64,000 nucleotides of DNA from a virus (Duplodnaviria; Caudoviricetes), in IMG/VR virus record IMGVR_UViG_3300032227_000318, positions 32,001 through 96,000 of that record, one strand, 5' to 3'. Under the pieces are notes generated by a model, which ran no database searches, had not been told where the DNA came from, and was given only the letters and a program-made list of their open reading frames with translations. Positions 1 to 64,000 of this stretch are shown here, one piece after another; within the stretch, counting starts at the first letter, position 1; each line of letters begins with the position of its first letter. Both the position numbers and the translations under genes were made by a program.

Positions 1-27
1 CGTTGTATGTCAGCGTATAATTTCTAT

Positions 28-56
28 ATCTTAGTGTATTTTCGTTTGTTTGTCAA
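28..56 (-). promoter_or_regulatory. sigma70-type promoter for the gene left of the window
   Basis: TTGACA-17 nt-TAAGAT on minus strand. Confidence 0.55.
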
Positions 57-123
57 CTAAATAATAGTGTAGGTCACGGTGCTGTTACACCCACCTACTC
101 TAACGCTATTGAGGAGCGCCAGC

Positions 124-543
124 ATGACTATTTATCATAAACACCACATCATTCCTAAGCACATGGGCGGAACAAACGAACCGTCCAATATTATTGAGGT
201 TACCGTTGAAGAACACGCAAATCTTCACAAAAATCTATGGGAAACCCATAATCATTGGGAAGACTATGTAGCTTGGAAAGGACTCTCTGGTCAAATAACA
301 CAAGATGAGGCCAGACGGCTGCGTGTTAGTCTAATGAACAAGCAAAAGATTGAGGATGGAACTCATCATTTACTTGATGGCAACATTCAAAGAAACGCCG
401 CTTTGAATAGAATCAAAAACGGTACTCATAATGATAAAGACTTTCACATACAAGTTTCATGTCCACATTGTGGTAAAACTGGAAATAAGTTCATTATGAA
501 AAGATGGCACTTTGATAAGTGTCGTGATTTACTTTCTATATAG
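124..543 (+). CDS. HNH-type homing endonuclease (likely start ATG 124)
   Basis: HKHHIIPKHMGG..N..HH HNH motif, C-terminal CPHC..HFDKC zinc motif; late promoter CTAAATA at 57-63 and GAGGAG RBS. Confidence 0.75.
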   Translation: MTIYHKHHIIPKHMGGTNEPSNIIEVTVEEHANLHKNLWETHNHWEDYVAWKGLSGQITQDEARRLRVSLMNKQKIEDGTHHLLDGNIQRNAALNRIKNGTHNDKDFHIQVSCPHCGKTGNKFIMKRWHFDKCRDLLSI

Positions 544-1126
544 TTGCATTTAACTGCTTCTTTAGTATTTCCCTGAACTTTTTTTGATCAAGGTCTTGAA
601 GCAGGAACGGTGCAAACTTCCGTGTCTTGAAGCTGAACTTAGACCACAGATAGTCGTCCTTGAGTTTAGCATCAAACTTAGGAATGAAGTCAATGAAAGA
701 ATTGAGAATGATGAGAGTTTCCAGAGAGATATCACCACGCATGTATTCATTCAAAAACTTAGGATAACCATTGTCTTCTATCTTGAATAAAGACCTGATA
801 TCATCCACTTTTTCTAGTTCATTCTTAAAATCGTAGGACATGGATTGGACTTTTCGCATATGCCTTACAGTAGAACTGAAAGCATCATCATCTAACATAT
901 CTCCAATCCATGTCCTATCAGCCATGAAACATAATGCAATGTGCATCTTCACATCATTACACTTTCTGGCCAATTTCTCAAACTGAAACCTATCTCGCCT
1001 GTTCAGAAACGACTCTTTACTAGCGGTCACTTTACCATTGTACTTGAAGAAATCATAGTTGTCTTTGGTAAAATGATTCTTCAGCGCAAGATAGGTACAG
1101 TACGTTTCGTACCCAGATAGTTTCAC
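536..1126 (-). CDS. 59: Loader of DNA helicase, T4 gp59-like
   Basis: Y..YLALKNHFT...YDFFKYNGK, RRDRFQFEKL, ISLETLIIL. Confidence 0.9.
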   Translation of the reverse strand: MKLSGYETYCTYLALKNHFTKDNYDFFKYNGKVTASKESFLNRRDRFQFEKLARKCNDVKMHIALCFMADRTWIGDMLDDDAFSSTVRHMRKVQSMSYDFKNELEKVDDIRSLFKIEDNGYPKFLNEYMRGDISLETLIILNSFIDFIPKFDAKLKDDYLWSKFSFKTRKFAPFLLQDLDQKKFREILKKQLNATI

Positions 1127-1136
1127 TATTCATATC

Positions 1137-1364
1137 CTACAAAGGAAGTTTTGTGGTGTTTGACTTTGGTAGGAAGTTGAGTTCTTCTGCTTCAATCTTG
1201 ATCTTTGACTTGAGAGAACCGCTAATCAACTTTGAGGCCAATTCAATTTCAAGACCTGTTTCTTCACAATACAGAACAACTGCTTCCATATATGAAACAT
1301 TCTTCTTCTTGACGAAAGTTTCTATATTCAAAGAAAATGTGGTGATTTCTTCTTTTGTGGGCAT
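1137..1364 (-). CDS. 33: Late promoter transcription coactivator, T4 gp33-like
   Basis: YMEAVVLYCEE...LKSKIKIEAEELNFL; adjacent to gp59 as in T4. Confidence 0.88.
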   Translation of the reverse strand: MPTKEEITTFSLNIETFVKKKNVSYMEAVVLYCEETGLEIELASKLISGSLKSKIKIEAEELNFLPKSNTTKLPL

Positions 1365-1447
1365 TTCAATCTCTTTACCATTATCATAATATTATACATG
1401 ACTCACATAATAAAGTCAAGGAGAAGCTTTCGCCTCTCCTATCATTA

Positions 1448-1717
1448 TTAGTCATTCTTGGATACGAAACTGTTAAGCTTTTCAGCCAACCAGATGATAG
1501 AGTCTGCGTCCATATTAGGGATTGTTGGGAATGGAGGAAGATCAACATCCTTGCCTTGTGAAAGAGCAATAGATGCCTTTTCACGTTCAAGATTCCAATC
1601 ATTCTCAAGACGAATGCGTTCGTTCATGTTTTGCTCAATGATAAAGTCACGGGCAATATGAAGAAGTTCTAGACGGATTTCGTAAGGGTTCTTTGACATG
1701 ATATACTCCTGTGTCAT
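1448..1717 (-). CDS. Hypothetical protein
   Basis: KNPYEIRLELL..A..AEKLNSFVS pattern typical of T4-like phage ORFs. Confidence 0.65.
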   Translation of the reverse strand: MTQEYIMSKNPYEIRLELLHIARDFIIEQNMNERIRLENDWNLEREKASIALSQGKDVDLPPFPTIPNMDADSIIWLAEKLNSFVSKND

Positions 1718-1726
1718 GTGTGTTAA

Positions 1727-2032
1727 GGTGGCCCGTTCTGTTTCTAGGTGGAACCATACCCACAGGTATCACGCTGCTAGAGCGTAAGCCTTAGATGCAA
1801 TGAAGTTATCGTTTGCATTTAGAGTTTTGCGCTTGTACGTAGTCGCCTACGGTTATCTCCAGTCAACTATTCTACACTCAGTCGATCCTAGTTCGCCCCC
1901 ATCAGAGATACATCACAACAAACTCTTTCGTGTCTTGCAAGGTCTCATTACAAGAGACGGTGATGTATCTGTGGTGGAGGCGCCGGGTACTGCCCCCGGG
2001 TCCTCAGTGTTTTTTGTTTTCCTTCAACGATA
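1727..2032 (-). ncRNA. ssrA: Permuted (two-piece) tmRNA, tag ANDNFIASKAYALAA
   Basis: Acceptor piece ending CTCCACCA at 1972, hairpin spacer 1901-1971, coding piece starting GGGGGCGAACTAGGATCGAC at 1900, tag frame 1816-1769; outer ends approximate. Confidence 0.93.
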
Positions 2033-2048
2033 ACATAGTATATATGCT

Positions 2049-2678
2049 TTAAGCATACACACTATTCTTTGCTGGCACCTGAATGAAACCTTCAGGTTTA
2101 CCATCATCTCCTACAATAGCGGCTGTTAGATGCCCGCCGTATACACAAGCAGTGTCCACATTTGTGCGATCTGCTACTTGCTCAATCTTACCTAGTCTTG
2201 GTGTATGCCCGTGATAGAAGTGCTTGCCAAGTTGTGCATGTTGATGCTGTTCATATCGTAACCACAAGAGCATTGCATCTGTTTGTTCATTCATTGGAAA
2301 TGCAGGATTAGCACCAGCATGAGCAACGATGATCGTGTCATCCTCATAGTACTTTGGTAGTGCCTTCATCCAATCCATTGCCCAATCGGGTATATAATGG
2401 CCGCGAAAACCACCGAAGCTGACAATTGTTTCAGCAGCATACATGTATTCACCAGCGATAAGCATGTCTTCGTGATTGCCCATTAGAGCAACATGACCAC
2501 GCTGTTGCATCTTCATAATGAACTCTACAACTTCTTTGGACTTAGGACCACGATCAACATAGTCACCAACAAAGATCATTCTAAAATCACCATTCGCATG
2601 TTCGTCTATCTTATGATATAGTTCTAACAACTCATCATAGCAACCATGCACATCACCAATCACATAACGTTTCATCAC
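2049..2678 (-). CDS. Ser/Thr phosphatase-like metallophosphoesterase
   Basis: GDVHG, GDYVDRG, GNHE, HGHT motifs. Confidence 0.9.
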   Translation of the reverse strand: MMKRYVIGDVHGCYDELLELYHKIDEHANGDFRMIFVGDYVDRGPKSKEVVEFIMKMQQRGHVALMGNHEDMLIAGEYMYAAETIVSFGGFRGHYIPDWAMDWMKALPKYYEDDTIIVAHAGANPAFPMNEQTDAMLLWLRYEQHQHAQLGKHFYHGHTPRLGKIEQVADRTNVDTACVYGGHLTAAIVGDDGKPEGFIQVPAKNSVYA

Positions 2679-2887
2679 TTCTTCTTTCTTGTGGCCCTCT
2701 TTGGCTTATCATCATATGGAGTCCAACGAAGAATTTCACCTTCGTCTGTAATCTTGATCATTCTCTTTTCTACGAGCAACTGCAATGCGAACTCACCACC
2801 TTGGGCAAATCCTCTGCGGCCACTAATATAAGCACAAGCACCAAATGCAATGCAAAGTGTGGCGATCATCCAAGGTTCTAGGTACAT
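2675..2887 (-). CDS. Small membrane protein
   Basis: Hydrophobic N-terminus, coupled to neighbours. Confidence 0.6.
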   Translation of the reverse strand: MYLEPWMIATLCIAFGACAYISGRRGFAQGGEFALQLLVEKRMIKITDEGEILRWTPYDDKPKRATRKKK

Positions 2888-3558
2888 TATAGATTTTCCT
2901 GTTTGTATAGGTGTATTTTTTCTAACAAGCTTTGAACATATGAATTCTTATCACGAATGAAAACTTGTGGTTGTTCCATAAAATCAACCGATATGAGAAT
3001 TACGATTTGATTTATAGGTTCATTTACCAATTCTTCATACATCAGAGCATAAGCAGTTCCTTGCTCAAAATAATTTTCAATCCATTCTGCTTTCTTTTGA
3101 TTGCGTGAGGTCTTGAAGTCGATGATAGAAGGAATACCAGCAAACTCTGCTATGCAATCTGTCCTTCCCGCAACACCAAGCTTTTCGCTGTACAATGGAG
3201 ACTCAATATAACGTATGTTGTCGACCAAGTCAAGTGTTTCTTGCATATCACGAAAAGATTGTTTCATATCTGGCATAACACCATTTAGAAAGTCATCTTC
3301 ATTGCGGAGATAACTTTCCATCATGTTATGGAATTTTGTGCCTCTTGTGGCCGCACGGTTCATGATGAGATCGGCTTCTGCGTTGCCAACCCTATTGCGC
3401 CATTCAATCAGAGACTTCTTTTTGAAGTGACTGAGTACTGTAGTAACAGAAGGAAGTTTTACACCATTTGGTGTAATGTAAAACCTCTCTCCTGTGCTTT
3501 CATCAGTATCAAGCTGCTTCAGTTCTGGAAGCCCATCAACATAATTAAACTTCTTCAT
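2887..3558 (-). CDS. PD-(D/E)XK (Cas4/RecB-like) exonuclease
   Basis: PSVTTVL, RGTKFH, AGRTDC, IIDFKTS, Q..AY. Confidence 0.88.
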   Translation of the reverse strand: MKKFNYVDGLPELKQLDTDESTGERFYITPNGVKLPSVTTVLSHFKKKSLIEWRNRVGNAEADLIMNRAATRGTKFHNMMESYLRNEDDFLNGVMPDMKQSFRDMQETLDLVDNIRYIESPLYSEKLGVAGRTDCIAEFAGIPSIIDFKTSRNQKKAEWIENYFEQGTAYALMYEELVNEPINQIVILISVDFMEQPQVFIRDKNSYVQSLLEKIHLYKQENL

Positions 3559-3749
3559 TCGCCGCCGTCTGCGCCTCCGCCTGAAGAACTAGGCGACTTT
3601 CTCTTCAATACCAATTTCTTTGGACTACCATAATAATCATGAGCAGCATAAACTTGTTTGCCCTCTTCACTAACAGAGTTCATGGCCATTTCAATATTCT
3701 TTTCTTTCGTCGGATCTTTTTGGTCAATATATGTTTTAAATTTCTTCAT
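3555..3749 (-). CDS. Hypothetical small protein
   Basis: ORF coupled to neighbours; MKKFKTYI start. Confidence 0.55.
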   Translation of the reverse strand: MKKFKTYIDQKDPTKEKNIEMAMNSVSEEGKQVYAAHDYYGSPKKLVLKRKSPSSSGGGADGGE

Positions 3750-3926
3750 TTCTCATTCCATGCTTTTAGAATCCATGATGAACTAGTCTTGGCATTTGAT
3801 TCTTTCATACTCTTTTTTCTTTTGCTCATAATATGCCCAAGTGCCAAACATACCAACAGGCTTACGTTCTTCTTTGATCAGACACTCTTTAATATACTTT
3901 AGGCAATCTTCACTGTAACTCACAAT

Positions 3927-4772
3927 TTACTCCGTAGTGAAACGCGCAGGCGCTTTTTTCTTAGATGGTCTCAATTCAGTTTGAAATGGTGATTCTGGAT
4001 TATTATACTTGAGTTTACCACCAACTTTTTCTGATTTGTCGATGCCTGGAAAACCAGTTGTGTTTGTACCTATCAGTCTAGCAGTTTTGCCGTTATGATG
4101 CAAGACAGAATCTTGATCAAAGTGCTTTCCTGCTCTACGACCAAATGCTACAAGTTCCGCACCAGCAGCGCGTCCGGGTTCACGCGCGTGGATAACATGC
4201 GACGATTCTTTACCGCCTTCATATCGGCCTTCAGCTTTTCTTACACCAAAGCCGGCTTTTCTTGCCATAGACACAAGCTCTTTGTTTCTCTCAGATATCT
4301 GCTTCTTGGTCAGACCCGGCCTTTCAGTTGATATTGCAATAAAATGATGTCCTTCTTTTTCAAGAGTTCTCATACGCGAGAGTGGATTGCCTTCTTCAAG
4401 AGTACCATACTTTCTCATGCGTTGAACATCTGTCATCTTATCTGTAGACGAGAAACTTCCGCCAAAAGGATCATCATTGCCGAGTCTCTTGTCTCGGTCT
4501 TCACGCTCTTTTGGTGTGAGCATTCTTGTGCTGTCCATACCGCCCATTTCTGAACGAGTATAAAACTTTTTATCTTTTGGATCATAAAACCCAGCTTCAC
4601 CTGGCAAAGGCTTGCCTGGTTCTTTCATATGTCTTTCACGAATCTCGGCATGATCTTCACCACGCTTGCCACGCTTTATATGTAATTTACCTTCTTCGTC
4701 TGTATGACGAATTGCAGGCTGAACTCTCTCACGGAAAGATGTCTCTTCTCTTAATTGTTTTATTGTCTTCAT
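3927..4772 (-). CDS. Putative internal virion protein
   Basis: MKTIKQLREE capsid-targeting-like N-terminus; second module after TLEEG (FIAISTER..RNKEL..FDQDSVL). Confidence 0.6.
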   Translation of the reverse strand: MKTIKQLREETSFRERVQPAIRHTDEEGKLHIKRGKRGEDHAEIRERHMKEPGKPLPGEAGFYDPKDKKFYTRSEMGGMDSTRMLTPKEREDRDKRLGNDDPFGGSFSSTDKMTDVQRMRKYGTLEEGNPLSRMRTLEKEGHHFIAISTERPGLTKKQISERNKELVSMARKAGFGVRKAEGRYEGGKESSHVIHAREPGRAAGAELVAFGRRAGKHFDQDSVLHHNGKTARLIGTNTTGFPGIDKSEKVGGKLKYNNPESPFQTELRPSKKKAPARFTTE

Positions 4773-5488
4773 AGCCCCATTGCGTCCTTCTGAATGATGT
4801 ATGACTTAACAAGTCCAGAACGAACGATATCTTCCTTCTGAAACTCTACGTGTTCAAAAGTATTTATTTTCTTGGTGATGGCCATTAGCTGAGTAATGCC
4901 CTCTTGTTCATATCTCTTTACCAAGTCTGTCTGTCTGAAATCACCACATACAAGAATGCGGCTTTCATCACCCATACGAGTCATAACTGTATCAGCTTCT
5001 TGAAATGACAAGTTCTGACTTTCATCTAAAATAACAATTGCTTTGTTGAATGTAATACCACGCAAGAACGATGTTGTGGTAAACTGAACAACACCCCTCA
5101 TCTTTAGTATTTCGTATCCATCACCACGTCCAAAAAGACTATCACAGATTTCACGATATGGTTCTTCGTACACAGCGGCCTTCTCTTTCATAGAACCAGG
5201 AAGAAATCCCATGTCCCTAGAAGGTACAACTGAACGCACAATGATTATTTTATTGTAAATTGAGTTGCCTGTCAAGATTTCATTTAGAGCAAGATATAGA
5301 GCGCAGAATGTTTTGCCTGTACCAGCAAAACCATGAAGCATAAGATGATAGCCAAGTTTGTATGAATTGAAAGCTTTCTCCTGATTTGGTGTAAGCGGCT
5401 TGATGTGTCTTAACTCAAAATTAGCAGCCGGCTTTTGTGCTTCTGGTGGTTTTTGTCTGTTAGTCTTGTTCTTTGGTTTCTTAGACAT
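4769..5488 (-). CDS. phoH: PhoH family ATPase (likely start 5488)
   Basis: GFAGTGKT, RDMGFLPG, LRGITF, DESQN, GDFRQTDL, DIVRSGLV. Confidence 0.95.
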   Translation of the reverse strand: MSKKPKNKTNRQKPPEAQKPAANFELRHIKPLTPNQEKAFNSYKLGYHLMLHGFAGTGKTFCALYLALNEILTGNSIYNKIIIVRSVVPSRDMGFLPGSMKEKAAVYEEPYREICDSLFGRGDGYEILKMRGVVQFTTTSFLRGITFNKAIVILDESQNLSFQEADTVMTRMGDESRILVCGDFRQTDLVKRYEQEGITQLMAITKKINTFEHVEFQKEDIVRSGLVKSYIIQKDAMGL

Positions 5489-5568
5489 TTTAGCTCCCTT
5501 TAAAGCAAAAGAGAGCGAATCACCTGCGTGACCGCCCTCTTTTGAAAATCGTGATGTTTTTTTACGTT

Positions 5569-6099
5569 TCATATTGGTTTAACAAAATATCCTTTGTGAC
5601 TATTTCTTTCACCAGTAGACACTCTATATAAACAACTTGATGTAAGACCATGGTCTCTAGCGAAGTTTGCCAAATTCTTGATCTTCATTTCTTCACCAGA
5701 AGGAACAGTCACGATCCATTCTTGTGATATAGCATCAACCATATTCTTAACATGAGATGGTTTTTGCTTCTTGCCGAGTTTGGCTTGACGCATTCTGTTG
5801 CGATGTTCTTCAGAATAGATGATGCCAGAACCTCCGTCACCACCATCTGTTTTATTTCTTAATATACCGTCATTTTTATCCAAACGGCCATACCATGCAA
5901 TCATCCGTCTCTCTAGAGCGGCAGCGCCGATCTGTGTAAGTTCTGTTTCAAGTAATATGATATATGATTTATCCTTAGGTGTGCTGATACCATGTTTACG
6001 ATGCTCTACCGAATCCCACGCTCTATACTTTTTGCCTTTACCGATATAGTAAGGTGTTCCGTCAGACTGACGTAAATATGCGTAAACATAATACTCCAT
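5569..6099 (-). CDS. Seg-like GIY-YIG homing endonuclease with NUMOD-type tail
   Basis: YYVYAY..PYYIGKG..RA, LRNKTDGGDG. Confidence 0.8.
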   Translation of the reverse strand: MEYYVYAYLRQSDGTPYYIGKGKKYRAWDSVEHRKHGISTPKDKSYIILLETELTQIGAAALERRMIAWYGRLDKNDGILRNKTDGGDGGSGIIYSEEHRNRMRQAKLGKKQKPSHVKNMVDAISQEWIVTVPSGEEMKIKNLANFARDHGLTSSCLYRVSTGERNSHKGYFVKPI

Positions 6100-6359
6100 T
6101 AAATTTCCTTAGGTATATGCCATCTTTTTTCCAGTGCGGCCTTATTGGCGCCTGGTGCTTTTTCTTTAACACGACCTAGTACATATTTAGAAAAATCAGA
6201 TGGAGGCTTAGTGACACCGATACCCATTGGATCAACAATGTTCATTACAAATGTCTGGTTAACCTTAGGATTATCCACAAGGAATTGTTTTAGTTCTTCA
6301 TAGGACATTTGAAGTTCAAACTCTTCGCCTGTCTCTTGGTCTTCGAAACTGTAAATCAT
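6099..6359 (-). CDS. FmdB-like conserved small protein
   Basis: MIYSFED.ETGEEFE..MS..E; late promoter ACTAAATA just upstream. Confidence 0.6.
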   Translation of the reverse strand: MIYSFEDQETGEEFELQMSYEELKQFLVDNPKVNQTFVMNIVDPMGIGVTKPPSDFSKYVLGRVKEKAPGANKAALEKRWHIPKEI

Positions 6360-6379
6360 GCTACTATTTAGTATCCTTT

Positions 6380-6691
6380 CTAGCTGCCCATTCCACCAAT
6401 GGTACGGACAGTTCGTTCATAAATCTGCGACCAGTCTACACCATATGCAGGGCACACTTCTATATATTTCGGCAGATTGTTTTGATCCTTCTCACCAAGT
6501 TCACCACACACGAACCAAGTATCGGGTAGATGTTCTGCATAGATACGACGAATGATGACCTGCTGCCTCTCTAACAACATTTTCAGTTCATCAATCTCAT
6601 TCTGCTGTTCGCGGATGACTTCATTCAATGCAGCAATGATTTCGTCTTTATCAGGTGTCATATCCATGCGGGCTTTTCGCGCTTCGTCCAT
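6380..6691 (-). CDS. Hypothetical protein
   Basis: ORF in operon. Confidence 0.55.
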   Translation of the reverse strand: MDEARKARMDMTPDKDEIIAALNEVIREQQNEIDELKMLLERQQVIIRRIYAEHLPDTWFVCGELGEKDQNNLPKYIEVCPAYGVDWSQIYERTVRTIGGMGS

Positions 6692-7188
6692 TTGTGCATT
6701 CTTTCTTTTGAGATACGATAATAGTTACGATAGGATTCTACGTGATCGTTAGGCACTTTGTATTCATCAGGCATTGCAGGAGTTACCTGTGTCAAATAAC
6801 CAACAGGAATATTCAATGGCGGCTGCATAAGAGCAACTACCATATCTTCACACTTATGAATCTTACCATAGCGATAAGTATATTCGTGCAGTAATGAGAC
6901 GAAGTGGCAATAAAGCCAGTTGTAGTTGTTATTAGTCGCACGGCACCACACGGCTGACGGATGATTGATATGTGTGGCTGAATACAATACTTGCTCACGC
7001 TCGTCAGGCAAACGCCACCGCTTTACATTGCGACCAGTCTTGGTCTTGTCAATGTATTGTTCACCGTCAAGTAACCGATGAGCGGTGGACAGGAGTTGTG
7101 CTGTCTCCAAAATCATCTTCACTACATGCTTGTCCACCATCCACTCCGCTGCCTGAGCCGCATCGTTGCTGATTGCGAAAATATTCAT
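6658..7188 (-). CDS. Pyrimidine-dimer DNA glycosylase-like protein
   Basis: MNIF, DKHVVKMILETAQLLSTAH, HINHPSAVW, YRYGKIH, AMPDEYK. Confidence 0.8.
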   Translation of the reverse strand: MNIFAISNDAAQAAEWMVDKHVVKMILETAQLLSTAHRLLDGEQYIDKTKTGRNVKRWRLPDEREQVLYSATHINHPSAVWCRATNNNYNWLYCHFVSLLHEYTYRYGKIHKCEDMVVALMQPPLNIPVGYLTQVTPAMPDEYKVPNDHVESYRNYYRISKERMHKWTKREKPAWI

Positions 7189-7553
7189 TTATTTCTTCGC
7201 TCCACTTTTTATTACGTTTATCAAGTTCATCTGCAAGCTGGCGCAGTTGATATGAGGAAATTGCGCCATGCTGACTAGGCCAATAATAGCAGAAACCATC
7301 TTCTAATACAACAAATTCATTGCGGGCTTCTGCCATTTTAATAATGTCACTCATGTGCGTGGTTCCTGCGGCAGGGGAAGACTGATGTAAGGGGGATACC
7401 AAGCAGTATCGTGGGGCTTTTGAATGGAAGGTCTAACTTCACCATTCGGCCACGCAGACAGCGCGGCGGCCAGCGCCCACTTCGGGTCTTCGCCGCGCAA
7501 AATCATCCACTTCAAAGAAGCCGCTACACCATCCGGTATCTGTTCAGGCTTGA

Positions 7554-7916
7554 TCACAGTCCTTCTCCCTCTTCACAATCAATAACCAACTTTACACAAG
7601 CAATGCGGTGCGGTGCATAAACTGAGTTCGCCTCATTTTTGCTTCCGTGAAGAATGGCGCACTGAGGATAAACATTAACCCACACCTCACGCTGGATGCG
7701 GGGCTTCACCTCAATGAGGTCAAGGTGATGCGCTATGGTATGGCCGTGGCTGCTCTCGCCGTTATATGATCCTGTCAGGGTCCACTCTTCCTGACGCCAT
7801 GTCCCATCATCCAGCTTTACTGCCCCGTGAACTGGAAAGCGTCCACCACCATCCACCGCATAGATGCGAACCTCGCAGCCATCGCGCGTCTTGTACTTCT
7901 TACCAAGCTCAATCAT
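7554..7916 (-). CDS. Hypothetical protein
   Basis: GKKYKTRDG..RIYAVDG..HGAV..DLIEVKPRI pattern; GC-richer block. Confidence 0.6.
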   Translation of the reverse strand: MIELGKKYKTRDGCEVRIYAVDGGGRFPVHGAVKLDDGTWRQEEWTLTGSYNGESSHGHTIAHHLDLIEVKPRIQREVWVNVYPQCAILHGSKNEANSVYAPHRIACVKLVIDCEEGEGL

Positions 7917-8326
7917 TGCTTGTCTCCTGAGAGTGCGGCGCGGGCGGCGCGAATATATTTCCGACGAATAAACAACTCTTCCGCAGCTACATCATTCTCT
8001 TCCTCACACCAATCAGCATCAGCCATTATTTCCTCAGCAAGATAATCGTCAAAAGGCCACAAGTATAAATGAGCAAACGGCTCCAGCGCCGCCCGCAGCT
8101 TCTCGTTCTCTGAGGTGAGGCTGGTGATTTCCGCCTCTAGCTTAAGCGTGTATTGAGCTTCAGCGCGAGTGAGCGCAAGAAGGCGATCCACCTCTGCGGT
8201 GAGGCGGGTGATGGTGTCGGCTGCTTCCCATTCAAGCGTTTTGGTATGAACCGCTTCCATTGTGGGACCGCGAAACACCTTACGCTGCAACCTCTCTACA
8301 ATGTCACTCATCCTCCAACCTTTCAT
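7913..8326 (-). CDS. Hypothetical coiled-coil protein
   Basis: MSDIVERL..EAADTITRL..LRAALEPFA. Confidence 0.55.
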   Translation of the reverse strand: MKGWRMSDIVERLQRKVFRGPTMEAVHTKTLEWEAADTITRLTAEVDRLLALTRAEAQYTLKLEAEITSLTSENEKLRAALEPFAHLYLWPFDDYLAEEIMADADWCEEENDVAAEELFIRRKYIRAARAALSGDKQ

Positions 8327-8530
8327 TATTCCTCAATTGCATCAATACGAAAAAAGTCACCAGGCTCTACACTCAGAGTCCTGTCTAGATCCTTGCTGCC
8401 GTCTGCATTCCAAGACCGAACACGGATCTTTTTAACACCAGCAGGAACACGCCACGAAGCAGAGTTCTTGCCAGATGCATTAGCAACACCGATAAAAGGC
8501 AGAGCAGCAAGCCCTGCAAGTAACCAACGC

Positions 8531-8923
8531 TTATTCATCATCTTCAACCTTTCCAAAATCAACACGCTCAGAGTAGTAGCCGTTGGACTCACCCAACCAA
8601 CGCAGGGTTACGGAACCTTTGATGGTCGCAAACTTGTAGAATGTCCAAGTGTAGGAATCATTCTGATATTCTTCTTCCCAGCCATCTCGGGTTTCACCAG
8701 AAACGACTTCCGCTTGCAGCACGGGTGAGCCAACAAGATCATTGAGGTTGCCATCAATGTCCTCGATTCGCACATGCTCACAACAATTCTGTGAATGATA
8801 CATGATGTAGCGGTCACCATTGTCCATGGTGAAAAGCAATTCGTCATCACCGTTCTGTTGTAGATTGGTAATGGTGCGATGCATCAAAACAGAAACGTCA
8901 ACTTCAGGATAATAGCGATACAT
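8531..8923 (-). CDS. Conserved phage protein
   Basis: MYHSQNCCE.V.IEDI.G, TWTFYKFATIKG.V..RWLGESNGYYSE. Confidence 0.7.
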   Translation of the reverse strand: MYRYYPEVDVSVLMHRTITNLQQNGDDELLFTMDNGDRYIMYHSQNCCEHVRIEDIDGNLNDLVGSPVLQAEVVSGETRDGWEEEYQNDSYTWTFYKFATIKGSVTLRWLGESNGYYSERVDFGKVEDDE

Positions 8924-8932
8924 TTTTATTCC

Positions 8933-9469
8933 TTACTTGAGGAAGTTAGCAACATCAATACCGTCCATGCTGTCCCAGTCGGGATCAACAGAGTAGGTAC
9001 CACCAGCGTATTCACCAGCGTCTCGCATACCGAGTTCAGCCAGCAAGCGGTCGGCCTCAGCGTCAGCACGATCCTTGAGGACATTGCGAGCCGCCTTCTG
9101 GACAGGCGCGCCCGGCGTCTGCTTAGACTGCCGCACCTTGACAGGCTTAGATGCCTTCGGCTTTGCAACCTTAGCTGCCTTGACCACCTTGGGAGCTTTA
9201 GCCGCCTTTGGTGAAGCGGACGCCATTGCACGAACGTCAGCAGCATTGGCGGGTTCATCAGTCAAGGTGTAAGACACGACCGCACGGCCGTCCTTCTGAA
9301 CACTGAACTCAAAACCATGACGGTTCTTGAGGAACGAAATATACTTTGCAGCATAGTCGCCATAACCGACATGTGCATTAATCTCAGAAGGCGTGACCGC
9401 CTTACCAATCTCAAACAATTGGAGAGCAAGAAACTCACCACGAACTTCACGACCGGCAACCTTAGCCAT
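8933..9469 (-). CDS. Putative DNA-binding protein (winged-helix-like N-terminus, Lys/Ala-rich linker)
   Basis: AAKYISFLKNRHGFEF; PKAAKAPKVVKAAKVAKPK; AGGAG RBS. Confidence 0.55.
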   Translation of the reverse strand: MAKVAGREVRGEFLALQLFEIGKAVTPSEINAHVGYGDYAAKYISFLKNRHGFEFSVQKDGRAVVSYTLTDEPANAADVRAMASASPKAAKAPKVVKAAKVAKPKASKPVKVRQSKQTPGAPVQKAARNVLKDRADAEADRLLAELGMRDAGEYAGGTYSVDPDWDSMDGIDVANFLK

Positions 9470-9721
9470 ATAAACTCCTATGTGTGTATTTGTTTAATGA
9501 TAGACAGGATAACAGGAACGATATCCTATGTCAAGCAACAAAAAGTTGCATCTCATCCATGCGGTGCAACTCATCCAGAATTGCTTCGACCGTTTCGCGG
9601 TCAGCAAGCGGTTCGTACATGTAGACATAAGCATAAATGCCGTCCACATCAGTGATGCCTTTTTCCATCGCGGTGTAGACCAGTTCCTCAACACCGATCA
9701 GAAAGTCCTTCATCTTAGCCA

Positions 9722-10015
9722 TTATGCATACCTCCGTCGAGTTACGTCAGTTTCGTGAAACGAGTGATTGGGTGCTTGCCCCTCAACCCAGCGAATGCCA
9801 GGCTTGCAGTGAACAAAGCCGCGCTGGTCGAGGTAAGAGTACCCGCGATATCGCTGGGCTGTAGTCAAAGCCTGTTCAAGCATGTCAATCAAACCCGTGC
9901 GCCGCGCGATGGCCTGAGGCGAATCGCCGTTCGGGAAGTCGGCTGCAAGATAGCCGTTGGCATACTCAATAAGCGCGTCAATCGGAACGGTCTTCTTTTC
10001 TTTTGCTTTAGCCAT
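9722..10015 (-). CDS. Hypothetical early protein
   Basis: Start MAKAKEKK after GAGGAG RBS. Confidence 0.6.
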   Translation of the reverse strand: MAKAKEKKTVPIDALIEYANGYLAADFPNGDSPQAIARRTGLIDMLEQALTTAQRYRGYSYLDQRGFVHCKPGIRWVEGQAPNHSFHETDVTRRRYA

Positions 10016-10232
10016 TAGCGCGGAGCTCCTCTTTAGTGGACGAAGGAATAGCGGCTTCATACATTGCAGCCAGACGGATGCAGGAAGCCATGCGGATGAG
10101 ATTGCCAGACTTGGCGTGCTTTACTGCGGTAAGCAGGAAGTCGGCTGCGAGACGGACTTCCACATCTTTGTGCTTTTCAATCGACTCAGCAATCTTAACC
10201 TTGCGGGACATTGGAACCTTTCTTGTCACTGT

Positions 10233-10308
10233 CATATACTGGATATAGTGATTGCAAGTTGGTATTTCAAGCTTTATGGTACGCATATCTCGTATGCATC
10301 GGACGCAT
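10233..10308 (-). promoter_or_regulatory. Repeated early promoter with upstream GCAT-N7-ATGC-N7-GCAT box
   Basis: TTGAAA-N17-TATATCCAGTATATG; one of 8 copies. Confidence 0.8.
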
Positions 10309-10374
10309 GGGTCCAATAAAGAAACGATACAACTTGCGGTAGACATTGCTGAACAGGGGGAGCGTCATCATCAT
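10267..10374 (-). CDS. Putative leaderless micropeptide (35 aa)
   Basis: ATG at predicted +1; shares LYRFFIGP with 20051-20134. Confidence 0.55.
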   Translation of the reverse strand: MMMTLPLFSNVYRKLYRFFIGPMRPMHTRYAYHKA

Positions 10375-10435
10375 ACTATGGATATAGTGATGCGACCCTC
10401 GTTTTTCAAGAAAGGGTCGCGCATACCAGCTATGC
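10372..10435 (-). promoter_or_regulatory. Repeated early promoter
   Basis: TTGAAA-N17-TATATCCA with GCAT-N7-ATGC box. Confidence 0.8.
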
Positions 10436-10621
10436 TCTAGGATCAGGTCCGATACGCGATTCCCTTAGATTGTAATGTCGCCGCTTTTCGGCCTATATTG
10501 TAGGTTGAACCTTTGTCATTTCTGAAGGTCAACTCTTCCTTGCGAGGTTTGCGATATTCGGCAACAGTGATGCAACCACCACTTTCAAGATATGCCAGAA
10601 TCAGTAGATCCGTGTCCATGC

Positions 10622-10634
10622 TAAGCCTTTGATT
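10622..10634 (-). promoter_or_regulatory. IHF consensus site
   Basis: AATCAAAGGCTTA matches WATCAANNNNTTR. Confidence 0.55.
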
Positions 10635-10689
10635 TTATTAAGAATTTTAAAGAAGCGCCTGGAGAAAGCCAGGCGCGCGACCTCATCCG

Positions 10690-11319
10690 TTAGGCAGCCC
10701 TAGCTATCATCTCGCGGGCCTGCTCCAGGAGAGCGTCCTTGTTGACGGGCGCGATATCGACCCGCTGGCAGTTGCGCTGCCAGACCCACACCACGTCCTG
10801 ATAGACCTCAGCAACCTTACCAGAACGTAAGGGCTTCTTGACCTTAACGTCAGAGGTGGCGATAGCCACCTTGTATTCCTGAGAAGAGCGATAACCCATA
10901 CCGTAGGTTGCAAGCATCTGAACTACAACCGGACCGATAGTGCCCTTGCCGTTCTTGCCCTTGACAACCTTAGCGATACAACCCTTCTGGATTGCCCGCG
11001 CCTCGGATTCAGCATTGCCTACAAGGGTTTGGAAAGCATTCTCGACCTTCCAGTCATGATAGGCCTTCTTGACCTCATCGGTCGCGTCCACCGTGATCTG
11101 GACGGGTTTCCAGTCGGGTCCGTTCATATCGTATACGTTGACCAGCACCAGCTTGGCCCGCTTTTCCTGAGCGTCCCAAACGAGGGCGAAGTCCGCAGAT
11201 CCCCATACGTCGGACATGATCCGATAAGAGCGGTCATGTTCAACCTTGAGTACAGCACCCTCCCAGTTGTGGGCGGTGTCGTTAAAGCCGTTGTGCTGGG
11301 CAGACCAAGCGATAGCCAT
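10690..11319 (-). CDS. Hypothetical early protein
   Basis: 209-aa ORF, AGGAG RBS, downstream of early promoter. Confidence 0.7.
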   Translation of the reverse strand: MAIAWSAQHNGFNDTAHNWEGAVLKVEHDRSYRIMSDVWGSADFALVWDAQEKRAKLVLVNVYDMNGPDWKPVQITVDATDEVKKAYHDWKVENAFQTLVGNAESEARAIQKGCIAKVVKGKNGKGTIGPVVVQMLATYGMGYRSSQEYKVAIATSDVKVKKPLRSGKVAEVYQDVVWVWQRNCQRVDIAPVNKDALLEQAREMIARAA

Positions 11320-11349
11320 TAGGTATTCTCCTGTTGTTGTCTCTTGACT

Positions 11350-11417
11350 AGGAGATAGTGATGGGTGATCTGAAATTCAATGTTTTCAAACGCATAGCAG
11401 GTATGCTCATGGAACAT
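11350..11417 (-). promoter_or_regulatory. Repeated early promoter
   Basis: TTGAAT-N17-TATCTC with GCAT-N7-ATGC-N7-ACAT box. Confidence 0.7.
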
Positions 11418-11614
11418 ACCTGCTTACGCTACGTTATTTATAACTTCGGCTGTTACCGTAAAAGTCGTCTATCTCATCCGCTTCATCTAAATGTTCCACA
11501 TAAACTTTTGTCCAATTTCGAATTGGTCGGCGCTTAGTGCCGCTTCTCATGTCCACATATTCTTCATCATCAACATTCTCTTGAGTACCATAATGATTCT
11601 TTTTATACTTCATG

Positions 11615-12007
11615 TCAATAAACCTTTGCGAGATTTAGGCCTTTCTTGTTAAATGTGTCACGCCATTTTAGAAACGAGGAGCCGTGACCAACTTCTTCGT
11701 TATAGATATATTGATAGTGATGCACCATTTCATGTGCTAGGATTTCAACAAAGAATTGTTTGGATTTGTATCGCTTGTTCATGAGCAATCTGGACGTACC
11801 AGTTTTGGGATCAGTCTGGTCATAATCGTACCACGCATAAGCGCCTCGGCGCCAGCGTATATCAATGTCATTAATTTTAGGAAGAGCATTGTCAAAGAGT
11901 TCACGATTGAGGATATTGAACCATTTCTGGCAATCCTCAATCGTTGTTTCATATTCATGTGGGTCATGCGTTTCTAATAGCTTTGCTAATTTTGACTTCC
12001 TTGCCAT
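11615..12007 (-). CDS. SprT-like zinc metalloprotease
   Basis: LNRELFDNALP, ILAHEMVHHYQ, HGSSF. Confidence 0.85.
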   Translation of the reverse strand: MARKSKLAKLLETHDPHEYETTIEDCQKWFNILNRELFDNALPKINDIDIRWRRGAYAWYDYDQTDPKTGTSRLLMNKRYKSKQFFVEILAHEMVHHYQYIYNEEVGHGSSFLKWRDTFNKKGLNLAKVY

Positions 12008-12050
12008 TTTTGTTCCCGAGAAAAAATGACATAGTATAGATCAATCAATA

Positions 12051-12476
12051 TTAAGGCAATAATCCAGGAAAAGCTTCTTGCACCAACTTGTAAGTCAGGC
12101 CCTTAACCTTTAGGTCTTTGAGTATCATATTCATGAACACATCAGCTTCAGCCGATTCAAGAGCTTCTAGAATCTGAATTAGAATTTCTTGACGCCTAAC
12201 ATCTGTTAGGTTCGGCGGCGCCTTTGTGCTGCCCTCAACGAATAGATATGCTCGACGCATTTCAACATCAATTGAAGAGTAGCCTAGGCCAGGTGGTGCA
12301 TCTGATCGACGGTATGATGGCTTAGACTTAACGGTAAATTTTACATCAGGATGTAATGCACCCTGTAATAAATCTAGAAGAGCAGGCCTATTGTTCTTGT
12401 GTAAGACAGCTATCTTAGCCGCTCTATCTGGTGCTCGTTCAAAGTCTCTAAAAATCTCGTACATATTCTGGTTCAT
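12051..12476 (-). CDS. Conserved T4-like phage protein
   Basis: RRQEILIQILEAL..EA, LVQEAFPGLL; downstream of rnh. Confidence 0.7.
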   Translation of the reverse strand: MNQNMYEIFRDFERAPDRAAKIAVLHKNNRPALLDLLQGALHPDVKFTVKSKPSYRRSDAPPGLGYSSIDVEMRRAYLFVEGSTKAPPNLTDVRRQEILIQILEALESAEADVFMNMILKDLKVKGLTYKLVQEAFPGLLP

Positions 12477-13330
12477 TAAAATTCATCCAAACATTCAATT
12501 AGGTTTCTAAGTTTCTTGTCAATGAAGTAGTTCAACATCTTCTGCTTGTTACCAGCCTTTGTAGTCTCATATGATAATACAATAGCAGACTGGATGGTTT
12601 CAGGAATGAAGTCAAGATCGACCAGCATTTGGTTGCGCTTGTATCCACGAAGCATCACCTCAGTGATACAGAACTCTTCTGGAGACTTGTTGATCCATTC
12701 TTCAAGCTTCTTCTTATTTATTGTCTTTTGTCTTTCACCGAGAGCAAATGTATTATCGGGCGAAAGAAAATTAGGAATGCCGTCACCACGGTCGCCCTTG
12801 AGGATATGCTCTTTGACATACTGAGCAGGGTTATCCACTTCCACAAACTTCTTTAGGATTGGACTATACTGAATGACATTATCATATTTCTGAAGCTGCA
12901 CAAAGTCCTTATCAGAGGACAGAATTAGTACTTCACCACTAGATGCCAAACGAGGTGCCAATACGCCAATAACATCATCGGCCTCTGCGCCTTCAACGTC
13001 AATCACCTTGTATGGGAAGTTTTCTTTCAGTTCATCCCTGATCTTGTTCAGGGTTTCAAAAATGAGATGCCAGTCAAAATCGGACTTCTCACGATCCTTC
13101 TTACGATTGGACTTGTAGAATGCAAATACATCTCTACGCCAATACTTCTTAGAATCACAAGCAATGATGATTTCGCCGTACTTCGACTTGAATTGCCTAA
13201 TGTAGGAACGCAGACTGTTGAGAACCATATGACGAATAAGACTTTCGTCCAGCTTCTCTTTTGGATTCGAATTGATCTGCTGCATTAAGTTAGAGATTAG
13301 AACCTGATTAAGGTCTATCAAGATAGCCAT
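12476..13330 (-). CDS. rnh: RNase H / 5'-3' exonuclease (T4 rnh)
   Basis: IRHMVLNSLR, YWRRDVFAFYK, EADDVI, SSDKDFVQL, GDRGDGIPN. Confidence 0.95.
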   Translation of the reverse strand: MAILIDLNQVLISNLMQQINSNPKEKLDESLIRHMVLNSLRSYIRQFKSKYGEIIIACDSKKYWRRDVFAFYKSNRKKDREKSDFDWHLIFETLNKIRDELKENFPYKVIDVEGAEADDVIGVLAPRLASSGEVLILSSDKDFVQLQKYDNVIQYSPILKKFVEVDNPAQYVKEHILKGDRGDGIPNFLSPDNTFALGERQKTINKKKLEEWINKSPEEFCITEVMLRGYKRNQMLVDLDFIPETIQSAIVLSYETTKAGNKQKMLNYFIDKKLRNLIECLDEF

Positions 13331-13367
13331 TATATACTCTTTCTGTTACTACATCAGTATATAGTAT

Positions 13368-13769
13368 TTATTTTTCGGTGTCAACTTCTGAGTCACTTTC
13401 TGTAACGTCATTGATGATAATGTCTTCTGAAGCATCATCAACATCAAACGTCATATCACCAGTTTCACCCTTTTTGATTACTGTTACATTGCTATCAATG
13501 AAGTCATGTAGATGATGATTAATCGTTAGTGATCTGTAGATGGTCCCGCGAAGAGCTTCTATTGCAAACGAGAAGTCTTTCTCAAAATTTTTGCCTTCGT
13601 TGTCAACACCATAGTTATCTAGAGTGTTCATTATACCCTCAATCAGATCATCAATGATATCATCTGCATAATTTTGACGGCCCTTTTCTTTGGCCTTTTC
13701 CAATTCTTCAATCTGTGGAGGAATTTCTCTTATAATTTTATGTTCTGGAAACTTGAATACATTGGTCAT
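13368..13769 (-). CDS. Hypothetical protein
   Basis: MTNVFKFP start, HHLHDF. Confidence 0.65.
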   Translation of the reverse strand: MTNVFKFPEHKIIREIPPQIEELEKAKEKGRQNYADDIIDDLIEGIMNTLDNYGVDNEGKNFEKDFSFAIEALRGTIYRSLTINHHLHDFIDSNVTVIKKGETGDMTFDVDDASEDIIINDVTESDSEVDTEK

Positions 13770-14902
13770 TTGATAATCCTTACAAGCACTGTCTCATTAT
13801 TTATGCGGCCAGTGGCTTCTTTGGACTTACACTTGATTTCATCCATGAACTTTCGAAGAACAATCTTACCGCCGTCAAGCAACTTGTTCACTTGTTCAGT
13901 CGGCTTTCGCAGTTTCTTCACAATGGAGGTCTTTTCATCAAAGCCAATTACTGTGCTACCCTTGACGTTAAGCCCAGCAGGGCCCATAGCATTGTAAACA
14001 GCCAGAGTTCGATATTTGGAATTGAACACCCAAAGCTGATTGCATCCAATAATCTGCTTCGGATCAACTGAAGTGACATTGTACGTTTCATCCTTTTCTT
14101 TGAACTTGAGTTTGCCGACAACAACAGAGGCAGGCTTTTCCTTCTTCTTGCGAGGCTTTCGTGCAGCCTTGACGACCACAGCACGGGTCTCGGCCGCAGA
14201 AACAATAGACTTCACAAACTCTACATAAGCCTTCAGCTTCGGCTTTGAGTAACGAGAATATGCTTCACGCAACTCAGGCACTTTACCAGAGAGAGCATCA
14301 AAGAGTTCGGAGTAAAGCGGCTTGTAATAGTCTGCAATGCGCTGTGCAATAGCAGGCTTCACATCATGCTGCGAAAGCCAATCGCTAGCCTTGAACTGAG
14401 TTCCATCACGATAGTAGTTGTCAAGCTGGACTTCAAGGTCAGCAATCAGGTCATTAGCCCGATTGGCTACGCGCTCTTGAATGGAGATTACTTGCTTGAC
14501 TTCTTCTTTCTTGGTGCTGACTTCTTCTTCGGTGCTGGCGACACTGGCGACACTGGCGCTGGATCCAGCGGCAAGGGCGCGGATACGTTCGAGGTTTCGC
14601 TGTTCGATTTTGCTTGGGAGATTACCGCCCAGAAGTAGTATACGGCAATTCCAACCGCTAGTGCGGCAAGAATGAGGATTAATTCGATTGGCATTCTTGA
14701 TTAGTTCCTTTTCTGTCTTGTGAAATTCCTTCAAGTATTCAATGATCCAGTCCTTAGCCTGATCCGAATCATAGAAATAGTTATACCAGTTGTAGGCCTG
14801 AATGACCTGAGCATCTGTAACGTCACCGCGAAGGTCGGGTTCAGCGCCAAGATATTTCTCATCCGCAAACTTACCGCGAATTGCCTTTTGCTTCTTTGCC
14901 AT
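13766..14902 (-). CDS. Conserved T4-like phage protein
   Basis: AYNWYNY, LWVFNSKYR.L, KKLRKP, GRINNETVL. Confidence 0.75.
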   Translation of the reverse strand: MAKKQKAIRGKFADEKYLGAEPDLRGDVTDAQVIQAYNWYNYFYDSDQAKDWIIEYLKEFHKTEKELIKNANRINPHSCRTSGWNCRILLLGGNLPSKIEQRNLERIRALAAGSSASVASVASTEEEVSTKKEEVKQVISIQERVANRANDLIADLEVQLDNYYRDGTQFKASDWLSQHDVKPAIAQRIADYYKPLYSELFDALSGKVPELREAYSRYSKPKLKAYVEFVKSIVSAAETRAVVVKAARKPRKKKEKPASVVVGKLKFKEKDETYNVTSVDPKQIIGCNQLWVFNSKYRTLAVYNAMGPAGLNVKGSTVIGFDEKTSIVKKLRKPTEQVNKLLDGGKIVLRKFMDEIKCKSKEATGRINNETVLVRIIK

Positions 14903-15514
14903 AATGTTCCTATAGCGAGTTAAAATTCCAATCTTTGAAGTTCGTAATCACACAGATACCGTCTTCAAGATAGTCATAAGTATAGCTGAGTTCTTCGGCA
15001 TAGTCAAGGGCCTCTTCCAGAGTGGAAAACATCTTATCTGCATGGAAATAACTCGAAATCATTTCAGGGTCACCTTGCCACTGAAATGATTCGTCGGAAA
15101 AGTTTCCATAAATGTTGTCAATAGCCTGATGATATCCTACACGAAATTCTGGACCTTCGGTCTGTAGAATATAAATTCCATTATCGGCTGACATTATTCA
15201 ATCTCATACTCATCAAATCTCTTTTCTTGCATAGTCTTTTGTTTCCAATGTTTGCGAGGATTACCACACGCATAGCAAGAGCAGGGCTTTCGCGTTTCGG
15301 CCATTCTCTTTTGATGCTGTTCCTTGTGTTCTTCACCTGAGAACCAATTCTTGTACCAAAAAAACTTCTTGACCTTGTTCAGCATCCTATCATGATGATG
15401 ACGGCGTTCAGCCCTGCTCTTAGCCATGTTACTTTCTCCTGTTGCGCGCCTTTCGCTTCTTTGAGCCAATCTTACGGCGGCCCTTTCGCGGGCGATTCTT
15501 ATGTGAATGTGGCA

Positions 15515-15790
15515 TTATACTCTATCTACTCCTATATATTGAACTTCGATCACTGAATTGACATTGAAAGACCGCCAACCCTTGTTGTCTAAATCCCAGA
15601 CAGCAAGAACTTCATTATTCTGCTTTCTAGGAACATGAGCAACCTGTTCTTCACTTATGACCATAGGCAGATAATCGGCCATTAGAGTGCAGTTCATCAT
15701 TCGAACTGTACCATCACTCTTGTTGAAGACAACCTTAGCAACACACTTTGAAAGGTTCTCTTTCAGTTCAATCTTACTCAACATTGCCAT
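15515..15790 (-). CDS. WYL/SH3-fold-like protein
   Basis: VVFNKSDGTVRMMNCTL, VWDLDNKGWRSF. Confidence 0.7.
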   Translation of the reverse strand: MAMLSKIELKENLSKCVAKVVFNKSDGTVRMMNCTLMADYLPMVISEEQVAHVPRKQNNEVLAVWDLDNKGWRSFNVNSVIEVQYIGVDRV

Positions 15791-16053
15791 ATACCCTCTG
15801 AAGTTCCATGAATTCGTCATAGTCATTCTTGGTCATGTAGTAGCCAAGAAGAACCTTCATAGCATCATGAACCTCAGCATTACGCTTGAAGTCTTCAATC
15901 TCAAAGTCCTTCATATTGCCCATCTTGTGCTTCAACTCATGAAGTTCCTGACAGACAAATTCAAAGTCTTCCTTGAGAACCTGAGCAACAATATTGCCAG
16001 CATCTTCAAGATCAATTTCCATATTCCGCTTCACACTCACGTTATACATTACT

Positions 16054-16314
16054 TTACCTTTCTGTTAGATTATGATTATCACAATATTCAACAAAGTCTT
16101 CGTAACCACCAATGCGCTTATTATACACGAAAATCTGCGGCACTGTCAAGGGCAGATTTTCAGGCACAAGTTGTTTTAACTCGTCTCGCGTGTAGTCTAC
16201 ATCAAGTACCTTTTCATCATAATTGAGATGCAGCTTATTCATCAGTTCTTTAGCTTTGACACACCAAGGGCAGTTAGGCTTAGAATAGATTACGATGTTC
16301 ATCGCCTTCTCCAA
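16054..16314 (-). CDS. nrdC: Glutaredoxin
   Basis: CPWC, TVPQIF, IGGY. Confidence 0.9.
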   Translation of the reverse strand: MEKAMNIVIYSKPNCPWCVKAKELMNKLHLNYDEKVLDVDYTRDELKQLVPENLPLTVPQIFVYNKRIGGYEDFVEYCDNHNLTER

Positions 16315-16495
16315 GTTTTGGTATCTTCAATCGCGTAGAAGAACATATAGATTACTCCAATAAAAACACTTGCAATAAAAGCAATTGCAACATATCCAAG
16401 AATTGAAGGCCACACTGTGGCTATCGCAAACAGAATGGCAATAATGCCAATCGTTATTGCGGTCTTAAACAAGGCTCTCTTAGTCACTTCGGTCA

Positions 16496-17200
16496 TTAGT
16501 CAATCTCCACAATTAAAGGGATATAGTTTTGATACCACGGCTGTTCATTTGGATAGCCGCGAGGATTACACACAACTCTCGTATTGCCAATCATATAGTC
16601 ACATCGTTCATGCGTGTGCCCATGCACGATAAGCTTCGGTGGCTTCTTCATTTCAAGAATCTGGTGCGACAGTTCAGTTGCAAAAAAGTCGTTACCACCA
16701 GATTCACGATACTTATCATGCACCGACTGAAAAGACGGCAGATGATGCACAACCCAGATATCAGCACCAGAATTAAATAGAAAATGCTTATGTGTTTCAT
16801 GAGCATTCATGTATCTATCATAGTTCATACCCTTGATGTTGCGATAGTCCATCATATACTCTTTGAAGTCCCACCAACGAGTAGGTAAGATATCAGTCCA
16901 AAGAGTAGCACCAGCGATAGTGATTGTGCCACCATCAGGCTTTTCTAGAAAGAGTAGATCAGGAAAGTCCATATCAGCATTAAGAAATGTGCCGCCATAG
17001 TAGTCGTGATTACCTGGCACTGAAAAGAGTTTATCCTTGAACAGCGAATAGAAATAGTCGCGCGTCAACTTCTGCGGATGCGTATCACCTGCATTCAGAT
17101 AGAATACATCAGGATCAGGCTGAAAGAACCACGGTTGAAATTCCATATGCAGGTCTGAAAAGATTCCAAACTTCACGGATCTAGTTCTTTCTCTTTCCAT
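16496..17200 (-). CDS. Metallophosphoesterase
   Basis: SDLH, AGD, GNHDYY, GATLWTD, HGHTH, NPRGY. Confidence 0.85.
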   Translation of the reverse strand: MERERTRSVKFGIFSDLHMEFQPWFFQPDPDVFYLNAGDTHPQKLTRDYFYSLFKDKLFSVPGNHDYYGGTFLNADMDFPDLLFLEKPDGGTITIAGATLWTDILPTRWWDFKEYMMDYRNIKGMNYDRYMNAHETHKHFLFNSGADIWVVHHLPSFQSVHDKYRESGGNDFFATELSHQILEMKKPPKLIVHGHTHERCDYMIGNTRVVCNPRGYPNEQPWYQNYIPLIVEID

Positions 17201-17351
17201 ACAATGGCTTCACTTATGACCGAGACATTATATCCACCGATCTTCTCAGCCCAAAGTATAGCAGCATTTGAGCTATCTGTAAAGACTTCGGATTGATACC
17301 AATAAACACCGATAGCATACCGAACAGTAAACTTTTTCATTTTATTCTCCA

Positions 17352-17831
17352 TTAGACATAAGCGGCACGAACCTCATCAAAACCTTCTTCAATCGTCGGC
17401 TGTTGCAGAGAGGTTATCATCTGCTGAACAGCAAACTCAGGAATGGTCTTGCCAGGCCGAGAACCAAGCCGACGATATAGCTCTCCAGTTTCAGGAGTAG
17501 GAAAGAAGATTGCAATCTTGCGGTAAGTATTAGGCACCGCAGCAAGCTTCTGTGCGCGCGACTTCTTGTTAAGATTGGTCTGATCCCAAATGATGTTATA
17601 ACCATACATGATAACATCCTTGATATGCGTCATCATGGCCTTATTAGCATAGTCAATGTTATCTTGGAACATATCATCATAAGTTGCTTGACGCATGGAC
17701 GCATAGATTTCAATCAAGCGATCCGTAGATGCAACATAATGACCAGTCAGATCAGGAAAGTTTTGAGCGATCCAAGTAGACTTGCCGGAGCCAGGGACTC
17801 CGACAAGCATATATAGCATAGGATTAGACAT
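17352..17831 (-). CDS. Polynucleotide kinase-like P-loop kinase
   Basis: LVGVPGSGKSTW, STD, WDQTNL..KSR, EEGFDE. Confidence 0.85.
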   Translation of the reverse strand: MSNPMLYMLVGVPGSGKSTWIAQNFPDLTGHYVASTDRLIEIYASMRQATYDDMFQDNIDYANKAMMTHIKDVIMYGYNIIWDQTNLNKKSRAQKLAAVPNTYRKIAIFFPTPETGELYRRLGSRPGKTIPEFAVQQMITSLQQPTIEEGFDEVRAAYV

Positions 17832-17935
17832 AATTAGCATCCTTCAGAAAAGCTTCCTTGATCTTTGTATAAGAAGCATTAGATCCACAGTTCTTGAGTA
17901 TCATAGCAACAACCGCTTAATAAGTCAAGCGTTCA

Positions 17936-18298
17936 TCACACTTTTCTCCCTAGTGTTTCAACATCAGCACCATCAGTGATGTACTGATAGCCGGTTTTAT
18001 TGGCCACAGGTGCTAGACGGTTCTTCTTCTTCTCAATCTCTCTAATGGTAGCAACAGATTCCTCGCGGTCGCGCTTCCATTTGTAGTCCTCAACAGACCG
18101 CTTGAAGCCATTGCCGACCGAGTTAGACAGTGGCGCCAACTCCCTCTTCGGCAATGGCTCAGGCATATTGATAGGCCGTTCTTTAGACGAATCTTTAAGA
18201 ATGGACTTGAAATACGTTTTACGTTCCTCACGAAGACGCAGTGTCTTAGCTGATGGCTTTTTACGGTCAGAAGATGTTTTAGTGTATACAAGTGCCAT
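17936..18298 (-). CDS. Hypothetical basic protein
   Basis: APVANKTGYQYIT C-terminal motif. Confidence 0.6.
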   Translation of the reverse strand: MALVYTKTSSDRKKPSAKTLRLREERKTYFKSILKDSSKERPINMPEPLPKRELAPLSNSVGNGFKRSVEDYKWKRDREESVATIREIEKKKNRLAPVANKTGYQYITDGADVETLGRKV

Positions 18299-19038
18299 CA
18301 GTCAACCCAACCTTCCGAATATTCTTCGCGCTTATTACTATGATACTCATGGAGCCCGTCAAGGAACGAGTTGATATCGTCCAACGGAATGCTCATTATA
18401 TGCTTTTTCTCAGCCACAGTCAAGATGTAATCAGCAACGAGTTGAGGAATCTCAGCATAGGTCTGGTAGTGCTTACGCATAATCAATCTTCTTGTGCTTA
18501 ATCTTACGGGTGTAGGCCTTCTTGCTCTTGACGGTTTGTTGTCGGTACTTGGGAGACCACAGAACCTTTGCTATGTGATTACGCATCTTCCAGTTCCTCT
18601 AGTAGCTGCTTTGCAGCAGGAGCCAATACATGTTCAAGATGATAGGGCAGGCCGTTGATGTAGCACAGATACCCAACATCACGCAAGTCATACGCTTCAG
18701 GTTTGAGCGATACGACATAGTGATAGATTGCACGATCCTCATCACAATCCATGAGGTTCTGAATCAGAGCGATCTTCTCTTCAAAGACCTTGATCTTGCG
18801 TTCCTCTTCATCACGTTCATGCTTAAGAGTCTCTTCAGCCCACTTAGAGTATGATTCGGCAATAGACTGCGCCTCAGCATCGGAACAATCCGCATCATAG
18901 AAGCGATGGGCGCGCGGGCGCATACCAGTGACAGTCTTGTAGTCTTCCCAGAACACTTCACCAGCAACCTTACGATCAAACTTCAGCATGATTTCCTCAT
19001 TGATTGTTAGAGTATTGTAGCAGATAGTCGCGGCCGCG

Positions 19039-19305
19039 TCAAGCCGCTTCAACCTCTTCTTCCACGCGATGGTGTTCAGCCAGCTCTTCCCAGTCAACCT
19101 CGCGCAGGGCCGCGTTCATAATATCAGCGGCAAAGCCATACTGCGGCAGGGCGCCGTCAGATTCTAGCATCTCTTCAACGAAGGACTGGATATATTCAGC
19201 ATCAATTACATTGCCGTCATTCTGCATGTCGGTAAAAACATCACCATACCAGAGATTGACGAGCCAGGTTTCGTAGTTAGACCAGCCGTTATAACCGTTA
19301 GACAT
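19039..19305 (-). CDS. Hypothetical early protein
   Basis: YNGWSNYETWLVNLW..VDWEELAEH. Confidence 0.7.
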   Translation of the reverse strand: MSNGYNGWSNYETWLVNLWYGDVFTDMQNDGNVIDAEYIQSFVEEMLESDGALPQYGFAADIMNAALREVDWEELAEHHRVEEEVEAA

Positions 19306-19426
19306 TATTGCTTCTCCATGAGAATTTTGACAATTTGATGGGACGGCTTACCTGCAATTCGTGCAAGTTGAGCCACAGTCATGTTCGGCTTAGAGTCGAA
19401 CAAGTCTCGGATTTCTTGTTTTGTCA

Positions 19427-19717
19427 TTACATGCTCCAGTAAGATTCAGACGAGGGCGAACAGTAGTTCGGCGTATTGATACGCTCAAAGAACGGCTTCC
19501 CGCTCATGAGGTTGGTACGCTGGACAATCTGTTCAATGTTATCGTGGAAGTTTTGTTCGTCAGTCACAGCCAGCTGGTCGGCGGTGTACTTCCCAGACTT
19601 GATCAGGCGCGACATGTGAGACTTGGCCGCAGCGATGGAGTCAAAGATGGGTGCGTCATACTTGGCCTTTTTTCCAGCATAGCGGGTGGTGGCAATCTCA
19701 AAAACGACGAAGGTCAT
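19427..19717 (-). CDS. Hypothetical early protein
   Basis: NLMSGKPF.E..NTP.YCSPSSESYWSM. Confidence 0.7.
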   Translation of the reverse strand: MTFVVFEIATTRYAGKKAKYDAPIFDSIAAAKSHMSRLIKSGKYTADQLAVTDEQNFHDNIEQIVQRTNLMSGKPFFERINTPNYCSPSSESYWSM

Positions 19718-19732
19718 GGTGTCTCTCTTTCT

Positions 19733-19807
19733 CATATACTGGATATAGTGATTGCAAGTCTGATTTTCAATGTCTAAGGACGCTGGACTGCTATGCGTCC
19801 ATCGCAT
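19733..19807 (-). promoter_or_regulatory. Repeated early promoter
   Basis: TTGAAA-N17-TATATCCAGTATATG with ATGC-N7-GCAT box. Confidence 0.8.
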
Positions 19808-20051
19808 TGCTACCGTACTTGCGTTCAATATACTTTCTCATTATCTGCAAACCTTTCTCAACGTAAGTATATGCAACCTGTCTACTGACGTTAAGTTCCT
19901 TGGCAATCTCAATATATGTTAACCCATTGAAATGTCTCATATAAACCGCGCGGGCAAGGGGATGGCCACTAAGTCTTTGATTTCCTCTGTTCTTTTTGTT
20001 CCAAAGAACGGCCAGAGCATCAAGCATCAGGTCACGGTTGTTCATAATCAT
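19791..20051 (-). CDS. Sigma region-4-like HTH protein
   Basis: GLTYIEIAKELNVSRQVAYTYVEKGL. Confidence 0.7.
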   Translation of the reverse strand: MIMNNRDLMLDALAVLWNKKNRGNQRLSGHPLARAVYMRHFNGLTYIEIAKELNVSRQVAYTYVEKGLQIMRKYIERKYGSNAMDA

Positions 20052-20134
20052 TAAGACACCTTATAGTTGTAACGGGGAAGGGGGCCGATGAAGAATCGGT
20101 AGAGGGCGCGGAGGAAGGGGATCTTGGTCATCAT
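20051..20134 (-). CDS. Putative leaderless micropeptide (27 aa)
   Basis: MMTKIPFLRALYRFFIGPLPRYNYKVS; TAATG coupling to next gene. Confidence 0.6.
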   Translation of the reverse strand: MMTKIPFLRALYRFFIGPLPRYNYKVS

Positions 20135-20254
20135 ATACTGGATATAGTGATGCAACCCTCTGGTTTCAACTGAGGAAATAGAATACCAGCCATACGCAAG
20201 GCGCATAGCTGGCTAAATTGTTGATTTTATTGAGATTTTGCTAAGTGCTTGATT
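20132..20254 (-). promoter_or_regulatory. Repeated early promoter plus two IHF consensus sites
   Basis: TTGAAA-N17-TATATCCAG; WATCAANNNNTTR at 20214-20226 and 20242-20254. Confidence 0.75.
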
Positions 20255-20522
20255 TTGTTAGCTTTTCAGTGCAATGATATATTGACGAACAAATGCATCG
20301 TCCAGTTGCACTCCCATTCTCTTCAACTGGAGGTATTCTTTTGCATATTCTACACGGAACATGCGAACCAATCCAGTTTCAGTTTCATTAGAAAAACCAC
20401 GTATAACATTATGCAATATTCTTTCCCATGCAGTCATGGTAGGTAACTCCTCTTAATCGTCTTGTGATACACTGGTATATATGTATTTCGCAATTGCGAG
20501 ATAAGATGACGGAGTGTCGCAG

Positions 20523-20930
20523 TTATTCTTTTATGTGCGAACGGTGAACTTTCACCATTATCCAGTCATTGTAGAACCCATCAGATTCCAAAACGTTCTC
20601 GTTCATCTGATGCCAAGCTTCCCAGTAGTTCGCTGTACCTTTAGACTTGCAGAGTTTCAATATTTCTCTCTTGAATCTATCTCGTCCCAGTTTCTCAACG
20701 TCTCCAAGAAGTGTGAGGTTCGAACCAAAGTATTCGCGCCAGTCACTTTCACTTTTGACTTTTTTCTTTCGCGTTTGGCCTTTAACTTTTTTGCTTCGGA
20801 CTTTCGTGAAGTTTTTTTTACCAATATATTGTTTTCCATTTTCTAGATTGGTGATGCGATACACAAAAGACACATAGCCCTCAATATCGTCATCACCAAT
20901 TTCTTTGTCGTTATATAGCCACATGAACAT
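20523..20930 (-). CDS. GIY-YIG family endonuclease
   Basis: FVYRITN..GKQYIGKK, ESDWREYFGS, FKREIL. Confidence 0.8.
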   Translation of the reverse strand: MFMWLYNDKEIGDDDIEGYVSFVYRITNLENGKQYIGKKNFTKVRSKKVKGQTRKKKVKSESDWREYFGSNLTLLGDVEKLGRDRFKREILKLCKSKGTANYWEAWHQMNENVLESDGFYNDWIMVKVHRSHIKE

Positions 20931-20990
20931 ACCCTTTTAGAGTATGTATGTTACTTTCCGCGATTAGGATATCATTGTCCTGCTACATAG

Positions 20991-21152
20991 TCATTCATTT
21001 TCTTCTTCCACTTCTACTTCATCTTCATCAAAACATTCCTCACCGCAGAAGGAGCAAAAACGAACTTTACCTTGAGTCGCCTCATAATCATACAAAACTT
21101 TATATTGTGATTCACAATAGTTACAAATTACTTTTTCTACTTCTTTGGTCAT
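20991..21152 (-). CDS. Small zinc-ribbon protein (53 aa, not in ORF track)
   Basis: CNYC...CSFCG, acidic tail, AAGGA RBS. Confidence 0.65.
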   Translation of the reverse strand: MTKEVEKVICNYCESQYKVLYDYEATQGKVRFCSFCGEECFDEDEVEVEEENE

Positions 21153-21165
21153 ATTTTATCCTTTA

Positions 21166-21197
21166 GAAAAACTGACAGGGCATTACCCCTGTCAGTA
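21166..21197 (-). terminator. Intrinsic terminator after nrdJ
   Basis: ACTGACAGGG/CCCTGTCAGT stem followed by T run. Confidence 0.75.
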
Positions 21198-21207
21198 TAT
21201 AGCGCAA

Positions 21208-23130
21208 TCATATCTCGCATCCTCCAACGACACACGCGAGTTCTTGAGAACCAGTGGTGTTATCACGCTTCTCATACTTAGCTAACATTGTCCAGTCAAT
21301 GTTCTTCGGCATCTTAGCTGCAAGTGCTTCATATTCTTCCTTCGTGCAGTCTTGATAAGGAGCCTGCTGATAAACGTGATCGGAAAACGGCAAGAATGAA
21401 ACGCCAGACATTTCATCAAAGTGATTGTAGACCCATGCACCAACTTCTGGCCACTCATCTTCCTTCACTGAGATAGTAACAGAAGGCTTATGCTCACAGA
21501 AATGACGCTGATACATCAACCACAATTCAAGCTGTTCAATAGCGGTCATATCAGTGCGGAACACAGCATTGTCAGGAGACTTCTGCGGGAATGAGAACAC
21601 ATAGGTATGCTCTGGCTTCATCACATCGTCTTCACATGGGAAACCCATCTCCTTCATCATTACTGCAAGGGGGTCTTTCTTGTCAGCACGAACAGTTCTA
21701 ATATAATAAGGGCTATGGCGGGCATGAATGCCAGAAGCAGAGTCGACCAACTGAGAGACGGTCCCAGAAGGCTTGACACAAGTAATAGCAGCAGAAACAG
21801 GAATACCAAGTTTTGCAGCCCAAGTCTTATTAGTTCTAACGGCTTCATTGCGAAGTTCCTCCAATAGATCAGGTAATTCAATCTCAATAGTCTTACCATT
21901 AGTATATTCATTGTCCATAATACCAGTCAGAGATACACCAAGCAAACGCTCTTCGGCACAGTTTTCTTTCCACTTCTTACTCAGGTATTTGAAGTTGGTA
22001 AGTGTGGATTGGAATGTACCAAGTATAGTTGCGAGTTTGACCTTGCGCTTGAGTGATTCCGGTGTATCATCTCCTCTGACGACCACCTCTGTAAGATTAC
22101 AGAACTCGCGTGAACGGAGAATGATTTCAGAACATGGGTTGGTGCCGAAATCGTGTTCAGGATCACGGCGTCCGAACTTCTCAGCCTGCTTCTTAGACGC
22201 AGTTCTACTAAAAATGCCGCGTTCGCCAGAGCGTGACTCATAGAGGGAAAGCCACTCACGCATGAAAAGGCCCACATCAGGCTTCTCTTTAGCAACGAAA
22301 GAGTTGTTAGCAAGAGCGCGTTGGACATTTTCTTTCCACCAGTCACCAGACTTTGCAACGCGCATTCTATCATCACTAAGGTCAGAAAGAGAAATAAGCG
22401 CGGATCTACGAACGCCGCCGACAACCACAATCTCAGCGATCTTACAAACGATGTCATGTGCCTCCAATGTAGTTAAACGACGACCAGCAGCCTTCTTGAA
22501 TGTTGCAACCACGAACTTGAATAGATCAGTTAGAGGTTGCGGCCCAGAAGCACGGCCACCAAATGTCTTGAGTGGTGCGCCAGCAGGACGAACCTTTGAA
22601 ACGTCCCACTTAGGAATTTGACCAGCATACAGAAGATGCACTAGTTCTTTAAAGGCCTTTGCCCAACCAAGCTTTGAGTCTGCAACCTGAATAGTTGTTT
22701 CTGTTGTGAACATTTCATCAGGAACAATAGGCAATTGCTCTACATATTTTGATTCAACAGAGAAACCAACACCAGTACCATTCATAAGAATGTAAAGAAT
22801 TTCATCAAATGAACGTGGGCTGTCAACAGCAACATACGAACAGTTATAGCCAGCAACGTTCTCACGCTTGAGTGCTTCACCAGCAGTCATCAAGCAACGC
22901 ATTGACGGCATGATTTCAAGATTAAGAACAGCATCTTCTAGCTGCTTACGCTCTTCAGTGGTGATAGTATATCCAGTAATTTCTTTGACATGCTCATCAA
23001 AGAAATTGAAATAACGGGCGACTGTTTCGTCCCAGTTCTCTCTACGATTTTCATCCCACAGCCAACGGGCATAACGAGACTTATGAATGAACTCTTGATA
23101 CAGAGACGGTAACATATTACTGCCTGACAT
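21208..23130 (-). CDS. nrdJ: Class II (B12-dependent) ribonucleotide reductase
   Basis: YNCS, GTGVGFS, GGRASGP, TNPCSEI, TCVKPSGTVSQL, C-terminal C....C. Confidence 0.92.
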   Translation of the reverse strand: MSGSNMLPSLYQEFIHKSRYARWLWDENRRENWDETVARYFNFFDEHVKEITGYTITTEERKQLEDAVLNLEIMPSMRCLMTAGEALKRENVAGYNCSYVAVDSPRSFDEILYILMNGTGVGFSVESKYVEQLPIVPDEMFTTETTIQVADSKLGWAKAFKELVHLLYAGQIPKWDVSKVRPAGAPLKTFGGRASGPQPLTDLFKFVVATFKKAAGRRLTTLEAHDIVCKIAEIVVVGGVRRSALISLSDLSDDRMRVAKSGDWWKENVQRALANNSFVAKEKPDVGLFMREWLSLYESRSGERGIFSRTASKKQAEKFGRRDPEHDFGTNPCSEIILRSREFCNLTEVVVRGDDTPESLKRKVKLATILGTFQSTLTNFKYLSKKWKENCAEERLLGVSLTGIMDNEYTNGKTIEIELPDLLEELRNEAVRTNKTWAAKLGIPVSAAITCVKPSGTVSQLVDSASGIHARHSPYYIRTVRADKKDPLAVMMKEMGFPCEDDVMKPEHTYVFSFPQKSPDNAVFRTDMTAIEQLELWLMYQRHFCEHKPSVTISVKEDEWPEVGAWVYNHFDEMSGVSFLPFSDHVYQQAPYQDCTKEEYEALAAKMPKNIDWTMLAKYEKRDNTTGSQELACVVGGCEI

Positions 23131-23151
23131 ACGAATACTCCTAAATTGTTT

Positions 23152-23727
23152 TTATTGATTGTGATTGTAGATTTTCTTCACATGCTCTATGAACACGGAT
23201 TCTTCTGTGCTGCTTTTCATATTGTTACATAGCCAACAACAGGAAACACAGTTATCTCTTGTGTAGCCTTTTGACGAATCAACTCTATCAATACCTGTGT
23301 ATCTAAAATCACCGCTAGTCTTACCTTGACCCTTTTTAGTCTGTGTAAGGCTATCTCCACAGTATTGACAGTTTCCGGTTACCAGTTGTGTGAACTCTTC
23401 GGTTGTGAGTTGATAGTCCAAGTTTCTTCTCTTTGCACTTGTTTTGTAAGTGTGTTCTAGATTGTTTCTGGCCGCTTTGCCGCTTGCGAGTTGCCAAGGT
23501 TTAGTCTTAGGACCTGATGACTTCCAAGTTTCAGGTTTTCTCTGTTGACAACCACAACTATTCATCTTCCTTATGAGATTGCCGTTCATCATTACAGTTT
23601 CATTGTTGCAGTAGTGGCAGAGGCATCTAAGACTTACATGTTGACCCGGTTTGTTGTTTGAAATGATTTCCAGAACCTCAAGTTTGCCATGGAAGTCACC
23701 AACGTTATGTGAACTCTTTCTACCCAT
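23152..23727 (-). CDS. HNH homing endonuclease (likely start 23727)
   Basis: CQYCG, GIDRVDSSKGY..NCVSCC..CN.MK; late promoter 23759-23766. Confidence 0.85.
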   Translation of the reverse strand: MGRKSSHNVGDFHGKLEVLEIISNNKPGQHVSLRCLCHYCNNETVMMNGNLIRKMNSCGCQQRKPETWKSSGPKTKPWQLASGKAARNNLEHTYKTSAKRRNLDYQLTTEEFTQLVTGNCQYCGDSLTQTKKGQGKTSGDFRYTGIDRVDSSKGYTRDNCVSCCWLCNNMKSSTEESVFIEHVKKIYNHNQ

Positions 23728-23761
23728 TCTAGAACTCCTTATAGTGTATCCTAGAATGTAT

Positions 23762-24448
23762 TTATATAATCCACTCTTCTGAGGTACCACCTAAGGCCGC
23801 TGCAACAGAGGGAAACTGCTCACAAATGATTTTCTTACATTCAATAGCGATAAGTTTGTGTTCCTTCTGGGTACCATTTTTCTCACGGAGAGCAATGTAG
23901 GTAATCCAGCTGCGGAGACTTCCTGACATATACATGCGTGACATAGTAAGTCCTTCAGGAAGAACAGAACGAGCAACTTCCTTGGCGATGCCATTTGCAA
24001 TAGCCCATTCATAGTTTTCTTGTGCATGTTCGATCAGTGCTTTTTGCATATCATGCCATGTGTCAGTTATACCCGTTTCATCATTGAAAATCTCAATGCT
24101 GTTCTGACGATTCTTATCGTCTTGCCAACGTGCTTCGCGCGGCACAGACATCTCCTGTACAGCAGCATATCTTTGACTAAACTCTTGAAACGAGAACGAG
24201 CGATGGCGCAGGATCTGCCTTGCAATATCTCGGGTCGTTTCAATCTCCATAACGACATGCACCATCTCAAACGGCGACCAGTGCTTGTTCTTCACAAGAT
24301 ACTTGAGAAGACGTTCGCTGTCTGGATTGTCCTGATTAGCAGGGTTTGACACTCGCGCACAGTATGCGATCAACTGCTCTGCACTGCACGGAGTAAACGC
24401 TTCAATACTTATCGGCTGTGTAATCCCAACTAACTTCACATTGCTCAT
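23762..24448 (-). CDS. thyX: Flavin-dependent thymidylate synthase
   Basis: ARVSNP, HWSPFE, QILRHRSFSFQEFSQRY, KEVAR. Confidence 0.95.
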   Translation of the reverse strand: MSNVKLVGITQPISIEAFTPCSAEQLIAYCARVSNPANQDNPDSERLLKYLVKNKHWSPFEMVHVVMEIETTRDIARQILRHRSFSFQEFSQRYAAVQEMSVPREARWQDDKNRQNSIEIFNDETGITDTWHDMQKALIEHAQENYEWAIANGIAKEVARSVLPEGLTMSRMYMSGSLRSWITYIALREKNGTQKEHKLIAIECKKIICEQFPSVAAALGGTSEEWII

Positions 24449-24449
24449 A

Positions 24450-24716
24450 TTATACTTCCTGATATGTCTTGATAAAGATTTCATTCTTGCAAGGATAGAA
24501 CTCACCGTTCACACCCTTGATGATCCAGTCGTTCTGCCCACCTTCCATGCGGCCTTCTAGTGTATCTATCCAAAGTGTAGGTGGGCTAGTGCTGAAACCA
24601 ACAGTCGGACTGTTAATCCATTCTTCTATATCTAACACGGACTTTGCATCTGTCAATTGCATCGCCTCAATCGTTACTGGCCTCTTTCTAAACTTTCTCA
24701 CTAAATTTTCTTCCAT
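24450..24716 (-). CDS. Conserved phage protein
   Basis: FRKRPVTIEAMQ, IDTLEG.M, DWIIKGVNGEFYPCK. Confidence 0.75.
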   Translation of the reverse strand: MEENLVRKFRKRPVTIEAMQLTDAKSVLDIEEWINSPTVGFSTSPPTLWIDTLEGRMEGGQNDWIIKGVNGEFYPCKNEIFIKTYQEV

Positions 24717-25705
24717 CTCTCAAACTCCAGCTTGGCTCTCAAATCATTGAACGTGTTATTATCTATAATACTGCGAATCTCAGCAGGAGTCGTTCCTGTC
24801 ATAATAATGTCGTTTATATCTTTTCCTGAAAGATTATTTGGCAATAAACAAACATTATATTTCATATCAATCATCTTTGCAACGTTTTTCATTACTTCTT
24901 TATTTCTTATGTCTCTATCAGGAATAAGTATGTAGTCGTGATTACCTAAGATACTACAAACTTTATGTAAAGATGCATCCATAAGTGCTACTGCGTTATC
25001 AAGAAACATAGAGTCTATGATTCCTTCTACCACATATACTCTTTTACTGAAATCTACTCGATCAAGCCCGAAAACTTTTCGGTTATCATCATCAAGCTTG
25101 ATTGTTATGTATTTGACTTTGGATTCACCTAATGCACGGCCTTGAAAGCCGAGCATGTTCTTTGCTTCATCATAGAATGGAAACACAATGCGTGGTTCAT
25201 CATACAATGTCTTCTCATAGTCAGGAAGAAGTTCTAGAACGAATGACTTGAAGCTTGCAGCATAGTATATATCATCAAGCCTATCGCGCGAAATCTTGCG
25301 CTTCAGTAGATACTGCTTTGCTACGTGATCTTCTGGTAACGAATTGATTGTAGGTAGTTCAATACGCTTCTTGAACACAGGCTTTGTCTTGGCCATTGTA
25401 AAATCAGGCTTTGCAACATTACCAGTAGACTCATTCTTGTATCGTTCAAGCTGATACTCACGATACAGTGAAGGATCAATTGTCTTGAGGAAGTTACCGA
25501 CAGACAGACTTGTTCCACAGTTGTGACAGGTAAAGAACAAGTCTGACTTGCGACGATAGAAATAGCCGCGAGTCTTAGCCTTGTTTTTATGGGAATCTCC
25601 GCAGATTGGGCATCTGAAAGTCCAAAGGTATTCAGACTTCTGCTTAAAACGTTCCAACTTTGTGGAAACTAAGGAAACGAACTTCTTATCAATGTATAAG
25701 GACAT
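24701..25705 (-). CDS. 61: DNA primase, T4 gp61-like
   Basis: FRCPICGDS..CHNCG zinc finger, QGRAL, VEGIIDSMF, KDIND. Confidence 0.95.
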   Translation of the reverse strand: MSLYIDKKFVSLVSTKLERFKQKSEYLWTFRCPICGDSHKNKAKTRGYFYRRKSDLFFTCHNCGTSLSVGNFLKTIDPSLYREYQLERYKNESTGNVAKPDFTMAKTKPVFKKRIELPTINSLPEDHVAKQYLLKRKISRDRLDDIYYAASFKSFVLELLPDYEKTLYDEPRIVFPFYDEAKNMLGFQGRALGESKVKYITIKLDDDNRKVFGLDRVDFSKRVYVVEGIIDSMFLDNAVALMDASLHKVCSILGNHDYILIPDRDIRNKEVMKNVAKMIDMKYNVCLLPNNLSGKDINDIIMTGTTPAEIRSIIDNNTFNDLRAKLEFERWKKI

Positions 25706-25756
25706 AATGCCACCTAGTGTTACGTAAGTGGCATTATAACAGATGGTGCTAGAAAG

Positions 25757-26068
25757 TCAAAGGTTACTTACTGCCTTGAGTGGCTTAGGTTTCTTGGCTT
25801 CATTAACAAATGAATTCGCGCCACCATCTACACCTAATCTGCTTTTATCAATAGCATCGAGTCCGCCAGGGCTTTTCATTTTTGCTTTTACTCTATCAGC
25901 AACTTCTTTACCACTTTGAGCGCCATAGATGTTAGTAGATGTTGGTTGTGGTCGTGGTGCCGGTCTTGCAGAACCCATACCTGTTGCTGTTGGTCGCACA
26001 GGCGTTCCTATAGCAGACATTTCACGAAGCTGTTCTAGATTGGCATAAAAATTTTCTTTGATATCCAT
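25757..26068 (-). CDS. Hypothetical (possible internal virion protein)
   Basis: LEQLREM and FVNEA processing-like motifs. Confidence 0.5.
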   Translation of the reverse strand: MDIKENFYANLEQLREMSAIGTPVRPTATGMGSARPAPRPQPTSTNIYGAQSGKEVADRVKAKMKSPGGLDAIDKSRLGVDGGANSFVNEAKKPKPLKAVSNL

Positions 26069-26080
26069 GTTAGTTTGTCC

Positions 26081-26563
26081 TTAATTAAATATCTTGGTAA
26101 TGTTGATTGCGTTGTTGGCGATCAAGAAAAGAAGGAATGAAATAATAGCAGCTATGCCATATTTCCACATTTCAATTTGACCTAGACGATTTCCTAAACC
26201 CTTTTCACTTCCTTTTATCTCTTCACGCATCTTGTGAAGTTCGGTCAAGATTGTTTTTTCTGTGTCTTCAATTTTATCCGTAAGTTCTTTGTTTACGGTA
26301 TTAATACGATTATACACATCTTTTATGTTACTATTATGTTCTTGTCTACGCATTTCCATTATGCCTTGCACTTCTGAGGTTATTTTTTCATGATTTTCAA
26401 TCCTCTGTTCTTGTAAGGCAATCATCTTGGTCAGATTGGTCGCAATTTCTTGGATCTTATCCATAGTTGTGTCAAACTTTTCAAGCAAAGCTGACATCAT
26501 AGTTACATCTTTTTTCAAAAGCTCAATATCAACTTTAATTTCTTGTTCAGACACGGTCGTCAC
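26081..26563 (-). CDS. Coiled-coil protein with C-terminal TM helix
   Basis: Heptad pattern; WKYGIAAIISFLLFL. Confidence 0.65.
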   Translation of the reverse strand: MTTVSEQEIKVDIELLKKDVTMMSALLEKFDTTMDKIQEIATNLTKMIALQEQRIENHEKITSEVQGIMEMRRQEHNSNIKDVYNRINTVNKELTDKIEDTEKTILTELHKMREEIKGSEKGLGNRLGQIEMWKYGIAAIISFLLFLIANNAINITKIFN

Positions 26564-26578
26564 CTCTTGTTGTTTCGT

Positions 26579-27079
26579 TTATTTATTCTTCTTAGTTACT
26601 GTGATCTGTGCCTGAGGCAATGCATTTCTATCTTGCTTTTCAATTGTACGAGAACCAAACCAAAATGCAATGATAGTTGAGAAGAGTGCCATTGTCTCAA
26701 CGTCCCATACAGCATCAAGCATCGCAGGAACAGATTGACCTGTTGAGAGCATTACATACGCTGCGGAAACTTTTACTGCAAGAAATGTAATGAAGAATAC
26801 GTATGTGACTACTGGGCGAACAGAAGCGCGTAGTGCGTTAATAAAGATTCCGCCATCAAGAGACTTATCATGATCAAGAGCAGATTGTCGTGACTGAGCG
26901 TCACCCTTAACCATTTCAATGTTGTAAGTGAGATCGGCTTGTCGTTCGGCCGCATCAATCTTGATTTTTGAAAGTTCAAGTTCATACTTAATCTCCTGCT
27001 TACGCTCAAATATTCTCACAATAGAAGGTAACAAACTACCTACGATACCTAGAAATGGTGATAATAGTGCTGTTAACAT
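26579..27079 (-). CDS. Putative holin (3TM family)
   Basis: LRASVRPVVTY, IIAFWFGSR. Confidence 0.7.
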   Translation of the reverse strand: MLTALLSPFLGIVGSLLPSIVRIFERKQEIKYELELSKIKIDAAERQADLTYNIEMVKGDAQSRQSALDHDKSLDGGIFINALRASVRPVVTYVFFITFLAVKVSAAYVMLSTGQSVPAMLDAVWDVETMALFSTIIAFWFGSRTIEKQDRNALPQAQITVTKKNK

Positions 27080-27081
27080 GA

Positions 27082-27549
27082 TTAGTCCCCTTTCTTGTCT
27101 CTATTTATCGGAATGTAGTGTCTGTTAGAATATGCATTGATATCATCAGAATACCCACCTGCCTGTTTTGCTAAACGAGTATACAATCTGTTTCTTCCAC
27201 CTTCACCTGGTTTATCTGTATCTTTCTCACCAGTAAAAGTATAAGTTTTCAAGTCAGGATGTTTTTCAGCATGATCCTGCATAATCTTCTTGACGGTAGA
27301 GATATGTCTGATGCTTCCTCTGCCGGTGGCTTCAATATTGCCTTGTTCATCAGTGAAATCTACAGAAGCTTTACCTTTGCCAACTTTGCCTGCATGATGT
27401 GAAATGTAGACATGAGTAGGTATACCTTTATGATCTTTGAAACCATAATGATGTTCCATTTCTCCTGAACTGTTTTCAAGAGAACCTAAATGATCATATT
27501 CAAAAGGTTTATCAAGTGCTTCTTTAAGATACTGTTTGAACGTCTTCAT
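27082..27549 (-). CDS. Putative internal virion protein
   Basis: MKTFKQYLKEA N-terminus. Confidence 0.6.
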   Translation of the reverse strand: MKTFKQYLKEALDKPFEYDHLGSLENSSGEMEHHYGFKDHKGIPTHVYISHHAGKVGKGKASVDFTDEQGNIEATGRGSIRHISTVKKIMQDHAEKHPDLKTYTFTGEKDTDKPGEGGRNRLYTRLAKQAGGYSDDINAYSNRHYIPINRDKKGD

Positions 27550-28208
27550 TTTTTTGTTTTTCTTAAATATGTTTCGCCGTTCCATGTAAACTTAGAACCT
27601 TCAGGAGCAGCAGCAAAGGCCTGCTTGAATGTTTGTTTTTTTGGAGCAAGATTAGCTGGTCTTGCTTTTGGAATTGGCGGTTTTGCATTTACTTTAGATG
27701 TTGACTTTTGATTCTCTGCTGATGCTAATTGAGGTTTAGGAATAAATTTAGCTGTAGGTTTTTTTATTCCTGTATCATTAATAGAAGCTTTAGATTTCTG
27801 ATTGTTTGTTTTTTCAATGTTTGCATCTATGTTACGATTAATTTTAAGCAATCTCATCTTTGTATCTTGACCGAACTCTTTAGTTGGTGCAACATCTGGA
27901 AATGCTCTTGTTGCCTTTTGCATTTTTTTGCCTGTTTCATCATAACCTTTTGCTGCCAACGCCCTCTTCACAGCATCATCTTTACCTATCATAGGTTTAT
28001 CAGTAGTAACTTTGTATGATTTAACTTCAGGATCAGCGAATGGAGAATTTGCTCCAGTAGTATCTACTGGTCGATTAGGATTTTCTTCAGGAGGAATAAT
28101 TCCTTTACTTAAAAGCTTCATCTTGGTATCATCACCGAATTGTTTTTTTGGCGGCATATCAGGATAAATTCTTGCATTTTCTATCATAAACTCTAAGAAT
28201 GTTTTCAT
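27546..28208 (-). CDS. Putative internal virion protein
   Basis: MKTFLEFMIEN N-terminus; internal repeat PD..P.K.FG.DTKM.LL. Confidence 0.6.
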   Translation of the reverse strand: MKTFLEFMIENARIYPDMPPKKQFGDDTKMKLLSKGIIPPEENPNRPVDTTGANSPFADPEVKSYKVTTDKPMIGKDDAVKRALAAKGYDETGKKMQKATRAFPDVAPTKEFGQDTKMRLLKINRNIDANIEKTNNQKSKASINDTGIKKPTAKFIPKPQLASAENQKSTSKVNAKPPIPKARPANLAPKKQTFKQAFAAAPEGSKFTWNGETYLRKTKK

Positions 28209-28495
28209 TATTTTTTACCTACGGGAGTTTGAGTTGTTGATGTTTTTTCTATTTCTTCACCATTCATTATTCTTGTAATCTTCTCTTGCCCGCGCGTCCA
28301 TGCTGCAACACCAATGATAGCTGCCATAGCAAGATGATAGAAGCCGCCTTCTTTCAGCGTGATAGGATTCCATTGCTGTTGTGAAAAATACATGTATGCT
28401 GCTGGGAAAATGATGAAGTCAAAAATACATACTGCAAAATACTGCCATGCAATTGCAGGTCTCCAGTATTGTTTGATCCAAGATTCTTCGTTCAT
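28208..28495 (-). CDS. Putative holin
   Basis: WRPAIAWQY..C.FDFIIFP, FYHLAMAAIIGVAAWTRGQEK; next to endolysin. Confidence 0.7.
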   Translation of the reverse strand: MNEESWIKQYWRPAIAWQYFAVCIFDFIIFPAAYMYFSQQQWNPITLKEGGFYHLAMAAIIGVAAWTRGQEKITRIMNGEEIEKTSTTQTPVGKK

Positions 28496-28496
28496 A

Positions 28497-29279
28497 TTAC
28501 ACCATCAGCTTGTTTAGAGTGTCTGTATCAATCGTACCTGTTACAGTCAGGCCATTATTCTTCTGAAAGTCTTTTACAGCCTGTTCGGATTTTGGACCAA
28601 AATCTCCATCAGCAGTAATATTAGCACCTTTCCTAATCAACATGTTTTGTAGATCGGCGATGTAAGGTGATTTATCACCCTTCTTTGCAACTACGATAGG
28701 CGGTATAATCGGGTTTACAGAAGGTTTAGAAGGAGCTTCAAATGTAATATTTTTAGGAATAGCTAATCTACATTTTGCAAGATATCTTCTACGATCATCA
28801 AAACCGTTTGTACCACCATTAATCTTTCTTGTTACGCCCATTATATCATCAGCATCAGCTAAAGCGTTTAGATTGCGTGAACGCCAATACTCAAGTGCTG
28901 TTAGAACAGAAATTTTAGGCGTTTCGGCTAGCTCTGGATTATTTTCTAGATCCGCACCTATTAGATTACCGATCTGGCGATAATTTGCACGGCCTGTCAA
29001 CTGAAAGATGCCACGACCCTTATATCGTACACCGTCACCCTTTTGTGTATTACCTAAGTCTTTACGACCCTCATATGCTGAACCTGAAGCATATTCTTCA
29101 AGTGTTCTGAAAGAGGCGGATTCATGTGCAGCTTGGGCTAAGAAATGGCATACACGAAGCCATGTATTGACTTGATACTTTGGATCAGGCATATATTCAT
29201 TTAAGTAACCAACTAAAGGAGATATAATTTCTTCTTTTGAATTTGGCGCAATCTCTCTAATCATTTCTTTGGTAATCAT
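28497..29279 (-). CDS. GH19 endolysin with C-terminal peptidoglycan-binding domain
   Basis: FLAQAAHES, YKGRGIFQLTGRANY, INGGTNG; DGDFGP..AVKDFQ. Confidence 0.9.
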   Translation of the reverse strand: MITKEMIREIAPNSKEEIISPLVGYLNEYMPDPKYQVNTWLRVCHFLAQAAHESASFRTLEEYASGSAYEGRKDLGNTQKGDGVRYKGRGIFQLTGRANYRQIGNLIGADLENNPELAETPKISVLTALEYWRSRNLNALADADDIMGVTRKINGGTNGFDDRRRYLAKCRLAIPKNITFEAPSKPSVNPIIPPIVVAKKGDKSPYIADLQNMLIRKGANITADGDFGPKSEQAVKDFQKNNGLTVTGTIDTDTLNKLMV

Positions 29280-29293
29280 GTTATTTCTTTCTT

Positions 29294-30016
29294 TTATCTG
29301 CTTTTGCCGTATCGCACGTACATACACGCGCCTGTGCGCTCGTCTTCTATGATAATAGGATCTTTACACTTCTTTGCATACTCTCTTAGGTCATGATACG
29401 CACTATCTTCATCAAGATATTTACGCCAATGCTTTCTACTCTTCTTTGCTTCTCTTAATGCATTGAATGTGGCCGATGAAACAATGAATGTTGGTTTTCC
29501 TGCAAATTTACCTCTACGCGCCATCGGCATCATTTGTGCTGATCTGCCAGGTTCTCCGTTTGGCCCTACGCCAAGAGCAGCTATATTGCCTCCGCCTGCG
29601 GCATTCGCAGGAGCTTCTTCTTCCATTCCTACTGCTTTTCTGGCTAGTCCTAGATAGTATGGAACTTTAGATGCTTTTTCGCCAGCAGATAATGCTGCAC
29701 CTACAGCAGGTATACTAGACGCAGCACCATACGCGAGTACAGGACCAACCAACTCACCAGCAGCAGCAGCCTGCTGGTGTTCTTTCTCGTCATGGTCAAG
29801 CTTTTCTTTTTCTTGGTCAAGTTCTCTTTTGTATGTTGTGCCTTTGCCATATCCTAATGCACTTGCTGTATTCTTTGCTGCATAATCTATACCCGCTCTT
29901 GCGTACTTGTATCCGCCAAGTGTGGCAGTGTCAGCGGCTTTTCTACCAAATGCTGATATACTGTCTAACCAACCTTCGCCTTCCTGCATTTTTTTTCTTA
30001 CAATAATTTTCTTCAT
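29294..30016 (-). CDS. Hypothetical virion-associated protein
   Basis: MEEEAPANAAGGG module; in late operon. Confidence 0.55.
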   Translation of the reverse strand: MKKIIVRKKMQEGEGWLDSISAFGRKAADTATLGGYKYARAGIDYAAKNTASALGYGKGTTYKRELDQEKEKLDHDEKEHQQAAAAGELVGPVLAYGAASSIPAVGAALSAGEKASKVPYYLGLARKAVGMEEEAPANAAGGGNIAALGVGPNGEPGRSAQMMPMARRGKFAGKPTFIVSSATFNALREAKKSRKHWRKYLDEDSAYHDLREYAKKCKDPIIIEDERTGACMYVRYGKSR

Positions 30017-30081
30017 CTTTTCTCTTGACTTTCTATTGACACGGGTGTATAAAGGCTATGCCCTGTAGCAAATGAATACCT

Positions 30082-30468
30082 TTAAAGGTCCTTAAGTTTC
30101 TTACCAATGATAACATCAATACCGATATCTGAAGAGTTTATGTATTTTCCTCTAATACCATTGATATACTTAGGCATGAAGTTTAGAAACAGAAGAAACG
30201 TCTTCAATATCATATAATCACCAACATCCAGTTTATAGAATAGCATTCTAACCGCAGGTTCTACTCCAAAAACATTGGAGAGAATGATAATATGGTTTAG
30301 TATCAATCTCTCCTTTAGTTCTCCGGTATCTTTATATCGATTAATCAATCTTTTGACATATTTAATTCTCTTCAAGTCTTCTTCAAATTCGGATACGATA
30401 GCATTAGGTTTATCGTAGGCCTTCATTGCATAAAGCATAAAGTTATCATCATTTAAATTGTTGACCAT
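30082..30468 (-). CDS. Conserved T4-like phage protein
   Basis: EFEEDLKRIKYVKRL, LKERLILNHII. Confidence 0.75.
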   Translation of the reverse strand: MVNNLNDDNFMLYAMKAYDKPNAIVSEFEEDLKRIKYVKRLINRYKDTGELKERLILNHIIILSNVFGVEPAVRMLFYKLDVGDYMILKTFLLFLNFMPKYINGIRGKYINSSDIGIDVIIGKKLKDL

Positions 30469-31227
30469 TTACTTTTTTTTATCGTTATACTTTTGGAATT
30501 TAATGACGAGCTTTGCAGCTTTTAATCTTCTGGCTTTTGCATCTTCAGCTTCTTTTTTAGCTTCAGGTGTTTTGGTTCTAATAGCTTTCTTTCTAGCATC
30601 TGTCTCTGTATCGTAAGCGTCATAATACTTTTCTGCTGCTTTGCGTTCGGCTCTTTTAGCTACATTTTTAAGTTCATCAAGACGCTCTTCTTTCAAATTG
30701 CCGTCATGCTCATCTTTATTAAGAAGGTAATTATTTTGTTGATCTGCTGAAACTACAGTATCATCTTCATCTTCATCATCTTCTTCGCTGTCATCCATTT
30801 CTGATTCATAATCACCTAGAATTTCTTCTAGTTCATCATCATCTACAACTTCAGCAAATACATCAAACAATCCAAGATCATTCATTTGATATTCAAAATA
30901 TAGAAAATAAGGTGAGTCGCTTTTAGAAACAAACTCACCAGTATTTGTCTGACCATATTTCTCACCAAACTGGCTAATATTGAAAATTACATTACCTGAA
31001 TTGCCTTCCATAAACTGATGTGCAGGAAGAAAAATGTGGTAATAAGCTAGAGCTTTTCTAACTCTTTCAAGAGAAACATAAGGCGTAACAACAGATTTAG
31101 TAGTAACTCCACTCAGGAGGCTGTTGATATTATCTCTTACAGAAGAGTTTTCAACACCAACAAAGTTTTTATCAGTCAATGCTTGTGGTGTAATTTCTTC
31201 ATTAATATATTCTTTAAACTTCTTCAT
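30469..31227 (-). CDS. Putative internal virion protein
   Basis: MKKFKEYINEE N-terminus, acidic tract. Confidence 0.6.
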   Translation of the reverse strand: MKKFKEYINEEITPQALTDKNFVGVENSSVRDNINSLLSGVTTKSVVTPYVSLERVRKALAYYHIFLPAHQFMEGNSGNVIFNISQFGEKYGQTNTGEFVSKSDSPYFLYFEYQMNDLGLFDVFAEVVDDDELEEILGDYESEMDDSEEDDEDEDDTVVSADQQNNYLLNKDEHDGNLKEERLDELKNVAKRAERKAAEKYYDAYDTETDARKKAIRTKTPEAKKEAEDAKARRLKAAKLVIKFQKYNDKKK

Positions 31228-31247
31228 ATTGTTAGCCCTATCTTCTA

Positions 31248-31847
31248 TTAAACACCAGTGAAGTATACGTTATCTCTTGGATCGTCACCAGTTATTGAAC
31301 CCATAGCTACGAGTGTTTCGTAGTTTAGACGACCAGCACGACCGCCAAGAGTTATTGATAGACTTGGCCAAAGTGTATTTGAACCATTTGTTCTAACGTT
31401 AAGACTTGAGACGGCAGAGAATCCAGAACCACCATTGTTAATGGTAATGCTGTTGATAGTATTCAATGTTGAGTTGGATGAGAACGACTGTAGAGTGTTC
31501 TGTGAGTTGGCAATAGTGAACGAAGCATTAAAGCCTGCACCTTGTGCCAATACGCTTGAATCTGTAATAAGCAGAAAACCGGCGGCATTGATACCTGTAC
31601 CACCATTGACAATATCAATACGTGTTACTGGGCCTGTACCGACCTTCTGGCTCTGCCAGCCGCCGTGTGGTCCATGAACTGCATTGTTATTCATTTCGTT
31701 AGCTGACACACCAAATACGTTGCCATAATATGCATTGGTGTTAGCCGCTGAACCATTGATTGTTGAGCTAGACGAAACATTTGTAGTGTTAGCAAATAGT
31801 GGCTTTTGATAGCCGTTTGCTGTATCTTGATTTCCCCATAGAGGCAT
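31248..31847 (-). CDS. Putative virion structural protein
   Basis: MPLWG start, HGGW, GRAGR..YETLVAM; late promoter upstream. Confidence 0.7.
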   Translation of the reverse strand: MPLWGNQDTANGYQKPLFANTTNVSSSSTINGSAANTNAYYGNVFGVSANEMNNNAVHGPHGGWQSQKVGTGPVTRIDIVNGGTGINAAGFLLITDSSVLAQGAGFNASFTIANSQNTLQSFSSNSTLNTINSITINNGGSGFSAVSSLNVRTNGSNTLWPSLSITLGGRAGRLNYETLVAMGSITGDDPRDNVYFTGV

Positions 31848-31890
31848 TTTTATTACTCCTTTAAAGCTTTCTTTTATTTATCTATAATAA

Positions 31891-32328
31891 TTATTGTTTA
31901 CCAAACTGTTCAATCTCGGGTGTTATGGTAACTTTCTGACCTTTTTTCTTTGTGTCAGTAGCACCTAAATCATCTGTTTCTTCTTCAGCAACAGGTCTGG
32001 ATGTATTACCATAAGTAGACGGTCTTCTCTTTTGATTTCCGTGGGCTTCATAACCCATTCTATCAGATGGCAACTTAGATATATTGCCTACTGTTTGTTT
32101 TGGATTATGTCTAGCACCTACACCCTGCTGACGGAAAACAGATGCTTCTGCCATTCTATGAAGATAGTCATTTGGTGAAGCATCTTTCTTATCATAAGGA
32201 TCAGCAATATGTACAGGTTTGAATTGCTGCTTCTTCAAATATTTTGCATTAGCGGTTTTTGGATCCTGTTCTTGTAGCCTCTTTTTACGGAGAACTTTTA
32301 TCATTTCTGCGAGTTGTTTGTTATTCAT
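31891..32328 (-). CDS. Hypothetical protein
   Basis: ORF coupled to upstream gene. Confidence 0.55.
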   Translation of the reverse strand: MNNKQLAEMIKVLRKKRLQEQDPKTANAKYLKKQQFKPVHIADPYDKKDASPNDYLHRMAEASVFRQQGVGARHNPKQTVGNISKLPSDRMGYEAHGNQKRRPSTYGNTSRPVAEEETDDLGATDTKKKGQKVTITPEIEQFGKQ

Positions 32329-34208
32329 TATTTTGGTCCAAATGTTGCTGGTTTACGAACAGGTGCAGCAGCCGCCATTGCACTTGGTGCAGCCAATGTA
32401 CTATTTCTGGCAGGTTGTACACTAGGTGTAGCACTTGATGTTGGCTTAGCAGGAACAGAAGGACCACTTCTTTGTGCCATACCAGCTTTCATCTTCAACT
32501 CAGCAGATTGTGCCGCTGTTTGTGTTGGAGTAGCTGCTGTACCGCCAGCCTTCACATCGGTCTTCATTGTCTTGTTTTGAGCAGCATTAAGATAGTTTCT
32601 TAGAATTTCTTTGCTACTTGGATCGGCTTTGATGCCTCTGCTCTGTGCCCAAGCTTGAACATCTTTAATACCAGCTTTACCTTTCTTTGCAGCTTCTCTT
32701 TGCTTGTCGCTGAATTCAAAGCTTGGCTTAGCACTCATGACATTTGCTGGTTTCAAATTGGTTTGAACATTTGTTGCAGCCGATGCTGATGGTGGTTGAT
32801 TACCAACTGGTGTTGATGAAGTAGCTAATTCTAATCCTGCTCCTGCTGCTAAAGCAGAACCGCCTTTTGCAATTCTAGCCGCATTTGCTGCGGCAGCATT
32901 AGGTGTTTTTGGTCTATTTGCAATTCTGGCAATTCTGGCAGCATTTGCTGCGGCAGCATTAGGTGCGTTACCTTGTTGTACTGCTGGTCTTGCACCAGCA
33001 GAAGATTGCGCTCTATTTGTTACAGTAGCGTTTCTACGTATTTCTCTTTTGGCTTGATCAATACGTAGCTTTGATGCATCAGCAGCACTCATATTCGTTC
33101 TAACTGGTGCAACATTTCCACTCTGCTGTCTCATCTTTGCAACTTGACCTTGCATTGTTCCCTGCACTGCTGCTGATTGTTTTTTAGGAACTAGACGCTT
33201 TCTTGTTCTAGGTCCTGAACTAGTGTTTATTTTTTCGCCGGTTCTTGTATTTACATTTCTAAGACCAGGATCAATTCTAACCGGTCTACGAGCAAGTGTT
33301 CCTGTTTTTGCAGTACCACCACCAAATCTACCGCCACCGTAAGGTGTGTAGGGTTGACCTAAACCAGCAGTCATTCTATTTTCATAAGAATCAATATCAT
33401 CCTCGTTTAAAACCGCCACGGCCTGCTTTTCAGCAGAAGCAGTTACACTCAAACCGTGGCGGTTATTAAAACCCTCTTTTTCTTCTTTCATTGCCTGCTT
33501 TGTAGCAGTGGCATACATTACTTCTTTACCGCGTCCAGGATAACGCTTTTCCCAGTTAGAGACTGGCTTCATAGACTTGGCTATTTCTTCGCGCTTTGCC
33601 ATTTCAGCGTTAGTCATTTTCTTTTCTGCTAACTTCTTCATTATCTTATTCACAACAGCTTCTTTTATCGTACCTACAGGAAGAGAAGTCTTAGCAGCAC
33701 GATTGACTGTCTGTGTCTTTGGCTTTGCATAGTCAGGAGTTGTTCCTGCTGGTGCATAATCAGGCTTCTTGATGCCCATTGAAGATGGTGATGTTACATC
33801 GCTTTCTTCCATTGGCTTCTTCTTAGCACGAAGCATCTTGAAATCTTTTGCTGTTAGCTTGTCCTTTTCAGGCTCATGAACGTCAAGCTTCTGCTGATTT
33901 GGATGAAGTTCTTCTTTCATAACTTCCCAATCTTTACCAGGATTCTTCACAGAATTAATCTCTTTGCCGGAAGTCTTGTGCTTATACATCTTAGCACTTT
34001 CCTTCTTCTTCACTGGACCCATATCATCACTTTCATTTAGAACCTGCTTATAAGCAGCATCCCACTGACCCTGATGTTCATGTGGAAGAGCCTTGCGGTC
34101 TTCAATACCAAAATATTCGTTTACTACTCTTGCAGCGTCACGTTCAGCTTGATTTCTCTTCATTACTTCCTGAACTGCACCAATTAATGGATCGTTTTTG
34201 TTAAGCAT
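32328..34208 (-). CDS. Modular low-complexity protein, putative internal virion protein
   Basis: Repeated xxE boundaries; PNAAAANAARIA x2; AEMAKREEI module shared with 34251-37883. Confidence 0.6.
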   Translation of the reverse strand: MLNKNDPLIGAVQEVMKRNQAERDAARVVNEYFGIEDRKALPHEHQGQWDAAYKQVLNESDDMGPVKKKESAKMYKHKTSGKEINSVKNPGKDWEVMKEELHPNQQKLDVHEPEKDKLTAKDFKMLRAKKKPMEESDVTSPSSMGIKKPDYAPAGTTPDYAKPKTQTVNRAAKTSLPVGTIKEAVVNKIMKKLAEKKMTNAEMAKREEIAKSMKPVSNWEKRYPGRGKEVMYATATKQAMKEEKEGFNNRHGLSVTASAEKQAVAVLNEDDIDSYENRMTAGLGQPYTPYGGGRFGGGTAKTGTLARRPVRIDPGLRNVNTRTGEKINTSSGPRTRKRLVPKKQSAAVQGTMQGQVAKMRQQSGNVAPVRTNMSAADASKLRIDQAKREIRRNATVTNRAQSSAGARPAVQQGNAPNAAAANAARIARIANRPKTPNAAAANAARIAKGGSALAAGAGLELATSSTPVGNQPPSASAATNVQTNLKPANVMSAKPSFEFSDKQREAAKKGKAGIKDVQAWAQSRGIKADPSSKEILRNYLNAAQNKTMKTDVKAGGTAATPTQTAAQSAELKMKAGMAQRSGPSVPAKPTSSATPSVQPARNSTLAAPSAMAAAAPVRKPATFGPK

Positions 34209-34250
34209 TTTAGTGTTCCTCTATGGATTTTACTTATATTTATTGAATTT

Positions 34251-37200
34251 CTATTCTTCGCAGTTCCAGCGTCTAAGCGACATGGCTTTACGTGTTGGTC
34301 TGCCCTTTTTATCTTTCATTGGGCCTCTCATATTACCCATTCTAGCACAGAAACGCCGGCGGCGTTTCGCTGCTTCTCCTTTTGGATCTAGTTTAGATGG
34401 TGGTGTTGTAACCGCAGTCTTGATACCAAAGTGCTTTGCACCTTTTCTTGTTAATCCTGCACCACTCTCAGTTGATCTGTAAAGACCTTTTGAATCTGCA
34501 CCACGTTCATTAAGCTGCTCTTCTGCAACTTGCTTTGCTCTTGCTGTAGCAATTGCAAAAGCTTTATTTTTTGACATGCCTTTACGCTTCAGAGCCATAA
34601 CAATCTCTTCGCGCTTCTTCATTTCAGCGTCAGACAATTCTCTTTCAGTTATCTCATCTTTGTTCTGCACGCCTATTGGACTTCTAGTATCCATAGGATC
34701 TTTACCACTAGAAGCTGCCATTTCTTTTAGCTTCTTAACACTCTTTGCACCAGAATGATCACAACCACAACCAGATTCTTCTAACTTGATAGCGGCTTCA
34801 ATTAATTTTTCTTCGGCTAGATGACCATACTTTTCAATAAACTTATGTTGTGTCTTTGCACTATTCATCCAGTTTTCAATAGATTCAGATAGTGTATACC
34901 CAATTGAAGTCATTGGTCTGTACTGAGTTGTAGTTGGACCTATGCCATCACCAAATGGTAAACCGCCTCTTGGTATTACGTTGTCTTCTTGGGCCAGTTT
35001 CTTTTTCTTCTTCTGACCTGGTGTGTCTTTCTTATAACGATTTGTTAGCTTTGGTGTACCCCAATCACCTGCACCATGTTCTTCCATGAATGTTTCAAAT
35101 TTATTATCTAGATTTTCAGCAAGAGGTCGCTTGACTTTCTTCTTCAATCTGTTGTTCTTCTTATATTCTTTTTCCATGCTGATTGCTTCACGGCCTTCTT
35201 CAACAGGCATTCTATTTGATTCACTTACTGTTTTCCAACCGCCACCCTTAGACTTATACCACTTTGAAGCCCAACCGTTAGCATACGCTGATGGATATAC
35301 ATCAAACTTTGATCTAGCAAGTGACTTTGCTTTTGACCACAATGCAGGATTGGTTGGCTTGTTCTTTTCTGTAAGTAGAGTTTCGTCTAAACGTTTACCT
35401 TCTTTATCGTACTTTCCTGATTTCTTTTTTGCTATTGCGATTGCAGCTTGTTGTGCCCAATTCTTAGCTTCTGTCTGCACATTAATAGGCTTGTTACCTT
35501 TTCCTGGTCTATCTGCCACTGGATCCTCTCTTCTTTTTCTTCTTGCTGATTTGGCGCGCTCTTCTTTACTCATTGATCTTGCAGAAGCTAATGGACGACA
35601 CTTTGGTTTACCTTCTCCAGGCTCACGCGCGCACGGACCCTTAATATTGCCTTTAGTATCAAATCTTACCCATTTTTCACGGAACCATTTATCAAGGTCT
35701 TCGTTCAACTGAACTCTGACTAGTTTGCCACCTTTACTGTGGAACATAACTTTGTTTATGCCATTTACTCTACGGCCAAATCTACCAAAACCATAGTATG
35801 ATAAGCCAAGTCTTCTTGCTTGTGACATTAATTCATTGTCTGGTTTATGTACGACCTGAGGAATAGATTGTTGAGTCTGAGTGAGTGTCTTATATCTCTT
35901 TGGTTCTTGATACTGTGTGATACCGCGCTTCTGTGCTTCACCTTCAATCCATTTCTTTGCTGCTGGATTTTGATTCTCAGAACGAACAAACTGTTGTGCC
36001 ATACGGCGTACACGATCAAATGTTGTCTGTATTGACTGCTTCTCTTCCGGTGATACTTTACGTATATCGGCTGTGTTATCAATTACAGCAAAATTTTTAT
36101 TACCAAATATCTTTTGTAGTTCACCAATATTTTTCTGAGCTAGATCCCACTTCTCTTGACGAATATCTTCTGAACCATCAGGCACACCTTGCTTATCTGT
36201 ACCATCAGGAACTTTACGGTTACCCATCTTACCGCGTTCAACATTACGCTGTCTTGATACTTCATTTGATGTATTGACAAATACCATCATGGTTTCGTAA
36301 CCATCATCTTCCAGCTTTTGCTTGACTGTCTTGATCTTCTCTAGATCATCTGCTGTACCATTAATGATTAGGCCTAGACGACCTGCTAGTGCTAACCGTT
36401 CTTTTTCTTTAGTAATATTCTTTGCACGACCACGAACGATATCACGCTCAACTTTCTCTTCATCAGGCATTTCAAGATCAAGACCATTCTTTCTCATCAA
36501 GTATTCAAACGCAACATCTGAATTTACTTCTTTTAGACCTTCGCCCTGTAGTACTGAGTTCATTACAAAGTCTTTACCAGAACCTGGTCCGCCTGCTAAG
36601 AAGATTGCTTTTAGTTTACCAGGATCATTGATGCCTTCATTGAGTTGTGTTCTCACCGCTTTAAATCCTTTTACTGCTCTCTTTTGATATTCATTTGATC
36701 CTTTTTTATCCAACCAATAGCTTTCAACACCATTGTCTGTCCAAAGTCCTGATGTTCTATTTTGTATTTCATTGGTATATGCTTGATTGTCTAATACGTA
36801 TTGCGGCACATCTGTAGGTGAAACTTCACCAGTTACATTGCCTAATCCTCTAACACCACCCATTGCCGCTGTATTTGTTTCAATTACATAGCTCTTATCA
36901 AACATTTGTGGTTGCTCTTTCGCAAACCAACGCATGATCTTACCTGCTTCTGAATTAGCTTCATTCTCAATATCAGAACCAGTTGCGCCTTCTTTTTCTA
37001 TATCTTTACCTAAACGGCCGTCTTCGTTCTGCTTGTGATGTACAAGTTCATGAGCAATAGAACGAAATATGTCCATTGGATGACGATTAACTGTGCTGAT
37101 AGAAAGTTCATTTGATGAAGGATTATATGCAGCGAATGAATTGTAGTCATCATCATCTGACTTATATCTAACAGTAGGCATTGACTTTAGGCCTAGCTTG

Positions 37201-37883
37201 TCGGATGCAAAAGACACGAAAGAGTCCAGCATTGGTGCTAGTTCTTTACGTGTTACTTCTTCTCGTAGTTGTTTGATTGTTTTTTGCATGGCACCAATCT
37301 TAGTCTTCATTAGCTTGTGAACATCAGCATCATATTTGCCAAACAAATCTTTAATAAACTCTTTTTGAGTCTTATTATCAAGAGAAACAAATTGCTTACG
37401 GAGTTCAGATGCAGATGTAGCTGGTTTACCTAAAACGTCAAATGTAAATGTAGGTGTTACAATGACATAACCTTGCATCTTTTGAGCATCACCAAATGGT
37501 TTCAGATTCTTTTCATTGCCTGCATACGGCTGAAGATATCCTGGTTTACCTGATTTGGTCGGTTGGAATGAAAAGCGAGGGTCTTCATCCATGTCTTTTT
37601 GCGACACTGCAAAGATTAGCACTGTCGTTTTTGGATCAAAATCTTTGAGAATTTCCCTAGCCATGTAGGGATTGAGAACTTGCTTGATCTTACCAGCTGG
37701 AACACCAGCTAGTCTCATCATCTGCTTTTTTTCTTGGAAGTTAAACGGGCTTTTTGGAGCTTCGACTTTATCAGATGTGGCGATATAAGCATCACCAAAC
37801 TTGCTCTTTAACCACTGAAAGACCTGAGCGTGACCTTTGTGAAATGGCTGAAAACGCCCAGGATAAATTACTAATTTTTTCAT
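34251..37883 (-). CDS. Multidomain protein: HxGH nucleotidyltransferase + HExxH peptidase + P-loop kinase + small modules
   Basis: GRFQPFHKGH; AHELVHHKQ; FLAGGPGSGK; KFDVYPSAYANGW; late promoter 37917-37924. Confidence 0.8.
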   Translation of the reverse strand: MKKLVIYPGRFQPFHKGHAQVFQWLKSKFGDAYIATSDKVEAPKSPFNFQEKKQMMRLAGVPAGKIKQVLNPYMAREILKDFDPKTTVLIFAVSQKDMDEDPRFSFQPTKSGKPGYLQPYAGNEKNLKPFGDAQKMQGYVIVTPTFTFDVLGKPATSASELRKQFVSLDNKTQKEFIKDLFGKYDADVHKLMKTKIGAMQKTIKQLREEVTRKELAPMLDSFVSFASDKLGLKSMPTVRYKSDDDDYNSFAAYNPSSNELSISTVNRHPMDIFRSIAHELVHHKQNEDGRLGKDIEKEGATGSDIENEANSEAGKIMRWFAKEQPQMFDKSYVIETNTAAMGGVRGLGNVTGEVSPTDVPQYVLDNQAYTNEIQNRTSGLWTDNGVESYWLDKKGSNEYQKRAVKGFKAVRTQLNEGINDPGKLKAIFLAGGPGSGKDFVMNSVLQGEGLKEVNSDVAFEYLMRKNGLDLEMPDEEKVERDIVRGRAKNITKEKERLALAGRLGLIINGTADDLEKIKTVKQKLEDDGYETMMVFVNTSNEVSRQRNVERGKMGNRKVPDGTDKQGVPDGSEDIRQEKWDLAQKNIGELQKIFGNKNFAVIDNTADIRKVSPEEKQSIQTTFDRVRRMAQQFVRSENQNPAAKKWIEGEAQKRGITQYQEPKRYKTLTQTQQSIPQVVHKPDNELMSQARRLGLSYYGFGRFGRRVNGINKVMFHSKGGKLVRVQLNEDLDKWFREKWVRFDTKGNIKGPCAREPGEGKPKCRPLASARSMSKEERAKSARRKRREDPVADRPGKGNKPINVQTEAKNWAQQAAIAIAKKKSGKYDKEGKRLDETLLTEKNKPTNPALWSKAKSLARSKFDVYPSAYANGWASKWYKSKGGGWKTVSESNRMPVEEGREAISMEKEYKKNNRLKKKVKRPLAENLDNKFETFMEEHGAGDWGTPKLTNRYKKDTPGQKKKKKLAQEDNVIPRGGLPFGDGIGPTTTQYRPMTSIGYTLSESIENWMNSAKTQHKFIEKYGHLAEEKLIEAAIKLEESGCGCDHSGAKSVKKLKEMAASSGKDPMDTRSPIGVQNKDEITERELSDAEMKKREEIVMALKRKGMSKNKAFAIATARAKQVAEEQLNERGADSKGLYRSTESGAGLTRKGAKHFGIKTAVTTPPSKLDPKGEAAKRRRRFCARMGNMRGPMKDKKGRPTRKAMSLRRWNCEE

Positions 37884-37934
37884 ACTTCCCTCTATAGGAA
37901 CGTTAATTTATAGAGGTATTTAGTAAATTACGGT

Positions 37935-38996
37935 TTACAAGTATCTGGAATTTATAACTTTTTGTCTAGCTATTCTAGCTAAAGTTTCGGTCAACGATCT
38001 ATATTCTACACCAACAAACTCTTTTGCCACTCTCAATAGCTCTAGAATAGGCAGATCAACTACAATAGCATTGATTTTCGATTCTTTGTTTGTGTTATAA
38101 TCTGCTAGCCAGCGATGATGACCATCCATTATGTAACCGTCATTAGATACGATGATTTTATTGTCTGATCTTTGACCAATCAACTGATCAACCTTTGTCA
38201 TATCAAATTCAGATTGAGTGGCCTTCAAGTCTTTGACTGGCAATTTCTTTGTAGTGAATGTGACATCATTCTTGGTTAAATGTTTGAGAAAATTTGGTAC
38301 CTGTTCACTTTTGATCTGCGGCATAAGTGCGCGAGAGAATGTCATACCAATCTTTGGTATCTCAATCTCTTCAGAAAGATCACGATTATATTTTGATACT
38401 TTACCGTCTTTGACGATATATCCAATAGCTTCGACTTTCGGGAACATAGCTGCGACCTTGAATAGAATGTCAAGGTTCTTAGGATGATCATCCCACATAC
38501 GCACACGGTCATACTTGCCTGTAGCTAAGTATTTCTTTAAGATTACGCCCTTATTGATATGCGCTGGTGATTTAGGATTAAGTTTAGATAGGTTGCCTGA
38601 ACGCTCTACATATACATGATCGATAGGAAAACCATGATCACGAAATGCTTGCAGAAACTCTTTGTGATCATCAAAATCGGCCCGTGCCGTCAAAATAATT
38701 GAATGTGAATTCTCAGATTGATTCCATACAATTTCTTTAGCTCTATCTAAAACATTATTGATAGGTTTGAATGTGTCACGAAAGATTTTACCTGAGCGAA
38801 ATTGACTAAAATCAAAACTTTCACCATCTCGTAATTTGTAATGATTGTATGCACCTGTATCAAGCACTTTAACTTGTTTGCCGTCTTTCATCACAGCCAC
38901 GCGCGCGTCCGTCACGCCTAGGGTGTCATCAATGTCCCACACATTTAATGTACGGATTTCGTTCTTGTGCTTCTTCAAGTATGCTTTGAGTTTCAT
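37935..38996 (-). CDS. HAD phosphatase fused to ParB/Srx-like domain
   Basis: WDIDDTL, ILTAR, MWDD..N; LKATQ, IMDGHHRWLA. Confidence 0.75.
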   Translation of the reverse strand: MKLKAYLKKHKNEIRTLNVWDIDDTLGVTDARVAVMKDGKQVKVLDTGAYNHYKLRDGESFDFSQFRSGKIFRDTFKPINNVLDRAKEIVWNQSENSHSIILTARADFDDHKEFLQAFRDHGFPIDHVYVERSGNLSKLNPKSPAHINKGVILKKYLATGKYDRVRMWDDHPKNLDILFKVAAMFPKVEAIGYIVKDGKVSKYNRDLSEEIEIPKIGMTFSRALMPQIKSEQVPNFLKHLTKNDVTFTTKKLPVKDLKATQSEFDMTKVDQLIGQRSDNKIIVSNDGYIMDGHHRWLADYNTNKESKINAIVVDLPILELLRVAKEFVGVEYRSLTETLARIARQKVINSRYL

Positions 38997-39682
38997 TGAT
39001 TATCATCTACTCCGTCATGTACCAATTCAGCATCATGGTGTCTCACTCCTCGTTTTACAGTAGTACCTGTTATTCTAATTCGTGATTTGGGATGTAATAT
39101 CCAATTCTCTTCGCCGCCATGATTATACATAGATTCCATTCTTCTAGGTGGAAATTTGAAATGTCTTTGATGTGAAATATGTTCGATGTATGCTGCGCGA
39201 GTTCCTTCAGGCACTCTCAATTTTATAATATCTTTTGATTCAAATCTTTTGGCAAATGAAGGAGAACTGCCGTAAGAAGTAATACCGTGATGTGTCCTTT
39301 CTGTTCCAGGTTTGATATCACCTTCTCCATCAAAACCACGGTACATATACATGTTACGAGGAGTTTTTGTCTTCTTTATGACAGCTTCTATCTTTTTAGC
39401 ACCTTCAGCAACTTTAGGATCGTTGTTCTCGCCTTTGTAGTGATCGTCAAATGGTTTACTACTGGCTAGGTAACTTCTTATATGTGGCACAGTATCATCA
39501 GGAACATTTGCGTTGGTCTGTTGATGAAATTGCTTTCTTATCTTACCCTGCTTTAAGATACTAACATGTGGCATGTCCAGGTATTCTTCGTTCTTCTTTT
39601 TCTTGAAGAGTTTACCTAAGCCAAATATCTCTTGGATATTTTCTTGATTATTCTCTGCTCTAAATTGCTTTAATGTCTTCAT
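38993..39682 (-). CDS. ADP-ribosyltransferase (R-S-E clade)
   Basis: YMYRG, TSYGSS..FA, LRVPEGT, GEENWIL; MKTLKQFRAE N-terminus. Confidence 0.7.
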   Translation of the reverse strand: MKTLKQFRAENNQENIQEIFGLGKLFKKKKNEEYLDMPHVSILKQGKIRKQFHQQTNANVPDDTVPHIRSYLASSKPFDDHYKGENNDPKVAEGAKKIEAVIKKTKTPRNMYMYRGFDGEGDIKPGTERTHHGITSYGSSPSFAKRFESKDIIKLRVPEGTRAAYIEHISHQRHFKFPPRRMESMYNHGGEENWILHPKSRIRITGTTVKRGVRHHDAELVHDGVDDNQ

Positions 39683-40917
39683 TTCTTTGACCAATTCTTT
39701 GTTGCATTGAAGTTTGCTTGTGAAAATTCTAATCTGTCTACCAACTTGACTGCTTTTCCAATTTTATCTATGGCCACAAACCCTTCAGGAGCTGTTACTT
39801 TGAGTCCAGTTGCGTCTGTTCTTAGATAAGTTCCTACAGAATCTTGCACCTGTTGCAGCTTACGTACTATCATATTTTTAGCACGAACCAACAAGTTTTG
39901 CAAGTCGAAAATTTTCTTCAACTCATTCTTGTTGTCTTTATAGAAATCCATTACAATCTTTTTTTCCATTTGGCGTTTCTGTTTTGTATCAGCTTTTTTC
40001 GCCTCTAAAATGGACTTGTTTAGCTTCTCTTCAGTTGTGGTAATTAATCCTGCAACATGCTGTGCTGTATTTGTTATTTCTTTTCCTTCACGAACCTTCA
40101 AATTATTCCATGCTTTGATGGCTATTTTATATGTATCGTTAGTGGCTATCTGATTCAGTGTGCGCGGTGATATGGTTCTGAATAGTGAACCTGCTTGTGA
40201 AAGTATAGAGTTTAATTCGTCTGTTTCTTGTTTGGTAAATGTAGCTGTACCAGACGCATCAACAAACGAAGCATCACGATACCATACATTCTTTGAACTC
40301 TTGAAACCGCCAATGTCCGCACCAAATGATGCTTTCATATCGGCCATAGTATCACCATTGTATGTTGTATGCCAGACAATTCCCATCTTGGCTGTTTTGA
40401 TACTATTAGCTAGATTGCTATCGGCTGGTACTACATAGACGATTGTGTTTGGCTGAAATGTAATATACTTTTTATTGTCTATAGTTTCTACTTTTAGATC
40501 GGCTGTAGTGAACATCATATCGCCTTGCATTACACCAGTAATACCAAGCTCAGGAAGATACTGTAGAGCAATCTTTAATTTCTTGTTAAGGCCTTCACCA
40601 GGATGATTTGCATCTATATCTGCATTGGTATAATTAAGCTTTGCATTCTGAGCGAATACACCTTTAGTACCAACAAAGAACTTACCATTCTCTGGATTGA
40701 TACCGGCAAAGATAGCAGGCGCTCCATCCCACTTTGTCGTTAAGTTAACGGTTCTACCAGTAGCATGACCAGCAAGCATATCACGAAGAGACTGTAGAAA
40801 GGATATTGCACCTCTTGTGCCAGTAATTCCTCCATTTAATACTTCGTCCTCTAAGTGTTCTAAGTGAAGGTTCTTGCCTTCTTTTGATTCTTTAAGATAT
40901 TGACTGAACAGAATCAT
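39679..40917 (-). CDS. Conserved protein with ligase/nucleotidyltransferase-like motifs
   Basis: TKWDGAPA (KxDG), QGDMMF, PEGFV, KLVDR; MILFSQYLKES N-terminus. Confidence 0.7.
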   Translation of the reverse strand: MILFSQYLKESKEGKNLHLEHLEDEVLNGGITGTRGAISFLQSLRDMLAGHATGRTVNLTTKWDGAPAIFAGINPENGKFFVGTKGVFAQNAKLNYTNADIDANHPGEGLNKKLKIALQYLPELGITGVMQGDMMFTTADLKVETIDNKKYITFQPNTIVYVVPADSNLANSIKTAKMGIVWHTTYNGDTMADMKASFGADIGGFKSSKNVWYRDASFVDASGTATFTKQETDELNSILSQAGSLFRTISPRTLNQIATNDTYKIAIKAWNNLKVREGKEITNTAQHVAGLITTTEEKLNKSILEAKKADTKQKRQMEKKIVMDFYKDNKNELKKIFDLQNLLVRAKNMIVRKLQQVQDSVGTYLRTDATGLKVTAPEGFVAIDKIGKAVKLVDRLEFSQANFNATKNWSKK

Positions 40918-41720
40918 AAACTGCCTCGTGTTTCTATTCTAAATGCAATACTAGTAATGCCGCCTCTTGACTTAGCTCTAATATCCATTTTTATTTTCGA
41001 TTTAATTTTTCTAACATATGCATCATCTACGATATAGAAACCGCCAGGAGATATAACAGAGTTAGCTACCGCACCTTTATACTTATTTAATGTCTTTTGT
41101 CCTGTCAATGCTTCTTTGATTACTGCATCATAAAACTCTGGATTTTTCTCAACAAAGTCTACAAGATCGGCCATCAGTTCTGGTTTTTTATTTTGTAACC
41201 AGCTTTCATAGTCTTTATCTTTTCTTATTTTACCATTAATAAGAAACTCATCAATAATTTTTTTATTACCCTGTTCTAATATTCTTTCCATATTAGATTG
41301 TGACATTAATCGTGTCGGTAGAGACTCCATACTTCCAATTATCTGTTGAAGTATTTTTCTTTTGGATGAATTTTGTATTGAATCTGCCGCTGCACGAAAT
41401 AGTTCAGCGGTTGATGCGCCTTGGCCAGATGCCAACTGAATACCGCCTTCCATTTTTACAGATACGAAATACTTTTTTGATTTTGTTATAATGACAATAT
41501 CTGTTTTAGGTTCTGGATTTGCAAATATACCTTTATTACTAACGCCAGGGATAGCTTCATCTGAATGATATATATCAAATTCTTTAAATTTATTTTTAAT
41601 ATGTCTTACAGATTTTTCAGCCTGACTTTTAATCTTTGCAGAATAATTGCGACTAGGTTTATCGCCTCTAGCAAATTCAACTATAGCCCACTCTAAATCT
41701 ACGCCTTCTGATGCCGCCAT
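40914..41720 (-). CDS. Restriction-endonuclease-like PD-(D/E)XK protein
   Basis: PKTDI...VSVK..QL.S; late promoter CTAAATA upstream. Confidence 0.55.
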   Translation of the reverse strand: MAASEGVDLEWAIVEFARGDKPSRNYSAKIKSQAEKSVRHIKNKFKEFDIYHSDEAIPGVSNKGIFANPEPKTDIVIITKSKKYFVSVKMEGGIQLASGQGASTAELFRAAADSIQNSSKRKILQQIIGSMESLPTRLMSQSNMERILEQGNKKIIDEFLINGKIRKDKDYESWLQNKKPELMADLVDFVEKNPEFYDAVIKEALTGQKTLNKYKGAVANSVISPGGFYIVDDAYVRKIKSKIKMDIRAKSRGGITSIAFRIETRGSL

Positions 41721-41755
41721 ATTCAATACCTCTGTTTTAAGGTATTTAGCTGAAA

Positions 41756-41786
41756 TAAAAAAAGCGACCCGAAGGTCGCCTTTCTT
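41756..41786 (-). terminator. Intrinsic terminator
   Basis: GCGACC-TTCG-GGTCGC + T run. Confidence 0.85.
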
Positions 41787-42526
41787 TACTCTTCTTTGAG
41801 ATTGAGTTTGATCTTTGTTTGGTGATCTATTGGACACTTTCGTCCGTCTGGATACACACCTTGAAAGTAATGCTTTTCCCATGTCTTATCTATAGGTGTA
41901 TTTGGATTTTCTAACATGAGTCTATCAAAATCACCTCTACTCTTTGACCACTGCTCATAGTTCTTGGCCTCTTCTTCATGCAACTCTAGAGGTCTAACGA
42001 TAGAACGAAACTCTTCAGTATACTTTCTTTCCATTGGATAGAAAAACAAGAATGGTTCAAAAGGTTCAAATACAATCTCTCTGTCTGGCTCAGTCATTAT
42101 CCAGTTCATAGTGAATGTAGCTGGATTCCAATCAGTCTCAACAATACCTGTTAGTGGTGCAATGCCTCTCTTCGGATTGTTTGGTGTTCCTGATACATAC
42201 AGATTTACATTTTCTGGTGTACGAACAATAAAATCAGGATGAAAAGTAACTACACCACCGCCAAAGTGTGAGACACATATTCTATCACCGCCTTCGATAG
42301 TAATATCATCAACGTGGTTGCCGCCATTCCAATTTATCTTAATGCGCTGAGAAGTCGATACTTCAAAACCATTTAGATTTGCGATTGTAAGAGGAAGACA
42401 ACGGTACGCATATTTGTCTTGACTATTTTCCATCCATTCACGTTCACGAACACCCTTTCGGACATGAATAGTGCTTTGCCGATGTATACGATATAGAATA
42501 ATATCTTTCATAATATAACCTTTCAA
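41786..42526 (-). CDS. Conserved protein, dUTPase-like fold (DUF6065-like)
   Basis: AYRCLPLTIAN, SHFGGG, LTGIVETDW...FTMNW. Confidence 0.7.
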   Translation of the reverse strand: MKGYIMKDIILYRIHRQSTIHVRKGVREREWMENSQDKYAYRCLPLTIANLNGFEVSTSQRIKINWNGGNHVDDITIEGGDRICVSHFGGGVVTFHPDFIVRTPENVNLYVSGTPNNPKRGIAPLTGIVETDWNPATFTMNWIMTEPDREIVFEPFEPFLFFYPMERKYTEEFRSIVRPLELHEEEAKNYEQWSKSRGDFDRLMLENPNTPIDKTWEKHYFQGVYPDGRKCPIDHQTKIKLNLKEE

Positions 42527-42532
42527 ATCAAA

Positions 42533-42976
42533 TTATGACTTCTTCCCCATAGAGGCCTTGATCATCCAGTTCAGCTTTGAATGCGCTGTGATACGGTCTT
42601 GAAGGAAATTAGACAGTGCATAGACCTTTTGTTCTTCGGCCATCTCATAGGTCTCAACAACCACGTTCATTAAATTCTCATTGCAAGTAAATAGGTTACT
42701 CAACATGAAAGCTGCGGTTGGAATCTTTTCGTCTTCAGATATGATTGATAGCTCCTTCATACGTGTTAACGTCTGAGGCGCAAAAGCATCCAACTGACGG
42801 ATATGTTCCGCTAGTGGATCTACTGCTCCCTGATAGTCTTCATAGATAGTGGCAAAGAATTCATGGAGCTGAGGAAAATCAGAACCAATAACGTTCCAGT
42901 GGTATGCTTGTGCTTTTAGTCCTGCTGCAAAGGTTGATGCTAAAACAACCTTCAACTTTTCTACTAGTTCTTCCAT
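42533..42976 (-). CDS. dps: Dps / ferritin-like protein
   Basis: HWNV.G.DF.QLH..F..IYE..D.LAEHIR, H.K..WM. Confidence 0.9.
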   Translation of the reverse strand: MEELVEKLKVVLASTFAAGLKAQAYHWNVIGSDFPQLHEFFATIYEDYQGAVDPLAEHIRQLDAFAPQTLTRMKELSIISEDEKIPTAAFMLSNLFTCNENLMNVVVETYEMAEEQKVYALSNFLQDRITAHSKLNWMIKASMGKKS

Positions 42977-43007
42977 TATATTCTCCTAATATACATCTTT
43001 ATATTAA

Positions 43008-43099
43008 TGGCGGAAGGTAAGGGATTTGAACCCTTGGTACCTCTTGCGAAGTACGACGGTTTAGCAAACCGCTGCTTTCGACCGCTCAGCCAACCTTCC
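43008..43099 (-). tRNA. tRNA-Ser(GCT)
   Basis: Cloverleaf, long variable arm, CCA. Confidence 0.95.
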
Positions 43100-43100
43100 T

Positions 43101-43550
43101 TTATTCTGTAATCTCTATGTATGTATTATACTTGCCATACTCATTTACGATGTGATACAACCAACGTGCATTCTGAGGGCTAAGACGAACACAACCGTGT
43201 GATGCAGGCCGACCAAGCTTCTTTACTTCTGTTGTTGCGTGAATTGCATAACCGCCGTGAAAGAAGATAGAGTGCGGCATCGGTGCATTGTCATACTTAG
43301 ATGAATAGTGCATCTTCTTTACAAGATATGGTTGATACACACCAATCGGTGTACGATATCCCTTGCGTCCAGTAGAAACATCCCACTCATAATAATCTGT
43401 AGGAGTCTCTACATACATTTTCTGGTCGGACTTATCAACGCGAATGATCACTTCATGCTCACCAAGAGGTTCAACGCCAGCTTTAACACCTGTAGCCAGC
43501 ATAAAGATTGCCGCGGCCATCACAGCCAACATAACAAAAAACTTAGTCAT
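43101..43550 (-). CDS. L,D-transpeptidase (YkuD family)
   Basis: Signal peptide, VSTG..TP.G, AIH...ASHGCVRL. Confidence 0.9.
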   Translation of the reverse strand: MTKFFVMLAVMAAAIFMLATGVKAGVEPLGEHEVIIRVDKSDQKMYVETPTDYYEWDVSTGRKGYRTPIGVYQPYLVKKMHYSSKYDNAPMPHSIFFHGGYAIHATTEVKKLGRPASHGCVRLSPQNARWLYHIVNEYGKYNTYIEITE

Positions 43551-44048
43551 TTATTCTACCTTCGTTTGCGGTAAATGTTGAATAGCGTCTTTGTAACGGT
43601 CAGCACAGTAAGATGCTGCCCACGCATTTGGCTTCACTAGCGGCACAATGTTACACATACCACGAATGTAGCCAACAGCTTCATTTATAACACAGCTTGA
43701 ACCATGCTTCATGTCTGGATTAATGTCAAGATGGATTTCAGTTTCACGATCTTCTAGAACGTCATAAAGATCCATGTATAGTTGAGCCGTCTTCATCACT
43801 TCATTCATCAGACGCATACGAGGCTTATCTTTCTGCTGATCATAGTCACGTTCACGGACAATGCCACCAAATACCTTACAACCGTTCTTGCCGTTCTTAT
43901 GAACAACGACAACGTTGATGTAGTCGGCATGCCAAACACCATCAATCTGAAAACGTTCAGAGTCGCCACCTAGATATATCTTTGTTTCGGGAGTTTGTTC
44001 TTGAATGAACGCACGAACTTCGTCCAGGTTCATGTTCTTTCTGATCAT
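43551..44048 (-). CDS. RNase H-like YkuK family protein
   Basis: IYLGGDS, RLMNEV, EIHLDIN, KPNAWAASYCAD. Confidence 0.8.
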   Translation of the reverse strand: MIRKNMNLDEVRAFIQEQTPETKIYLGGDSERFQIDGVWHADYINVVVVHKNGKNGCKVFGGIVRERDYDQQKDKPRMRLMNEVMKTAQLYMDLYDVLEDRETEIHLDINPDMKHGSSCVINEAVGYIRGMCNIVPLVKPNAWAASYCADRYKDAIQHLPQTKVE

Positions 44049-44059
44049 TGTTAAGTTCC

Positions 44060-44443
44060 TTAAAAGACCTTCTTTGCTATCGATGAATAACTTTTTGGAT
44101 GAACTCCATCAGCACTAGCGAACGAAGATAAGTATACAACACCATCGCCATGTTGTCTAGCGATATTTAGAGCAATCTTTCTTGCTTTTGCGTTGTTATT
44201 GGAAAGAATCCAAATAACTTTACCAGATATTTTGTTTCTGAGGATATTAAGGTATTTGGAAAAATCTGCATTACCATCATTTGATCCGAGAGATATGACA
44301 GTAGTTTTTGAGGAAGGAATATATTTGTAAGAAACTACAAAGTTTTTGCTGTTTATGCCGACCTTTGCTATAGTCTTACACTGCGGAGTAACAGAACCAA
44401 CGCCAACAGCAATACTGTCGCCCAATATTAAACAATCAATCAT
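44060..44443 (-). CDS. SGNH/GDSL-like hydrolase
   Basis: GDSIA, SLGSND, DGVHP. Confidence 0.75.
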   Translation of the reverse strand: MIDCLILGDSIAVGVGSVTPQCKTIAKVGINSKNFVVSYKYIPSSKTTVISLGSNDGNADFSKYLNILRNKISGKVIWILSNNNAKARKIALNIARQHGDGVVYLSSFASADGVHPKSYSSIAKKVF

Positions 44444-44457
44444 TGTTAAGTTCCTAT
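44441..44457. repeat. 17-bp inverted-repeat partner of 49733-49749; 15-nt direct copy at 44046-44060
   Basis: CATTGTTAAGTTCCTAT vs ATAGGAACTTAACAATG. Confidence 0.9.
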
Positions 44458-44459
44458 AA

Positions 44460-44533
44460 TGGTGCCTCTATCCAGAATCGAACTGGAGCCAATCCCCTAC
44501 CAAAGGATTGTTCTACCACTATACTATAGAGGC
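44460..44533 (-). tRNA. tRNA-Thr(GGT)
   Basis: Cloverleaf, CCA. Confidence 0.93.
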
Positions 44534-44539
44534 AGTGAT

Positions 44540-44616
44540 TGGTGCGCCTGGAGAGACTCGAACTCCCAACATCCGGTTTCTAAGACCGGCGCCTCTACCA
44601 ATTGGACTACAAGCGC
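44540..44616 (-). tRNA. tRNA-Leu(TAG), short variable loop
   Basis: CCGGT-CTTAGAA-ACCGG, CCA. Confidence 0.9.
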
Positions 44617-44621
44617 GTTAA

Positions 44622-44697
44622 TGGTGCGAGATGAGAGGGTCGAACTCCCGACATCCTGCGTGTAAAACAGGCGCTACTACCACTGAGCTAATCTCGC
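44622..44697 (-). tRNA. tRNA-Val(TAC)
   Basis: Cloverleaf, CCA. Confidence 0.93.
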
Positions 44698-44704
44698 GTT
44701 AATT

Positions 44705-44778
44705 TGGAGCGGGTAGCGGGAATCGAACCCGCGCACTCTCCTTGGCAAGGAGAAAGGCTACCATTACATCATACCAGC
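44705..44778 (-). tRNA. tRNA-Gly(GCC)
   Basis: Cloverleaf, U73, CCA. Confidence 0.93.
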
Positions 44779-44796
44779 TTACTCTATATTTATAAT

Positions 44797-44872
44797 TGGT
44801 GCGTCATGGTAGAATCGAACTACCTTTTCCGGCTTATGAGACCAGCGGGATGTCCATCACCCCCCAAGACGC
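44797..44872 (-). tRNA. tRNA with CAT anticodon (Met or Ile2), atypical D arm
   Basis: CTGGT-CTCATAA-GCCGG, T arm, CCA. Confidence 0.8.
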
Positions 44873-44996
44873 ATTTACTTATGATTCTTGCCAAACCAAG
44901 ATATTTCTTTTATTCTTGGTCCCATTGCTATCGCAGAAGCAAGACATGCTTTATATATGGCGTCATATAGTTCTTTGCTCATGTTTATTTCCTAAA

Positions 44997-45074
44997 TGGT
45001 GCAAGGTCTTGGAATCGAACCAAGTTCTTCCGCTCTTCAGGCGGACGCTGAATTACCAAACTAGCTCACCTTGC
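44997..45074 (-). tRNA. tRNA-Phe(GAA), 5' end overlapped by endonuclease ORF
   Basis: TCCGC-CTGAAGA-GCGGA, CCA. Confidence 0.92.
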
Positions 45075-45688
45075 ATTATTCTATTATACTCGTTTTTCTC
45101 AATAATTACAATCTTTTTTTCTGGGTGCTGTTTCAGAACTGCTTCCATCTTTCTCTTATCATCGCCCCACCAGTAACCTTTTATCTCAAGGAATATATCT
45201 TGATCTATCAATTGTAGATCAGGCGTGTACGATTTTTTCTTGCCGTCCAATTCATATTCCCAAACATCTCTATGAACAGCAGGTTTATACCAATCAATTC
45301 CTAACTCATCAAGTTTCTTGGCTATGTTTAGTTCCCAAGTGCCTTGTAGTTTCTGTCCTTTATATTCAAACCATTTACATTTACCGCCACGATTCTTTAC
45401 ACTCTGTTCAACAGACAATCTTTTACGAGCTTCTTCCCCCATTCTTGTCGGAACAAATGAACCATTAGCTATCTTAGCCTGTATTGTCTGGCTGTTTTTC
45501 TCAGCAGTTCTTCGTATTTCTTCAGAAGTTTCTTTAGTCAGCCCTTTTCTGTGGCTAGGACGACCTTTAGATTTGCTTCCTGTTTTTTGTCCGTGAGCAA
45601 CGCCGTCTTTTGAATGCGATCTCCAAACATGAGCAACCTTAGCTTTATCGCTCTTTAGTTCTTTGTTACATATTGGGCAATAGATCAT
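45053..45688 (-). CDS. PD-(D/E)XK (TnsA-like) homing endonuclease with N-terminal zinc finger
   Basis: CPIC..H...H; QGTWE, YTPD...LEIKGYW; TATAAATA at 45705-45712. Confidence 0.8.
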   Translation of the reverse strand: MIYCPICNKELKSDKAKVAHVWRSHSKDGVAHGQKTGSKSKGRPSHRKGLTKETSEEIRRTAEKNSQTIQAKIANGSFVPTRMGEEARKRLSVEQSVKNRGGKCKWFEYKGQKLQGTWELNIAKKLDELGIDWYKPAVHRDVWEYELDGKKKSYTPDLQLIDQDIFLEIKGYWWGDDKRKMEAVLKQHPEKKIVIIEKNEYNRIMQGELVW

Positions 45689-45715
45689 AGTTCCTCCTAT
45701 GATCTATTTATATAA

Positions 45716-45750
45716 CAGGCGTATGTACGCACCAGCTATACCAAGGCAGC
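45716..45750 (-). pseudogene. 5'-half tRNA remnant truncated in the anticodon loop
   Basis: GCTGCCT-TG-GTAT-AGCTGGTGC-GTAC-A-TACGC-CTG then late promoter. Confidence 0.75.
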
Positions 45751-45756
45751 AGTTAT

Positions 45757-45903
45757 TCAATCACGAAGCAACTGAGGAGCTGATTCCGTCAAGTTCTTCT
45801 TTTCGTATTCTGCAAGTTTAATAGAGTATTGTTCGTTTGTCAACCCATGCCAACCGATACACTTACCAGTCGGACTTCTTCCACAACCACAATCTTTAGA
45901 CAT
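45757..45903 (-). CDS. CDGSH-like Fe-S microprotein (48 aa, not in ORF track)
   Basis: CGCGRSPTGKCIGWH 3Cys-1His pattern; GAGG RBS. Confidence 0.7.
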   Translation of the reverse strand: MSKDCGCGRSPTGKCIGWHGLTNEQYSIKLAEYEKKNLTESAPQLLRD

Positions 45904-45923
45904 TTATAACCTCATTCGTTAAA

Positions 45924-46011
45924 TGGCGGAAGGTGTAGGATTCGAACCCACGGAACCTTTCGGTTCTTCGCATTTCAAGTGCGATGCAATAGACCACTCT
46001 ACCAACCTTCC
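45924..46011 (-). tRNA. tRNA-Ser(TGA)
   Basis: Cloverleaf, long variable arm, CCA. Confidence 0.95.
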
Positions 46012-46019
46012 AATTTCGA

Positions 46020-46137
46020 TGCGATTTCTTAAAGTGGTTACGCCCTCCACTATTGTGATAAACGAGAGTTTCCAGTCAAGTACAGTCCACTCACAAACCT
46101 CTAGCTGCGGGATGACGGAACGCAGTACTTGCCGCCA
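46020..46137 (-). ncRNA. Candidate structured ncRNA
   Basis: After TTGACA-17-TAATAT promoter; stems CAAGTAC/GTACTTG, CTGCG/CGCAG, AGTGG/CCACT. Confidence 0.45.
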
Positions 46138-46176
46138 TGATGTATATATTACACTAAATCCCGCATATTGTCAAGT

Positions 46177-46536
46177 CTACCTTTTCTTCTTCCCTAAGAT
46201 TTCAACCTTGACTGTGCAAATTCCACCGCAACCAATCTTTCTAGCTGCTGCTCTTGATAGGTCTAAATGTCTGCCTCTAATGAATGGGCCCCTATCATTT
46301 ATTACTACTATTACTGATCTTCCTTTGTGTGTAACCCTAAGTCTTGTGCCAAAGGGTAGTGTCTTATGTGCTGCTGTTAAAGCATTTGGATTGAATCTTT
46401 GCCCGCTTGCAGTGATTTTATTTCTACTACATTCACCAGGCTTAGCGCAATCGTACCATGATGCTTTCATAGTAGACGCATAACTGGGCGCTGCAATTAA
46501 AAATAATGCAGCTAAGGTTGTTACTAATAGTTTCAT
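46177..46536 (-). CDS. RlpA-like double-psi beta-barrel protein
   Basis: ASWY, TASG, TAAHKTLPFGT, INDRGPF, DLSRAAA. Confidence 0.9.
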   Translation of the reverse strand: MKLLVTTLAALFLIAAPSYASTMKASWYDCAKPGECSRNKITASGQRFNPNALTAAHKTLPFGTRLRVTHKGRSVIVVINDRGPFIRGRHLDLSRAAARKIGCGGICTVKVEILGKKKR

Positions 46537-46552
46537 TATAGTTTTCCTTTAG

Positions 46553-46646
46553 TGGAGCATCTGACAGGATTCGAACCTGCATCGGATATTTCTATCCACG
46601 TCCAGTTACCTTACTCTCCGTTCGTAGCGGAGGGGGCTACAGATGC
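46553..46646 (-). tRNA. Rearranged tRNA-Arg(ACG)-like RNA
   Basis: Acceptor GCATCTG/CAGATGC, CTCCG-CTACGAA-CGGAG, T arm, CCA; no canonical D arm. Confidence 0.75.
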
Positions 46647-46652
46647 ATAGTT

Positions 46653-46727
46653 TGGAGGGGCTAACCAGATTTGAACTGATACCTCAAGGATTTGCAATCC
46701 CGTGCATTACCGTTTTGCTATAGCCCC
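46653..46727 (-). tRNA. tRNA-Cys(GCA)
   Basis: Cloverleaf, CCA. Confidence 0.93.
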
Positions 46728-46731
46728 GTAT

Positions 46732-46805
46732 TGGCTGCTCATCATGGATTCGAACCACAATACCCTGAGTCAGAGTCAGGAGTCCTACCGTTAGACGAAT
46801 GAGCA
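46732..46805 (-). tRNA. tRNA-Gln(CTG)
   Basis: Cloverleaf, CCA. Confidence 0.93.
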
Positions 46806-46810
46806 ACAAA

Positions 46811-46884
46811 TGGTACTGCCTAGTGGAATCGAACCACCGTATTGCGTTCCACAGACGCACGTTCTACCATTGAACTAAGACAGC
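46811..46884 (-). tRNA. tRNA-His(GTG), no G-1
   Basis: Cloverleaf, G1.U72, A73, CCA. Confidence 0.93.
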
Positions 46885-46889
46885 ATGAT

Positions 46890-46966
46890 TGGTTGCGGGT
46901 GTGAGTGCTGCCCTCACTATCTCCGGCTTATGAGACCGGCGGCTTATCTACCTTGCCCTACCCACT
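46890..46966 (-). tRNA. Initiator-like tRNA-Met(CAT), atypical T loop
   Basis: 1:72 mismatch, CCCGCAACCA end, T loop GGCAGCA. Confidence 0.75.
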
Positions 46967-47009
46967 TTATTTCTTATAGATTCTGAAATCTTTTTCTTTG
47001 TTAATGAAT

Positions 47010-47084
47010 TGGTAGAGCATACGGGAGTCGAACCCGTCTCTCATCCTTGAAAGGGATGTGACCTAACCGATAGTCGAATGCTCC
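47010..47084 (-). tRNA. tRNA-Glu(TTC)
   Basis: Cloverleaf, CCA. Confidence 0.93.
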
Positions 47085-47085
47085 A

Positions 47086-47160
47086 TGGAGAACCCTCTGG
47101 GATTCGAACCCAGGACAGACGGATTAAAAGCCCGCTACTCTACCACTGAGTTAAGGGTTC
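47086..47160 (-). tRNA. tRNA-Lys(TTT)
   Basis: Cloverleaf, CCA. Confidence 0.93.
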
Positions 47161-47165
47161 ATTGT

Positions 47166-47239
47166 TGGCTGGGAGACTAGGATTCGAACCTAGATAGCAG
47201 GAATCAAAATCCTGCGTCCTACCTTTAGACGATCTCCCA
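47166..47239 (-). tRNA. tRNA-Gln(TTG)
   Basis: Cloverleaf, CCA. Confidence 0.93.
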
Positions 47240-47245
47240 ATGAAA

Positions 47246-47319
47246 TGGTAGTTCCTACTGGTTTCGATCCAGTGATGCGCGGTTATCGGCCGCGAGTTTT
47301 ACCATTAAACTAAGGAACC
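47246..47319 (-). tRNA. tRNA-Ile(GAT), 5' end overlapped by HNH ORF
   Basis: CGCGG-CCGATAA-CCGCG, CCA. Confidence 0.9.
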
Positions 47320-47787
47320 ATATTTCTTTTTTCTATCTCTGCCTCGCCATGTGGTAGTTTGACTGTGGCAGTTTGGACAAAGACATTCTAAATTTTCTCT
47401 ATTGTTATTAGTTCTAATGCCGTCTTTGTGTTCAAGTTCAAGTGTTAATGGCTGATCTAACCATCGGTCATTACCACATCTATTACACTTGAAATTCTGT
47501 TCTTCTAAGACTTTTAGACGAATGGCCGCTCTGCTTTTGAAATCCGTGGTATCTCTATTCTTTCTTAGAATAGCATAATGCTCACTGAAAGCTACATTCG
47601 GCCCTATTTTCACACCTTTGTTCCAAGCAGTTCTCTCGCCTGTCTTAAAGGCGTGATTAGGATCAAAGTCAATACCCCTAATCTTTTTCTTTATAGGTCC
47701 GATACAAGCATCCACATGTCTATCAAAGTTATTTACGGTGATGTTTCTATCACATTTATCACAGTGTTTAGTTGGCTTTTTACTCAT
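47305..47787 (-). CDS. HNH homing endonuclease
   Basis: CNRCG, LELEHKDG...NN..ENLECLCPNCHSQT; ACTAAATA at 47811-47818. Confidence 0.88.
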   Translation of the reverse strand: MSKKPTKHCDKCDRNITVNNFDRHVDACIGPIKKKIRGIDFDPNHAFKTGERTAWNKGVKIGPNVAFSEHYAILRKNRDTTDFKSRAAIRLKVLEEQNFKCNRCGNDRWLDQPLTLELEHKDGIRTNNNRENLECLCPNCHSQTTTWRGRDRKKKYGSLV

Positions 47788-47820
47788 AGTTGTCTCCATA
47801 GTAGCACATCTATTTAGTAA

Positions 47821-47852
47821 AAGCGCCTACTCTACCATTGAGCTACAAGCCA
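47821..47852 (-). pseudogene. 5'-half tRNA remnant (Ile-like) truncated at the anticodon
   Basis: TGGCTTG-TA-GCTC-AATGGTA-GAGT-A-GGCGC-TT then late promoter. Confidence 0.8.
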
Positions 47853-47859
47853 ATATATT

Positions 47860-47975
47860 CCGTACACCTTGCAGGTTTAGCCCTTTCGCGAACTGAGTCA
47901 GCAATCCTGCATTCGTAAGCTTTCCCTCATGTTGGGCTTACTAGGTCTCCCCTGTCTTATCTAGAAAGACGGGTA
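47860..47975 (-). ncRNA. Candidate structured ncRNA
   Basis: Stems GTCTT/AAGAC, GTAAGC/GCTTAC, TGCAGG/CCTGCA, ACCT/AGGT. Confidence 0.45.
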
Positions 47976-47978
47976 ATT

Positions 47979-48064
47979 TGGTGGGTGAGAAAGGATTCGA
48001 ACCTTCTAAGTCATAGACAACGGATTTACAGTCCGCCACAACACGCCGTCGTTGCCGCTCACCC
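47979..48064 (-). tRNA. tRNA-Tyr(GTA)
   Basis: Cloverleaf, long variable arm, CCA. Confidence 0.93.
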
Positions 48065-48073
48065 GAACAAGTA

Positions 48074-48250
48074 TTATTCTTTTTCTGGCCACTGAACTAT
48101 TAAGTTTGGGTCAGTAACCTTTACATCATTAATACGAATGCCACCCTGTTCAATCAATCGTCTAGCTGCACTCTTGCTTTTTGCAAATCCAGCAGCAATA
48201 ACTATGTCGACTAACGAAACAGTTCTTGGTACAGTTATTTCAGGTAACAT
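48074..48250 (-). CDS. Stand-alone S4 RNA-binding domain resembling the TyrRS C-terminus (58 aa, not in ORF track)
   Basis: SLVDIVIAAGFAKSKSAARRLIEQGGIRINDVKVTD; AGGAG RBS. Confidence 0.8.
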   Translation of the reverse strand: MLPEITVPRTVSLVDIVIAAGFAKSKSAARRLIEQGGIRINDVKVTDPNLIVQWPEKE

Positions 48251-48341
48251 TGTATTCTCCTAAAAAGCGCCAACCTCACAGTTATTCGGCTGGCTGTTTG
48301 ACATTCATGACGCGCATCACTGCTACGTAGTCAGATCAAAT

Positions 48342-48424
48342 TGGTGCCAAGGGAGGGAATCGAACCCCCGATGTTTGTATGCCTCCTTACAAGAGAGGTG
48401 CTGTCGCCGCTGAGCCACCTTGGC
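48342..48424 (-). tRNA. tRNA-Thr(TGT), extended variable loop
   Basis: CCTCT-CTTGTAA-GGAGG, CCA; G1 is the last base of the HNH stop codon. Confidence 0.88.
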
Positions 48425-48840
48425 TAATAACTTTTACCTTCAGCATATCGCTGTCTTCTATAGTGTCTGCCATTACCTTTATTTGCGCCTTTGTAAGTTG
48501 GCGTTTGTGAATGGCAGTTTGGACAAATCAAACATAGATTTTCTATGTTGTTATTCTCACTGTTGCCGTCTTTATGTTCTAAATCAAATACGATTGATTT
48601 ATTGTTCCATTCAGTTATACCACAAGTATAGCATTTGTTGCCGTATGTGTCAATGATATATTTTTTTATCTGTCTTTTACCAGGAACAACACCCTCTTCA
48701 AGCCAATTTTTTATCTTGTCTTTACGAGTATATTCATGTTGACACTTTTGTGAACAATATTTACCAGTAGATGAATATACATTTCTTACTGTGTGTTCTT
48801 TATTACAATTTTGACAGACTATGATTCCTGATTTACCCAT
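48424..48840 (-). CDS. HNH homing endonuclease
   Basis: KYCSQKCQ, CYTCG, DLEHKDGN..NN..NLCLICPNCHSQT; TATAAATA at 48867-48874. Confidence 0.88.
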   Translation of the reverse strand: MGKSGIIVCQNCNKEHTVRNVYSSTGKYCSQKCQHEYTRKDKIKNWLEEGVVPGKRQIKKYIIDTYGNKCYTCGITEWNNKSIVFDLEHKDGNSENNNIENLCLICPNCHSQTPTYKGANKGNGRHYRRQRYAEGKSY

Positions 48841-48900
48841 GTTATACCTCTATGTTTTGGTATAACTATTTATAATACACAAATGTTCTACCATTTGGAT

Positions 48901-48975
48901 TGGTGGAGGATAACGGAATCGAACCGTTTTCTCTGCCGTGCAAAGGCAGCGTTTCCCCAATAGCACTGATCCCCC
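48901..48975 (-). tRNA. tRNA-Ala(TGC)
   Basis: Cloverleaf, G3.U70, CCA. Confidence 0.9.
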
Positions 48976-48980
48976 GTTAT

Positions 48981-49094
48981 TTACATGCACAAATCTTCAT
49001 AAAGGACAGTATGTTTCCTGTGTGTGGCAAGATCACCATCACGATCATCATTGTACCACAGCGTGGTAAAAAAGTCAACTATAATATCAAACAT
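48981..49094 (-). CDS. Micropeptide (37 aa)
   Basis: MFDIIVDFFTTLWYNDDRDGDLATHRKHTVLYEDLCM; AAGGA RBS; internal TTGACT-17-TACAAT promoter. Confidence 0.5.
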   Translation of the reverse strand: MFDIIVDFFTTLWYNDDRDGDLATHRKHTVLYEDLCM

Positions 49095-49111
49095 TCTATT
49101 TCCTTTTGTAT

Positions 49112-49185
49112 TGGCACCAGTGCAAGGATTCGAACCCTGACAAGCAGTTTTGGAGGCTGCCGTGCTACCGTTACACTACACTGAT
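49112..49185 (-). tRNA. tRNA-Trp(CCA)
   Basis: Cloverleaf, CCA. Confidence 0.92.
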
Positions 49186-49191
49186 ATGAAT

Positions 49192-49268
49192 TGGTCGGAG
49201 TGGTAGGATTCGAACCCACGACCCTTCGCTCCCAAAGCGAATGCTCTACCAGACTGAGCCACACTCCG
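49192..49268 (-). tRNA. tRNA-Pro(TGG)
   Basis: Cloverleaf, CCA. Confidence 0.95.
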
Positions 49269-49274
49269 TTATAC

Positions 49275-49348
49275 TGGCGACCTATGCGAGACTCAAACTC
49301 GCTACACCTCTTAGACAGAGAGGTGTGATATCCATTCACTAATAGGCC
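49275..49348 (-). tRNA. tRNA-Asp(GTC)
   Basis: Cloverleaf, CCA. Confidence 0.92.
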
Positions 49349-49354
49349 TTGAAT

Positions 49355-49429
49355 TGGAGAACCAGGTGAGAATTGAACTCACGACACGCGGGTTAAGAGG
49401 TCGCTACTCTACCACTGAGTTACTGGTCC
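49355..49429 (-). tRNA. tRNA-Lys(CTT)
   Basis: Cloverleaf with two anticodon-stem mismatches, CCA. Confidence 0.88.
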
Positions 49430-49435
49430 TTGAAT

Positions 49436-49511
49436 TGGCTGGATAGCTTGGATTCGAACCAAGGACATCCTCGTTAACAGCGAGGCGCTCTACCGCTGGA
49501 GCTACTATCCA
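49436..49511 (-). tRNA. tRNA-Asn(GTT)
   Basis: Cloverleaf, CCA. Confidence 0.93.
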
Positions 49512-49513
49512 AT

Positions 49514-49655
49514 ATTCTACTTTCGTCAGTAGTCACATCATCATATGAGATTCGAACTCATGCCTGCGCCGCTTCTGCGGCACCGTGCTTCCCCTACACC
49601 AATGAATGACTTGTCGCGGTGGCCACCTGCTAGTGACTACTGACGAAAGTAGAAT
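49514..49655 (-). ncRNA. Anticodon-less tRNA-like domain inside a 23-bp perfect stem
   Basis: IR 49514-49536/49633-49655; D arm, 7-bp arm with AGAA loop, T arm ATGAG-TTCGAAT-CTCAT. Confidence 0.7.
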
Positions 49656-49801
49656 GTGAGGCTGTGCTGAGTCACAGACACTCACTGGATATTTCGCTAC
49701 TCAGTGCGCCTTTGAGAAGAGCAAAGGTACTCATAGGAACTTAACAATGTCAATCAGCGACCGCGTCTATCTTGCCCGCGCGGCTGGGAAACTCTCTCTT
49801 A

Positions 49802-49837
49802 CATACTGGATATAGTGTCTCAAGGTGCTGGTTTCAA
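49802..49837 (-). promoter_or_regulatory. Repeated early promoter driving the tRNA array
   Basis: TTGAAA-N17-TATATCCAGTATG. Confidence 0.75.
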
Positions 49838-49889
49838 GTCTTTTCTTATTCTTTTTTCGTATATCTGCTATGCACTAGACACAACCCTG

Positions 49890-49928
49890 AAAATGAAAGA
49901 ACCCCGAAACTTTCGCTCCGGGGTTCTA
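49890..49928 (-). terminator. Intrinsic terminator (attenuator)
   Basis: AGAACCCCG/CGGGGTTCT stem then TTCATTTT. Confidence 0.85.
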
Positions 49929-49950
49929 AGAAACTAAGTCTATCTAAGAC

Positions 49951-50031
49951 TTAATACATAGAACCCCCTACACCTGCCCATGATGGCTGGCGTGTCTCTT
50001 GATTAATCGTGAAGGGGCAATAACGTTTCAT
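49951..50031 (-). CDS. Putative attenuator leader peptide MKRYCPFTINQETRQPSWAGVGGSMY
   Basis: 22 distinct codons in a row; contains antiterminator GGGGGTTCTA (49959-49968). Confidence 0.75.
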   Translation of the reverse strand: MKRYCPFTINQETRQPSWAGVGGSMY

Positions 50032-50055
50032 TTCCGTCTTTCTTAAACTGTACTC

Positions 50056-50096
50056 TATTTAGTATACATCCTAGCAGGATTTTATTAGGTTGTCAA
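50056..50096 (-). promoter_or_regulatory. Tandem sigma70-type and late promoters of the leader
   Basis: TTGACA-17-TAGGAT and ACTAAATA. Confidence 0.7.
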
Positions 50097-50105
50097 CTTT
50101 TTTTT

Positions 50106-50182
50106 TGGTGCGAAAGGTGGGACTTGAACCCACAGAACTCGGTTTTTGAGACCGATACGTATACCTATTCCGTCACTCTCGC
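50106..50182 (-). tRNA. tRNA-Leu(CAA), short variable loop
   Basis: TCGGT-CTCAAAA-ACCGA, CCA. Confidence 0.9.
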
Positions 50183-50186
50183 TTAT

Positions 50187-50278
50187 TGGTCGGCGTGCTT
50201 GGATTCGAACCAAGTCAAGAACACTCATCTAGTGCTAAAGGGATTATAAGGCCCTCCCGTGTACCAACACCCACGCCG
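50187..50278 (-). tRNA. Atypical tRNA with TAT anticodon (Ile-AUA reader?)
   Basis: CGGCGTG/CACGCCG acceptor, CTTATAA loop, minimal D loop, long variable arm, CCA. Confidence 0.75.
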
Positions 50279-50282
50279 TTAT

Positions 50283-50732
50283 TTACATTACAGAAAAGAA
50301 TCCAAGTGTGGCATCATTATATTTCTTGTCTCTTTTTCTATCCCAACCACGCTTTGCTCTTTCACTTCTGTCTTGTGATGTAAGTTTTGCTGCTGACGCT
50401 TTACCACCAATTGAGCCAAACTTATCTTTCACTTTATCATAACCTTTTCTGGCATTCTCTTTGGTAAAGCCACCAATGCCACCTTTTCTCATATTATATG
50501 TCTTATTAGTGTTAAAGTCAACAGTTAGTTCGGCTTCTAGCTTGTATGCTTCATCTTTCGATTCAGTGATGAATAAGACTTCTTTTTTGAAGTTGTCTTT
50601 TCCATATTTTCTTAATGCTTCTTCAATAGCACGACCTGAACCAAAATATACATCACTTGGATTGTTTGTTTTATGAACACCAATATAGTGTTTATTGTTG
50701 ATTAGATTTATTGTTTTATATACAGTATACAT
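50283..50732 (-). CDS. GIY-YIG (Seg-like) homing endonuclease
   Basis: YTVYKTIN...YIGVH, YFGSG, YGKDNFKKEVL, YN...GG; TATAAATA at 50754-50761. Confidence 0.85.
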   Translation of the reverse strand: MYTVYKTINLINNKHYIGVHKTNNPSDVYFGSGRAIEEALRKYGKDNFKKEVLFITESKDEAYKLEAELTVDFNTNKTYNMRKGGIGGFTKENARKGYDKVKDKFGSIGGKASAAKLTSQDRSERAKRGWDRKRDKKYNDATLGFFSVM

Positions 50733-50767
50733 CCATTATCTCCTCAGTGGATGTATTTATAGTAAAA

Positions 50768-50843
50768 TGGTGCGACCACCAGGACTCGAACCCGGAACCA
50801 GACAGGTATGAACTGTCAGCTCTAACCGTTGAGCTATAGTCGC
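50768..50843 (-). tRNA. tRNA with CAT anticodon (Met or Ile2)
   Basis: GACAG-TTCATAC-CTGTC, CCA. Confidence 0.88.
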
Positions 50844-50847
50844 TTAT

Positions 50848-50934
50848 TGGTGCGGGCGGTGGGACTCGAACCCACAACGTTTCTATTGTAGCAAATTTTA
50901 AGTCTGCCGCGGCTCACCATTACGCCACGCCCGC
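50848..50934 (-). tRNA. tRNA-Leu(TAA)
   Basis: Cloverleaf, long variable arm, CCA. Confidence 0.93.
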
Positions 50935-50942
50935 TTTATTGT

Positions 50943-51209
50943 TTAGTCCTTCATTGCGCCGGACATGAAGCCCTTGCGAGGATCACCCCACTCAGTCTCA
51001 GCACGAACACGAACATATCGCGCGCGAGTGTCGGCCGTATTAGGATTAGGCACAGTGACCCACGGGTTCTTACCCTTCAACCAGGCTTTCTGCAAGAGTG
51101 TCCACTTATCAATAGCGGAACGTTCACGCTTGATAGCCTTTGACAGGCTGCGATTTGCTTCACGCTCACCCTTAGAGGTGTAAGCAGACTTAGACTTCGG
51201 TGCAGACAT
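50943..51209 (-). CDS. Hypothetical basic protein
   Basis: TSKGER, AWLKGKNPWVTVPNPN. Confidence 0.65.
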   Translation of the reverse strand: MSAPKSKSAYTSKGEREANRSLSKAIKRERSAIDKWTLLQKAWLKGKNPWVTVPNPNTADTRARYVRVRAETEWGDPRKGFMSGAMKD

Positions 51210-51233
51210 TCACTTTCTCCATTATACTATAAT

Positions 51234-51309
51234 TGGCGACCCCTGCACGACTCGAACGTGCGACACCCTGTTTAGAAGACAGGTACTCTATCCACTGAGC
51301 TAAGGGGCC
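51234..51309 (-). tRNA. tRNA-Arg(TCT)
   Basis: Cloverleaf, CCA. Confidence 0.93.
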
Positions 51310-51744
51310 ATTGAAACTTATTTATGCTACTTCGTAGGCAAATCCCTTGACATAGCAACCATCTAGAAACCGATGGCCAGTCTTATGGGCATCATCACTA
51401 TCTACGAAGAACTGTTCCCAGATACAATCATCATTCTCAAAACAGTATAGCATGAATCCTACACGGTTGTCAAGAATATAAAAATCTACATCATAAGACC
51501 TAACCATTATGCGACCTCACGAAGCTTAATGCCAGTGATTCGTTCATCCGCAATGAGAGAAACGGGATACTGAGGATTACCTGTGTGCAAACGAAAAGTA
51601 CCAACGGGATCATGTCGCTCACTTGCTACTACCTTTCCAGATTTGATAGACACATTATTCATCACACCATACTTATAATGTGTGCGAACATGGATCATAT
51701 CGCCAACTTTGATTTTCCACTTAGTCTTGATCATCTTGTATATC

Positions 51745-52263
51745 TTACTTGGTATTGATCGCCTTGTCAAGCTTGAAAAGCTTACCGTTCATGTACATCT
51801 TACCATTCTTGAACTTGATCTTTTCTGACTGGAGCATCACCTGATAGAACAGGTAGAGCGAACGGTCACGACCATAAGCCTCAATTTCCCAAGGCCAGTT
51901 GAAGTAGTCTTCCATAGAGTTAGTCAGTTTGAAAGTCTTACCCTGCCACTTTGCAGTGATCAACTCATTAGACAACTCACCCCTTGCGTACTGCTTCACA
52001 TGCACCATTTCATGCGCGAGGCACTGGAGCATTTTGTACCGCTGCATTCCAGGTCTGATACCAATCTCAAAGGACTTAGGGCGCCGTTCAGAATCGACAG
52101 GGTAACAGCCACCCTCATTGCGCCCCTGATCCTCAAGCCGAATTTCAATATCAAGCTTTTCTGTAAGTCTGGTGCCCATGATATAGTGGGCAAAGAAAGC
52201 AGCAGCGAACTTGAGTTCAGCCTTGCACATAGCCTTGGTTCTGCCGACGATATTAATATCCAT
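51745..52263 (-). CDS. Zinc metallopeptidase-like protein
   Basis: LAHEMVHVKQY, PWEIEAY. Confidence 0.8.
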   Translation of the reverse strand: MDINIVGRTKAMCKAELKFAAAFFAHYIMGTRLTEKLDIEIRLEDQGRNEGGCYPVDSERRPKSFEIGIRPGMQRYKMLQCLAHEMVHVKQYARGELSNELITAKWQGKTFKLTNSMEDYFNWPWEIEAYGRDRSLYLFYQVMLQSEKIKFKNGKMYMNGKLFKLDKAINTK

Positions 52264-52868
52264 TGAGTTCACCATTCATATACATTGCATAGAAGCCCCA
52301 AATCGTGAAGCCGAGGCCGATTGTGCCCATCACAATCTGAAGTCCGAGACCAGAAGTGGCTGAGGCGCCGATAACCATGCCGAGCAGAAACCTGAGCATT
52401 AGAATATCACCGAGAAAACATTGTACCAGAACCAAATCAGAAACGCGAACGAGAGTCCGCAGAAAGTGACACGGAACAGAATATCGAAAGAACGATTAAG
52501 CATTAACGAAGTTCCCTAAGACGCAACTTAACCCACAGTTCAATTTCATCAGAATGATGGTGATATTCCTCGACGGTCATTTCAGAACCTTCGGCCAGAA
52601 AAGCAGCATCAAGCTGAGTCATCATCCATTCAGCTTCACCTTCAATCTGATCTTCCGAAGTGTAGTGCTTAGACATGTTTATTCTCCTTACCATTCAATA
52701 CGATACTTGGGCATCGGGTAGTCCCGACGAAAGAACTTATTTTCATCCATCATAGCAGTACCAGACATATTCTCATACCGCTTAGAGAAGACAACCTTAC
52801 CACTTTCATTTTCAGTAACAACAAGAAGGTATTCACCCCAACGATATGTCATATTAATCTCCGTTGTT

Positions 52869-53061
52869 ATATACTATAGATAAGATCGGCAAGTCGGTTT
52901 TTCAAGAGCAGCAAACGCAACTCTGATATGCGCGGAACGCATGTCTTGTCTGAACGTATCACCGTGTCTCATATACTGGATATAGTGATGCGACCCTCTC
53001 TTTTCAATGTCGAATAATGCATAGCCCTTATGCGCCATGTGCATATCGTAAGCCTTTGATT
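52869..53061 (-). promoter_or_regulatory. Two tandem repeated early promoters with GCAT/ATGC boxes and IHF site
   Basis: TTGAAA at 52895 and 53007; GCAT-N7-ATGC-N7-GCAT 53019-53044; IHF consensus 53049-53061. Confidence 0.75.
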
Positions 53062-53201
53062 TCATTATTGATTTTCCACACTCGCCTGGACGCGCGTGGA
53101 GCGTCTCCGTCTGGCGAGAGGCAGACATAGCGGCCCAGACCAGAAAAGCGCCTCCAGAGCTTTGGAAACGCTTTTTCGTCTGGATTGCTATGTGGAAGAT
53201 G

Positions 53202-53450
53202 CTACGTACCGAACATGATACCAAACTTCTGGTTGATATTATCGTCAATTATGGTGGTCTCTATTGGCGTCAGTATGAAGCTCGGTGTCCATCCTGCAAA
53301 AGCGCCGCCTTGGTCCATAAATTTAGCCCTCTCTATTGCTTCTTCTTCAAAAACAAAAGCTTCAATCAATTGATCTGAATCATTCTCCATCACACACCAG
53401 ATAAAATCATGGTCGTCTGTTTCAAGTGGAATAACATTATACTTATTCAT
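53202..53450 (-). CDS. Conserved hypothetical protein
   Basis: GGAFAGWTPSFIL motif downstream of helicase. Confidence 0.65.
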   Translation of the reverse strand: MNKYNVIPLETDDHDFIWCVMENDSDQLIEAFVFEEEAIERAKFMDQGGAFAGWTPSFILTPIETTIIDDNINQKFGIMFGT

Positions 53451-53452
53451 CT

Positions 53453-54850
53453 TTACACCTTCAATGATTTGAACTTGTTTAGCTTTTTTACCATCTTATC
53501 ATCTGCTCCTTGTTTTTGCCCACTATCGACAATATCCACTTGAGCAGAATTCTCTACATCATACAACTTCATTTTTGATCTGTCAATACCTATCACAAAC
53601 TTTTTGTTTGTTGATGGATCATTGTATCGGTTCTTCAACTGCTTTACCATGATCTGACCCAGTTCTTCCAATGTCTCAGAAGTAATGAGTGCAAACATGA
53701 AGTCTGCTGTTGCAGGTAGACCAAATGATTCGGATGTATCCTCAAGGCCAATGTCTGTAGACACAAAGCCGCTTCTCGTTGTCTGAGTGGCCGAAACAAT
53801 CGGCACTTCAAACTCAACCGCTAGACCACGTAACTCTTCAGCGATAGACTTGATATACGTGTATGAGTTGACACCATTACCAGGCTTTATACGCGAAGAG
53901 GTGCAGATGTTCAGATAGTCAATGAAGATAATATCTGGCTTGAATGACTTCTTTAGGTTCAACTCATTGAGTAGAGCCTTGAAATGCATAGAGCCGGCAC
54001 CAGCCGTCGGATACTCTTTGACAATCAACCGACCATTCGTCTTTGACTTAAGAGCATTTGCTTTCTTCATGTACAAATCTTTTGGCAAAGCCATCAGATC
54101 ATCAAACGTAATGTTCATAAGATTGGCATCAATACGCTTAGACACTTCTTCTTCAGCCAACTCTAGAGTGATATACAAAACATTCTTACCCATGTTCAAA
54201 GAAGATGCAGCAACATGACACATGAACAAAGACTTACCAACACCAGTACCAGCAAGTGCGATATTCAGTGTCTTCTTTGGTAGGCCATTCTTTGTGATCT
54301 TATTGAAGAACTCTAGATCAAACGGAATCTTCTCTAGTACCTGATGGTAATATTCATATCGTGCTTCAAAGTCGTTCAGATAATCATGACCGACATTTGG
54401 ATCAAACGATACAGACAATGCATCAGATAGAATAGATGGGATAGAACCAGTAGTCAGTGTACCATGCTTTTTATCCATAATCTCAATTGACTTCATGATA
54501 GCATGATACAAAGCCTTTTCTTGACAGAACTTTTCAGTGCTATCAATCAACCACTGTTCATTTGGTTCACCTGTCTCTTGTGGCAAATATACATCAAGGA
54601 AGTCGATTACGCTTTTGACCTGGTCTTCTTTAATATTCTTCAGACTTTCAATTTCAATCTTTAGAGATGTTCGGTCAGGCCGAGCATTATACTTGAGAAT
54701 AAAGTTTTGAATCTCGGTGTAGAGAATTCTTTCACTCTCTACACCGAAATACTCAGGCTTCAGAAACGGCAGTACCTTACGGACATAATTTTCATTCCTC
54801 AACAAATTCGTCAGAATCGTTTTCTCTAAGCTCTGATTTTGCAATGTCAC
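53453..54850 (-). CDS. 41: Replicative helicase, T4 gp41-like
   Basis: LAGTGVGKS, DYLNIC, AEELRGLAVE, SATQTTR, SESFGLPATAD, QLKNRY. Confidence 0.97.
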   Translation of the reverse strand: MTLQNQSLEKTILTNLLRNENYVRKVLPFLKPEYFGVESERILYTEIQNFILKYNARPDRTSLKIEIESLKNIKEDQVKSVIDFLDVYLPQETGEPNEQWLIDSTEKFCQEKALYHAIMKSIEIMDKKHGTLTTGSIPSILSDALSVSFDPNVGHDYLNDFEARYEYYHQVLEKIPFDLEFFNKITKNGLPKKTLNIALAGTGVGKSLFMCHVAASSLNMGKNVLYITLELAEEEVSKRIDANLMNITFDDLMALPKDLYMKKANALKSKTNGRLIVKEYPTAGAGSMHFKALLNELNLKKSFKPDIIFIDYLNICTSSRIKPGNGVNSYTYIKSIAEELRGLAVEFEVPIVSATQTTRSGFVSTDIGLEDTSESFGLPATADFMFALITSETLEELGQIMVKQLKNRYNDPSTNKKFVIGIDRSKMKLYDVENSAQVDIVDSGQKQGADDKMVKKLNKFKSLKV

Positions 54851-55121
54851 TATCTACTACCTCCAGAATCATTTCATTAAGAATTATACCAATATGGTAT
54901 TCAAATTCTTTGCTTCTACGCAAATTGGTTTCAGTGTGCTTTCCCATTTCAATCAGATCATAACTGAAATTGAGTTTAGCGGAACCATTTTCCAATTCAC
55001 TGACACTAACATTTGTGTATCTCAGTATAACGCCTTGATACTTCTCTGTCAATAATTCTATAGGTACAGTGTCATATTTTTTAAGGTCATCACGAAACTT
55101 GTATATCTTACCAGGACTCAT
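54792..55121 (-). CDS. gp40-like head vertex assembly chaperone (positional)
   Basis: Between uvsX and 41; [20 protein letters not shown]. Confidence 0.6.
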
Positions 55122-56173
55122 TCGTTTTCCTCCACAGTTGTAACACTAGATTTGCCATAGAGGAATTCATCCTTACACTTTTCATCAATAAGGTCGAGAA
55201 TGGCCTTAGTGAAGAACTTTTCAGGATTCTTTTCTATAGCCGATTCAAACGCTTTAGTGCCGTCCGGTAATTCAAACTTGTTTGAGACCTTCTTGAAGAT
55301 ACCGAACTTCTCAGCGAGGTCAAGAAGTCCATAATAAGGATCAAGACCAGTTGCATAATCAAGTAGCGTTTCAACTTTCTTATTCTCGATTGTTAGTCGA
55401 GCCTTCTTAAGATTGGCCGTAATGATGGCACCTGTTACAGAATTATCGGACTTGTCCTTATCTTTCTTCTTAGATAAGAAAAGAATAGTTGAGGCGGCAT
55501 ACTCAAGGCCAGAGCCGCCACCCATCTTCTTGGTTGGCACATATGAACCAACAACATCGTAAACGTGATTGGTCACAATGAGCGGCACCTTAGCCTTGCC
55601 AAGCTTGAGAGTAAGAACACGGAATGCACCACGCACCAACTGAGCGCGGGTCATGTCGCGTGTGTCTTTACCATCTGCAATATCTTCCATCTCTTTAGTG
55701 GTTGATAGATTGCCAAGTGAGTCGAGAACAAACAACATCGGCGGCCGATTTTTATTTGTCTTATCTTCAATGTACTTGTCGAGGATCTTTACGGCTTGAG
55801 TTCTAAACTCTTGGATAGTTGCGACCGGCACAACAGCGACTCTCTTGGTGTCAATGTCTCTATCTGCCAGCATTTGCTTAGAGATTGCGGATTCAGATTC
55901 GAAGTAGAAGACGAATCCTGTTTCGTTGTCTCTGAGGAACTGTCTGACAATATTGATTGCGTAAAAGGTCTTGCCTGTTGAAGGTTCACCGGCGAGGGCA
56001 GTGACTTTATTAGCAGGGAGGCCGCCGTATATACTGCCAGATAACAGAGCATTGAGACTATAAGAACCAGTGCCGATGAAACCAGTAACATCACCAGCTT
56101 CAACACCATCATCAGCAATTCCTGCATATTCATTATCAATCTCCTTAAGTAGGGAGTTAAACATATTACTCAT
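55118..56173 (-). CDS. uvsX: RecA-like recombinase
   Basis: [44 protein letters not shown]. Confidence 0.95.
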
Positions 56174-56223
56174 ATTGATTCTCCAATATTATGTGAAAGT
56201 CACGATTCTCCGTGACAGAGTAT

Positions 56224-56682
56224 TTAGCAACGAACGATATCATCTTCGCTGCATATCTCACCCATCTGAACCTCAATAGCAATGAGTGTTTCAGTTAAGT
56301 GAGTATTCGCAATCTTATGAAGAGAAAGCTTTGGCACATGAAACGATTCGCCCTTCTTCACAGTGAAGATGCTACCGTCAACAATGACTTTACCTTCACC
56401 CTGCACAATTGTCCAGTGTTCTGAGCGATGCTTATGATACTGAAGTGAAATTGCTTGATCAGGTAAAATCTCAAGACGCTTGACCTTGTAACCTTGATCT
56501 ACATCAAGGACATGCCATTCACCCCACGGGCGTTTTGCTGATTCAACATATGCTCTTCTACGTTCCGCTACAATCATTTCCATTATTTCATCAAAGTCTC
56601 TGTCTTTATACTCTCTACATCCTGGATCACACTCTTTGTATAATCCACACGGACATCCACCACCATGATCATATGCTGCCAT
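56224..56682 (-). CDS. Cupin, mannose-6-phosphate isomerase type II-like
   Basis: RPWG, SLQYHKHRSEHW, IEVQMG...EDDIVR. Confidence 0.85.
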   Translation of the reverse strand: MAAYDHGGGCPCGLYKECDPGCREYKDRDFDEIMEMIVAERRRAYVESAKRPWGEWHVLDVDQGYKVKRLEILPDQAISLQYHKHRSEHWTIVQGEGKVIVDGSIFTVKKGESFHVPKLSLHKIANTHLTETLIAIEVQMGEICSEDDIVRC

Positions 56683-56703
56683 TATAAAAAAACTCCTCTA
56701 AGT

Positions 56704-57207
56704 TCATCTCTTAGTCCTTGTCATGATTACAAACTTGCCTCTTTCACGTTCACTCTTGATAATTGGACCAATAGCTCTCATGAATTCAGGCAGATAATCC
56801 ATTTGATTGATAATCAAAATATCATAGTCGATATTCTTTATGTCATCTTGGTCACCCATTATCAATTGATAGTATATATTGTTTAAGTCCATAACATAGA
56901 TTGATCCATTCAAAGAATAGATGTTGTTATCTAAACCGATAACTTCGAAGCCTTCTTTTGTTAGTAGAATGTTATTAATACCAGCACAAGTACCAATATC
57001 TAAGATTTTTTTACCTTCATATTCTTCTTTTCTCTGAATTATATATTCAGAGACGGCTGTGTTATGATCTAAAGGATCAACTTGACCTTTATAGATATAC
57101 TGAGGTACACGAACATCTTTAATTGTCAAGACTTCGCGTTTTTCCCAAGTGGCTCTATCGGCCGCATTAAAGAATTGGTAATTATGAAACTTGATATTTT
57201 CAATCAT
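56704..57207 (-). CDS. SAM-dependent methyltransferase-like protein
   Basis: KKILDIGTCAG, VIGLD. Confidence 0.7.
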   Translation of the reverse strand: MIENIKFHNYQFFNAADRATWEKREVLTIKDVRVPQYIYKGQVDPLDHNTAVSEYIIQRKEEYEGKKILDIGTCAGINNILLTKEGFEVIGLDNNIYSLNGSIYVMDLNNIYYQLIMGDQDDIKNIDYDILIINQMDYLPEFMRAIGPIIKSERERGKFVIMTRTKR

Positions 57208-59762
57208 GAAAAGAAATCTTCCAATGAGCTAACATGTTCAGTCTTCCAGCCGATGCTATCAAGAATGATCTTCAAAGGTTCCACAAAAGACTTGTCGAAC
57301 TGCATATTATAGTCGATATACTTCTCTAATGCAAACTCTTTCGGCAAGGACTGCGGGAAAGCAATCACATTAGACTGCACATGATTTGGTTCTTTAAGGA
57401 AGATAAACTTGATCTTCTCACCTTCATTGATCGTGGGCAATACCTTGTCCAGCTTTTTTGTTCTGACAAAGTTATTGTAGATCAAAGAACCGCGAACATG
57501 TATCGGACATCCTTTGCCATAAATTGTGGTTTTATCGGAGAACTTCTTTAGTCCATTAACACCACGCGGGAATGCAATGTCAGCAATCGGCTGTTTCATA
57601 AATTCGCTGCGATGGTAATCAATGAACTCAAGCATCTCGGCCTGTGTTTTATTCAGGACAATATCAATTGATTCCCACAAAATCTTACGGCAATACGATG
57701 GCGTAGATGACTTGACCATTTCAAGGCCCATCACCTTTACCTTCGGCTTTGCATACTCGACACCTTCGTTATTATATACATTCAAAATGTAACGCTTCTT
57801 GGCTGTCCAGATACCCTTGTCAGCAAGAGCTTCACGCTTCATTTGCATTTTCTGTCCGTAGGCGTTAACATATTCAGCAAGTTCGCCGTAAGATTGGTCA
57901 ATAAACGGTTGAATTTTATTTTCACAGACCTTATCCATGAAGGCGATAATTTGTTTTGTTGTAGCATTAGGATTCTGCTCAACAATAGTCTTGCTGACCA
58001 ATCTATCAAGAGAGAGGTAAATAGAATCTGTGTCCGACGCAATAACATAATCTTCTTTCTCCGTTTTGAGTAGCTTGTTCATATACTCATTTAGTTTGTT
58101 CTCAATCCAGCGAATAGCCAACTGGCCGGCCGTAGTAATAGCCGAAGCCTGACGGACATCAAAGAAACGGAAGAACTCATTACCCAATGCACCGTAAGCG
58201 GAGTTCAGAGAGACTTTCTTTGCAAGCTGTAGATTGTTATACCTTGCAATTCGCTTCTCAATATCAAAACGCTTTTCGGAGTCGGCTTCTTTTTCAAGTT
58301 CTTTCTTAGCTTCGATAGCCTTCTTTTTGTATACGCTGCGGTCATTGTACATTGTCTCCATTAGTTCAGGCAGAAACCCATATTGTTCTTTGCTGAAGAA
58401 CTGGCCGTTGGGCGCAAGTGTTACATTAGCGACCTTTAAAATGTTAGTGTTAACTTCTTGGTTCAAGAGAGAATCAATACTCACATTGTTCTGCCCTTTG
58501 AACTCACTCAAAGTTACATCATAGTTGTCTGGTTCAATGATAGTATCAGGCGAGATATTCCACTGCATGATCAAATGTGGATACAGGCTGTTCAAGTCGA
58601 AACTTGCGACCCAATTGTGCTTGCCAAGAAGAGGATCTTTAACGAATGCACCAATATATGCTTCAGACTTGCTGTGCTTATCATTCTGAGGAATAATAAT
58701 GTTCTTCTCTCTTAGATGATTATAGATGATAACATCCCACATGCGTACCTGCGTGAACACATCATCATAGTTACACTTGTTATCATATGCAAGAGTTAGA
58801 ACAAGTTCAATCAATTTTAGCTTATCATCTAGCTTTTCTACTAGCTCAACGTCACGAATGTTGTACTCAATGAATAGCTGATAGTTCTCTTTGTGAAGAG
58901 TATGAAGAGAACCATATTCTTCATAAGAAAGCTTACGCTCACCAAGTTCAACATTACAGATAGCATCAAGCTTGTAAGATTCCTGAGATTGTCCGCCAGG
59001 TGCAAACTTGCGATACATCTCAATATAGTCAAGAATGGCAATACCAGCAGGCACATAAGCCTTCTGGTCACGGCCCATGAGTGTGACTGTACGTTCTGAT
59101 AGAGAATTCCAAGGAGAGATACGATTAGCCATGGCTTCGCCAAATAGATTGCGAATGCGGTTCACCAGATAGGGAATATCGAAGAACTTCACATTCCAGC
59201 CAGTGACGATATCAGGATAGTTGCCTGACCATTCATCAATATACCTCTTGATCAGATCAACTTCATCTCTACACTGAATGTATGAAACATCATCACGCTT
59301 GTTATTAAATGCACCGCAACCCAAAACAATAAACTTGCCTTGATTACTTTTTAGGGTAATGGCTGTGATGGGTTCAGATGCGGTTGCAGGCTCAGGAAAA
59401 CCATTCTCTGAGCCGACTTCGATATCAATATTGACAATGTTAATGTTAGCAATATCCCAATCAATATGGCCAGAATAAGTATCAGCAATGAACTGATATT
59501 CATATCTCTGCATTCCATAGATTTTGAAGTCTTGAACATCTTTGTATTGCTCAATAAAGTCACGCGCTTCACGCATGGTATCCGGCTTTACTTCAGACAG
59601 ATACTCATTATGAATTGTTCTGAATTCCGTTGGCTTCTGAGAAGGAACAAAAAGAGAAGGAAGATACGGGACCTTCCTTCTCTCTCTTCTTCCATTCTCT
59701 ACACTGCGAAGCAGGATCTTTGATCCGTGAACTTGTATATTTGTGTAGAATGATTTTGACAT
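57204..59762 (-). CDS. 43: Family B DNA polymerase, T4 gp43-like
   Basis: DIEV, TGWNV..FD, YNIRDV, SFDLNSLYP, KVSLNSAYG, SDTDS, KKRY. Confidence 0.98.
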   Translation of the reverse strand: MSKSFYTNIQVHGSKILLRSVENGRRERRKVPYLPSLFVPSQKPTEFRTIHNEYLSEVKPDTMREARDFIEQYKDVQDFKIYGMQRYEYQFIADTYSGHIDWDIANINIVNIDIEVGSENGFPEPATASEPITAITLKSNQGKFIVLGCGAFNNKRDDVSYIQCRDEVDLIKRYIDEWSGNYPDIVTGWNVKFFDIPYLVNRIRNLFGEAMANRISPWNSLSERTVTLMGRDQKAYVPAGIAILDYIEMYRKFAPGGQSQESYKLDAICNVELGERKLSYEEYGSLHTLHKENYQLFIEYNIRDVELVEKLDDKLKLIELVLTLAYDNKCNYDDVFTQVRMWDVIIYNHLREKNIIIPQNDKHSKSEAYIGAFVKDPLLGKHNWVASFDLNSLYPHLIMQWNISPDTIIEPDNYDVTLSEFKGQNNVSIDSLLNQEVNTNILKVANVTLAPNGQFFSKEQYGFLPELMETMYNDRSVYKKKAIEAKKELEKEADSEKRFDIEKRIARYNNLQLAKKVSLNSAYGALGNEFFRFFDVRQASAITTAGQLAIRWIENKLNEYMNKLLKTEKEDYVIASDTDSIYLSLDRLVSKTIVEQNPNATTKQIIAFMDKVCENKIQPFIDQSYGELAEYVNAYGQKMQMKREALADKGIWTAKKRYILNVYNNEGVEYAKPKVKVMGLEMVKSSTPSYCRKILWESIDIVLNKTQAEMLEFIDYHRSEFMKQPIADIAFPRGVNGLKKFSDKTTIYGKGCPIHVRGSLIYNNFVRTKKLDKVLPTINEGEKIKFIFLKEPNHVQSNVIAFPQSLPKEFALEKYIDYNMQFDKSFVEPLKIILDSIGWKTEHVSSLEDFFS

Positions 59763-60070
59763 TATGCTCCTGGTATAATAAGACTTGAACTCGGCACTAC
59801 AATGCCACCAAACATGGAGTTATATTGATTAGTAAACTCCTTGATTGGCTCCATTATACACAATACGTGCCTCTTGTCAATCTCAAAAACCTTCTGCTCA
59901 CTAAACTCTGCCCATGGAGCAAAGCCAACATTTGGCGTCTTTGGGTCAAGCTTGTTCGGCATGACAACCACACGAACAGGATTTTGAATCTTGAGAATAT
60001 CAAATGAACTAGGCATTACTTGCCCAAGCAAATCTTCACCAGTTAGAAGCCTTACAATTTGTACTGACAT
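59762..60070 (-). CDS. Sm-like fold conserved protein
   Basis: IVRLLTGEDLLG, GFAPW, YNSMFGGIVVP. Confidence 0.7.
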   Translation of the reverse strand: MSVQIVRLLTGEDLLGQVMPSSFDILKIQNPVRVVVMPNKLDPKTPNVGFAPWAEFSEQKVFEIDKRHVLCIMEPIKEFTNQYNSMFGGIVVPSSSLIIPGA

Positions 60071-60716
60071 TATTCCAGTTCTCCTACATAATCAAATACG
60101 CCGACTGTTGTCCACTTAGTGGGCACATAAGTCATGCGTTGGCCTGTTTCAGACTTATAGACATACTTGTTATCGTAGTCCATAACCTTAGCAAGCTTTT
60201 CCCACTTGCCGTCATAGGCGCGCTGCGTGAACTGTGTTTCAAGAATATTCATTATATACTTCTCCAATTTAATTAAATTTTACGCCGTTCATCTTTTCTT
60301 CAGTAGTAACATATACCATTTTTTCGTCATCATTAGTATAGTATACAGGGTTCATGCCTGCTTGTCTATAGTCATCACCCCATTTTAGTGCTACATGGAA
60401 GTTGCTGTCTGGTCCCATAATTTCGGCAGCTTGTCTTATAATTTCTTCGGAAATAGTCTTGTATGCCATAGTTCTATTCCTTTTTAGATAGTTACCATAC
60501 TCCGTCTTCAATGAGATTCGCTTTACCTTCATTGATAAGGTTATTTATGCAGTTATCGCAGATGTCGCCTGTATCATAAAGTGGTCCGTGCTTAAGAGCG
60601 TACCGTTGCATATCATATTTTGAGCCGTATTGACCTAAAATGTAGTGTACACCGCCATACAAATATAGAGTTGCATAACACTCACGATCATTTTCACAGG
60701 TGTTACACTTCATTTA

Positions 60717-61457
60717 TCAATCCCATAAGTTCTGATAGTATTTACCGAAAAGAATAAATCCGTTCTGCTTGCGCTTGTGATAAGCATTAAACTTTTCTTT
60801 GTTGAACTTACCACGTTCACGCTCACGCTTTTCGGACCAATATGATTCTTCTTTTTCAATCACATTGCCATCATCTTTCAAAACGCTGTATTTTCTAGGT
60901 TCAATAACTTCATCAGGAGCATAAGGATCATAGAAGCTCTTAACACATCCATCATCATCATCAAGTTTCTGTTCAAAGCTCCAAATCATCTGGTCAATAA
61001 CCCAAAGCCACTGAGATTGAAACTTTTCATTCACTGCTTCAAGTTCTTCTTCAGTGGCATTCAGAGTTTTGTCGTAATGGCCGTGATCAAAAACTACACT
61101 CTCTCTTTCAGAGAAACGAAGATGTTCGGGCAAGTCTTCTTTGTCTACAAAGGGGCTGCCGTGCTTGGCATCTCTAAGCTGCTTCAACATAGGGAGAGTG
61201 ATATATGCCAGCGTGTGATCCATTGACCAAGTGTCATAGCTGTCAATACGAACATTGATCTTACGCTTTCGCTTACTGATAAGCTTGTTGACTGTTACAT
61301 CTAAAACAGTTTGACACCAGCTTTCAAGTTTTTCAAGAAGCTTCTCAAAACGAGTGGTGCTTTCTTCCCAATCATATCCGTACTTCTTGTTCATATACTT
61401 GTAATGAAAATCAGCAACGTAACGATTGCCTACATGTGGTCCGATATCTACTTTCAC
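60717..61457 (-). CDS. Conserved hypothetical protein
   Basis: IDSYDTWSMDHTLA...PMLKQL, LFGKYYQNLWD. Confidence 0.7.
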   Translation of the reverse strand: MKVDIGPHVGNRYVADFHYKYMNKKYGYDWEESTTRFEKLLEKLESWCQTVLDVTVNKLISKRKRKINVRIDSYDTWSMDHTLAYITLPMLKQLRDAKHGSPFVDKEDLPEHLRFSERESVVFDHGHYDKTLNATEEELEAVNEKFQSQWLWVIDQMIWSFEQKLDDDDGCVKSFYDPYAPDEVIEPRKYSVLKDDGNVIEKEESYWSEKRERERGKFNKEKFNAYHKRKQNGFILFGKYYQNLWD

Positions 61458-62458
61458 TTGTCTTTCTCCAAATTATTAACGAAGATATTCCAAACAACTT
61501 CCCACGACCAGCTGTCTCTTGCTATAATACTACACTTCTTTCGTGATAAAGTCAAACACTTTTCAATGGCTAATTCTATTTTTTCATCTAGTATTCCCGT
61601 GTACTTGTTATCCACAACATCAATTGGACCTTGGACGGGATATGCGGCAACAGGAGTTCCACAATACATTGCTTCAATCATTACTACGCCAAAGGTATCT
61701 GCCTTGCTAGTAAAAACAAAACAGTCAGCTTGTCTGTAATACTCTGCAAGTTCTGCACCAAACTTATAGCCGACAAAGATCACATCAGGATATTTCCTTT
61801 CTAGTTCTTCTTTGTATGGCCCATCACCAACAACAATCTTTTTATACTTGTCCGGTAGCTGGCAAAAAGCATCTAGATTTTTTTCTTTTGACAAGCGACC
61901 GACAGAGAGCAAAGTCTTTGTGCCTCTCAGGTTTGGTTTTATTCTTGCAGTGAAGATTTTAGGATCAACGCCTCTTGGCCATATGATCTGTCTACGGCCA
62001 ATCTCATTATCAATCATAAACTGCTTAACAGTTTCAGTTGGGCAGAACACTTTGCGCTTTCTATGAAACCATTTAAGATATGATCTAGTAATCCATTCAG
62101 GAACACCAGCCACATCTTTCATAAATTTTGACCAATCTGTATGATATGAGGTTGTGTATCTTCTGTTCTTAGCGGTTAGAATGAAAGCGGCAGCAAGACC
62201 TAGCGGTCCTTCAGTTGCGATATGATAGACGGTATCAGTTTTATATTTGAGATACTTTGAGATTCCAAAAGGGACTGCGAATGGTATCTCAGGATAAAGC
62301 TTAGAGTAAAATTTTCTCTTAAACAACCCAGGATGAACAATAACGATATCGTATCCATCTCTCTTAGCAAACTCTACCATTTTTTTGAGTGTGGTAACAA
62401 CACCACTGACTTGAGGTTCCCATGCGTCTGTTACAATGACTATTCTTTTGAAGTCCAA
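61454..62458 (-). CDS. GT4 glycosyltransferase (Agt-like)
   Basis: TDAWEPQVSGVVTTL, HIATEGPLG, VGRLSKEKNL, DTFGVVMIEA. Confidence 0.9.
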   Translation of the reverse strand: MDFKRIVIVTDAWEPQVSGVVTTLKKMVEFAKRDGYDIVIVHPGLFKRKFYSKLYPEIPFAVPFGISKYLKYKTDTVYHIATEGPLGLAAAFILTAKNRRYTTSYHTDWSKFMKDVAGVPEWITRSYLKWFHRKRKVFCPTETVKQFMIDNEIGRRQIIWPRGVDPKIFTARIKPNLRGTKTLLSVGRLSKEKNLDAFCQLPDKYKKIVVGDGPYKEELERKYPDVIFVGYKFGAELAEYYRQADCFVFTSKADTFGVVMIEAMYCGTPVAAYPVQGPIDVVDNKYTGILDEKIELAIEKCLTLSRKKCSIIARDSWSWEVVWNIFVNNLEKDK

Positions 62459-63195
62459 TGGATAATCTCCCAGGTACCGTCTGTGTGTTCTACAAGAGCG
62501 GTGCAACTTTCAACCCAGTCGCCACTGTTCATATATTCAACACCGTTAATTTCTTTGATTACAGCAGTATGTATATGACCACAAATCACACCATCATAAC
62601 CTTGAGACTTACAATAGTCTGATAGAGTATCTTCAAAATCAAATATGAAATTTACAGCACCTTTTACATTTGCTTTAAGATATGCTGACAAACTCCAATA
62701 ACCAAAACCAAAGAACTGACGAACTCTGTTATAGAACTTGTTCAGTTTGAGTAATATGGCATATGCGTTGTCGCCAAGGTAGCTTAACCATTTTGCGACC
62801 TTATGTACACCATCAAATAGATCACCATGTACTACCAAATATCTTTTGCCGTTTAGTGCCTGATAATCATGTGTGTCTTTGATTTCAATAGACTCAATGT
62901 CAATTGAAACGTCTAACCATTCACGAAGAAACTCATCATGGTTGCCTGTAAGATAGACAACTTTAGAACCATGACGCTGTTTGTTGATTATCTGGCGAAT
63001 GACAAGTGAATGTGATTGTGGCCAGAAGACACGCTTTCTTAGCTTCCATCCATCAATAATATCACCAACAAGAAATAGATTATCACAAGAATGATTTTTA
63101 AGGAAAGAGTTAACTCCATCTGCCTGTGATCCTTCGCTTCCTAAATGGATGTCCGATATAAAGATAGAGTTATAGTGCTTGATCTTCTTTTTCAT
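62440..63195 (-). CDS. PlcP/LpxH-like metallophosphoesterase
   Basis: ISDIHLG, GDIIDGW, GNHDE, HGDLFD, GHIH, NSGDWVESCTA. Confidence 0.88.
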   Translation of the reverse strand: MKKKIKHYNSIFISDIHLGSEGSQADGVNSFLKNHSCDNLFLVGDIIDGWKLRKRVFWPQSHSLVIRQIINKQRHGSKVVYLTGNHDEFLREWLDVSIDIESIEIKDTHDYQALNGKRYLVVHGDLFDGVHKVAKWLSYLGDNAYAILLKLNKFYNRVRQFFGFGYWSLSAYLKANVKGAVNFIFDFEDTLSDYCKSQGYDGVICGHIHTAVIKEINGVEYMNSGDWVESCTALVEHTDGTWEIIHWTSKE

Positions 63196-63868
63196 CTATG
63201 CTTCTTAAGGCTTCATATGTTTGTTGCCAGTTTTTTACCCAATGCGCGTGATCTGCAATTAGATAGATTGAATGATCGTTGCCGCCCACTTCACACTTAT
63301 CACCAAAAAATGCGAAGGGATATACATGCTTTGCAATCTGAGACTTGTCTTTACCTTTTAGAAAGATATCAATACCAGTCTCACCACCAACTACACAATC
63401 AAGTCGTGAGAACATACTGTTCAATCTCTGGCAAATCTTTTTACGTTCGTCCGTAGCATTATCCCATTCTATGTATTGCTGCCTTTGCACTTTGTTTGCA
63501 TTACGGCCTACTATAGAAAAGTTGACAGTGCCAATACGCTCTTCAATGTGATTGCCAGTACGAACAGAGAAGCCTGAAATCATTGCTTCATTTTCAAGTG
63601 CTTCTCTTTCTTGTTCAGTAAGCTTGAAATCATTCTGATATATTTTAATACCTTTCTTTGTCAAGACATTACCAGAGCAATTGAAAATTCCTTCTACTGC
63701 ATAGCAGATATCAAAACCTAATTGATTTTCGGTTTTCTTATAGTCTGAGCCAGTAACAATATAGACGGGGTGTGTCTTACAAAAGTTTAGAAAGAATGAT
63801 CCAAACTCAGGATCAATCAACTCTCTAGACGGAGTAAGAGTGCCGTCTACATCAAAAACATAGTTCAT
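63170..63868 (-). CDS. HAD-IIB phosphomannomutase-like protein
   Basis: FDVDGTL, VTGSD, NFSIVGR, GGETGIDI, FGD..GGND. Confidence 0.85.
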   Translation of the reverse strand: MNYVFDVDGTLTPSRELIDPEFGSFFLNFCKTHPVYIVTGSDYKKTENQLGFDICYAVEGIFNCSGNVLTKKGIKIYQNDFKLTEQEREALENEAMISGFSVRTGNHIEERIGTVNFSIVGRNANKVQRQQYIEWDNATDERKKICQRLNSMFSRLDCVVGGETGIDIFLKGKDKSQIAKHVYPFAFFGDKCEVGGNDHSIYLIADHAHWVKNWQQTYEALRSIDEKEDQAL

Positions 63869-64000
63869 CAGATATTTTGTCCAGGCTTCTGAGTTGCGGC
63901 CTTAATGTCATCTGCTGTAATTGACTTGCAAATGAAAAAAGTCGTACCAGCATTTGTGCCAATTTCAATCTGCTTCTTATCAACTAACTCTTGACCAGCA

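What the first reader, a model, noticed from the sequence alone, without database searches (positions are those of the whole stretch)
49514..49655. Anticodon-less, CCA-less tRNA mimic inside a perfect 23-bp stem
Seen: first element of the array. The inverted repeat ATTCTACTTTCGTCAGTAGTCAC encloses a D arm (GTGT-AGGGGAA-GCAC), a 7-bp arm capped by AGAA in place of an anticodon loop, a canonical T arm and a short acceptor-like helix. Arm order is that of normal tRNA, not the permuted order of YrlA Y RNAs. Inference: a decoy for elbow-binding host proteins (tRNases, stringent-response or defence sensors) or a processing signal.
Basis: partly seen in the sequence, partly recalled or inferred. Interest (0 to 1): 0.75.

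Follow-up and report, generated by a model that had tools for sequence, protein, structure and literature searches.

The report
Stalk-mounted tRNA-shaped RNA in phage
An uncultured T4-like phage encodes, just before a block of its tRNA genes, a conserved RNA with a complete tRNA body on a 23-base-pair stalk, no usable anticodon and no free CCA end; it is probably cut out by host RNA-processing enzymes, but what it does afterwards is unknown.

Summary
Window 49514-49655 (minus strand) folds as a perfect 23-bp stalk that runs coaxially into an 8-bp acceptor-like helix. It has canonical D and T arms and a GC hairpin capped by AGAA where the anticodon arm should be. A 22-nt insert on the 5' strand carries an invariant 10-nt palindrome.

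Ten distinct copies from viral and metagenome contigs keep the fold: 97% of pair cells are paired, and 9 pairs change on both sides. The stalk is unique in the genome.

Close relatives carry other stalked cassettes at the same site. One is a second, unrelated tRNA-like family (A type, 14 covarying pairs). Some have A and B in tandem. One (C type) has a stalk with a non-tRNA interior.

The anticodon-position arm is replaced as a patch between near-identical copies. One allele copies the phage's own tRNA-Ile(GAU) anticodon arm.

It is not a Y RNA: the arms are not permuted, and no Ro gene is present, even in a complete relative. It shows no detectable homology to T4 rnaC, its closest analogue.

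Best reading: a processing cassette cut by host RNase III and RNase P, releasing a stable tRNA-shaped RNA. A decoy role is not excluded.

This scan has noted anticodon-less tRNA mimics in other phage DNA; the stalk and the cassette slot are particular to this case.

The parts
49633..49655 (-). 5' arm of the 23-bp stalk
   Evidence: Perfect inverted repeat. Five stalk pairs change on both sides among 10 relatives.
49611..49632 (-). 22-nt insert on the 5' strand between stalk and acceptor helix; contains the palindrome GGUGGCCACC
   Evidence: The palindrome is invariant in all 10 copies. It is unique in the genome. Self-dimer prediction is -27.9 kcal/mol.
49602..49610 (-). 5' strand of the 8-bp acceptor-like helix, with a bulged U at 49605
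   Evidence: Two pairs change on both sides; 97.5% of cells are paired.
49585..49601 (-). Positions 8-9 and the D arm (4-bp stem, loop AGGGGAA)
   Evidence: The stem is invariant; U8, A14, G18 and G19 equivalents are present. Aligned by the Rfam tRNA model.
49566..49583 (-). Variable arm in the anticodon-arm position: 7-bp GC stem capped by AGAA
   Evidence: It folds as a hairpin in every allele; at least 5 alleles with loops of 4-7 nt. 7 of 12 differences from L093 fall in this 15-nt stretch.
49545..49565 (-). 4-nt variable region and the T arm (5-bp stem, loop UUCGAAU)
   Evidence: Two T-stem pairs change on both sides. The T loop is canonical.
49537..49544 (-). 3' strand of the acceptor-like helix; no discriminator-CCA end
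   Evidence: It runs directly into the stalk's 3' arm.
49514..49536 (-). 3' arm of the stalk, ending 2 nt before tRNA-Asn
49656..49762 (-). Conserved structured leader upstream of the cassette site, including an 18-nt box shared by all relatives
   Evidence: Near-identical in L090, L091, L093, L095 and L113. The hairpin directly upstream served as an anchor that found 10 contigs.
49898..49927 (-). Terminator-like hairpin separating the upstream tRNA block from the leader and cassette
   Evidence: 13-bp stem followed by a T run. The consensus promoter lies upstream at 50096-50068.

Best explanation
The element is a real, selected, non-coding RNA gene: a complete tRNA body whose acceptor helix is extended by a 23-bp stalk, so it has no free 3' end, and whose anticodon arm is replaced by a free-to-vary capped hairpin, so it cannot decode.

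I propose it works as a processing cassette at the head of a tRNA sub-operon.
- The stalk, about two helical turns of perfect duplex, is a substrate for host RNase III.
- The tRNA body with its single-stranded 5' insert is a substrate for host RNase P at the insert/acceptor junction (about 49610/49611).
- Together the cuts detach the regulatory leader from the tRNA block and release a stable tRNA-shaped RNA of roughly 100-120 nt. That would make it a functional analogue of T4 species 1 RNA (rnaC).

Shown: the fold, its conservation and covariation, the fixed site, and the interchangeable stalked cassettes.
Inferred: both cleavages, the stability of the product, and any role of the product in trans. 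The invariant insert suggests a sequence-specific partner.
For: - Fold energy is -64 kcal/mol, z = -6.9.
- Across 10 distinct copies, 97.3% of pair cells are paired against 25-49% when partners are slid. Nine pairs change on both sides, across the stalk, acceptor extension and T stem; 0 of 500 shuffles reach this.
- RNAalifold recovers the stalk, D, variable and T arms de novo.
- G-U pairs fit only the minus-strand RNA.
- Uninterrupted stems of 16 bp or more are very rare genome-wide: 2 in 110 kb and 4 in 167 kb. Only this site combines one with a T loop next to a tRNA.
- The site is filled in all 10 contigs found with the leader anchor, always by a cassette with a 21-25-bp stalk: B, A, or C. 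Two further contigs that lack this leader carry A and B in tandem.
- The A type is independently supported by 14 covarying pairs.
- The C type has a stalk but no tRNA-like interior, so the stalk is the common denominator.
- The element ends 2 nt before tRNA-Asn and lies downstream of a terminator.
- Against the divergent L096 clade the element is 78% identical, within the 65-99% range of real tRNA genes.
- T4 rnaC lies in a T4 tRNA cluster and also has a T arm, an acceptor-like helix without CCA and no anticodon loop.
- tRNA-like structures are proposed as RNase P/Z cleavage signals in plant mitochondria (PMC1920247).
Against: - There are no expression or end-mapping data, and the phage and its host are uncultured.
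- RNase III cleavage is inferred from stalk length alone. None of the five phage records encodes RNase III, so a host enzyme of unknown specificity must be assumed.
- RNase P already matures each downstream tRNA, so an extra cassette is not obviously needed.
- The cloverleaf-on-stalk fold is 5.5 kcal/mol above the predicted minimum.
- RNAalifold pairs part of the insert with itself instead of forming the acceptor extension.
- The strict invariance of the 22-nt insert is not explained by a processing role.
- The ten sequences represent only about three lineages, so the covariation counts are not independent events.
Confidence: 0.45

Rival explanations
1. Trans-acting decoy or sponge. The released (or uncleaved) tRNA body binds a host factor that recognises tRNA shape, such as a defence nuclease or toxin that attacks the anticodon arm or elbow. 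It titrates or blocks that factor. The swappable arm is the bait, or an uncuttable replacement for it.
For: - All core tertiary positions of a tRNA are kept, and the D and T loops are conserved.
- The arm is replaced as a patch inside a block that is otherwise 97% identical, while the genomes are about 76% identical elsewhere.
- One allele matches the phages' own tRNA-Ile(GAU) anticodon arm at 13 of 17 positions, including the rare C33.
- Some defence nucleases cut the anticodon stem rather than read the anticodon: a bacterial Schlafen cuts between nucleotides 30 and 31 (PMC13056530).
- Phage tRNAs are reported to evade tRNA-targeting defences (PMC10264068, PMC11555353).
Against: - Most alleles carry tetraloops that resemble no anticodon loop.
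- The C-type cassette at the same site has no tRNA body.
- No candidate target is known, and no defence or counter-defence gene is linked.
- The arm variation can also be explained by an absence of sequence constraint.
Confidence: 0.25
2. Purely cis-acting stalk. Only the long duplex matters, as an RNase III site, a transcript insulator or a stabiliser for the tRNA block. The tRNA-like interior is a tolerated passenger, derived from an old tRNA gene, with no function of its own.
For: - The C type shows that the site works without a tRNA-like interior.
- Three unrelated interiors share the outermost stalk base pairs.
- tRNA fragments are common debris in this endonuclease-rich array (earlier notes).
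Against: - A passenger should decay. Instead the T stem and acceptor extension covary, and the D and T loops and the 22-nt insert are invariant across clades whose neighbouring tRNA-Asn genes are only 65% identical.
- A second, unrelated tRNA-like interior (A type) is also maintained by covariation.
Confidence: 0.17
3. Y RNA-type scaffold. The stalk binds a Ro60/Rsr-like protein, and the tRNA-like head recruits an exoribonuclease, as described for bacterial YrlA.
For: A long terminal stem combined with a tRNA-like module is the general plan of YrlA (own knowledge; Rfam RF02553).
Against: - The RF02553 model does not match the element; its only weak hit spans two ordinary tRNAs.
- The arm order is that of a normal tRNA, not permuted.
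- The stalk is a perfect duplex without the bulged Ro-binding helix.
- No TROVE-domain gene is present in five phage records, one of them 100% complete.
Confidence: 0.04
4. A decaying tRNA pseudogene, or a DNA-level feature (cruciform, recombination or insertion-element ends), with no RNA function.
For: - It scores only marginally with the tRNA model.
- A perfect inverted repeat could be the ends of a mobile element.
- The array is rich in homing endonucleases.
Against: - It is single-copy, with no other copy of the arms.
- Compensatory changes keep the pairing, and the G-U pairs make sense only as minus-strand RNA.
- The palindrome is not reiterated as an operator would be.
- Length changes of 1-6 nt among copies exclude a coding frame.
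Confidence: 0.05

Closest known systems
Bacteriophage T4 species 1 RNA (rnaC), a small stable RNA in the T4 tRNA cluster
   Same: Both are encoded within the tRNA gene cluster of a T4-like phage and are about 140 nt long. Both have a canonical T arm, an acceptor-like helix without CCA, and a long arm in place of a readable anticodon arm. The function of rnaC is unknown (annotation; fold and Rfam scan). That species 1 RNA is cut by RNase III in vitro is my recollection of 1970s papers, which I could not retrieve here.
   Different: No sequence or model homology: model R1 does not hit rnaC. rnaC sits at the 3' end of its cluster and has free ends and a long imperfect 5' hairpin. It has no perfect stalk enclosing the whole body, no invariant palindromic insert, and no known cassette polymorphism.
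tRNA (Rfam RF00005)
   Same: Cloverleaf in normal arm order, with U8, A14, G18-G19, the T loop and a G15-C48-type pair present. It scores 29.7 bits here and 38.1 bits in L096, against a cut-off of 29.
   Different: No 7-nt anticodon loop with U33 in most alleles. No CCA or free 3' end. The acceptor is extended by 23 bp, with a 22-nt insert at the RNase P position. ARAGORN makes no call here, and calls 'tRNA-???' with a 2-nt anticodon in L096 and L109. The chassis is no closer to any phage tRNA (63% at most) than tRNAs are to each other.
YrlA / bacterial Y RNAs (Rfam RF02553)
   Same: A terminal stem plus a tRNA-mimicking module that cannot decode.
   Different: YrlA is circularly permuted (T arm, sealed acceptor, D arm) and enters through the anticodon-stem position. 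Here the stalk extends the acceptor and the anticodon position is sealed. No model match and no Ro gene.
t-elements of plant mitochondria and tRNA punctuation; RNase III processing stalks around rRNAs
   Same: tRNA-like folds are proposed as cis signals for RNase P/Z cleavage at transcript ends (PMC1920247). A long duplex formed by flanking sequence that encloses a stable RNA and is cut by RNase III is the rRNA precedent (own knowledge).
   Different: Those elements are not known to combine the two devices in one unit, to sit in a polymorphic cassette site, or to carry a swappable arm. This is a resemblance in how it works only.

Membership tests
tRNA (RF00005), functional decoder | Cloverleaf with D, anticodon and T arms in normal order that scores above the family cut-off | tested here: met
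   29.7 bits against a cut-off of 29, with permissive filters only; 38.1 bits for the L096 copy.
tRNA (RF00005), functional decoder | 7-nt anticodon loop with U33 on a 5-bp stem | tested here: not met
   The window has a 7-bp stem with a 4-nt loop. Other alleles have loops of 4, 6 or 7 nt, and none has U33. ARAGORN makes no call.
tRNA (RF00005), functional decoder | Free 3' end with discriminator and CCA (encoded in the neighbouring tRNAs of this phage) | tested here: not met
   The 3' strand of the acceptor runs straight into the 23-nt stalk arm, with no CCA.
YrlA / Y RNA (RF02553) | Match to the family model, with the permuted tRNA-like domain | tested here: not met
   No hit on the element at E up to 10. 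The only hit (19.7 bits, cut-off 69) spans two adjacent ordinary tRNAs.
YrlA / Y RNA (RF02553) | Linked Ro60/Rsr (TROVE domain) gene | tested here: not met
   No PF05731 match in the window's genome or in four relatives, one of them 100% complete; the control genomes scored. A host-encoded Ro cannot be excluded.
T4 rnaC (species 1 RNA) | Detectable sequence or structure homology to T4 rnaC | tested here: not met
   Model R1 gives no hit on T4 70908-71046. There is no Rfam family for rnaC.
T4 rnaC (species 1 RNA) | A stable small RNA processed from the tRNA-cluster transcript | not testable with these tools
   This needs RNA end mapping, and no expression data are available for this uncultured phage.
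RNase III processing stalk | About two turns (20 bp or more) of near-perfect duplex formed by sequences flanking a stable RNA | tested here: met
   The window's stalk is 23 bp and perfect. Stalks are 21-25 bp in all A, B and C cassettes and covary.
RNase III processing stalk | Actual staggered cleavage by RNase III | not testable with these tools
   No RNase III gene in the phage records. The host enzyme and its specificity are unknown.
Miniature inverted-repeat mobile element | Multiple copies, or terminal repeats found at other sites | tested here: not met
   The arm sequence occurs only at the two arms, in both the window and the genome.

The most novel reading that the evidence does not exclude
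The site is a dedicated 'expression socket' in which T4-like phages exchange stalk-mounted tRNA bodies. The anticodon-position arm is a swappable bait or shield aimed at host nucleases that attack the tRNA anticodon arm. That would make this an RNA-based counter-defence module, diversified by short-patch replacement and sometimes copying a real tRNA's anticodon arm.
Probability: 0.2. Interest if true: 0.85.

Novelty: new variant of a known kind. Interest (0 to 1): 0.6.

Why it matters
Phage tRNA clusters have been known for fifty years to encode tRNA-like stable RNAs of unknown function, such as T4 species 1 and 2 RNA. This locus offers a cleaner handle on that old question.

Two unrelated tRNA-shaped RNAs and one non-tRNA RNA, all mounted on the same kind of stalk, alternate at a single site. 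Natural variants separate the constrained parts (stalk, elbow, palindromic insert) from the free part (the arm).

If the stalk and body are processing devices, this would show a bacterial virus combining RNase III and RNase P signals to punctuate a tRNA operon. If the arm is a bait, it would be an RNA counter-defence of a new type.

In either case the covariance model and the cassette catalogue give annotators a way to stop mislabelling such loci as pseudo-tRNAs or leaving them blank.

Tried and rejected
- **Helicase-anchored synteny:** 80 loci at 60-65% helicase identity were fetched. None has the element, and their tRNAs lie on the other side of the helicase. My first hairpin script also under-reported stem lengths because of a de-duplication bug; this was corrected.
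- **Rfam:** at gathering thresholds it finds only ordinary tRNAs and the tmRNA. Permissive scans add only the marginal tRNA hit.
- **Y RNA/Ro, phage RNase III, RtcB:** no genes found.
- **Homology of B to the A type or to T4 rnaC:** none with model R1.
- **Cultured phages:** no BLAST match for the B, A or C cassettes. The nearest cultured helicases are about 61% identical (Melnitz, S-SSM7).
- **Mobile element, coding frame, reiterated DNA operator:** all rejected.
- **Recent tRNA parent for the chassis:** none; the best identity (63%) is within background. The 4-bp match of the window's arm to tRNA-Phe is within chance.
- **'Hypervariable arm' as proof of selection:** softened after one search showed that the genomes are mosaic.
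- **Shared motif with a tmRNA gene:** seen in one relative only and left unexplained.
- **Literature:** searches for T4 species 1 RNA and RNase III found nothing retrievable. PMC10690425 was a false lead, because 'rnaC' matched 'RNAcode'.
- **Flanking proteins:** no tRNA-specific enzymes.

Full report
**What is there**

The window is part of a 110-kb IMG/VR virus record that is about 67% complete. It carries 28 tRNA genes, all on the minus strand, and a permuted tmRNA gene. The uvsX - small ORF - DnaB-like helicase gene order and the helicase's nearest cultured relatives (Methylophilales phage Melnitz and T4-like cyanophages, about 61% identical) place it among uncultured T4-like myoviruses. 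HNH and GIY-YIG homing endonuclease genes are scattered through the array.

The reported element lies at 49514-49655 on the minus strand. It ends 2 nt before tRNA-Asn. It is downstream of a terminator-like hairpin at 49927-49898 and a consensus promoter at 50096-50068. It therefore heads the second tRNA block, not the whole array.

**Checking the observation**

The 23-nt inverted repeat is perfect and unique in both the window and the genome. The RNA folds at -64 kcal/mol, z = -6.9. Rfam's tRNA model aligns the core (49538-49608) in normal arm order at 29.7 bits against a cut-off of 29, but only under permissive filters. ARAGORN does not call it.

The full anatomy, with coordinates, comes:
- a 23-bp stalk;
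- a 22-nt insert on the 5' strand;
- an 8-bp acceptor-like helix with one bulged U, which on the 3' strand is continuous with the stalk;
- U8 and G9;
- a D arm with a 7-nt loop containing the two G residues that normally contact the T loop;
- G26;
- a 7-bp GC arm capped by AGAA;
- a 4-nt variable region ending in C;
- a T arm with loop UUCGAAU.

So every nucleotide that builds the tRNA core and elbow is present, but there is no decoding loop and no free CCA end. The neighbouring tRNAs encode their own CCA.

**Relatives and covariation**

Exact-pattern scans of IMG/VR and of metagenome contigs gave ten distinct copies in about three lineages, aligned.

For the structure I wrote down, 97.3% of pair cells are standard pairs. 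With partners slid by 1-3 columns the figure is 25-49%. Nine pairs change on both sides: five in the stalk, two in the acceptor extension, two in the T stem. None of 500 shuffles reaches these values. RNAalifold recovers the stalk, D arm, variable arm and T arm de novo. It pairs part of the insert with itself instead of forming the acceptor extension. That insert hairpin has no two-sided changes and breaks in some rows, so I prefer the acceptor extension, but this part is less certain.

The G-U pairs (one invariant in the acceptor, one in the D stem, one variable in the stalk) make sense only for minus-strand RNA. Copies differ in length by 1-6 nt, which excludes a conserved reading frame.

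Against the divergent L096 clade the element is 78% identical, within the 65-99% range of the flanking bona fide tRNA genes. The insert's 10-nt palindrome is invariant in all copies and occurs only once in the genome.

**A cassette site**

An 18-nt box and a leader hairpin upstream of the element are conserved. Using them as anchors showed that close relatives carry different things at exactly this site:
- the B type, which is this element;
- an A type, in which a 21-25-bp stalk is directly continuous with a 7-bp acceptor and encloses a T arm, a long 5' arm and a short arm that is mostly tetraloop-capped;
- A and B in tandem (on two contigs that have the 18-nt box but a different leader);
- a C type, with a stalk of about 22 bp and a 40-46-nt interior that has no tRNA features.

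The A type is a family of its own. Fourteen of its 46 predicted pairs keep pairing through two-sided changes. It matches neither the B model nor the Rfam tRNA model. The A, B and C cassettes can share the same outermost stalk base pairs.

Genome-wide, uninterrupted stems of 16 bp or more are very rare: 2 in the 110-kb record and 4 in a complete 167-kb relative. In each genome only this site combines such a stem with a T loop next to a tRNA. The stalk is therefore the common denominator of the site.

**The variable arm**

The arm in the anticodon position always folds as a hairpin, but it exists in at least five alleles, with loops of 4, 6 or 7 nt.

Between the window and the L093 group, 7 of 12 differences across about 480 aligned nt fall within this 15-nt stretch. 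Taken alone, that could simply reflect an absence of sequence constraint. However, the genomes are mosaic: the same pair is 76.5% identical across the helicase and uvsX genes but 97.3% identical across the leader-cassette-tRNA block. The arm also differs as a whole patch with a length change. Short-patch replacement is the simplest description.

The L093-type arm matches the anticodon arm of the phages' own tRNA-Ile(GAU) at 13 of 17 positions, including the rare C at position 33. By contrast, the chassis is no closer to any phage tRNA (63% at most) than different tRNAs are to each other.

**What it is not**

- **Not a Y RNA.** The YrlA model does not match, the arm order is not permuted, the stalk has no bulged helix, and no TROVE gene is present in five phage records, one of them complete.
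- **Not linked to a phage RNase III or RtcB**.
- **Not a repeated mobile element**.
- **Not coding**.
- **Not a reiterated operator**.
- **Not found in any cultured phage record**.

**Closest known**

The closest known thing is T4 species 1 RNA (rnaC). It is annotated as a small stable RNA in the T4 tRNA cluster. It folds with a canonical T arm, an 8-bp acceptor-like helix without CCA, and long arms in place of the D and anticodon arms. I found no homology to it, so the likeness is one of kind, not of family membership.

tRNA-like structures proposed as RNase P/Z signals at transcript ends are documented for plant mitochondria (PMC1920247). RNase III stalks that enclose stable RNAs are the rRNA precedent (own knowledge).

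**Mechanism**

I commit to a processing cassette at confidence 0.45. Host RNase III cuts the stalk. Host RNase P recognises the tRNA body and cuts at the insert/acceptor junction. The leader is thereby detached from the tRNA block, and a stable tRNA-shaped RNA is released. The fold, conservation, site and cassettes are shown; the cleavages and product stability are inferred.

The invariant insert is unexplained by this model. It suggests a sequence-specific partner or dimerisation (predicted self-duplex of -27.9 kcal/mol).

The main rival, at 0.25, is a trans-acting decoy for nucleases that attack the tRNA anticodon arm. Such enzymes exist: a bacterial Schlafen cuts between nucleotides 30 and 31 (PMC13056530). 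Phage tRNAs are also reported to evade tRNA-targeting defences (PMC10264068, PMC11555353). The arm swapping and the tRNA-Ile-like allele fit this rival. The tetraloop alleles and the C cassette do not.

**Limits**

There are no expression data. The host is unknown. Only about three independent lineages are available. Collection-wide searches were limited to exact patterns.

Earlier AI notes from this scan describe anticodon-less tRNA mimics in many other phage genomes. I used them only as leads. The T4 rnaC comparison was made here before I saw them.

Noticed in passing
window 47246-47319 (minus); also G001 tRNA-Ile(GAU): The phage tRNA-Ile(GAU) has the anticodon loop CCGAUAA, with C instead of the near-universal U at position 33. 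This holds in both the window's genome and the complete relative.
   Followed up: partly
L090:1470-1551 (minus); L112:5522-5603 (plus): Relatives carry an 82-nt tRNA that ARAGORN labels 'tRNA-???'. It has a 6-bp anticodon stem, a loop reading UCA as anticodon (UGA-reading or Sec-like) and a long variable arm. The window has a 125-nt gap (46885-47009) at the matching position.
   Followed up: no
L118:2535-2550 (G001, complete relative): The intervening segment of that phage's permuted tmRNA gene, just after the acceptor piece's CCA end, shares 15 of 16 nt with the B element's stalk/insert junction, again at the 5' arm of a stem. The window's own tmRNA gene lacks it.
   Followed up: partly
window 833-918: The only other long uninterrupted hairpin in the genome (17-bp stem, 52-nt loop). 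It is conserved in the complete relative at G001:5923-6006 and lies about 760 nt from the tmRNA gene.
   Followed up: no
window 49745-49762 (minus): An 18-nt box is conserved in all relatives upstream of the cassette site. It resembles a -35 hexamer without a good -10, and its reverse complement reads like a ribosome-binding site plus ATG.
   Followed up: no
window 49277-49758 versus 53275-56686: Strong mosaicism between related phages: 97.3% identity over the leader-cassette-tRNA block against 76.5% over the helicase and uvsX genes in the same pair of genomes.
   Followed up: partly
window 50187-50278 (minus): ARAGORN calls a 92-nt tRNA-Ile(UAU) that the Rfam tRNA model does not report at its gathering threshold. 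Similar 92-94-nt copies are seen in L019, L090, L093, L096 and L108.
   Followed up: no
L113:2712-2836; L091:10456-10545: The A-type (tRNA-like, 24-bp stalk) and C-type (non-tRNA interior) cassettes occupy the same site in relatives. Each would merit its own description.
   Followed up: partly

Follow-up and report, generated by a model that had tools for sequence, protein, structure and literature searches.

An element inside the tRNA gene region of a phage genome is, in our judgement, probably a ribosome-mediated transcription attenuator that separates the first five tRNA genes from the main block of 23. It was found in the window, by which we mean the whole 64-kb stretch of DNA analysed here. 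As judged by sequence, the source is an uncultured, distant T4-like phage, since its DNA polymerase (57204-59762) shares about 50% identity with gp43 of cyanomyoviruses. The sequence record is a contig of 110 kb from IMG/VR, and the phage has an alpha-type tmRNA. From the features of the element, its conservation and covariation and its predicted folds, we infer that the leader ORF is translated, that the switch alters read-through, and what kind of signal is read. An earlier note on this DNA had proposed an attenuator that senses the tRNA pool through the codon diversity of a short leader. The attenuator geometry is strengthened by the conserved ORF, by indels in multiples of three, by covariation of the antiterminator, by synteny and by the layout of a diverged analogue, whereas the codon-diversity sensor is not established as a selected design.

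The element and its place among the tRNA genes

The element lies entirely on the minus strand, as do all of the window's 28 tRNA genes. From 5' to 3' along that strand they are as follows.

50068..50096, minus strand: sigma-70-type promoter (TTGACA at 50096-50091, 17-nt spacer, TAGGAT at 50073-50068) with an upstream (extended) TG; 10/12 matches
50056..50063, minus strand: late-promoter-like motif ACTAAATA, recognized by sequence
50037..50044, minus strand: weak purine-rich ribosome-binding tract AAGAAAGA, 5 nt (its GGA 1 nt) 5' of the ATG
49951..50031, minus strand: leader ORF of 26 codons plus TAA, recognized by sequence and open in all 25 relatives
50012..50018, minus strand: region 1 (GCCCCTT), a possible anti-antiterminator strand pairing with the 5' part of region 2 in full-length minimum-energy folds
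49970..49993, minus strand: hairpin within the ORF, a possible pause hairpin (-10.7 kcal/mol; covariation)
49959..49968, minus strand: region 2, the putative antiterminator 5' strand GGGGGTTCTA in codons 22-25, complementary to TAGAACCCC
49935..49953, minus strand: bridging 7-bp hairpin TAAGTCT/AGACTTA, its 5' arm starting with the TAA stop (fold and conservation)
49920..49928, minus strand: region 3, TAGAACCCC, common to the antiterminator and the terminator 5' arm (covariation and folds)
49889..49927, minus strand: intrinsic terminator with a 13-bp stem (49927-49898) and GAAA loop, then TTCATTTTC as U-rich tail (-22.0 kcal/mol; six covarying pairs)
49809..49837, minus strand: second promoter-like site right behind the terminator (TTGAAA at 49837-49832, 17 nt, TATATC at 49814-49809)

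The two promoters in front of the leader and the spelling of the 26-codon ORF agree with the earlier note once read on the minus strand, and its codon counts are right: the first 12 residues all differ, as do the first 22 codons, which together specify 17 amino acids, without D, H and L. The complementarity it had described between region 2 (GGGGGTTCTA) and the terminator 5' arm (TAGAACCCC) is present, the hairpin TAAGTCT/AGACTTA that bridges the two lies at 49953-49935, and the ribosome-binding tract AAGAAAGA, which it had named as a caveat, is indeed weak in the window. Six unpaired bases separate the bridging hairpin from the terminator stem. Counting both strands, the 64-kb window has three copies of the motif GGGGTTCT (0.76 expected), all of them within the element, namely in the ORF end, the terminator 3' arm and, as complement, the terminator 5' arm. 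The whole leader folds at -60.8 kcal/mol, with a z of -5.2 against shuffles.

The element had been described as standing in front of the tRNA array; it actually lies inside the tRNA region. Five tRNA genes (Arg-UCU, Leu-UAA, Met, Ile-UAU and Leu-CAA) occupy 50106-51309 upstream of it, and 23 follow downstream, the first being Asn-GUU at 49511. The roughly 290 nt between the second promoter-like site and the tRNA block hold a perfect inverted repeat of 23 bp that encloses a tRNA-like element.

The same note had also placed a separate early promoter at 49802-49837, which would bypass the switch. The TTGAAA, the 17-nt spacer and the TATATC are there, but in the window the -10 element is without the final T of the hexamer. 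Among relatives, the site reads TTGAAA or TTGACT, then 17 nt, then TATATT, and L006 has another promoter-like site at this position despite its differing sequence. In addition, the window contains six exact copies of TATAAATA, which we take to be a T4-type late promoter, all on the gene strand, and further TATAAATA motifs lie within the tRNA array. Because a promoter is conserved behind the terminator and TATAAATA occurs inside the array, only transcription arriving from upstream would be conditional, a concession of the earlier note with which we agree. Upstream transcription here comprises that from the late promoter ahead of the leader and the read-through from the first five tRNA genes. 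Given the conserved bypass promoter and the internal TATAAATA motifs, the tRNA genes are not dependent on the switch.

When 800 nt were compared with cultured phages by megablast and blastn, the sole match was the tRNA-Leu part. The element was thus seen in no cultured phage, and so it cannot be tied to a named host or laboratory system. Thirteen RNA runs contain small shares of the stretch, and four metatranscriptomes, all in contig form, were compared with it. A 217-nt contig from the freshwater run X10 spans 49832-50022, running from the leader through the terminator and 65 nt beyond, and a 151-nt contig from X1 spans 49897-49944; contigs of this kind reveal neither transcript ends nor strand nor level, and may come from DNA in the library.

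A conserved reading frame and two competing predicted structures

Relatives were collected from IMG/VR by a polymerase scan and two DNA patterns, and from metagenomes by one pattern. These searches yielded 25 different versions of the module, aligned as A2, and L015, a diverged analogue. The pattern TAATCAA, 12 nt, CCANCATGGGC excludes the proposed antiterminator, so that it introduces no bias in the 3' half of the members it found; these comprised all those detected with the other pattern, plus variants with a changed GGGGTTCTATG block. The search patterns themselves dictated two blocks of the ORF, whose invariance is uninformative. The pattern TGCCCC..CATCATGGGCAG proved too loose, with 74 matches that were mostly due to chance and zero new family members, and an nhmmer search with the family profile over 213 loci added nothing to the members recovered by pattern.

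Wherever a locus reaches far enough, the module is flanked by tRNA-Leu(CAA) and tRNA-Asn(GUU). The interval on the Leu side is variable, the module following the tRNA directly or after up to 1.4 kb with protein genes. Most relatives carry an exact TATAAATA where the window has ACTAAATA; the TTGACA hexamer is retained, and in one group the -10 element overlaps the exact TATAAATA. At the extremes, the ribosome-binding site is missing (L082) or is a well-spaced GAGG (L187).

The ORF begins with ATG and is open in 25 of 25 versions, at 25-28 codons and with a constant stop position; counting L015, the ATG and the stop position are retained in 26/26. Within the ORF, indels arose in about five separate events (one each at the codon after AAA, at GTGATGAGG versus GTAGGG and at the L099 N-terminus, and two in the L175 type), always in multiples of three, while those in the spacer and in the loops of the hairpin and the terminator measure 1 or 2 nt in A2. 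Conservation of the frame, which the earlier note had expected of relatives, therefore holds across the family. Variable sites in the ORF are spread evenly over the codon positions (13/11/13), with no third-position excess. In region 2, the third positions of GGT and xCT are invariant in the 25 sequences and the first position of xCT varies (Ser, Ala or Thr), which points to a constraint at the RNA level. Taken together, this variation looks like the signature of a frame that needs to be read, with a peptide that is not the main target of selection and with RNA constraints overlaid.

The covariation of the terminator, in which 96.7% of the cells are paired and six pairs are changed on both sides across relatives, places this predicted structure beyond doubt. 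In the 9-bp antiterminator (A2 columns 93-101 with 136-146), 94.7% of the cells are paired and two pairs are changed on both sides. The covariation anticipated by the earlier note is seen most directly in L180, where the ORF changes GGG to GGA (synonymous), the terminator 5' arm C to T and the 3' arm G to A, and both helices stay Watson-Crick. In L173, L175, L176, L183, L187 and L202, ATG is replaced by GTG or GTA together with a change of TTAGAA to TCAGAA, which turns the terminal A-U of the antiterminator into G-C at a position outside the terminator; the change in these six sequences is probably one event. In L211 the terminator is rebuilt (AGAGCCTC... with ...GAGGCT) and its 3' arm compensates fully, and the two transitions in the 5' arm still pair with the unchanged region 2 via wobble pairs. 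L006 has a compensated G-C to A-U change in the terminator that leaves a C-A mismatch in the antiterminator. The number of independent compensatory events behind the antiterminator is 2-3.

Of the remaining helices, the bridging hairpin combines a conserved stem with loops of variable sequence and length. The ORF-internal hairpin is paired in 99% of the cells and shows one switch from C-G to U-A in 9 sequences, brought about by nonsynonymous changes. Support for region 1 is weak because its pairing comprises just three consensus pairs with no compensatory change, making it the weakest component of the element.

The alternative folding supposed in the earlier note was reproduced with RNAalifold on A2 and with single-sequence folds of eight diverse members plus L015. 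When the transcript is cut after region 3, as in a nascent RNA, the minimum-energy fold is the region 2:3 pairing around the small hairpin in 9/9 members; at full length the terminator forms and region 2 pairs back to the C-rich region 1. A pairing of the start-codon region with the U-tract, present in the fold of the window, is inconsistent in relatives and was discarded. The predicted energies in the window are:

antiterminator plus bridging hairpin: -24.1 kcal/mol, z about -5.8
terminator: -22.0 kcal/mol, z -5.8
region 1:2 plus inner hairpin: -19.4 kcal/mol
inner hairpin alone: -10.7 kcal/mol

Two defining features of an attenuator, an intrinsic terminator ahead of downstream genes and an antiterminator that excludes it, are accordingly found here by both folding and covariation.

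Moreover, the same arrangement recurs in L015, a locus whose phage polymerase is 69% identical and which carries TATAAATA and a 31-codon ORF for a largely different peptide. The last codons of this ORF contain GGGTTCTTG, which faces CAAGAACCC, and the latter overlaps the 5' arm of a different terminator; between the two strands lies an unrelated 9-bp hairpin that holds the stop codon. The L015 antiterminator differs from that of the main family in having gained one matching base on each strand. As far as sequence comparison goes, L015 is the strongest single piece of evidence for the alternative structures. A codon-degenerate pattern for the L015-type ORF found L015 itself only, and the module is absent from L014, whose polymerase is 68% identical.

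These data bear on three other explanations. The best-surviving one, which we nevertheless regard as unlikely, is a stand-alone gene for the 26-residue peptide, for instance a small effector made early and late, with a terminator of its own; the complementarity at the ORF end would then serve mRNA stability or have no function. Such a gene would account for the dedicated promoters, the strong terminator and the promoter that restarts transcription right behind it, and the residues Y-C-P, N-Q and P-S-W-A do recur in the family, although this recurrence partly reflects the search patterns. A gene selected for its peptide is, however, hard to reconcile with the even spread of variation over codon positions, with region 2 synonymous sites that stay invariant while the residue changes (S, A or T), with compensatory changes that preserve the region 2:region 3 pairing, or with L015, where the RNA layout is retained and the peptide is unrelated. 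Nor did the 26-residue peptide match any Pfam or PHROG family.

Less probable still is that the terminated transcript of roughly 150 nt is itself the product, a structured and possibly trans-acting small RNA in which the frame is secondary. Attenuator RNAs with trans roles exist, rnTrpL being an example (PMC6614838), and the strong fold of the leader (z -5.2), the covariation of the ORF hairpin through nonsynonymous changes and the conservation of region 2 nucleotides beyond that of the peptide would all suit an RNA product. A non-coding RNA would have no reason, though, to confine ORF indels to multiples of three, to keep the ATG and stop in 26/26, or to place the stop always within the bridging hairpin, 5 nt beyond region 2, and between 49512 and 50105 nothing in Rfam matches at E up to 1, the flanking tRNAs alone giving matches.

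The least probable of the three is a switch set by a non-ribosomal trigger, either a phage or host RNA-binding protein (candidates being proteins like the translational repressor RegA) or a tRNA or small molecule that binds the leader: alternative structures as such are independent of the trigger, the conserved internal hairpin and the single-stranded A-rich stretches could be binding sites and tRNA genes are neighbours, but no T-box or other Rfam leader or riboswitch matches at E up to 1, no specifier-like or aptamer-like core is conserved outside the ORF, and the conservation of frame and stop position would be left unexplained.

Proposed operation of the attenuator

Under ribosome-mediated attenuation, which we prefer, transcripts would start at the nearby early and late promoters or come from the upstream tRNA genes, and all of them would carry the leader ORF. 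Region 3, on emerging from the polymerase, would pair with region 2, the small hairpin bringing both together, and the resulting antiterminator would take up the base of the terminator 5' arm. A closely following ribosome on codons 19 to the stop would cover region 2 and melt the bridging hairpin; region 3 would then be free, the 13-bp terminator would form and transcription would end. If the leader is untranslated, or the ribosome is delayed before about codon 16, region 2 would be free, the antiterminator would form first and part of the polymerases would continue into the tRNA block. The quantity sensed would be the ease with which ribosomes pass through the leader, so that lack of any one of the leader's many tRNAs, or any other block of translation, would count.

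The positions of these parts fit such a scheme. In the family and in L015 alike, 5 nt separate the end of region 2 from the stop codon, and a ribosome with any of codons 19 to the stop in its A site should therefore cover region 2 and open the bridging hairpin. The distance from the stop codon to the terminator stem is 23 nt; since a ribosome protects roughly 10 nt downstream of the A site, a terminating ribosome should leave room for the terminator. Experiments in E. coli gave about 90% termination when the stop codon lay 28 bp ahead of a terminator and under 10% when it lay 5 bp ahead (PMC4824070), and by analogy the 23-nt spacing is compatible with a terminating ribosome that leaves the terminator free. 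What speaks for control of the fold choice by ribosome position is thus purely geometric.

As long as region 4 has not been made, the antiterminator has an advantage of roughly 8-10 kcal/mol over the region 1:2 pairing, and an untranslated leader is therefore predicted to read through, unlike that of trp. The upper five pairs of the terminator lie outside the antiterminator; left uncovered, they could nucleate strand displacement, so the 'on' state may be partial and read-through modest.

What the leader may sense, and comparison with known systems

The earlier note had expected high codon diversity to be a conserved property of the leader, and this is seen in part of the family. In the window, 17 amino acids in 22 codons have P=0.005 and 22 different codons P=0.002 under a null of phage codon usage, and the diversity of the whole ORF has P=0.08 under shuffles of its own bases. 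L173 is extreme, with all 20 amino acids within 26 residues (P<0.0001), as the outlier among about 20 related sequences; several members have 18-19 and most have 17-20/20. L004 (15) and L082 (14), on the other hand, are ordinary, at the mean of the composition-matched null (14.6 +/- 1.5 amino acids). GC-rich stems interleaved with AT-rich linkers raise diversity on their own. With a family range of 14 to 20 set against that null, maximal codon diversity is not established as a conserved design feature.

A related claim, that codons 2-21 are served by the downstream tRNAs, is correct for 18/20, CGT (3) and CGC (14) being without a phage tRNA. Since nearly all codon boxes are covered by the phage's tRNAs, agreement between leader codons and tRNAs is uninformative; nearly any ORF would score as high, and we do not use it as evidence. 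Tandem regulatory codons are absent, the longest run in any member being AAT AAT.

On the model above, a general sensor of translation performance would be the natural reading of the geometry. A more specific idea, which we put forward tentatively and consider doubtful, is that the leader is a decoding 'test track' with about one codon per amino acid, on which slow decoding of any of them would open transcription of the tRNA block. The causes may be tRNA cleavage by a host anticodon nuclease, uncharged tRNA, or tRNA shortage during late synthesis. If true, the test track would provide a homeostatic, counter-defence feedback loop for tRNA supply. Control logic of this kind is so far known to us for amino-acid and synthetase genes, not for tRNA genes.

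The classical examples are the enterobacterial leader-peptide attenuators, namely trpL, hisL, leuL, thrL, pheL and the ilv leaders. In common with these, the phage element has a short leader (whose translation is predicted) followed by an intrinsic terminator, an antiterminator that uses the terminator 5' arm, termination when the ribosome would reach the leader end and read-through when it would stall earlier, and possibly also an upstream 1:2-type pairing and a pause hairpin. Unlike them, it has many different codons in place of a run of codons for one amino acid, its region 2 lies inside the ORF and not after the stop, its untranslated transcript is predicted to favour the antiterminator in place of super-attenuation, and tRNA genes stand behind it, not biosynthetic enzymes; nor is there any sequence or Rfam relationship. 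For the enterobacterial amino-acid operons, leader-peptide attenuation has been modelled (PMC1183508).

By analogy, the closest system in behaviour would be the uORF attenuator of whiB7 (wblC) in actinobacteria, where silencing of amino-acid biosynthesis genes, tRNAs or tRNA synthetases switches whiB7 on (PMC10274678). Both couple a uORF to antitermination and would sense translation stress in general, as is proposed for the phage element. The two are not homologous, however: the whiB7 uORF is enriched in alanine and controls a transcription factor in the cellular genomes of high-G+C hosts, whereas the phage element is viral and stands among tRNA genes. Drug-responsive leaders would also be close. 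In the antibiotic-responsive attenuators of msrD (PMC10314930) and mef/mel (PMC4335068), a ribosome stalled on a short leader is likewise reported to free an antiterminator and relieve an intrinsic terminator, but the stall needs a drug and a specific nascent peptide motif, neither of which is evident here.

Read-through is also coupled to the state of the tRNA pool, by a choice between terminator and antiterminator, in T-box riboswitches; for the phage element this input is putative. T-boxes bind uncharged tRNA directly and need no translation, and they have a conserved specifier loop and T-box sequence. The phage element has no specifier loop, T-box sequence or Rfam match.

To our knowledge, almost nothing is known about the regulation of phage tRNA genes, and an attenuator in a phage tRNA cluster did not appear in the literature searched, coverage of which was incomplete. 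That phage tRNAs counter tRNA-targeting defences has been established, and their genes are now viewed as a means of maintaining translation when the host degrades tRNAs or a defence cleaves them (PMC11555353, PMC12409363). If the proposed attenuation is true, the phage measures translation performance and adjusts tRNA transcription to it, and classical attenuation extends from metabolic operons to the decoding machinery. The proposed control logic is that of leader-peptide attenuation, with a leader without tandem codons, a region 2 inside the ORF, and tRNA genes behind. The element is small and self-contained and could serve as a compact sensor of translation stress. It comes with natural compensatory variants, which makes it directly testable by reporter fusions and in vitro coupled systems.

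Gain or loss of the candidate attenuator module

The distribution of the module, comprising the leader ORF and terminator of the candidate ribosome-mediated attenuator, was compared in two of the more distant loci:

L015 15745-15915, diverged analogue of the switch
L014 19080-19200, region without the switch module

The analogue in L015 has the same layout as the main family but a different peptide, whereas in L014, which is similarly distant, the T4-type late-promoter motif is followed directly by the second promoter, the promoter-like site that lies behind the terminator in the window. Because one of these loci has a diverged analogue and the other lacks the module, the putative switch has been acquired or lost in the history of this group of phages.

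Elements between the terminator and the tRNA genes

Three further elements were found downstream of the terminator:

window 49880-49855 (-), conserved motif in the interval between terminator and second promoter, also in relatives
window 49521-49651 (-), tRNA-like piece enclosed by a perfect 23-bp inverted repeat
L006 18379-18597, inserted 72-codon ORF of the lineage of relatives L006 and L009

The first, present in most relatives, consists of TATGCG, approximately 9 nt and then CATAGCAGnTATGCAAAA, with TATGC repeated within it, and may be a protein-binding site. The tRNA-like piece, located between the second promoter and tRNA-Asn, has a canonical T arm, and an Rfam search of this element returned no match. 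Its counterpart in L006 is 96% conserved, and ARAGORN predicted odd tRNA-like genes at the equivalent position in two other relatives (L176 1696-1763 and L202 1236-1304). The element could be a small stable RNA processed by RNase III. The 72-codon ORF, which sits behind the terminator and ahead of the tRNA-like element, has the ribosome-binding site GAGGAG and its own promoter-like site upstream.

Late-promoter motifs and tmRNA

window 44787, 45705, 48867, 50754, 11435 and 23759 (-), six exact TATAAATA motifs
window 1727-2098 (-), phage-borne permuted (two-piece) tmRNA, detected with Rfam and ARAGORN

Every exact TATAAATA copy in the window is on the gene strand. Four of the six lie within the tRNA region ahead of inserted ORFs, a distribution that fits the presence of T4-type late promoters within the tRNA array. 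The tmRNA scored 100.5 bits with the Rfam model alpha_tmRNA and 118.3 bits with tmRNA_permuted, and its tag peptide is ANDNFIASKAYALAA according to ARAGORN. Carriage of this tmRNA suggests an alphaproteobacterial host, and also that the phage invests in the rescue of stalled ribosomes.
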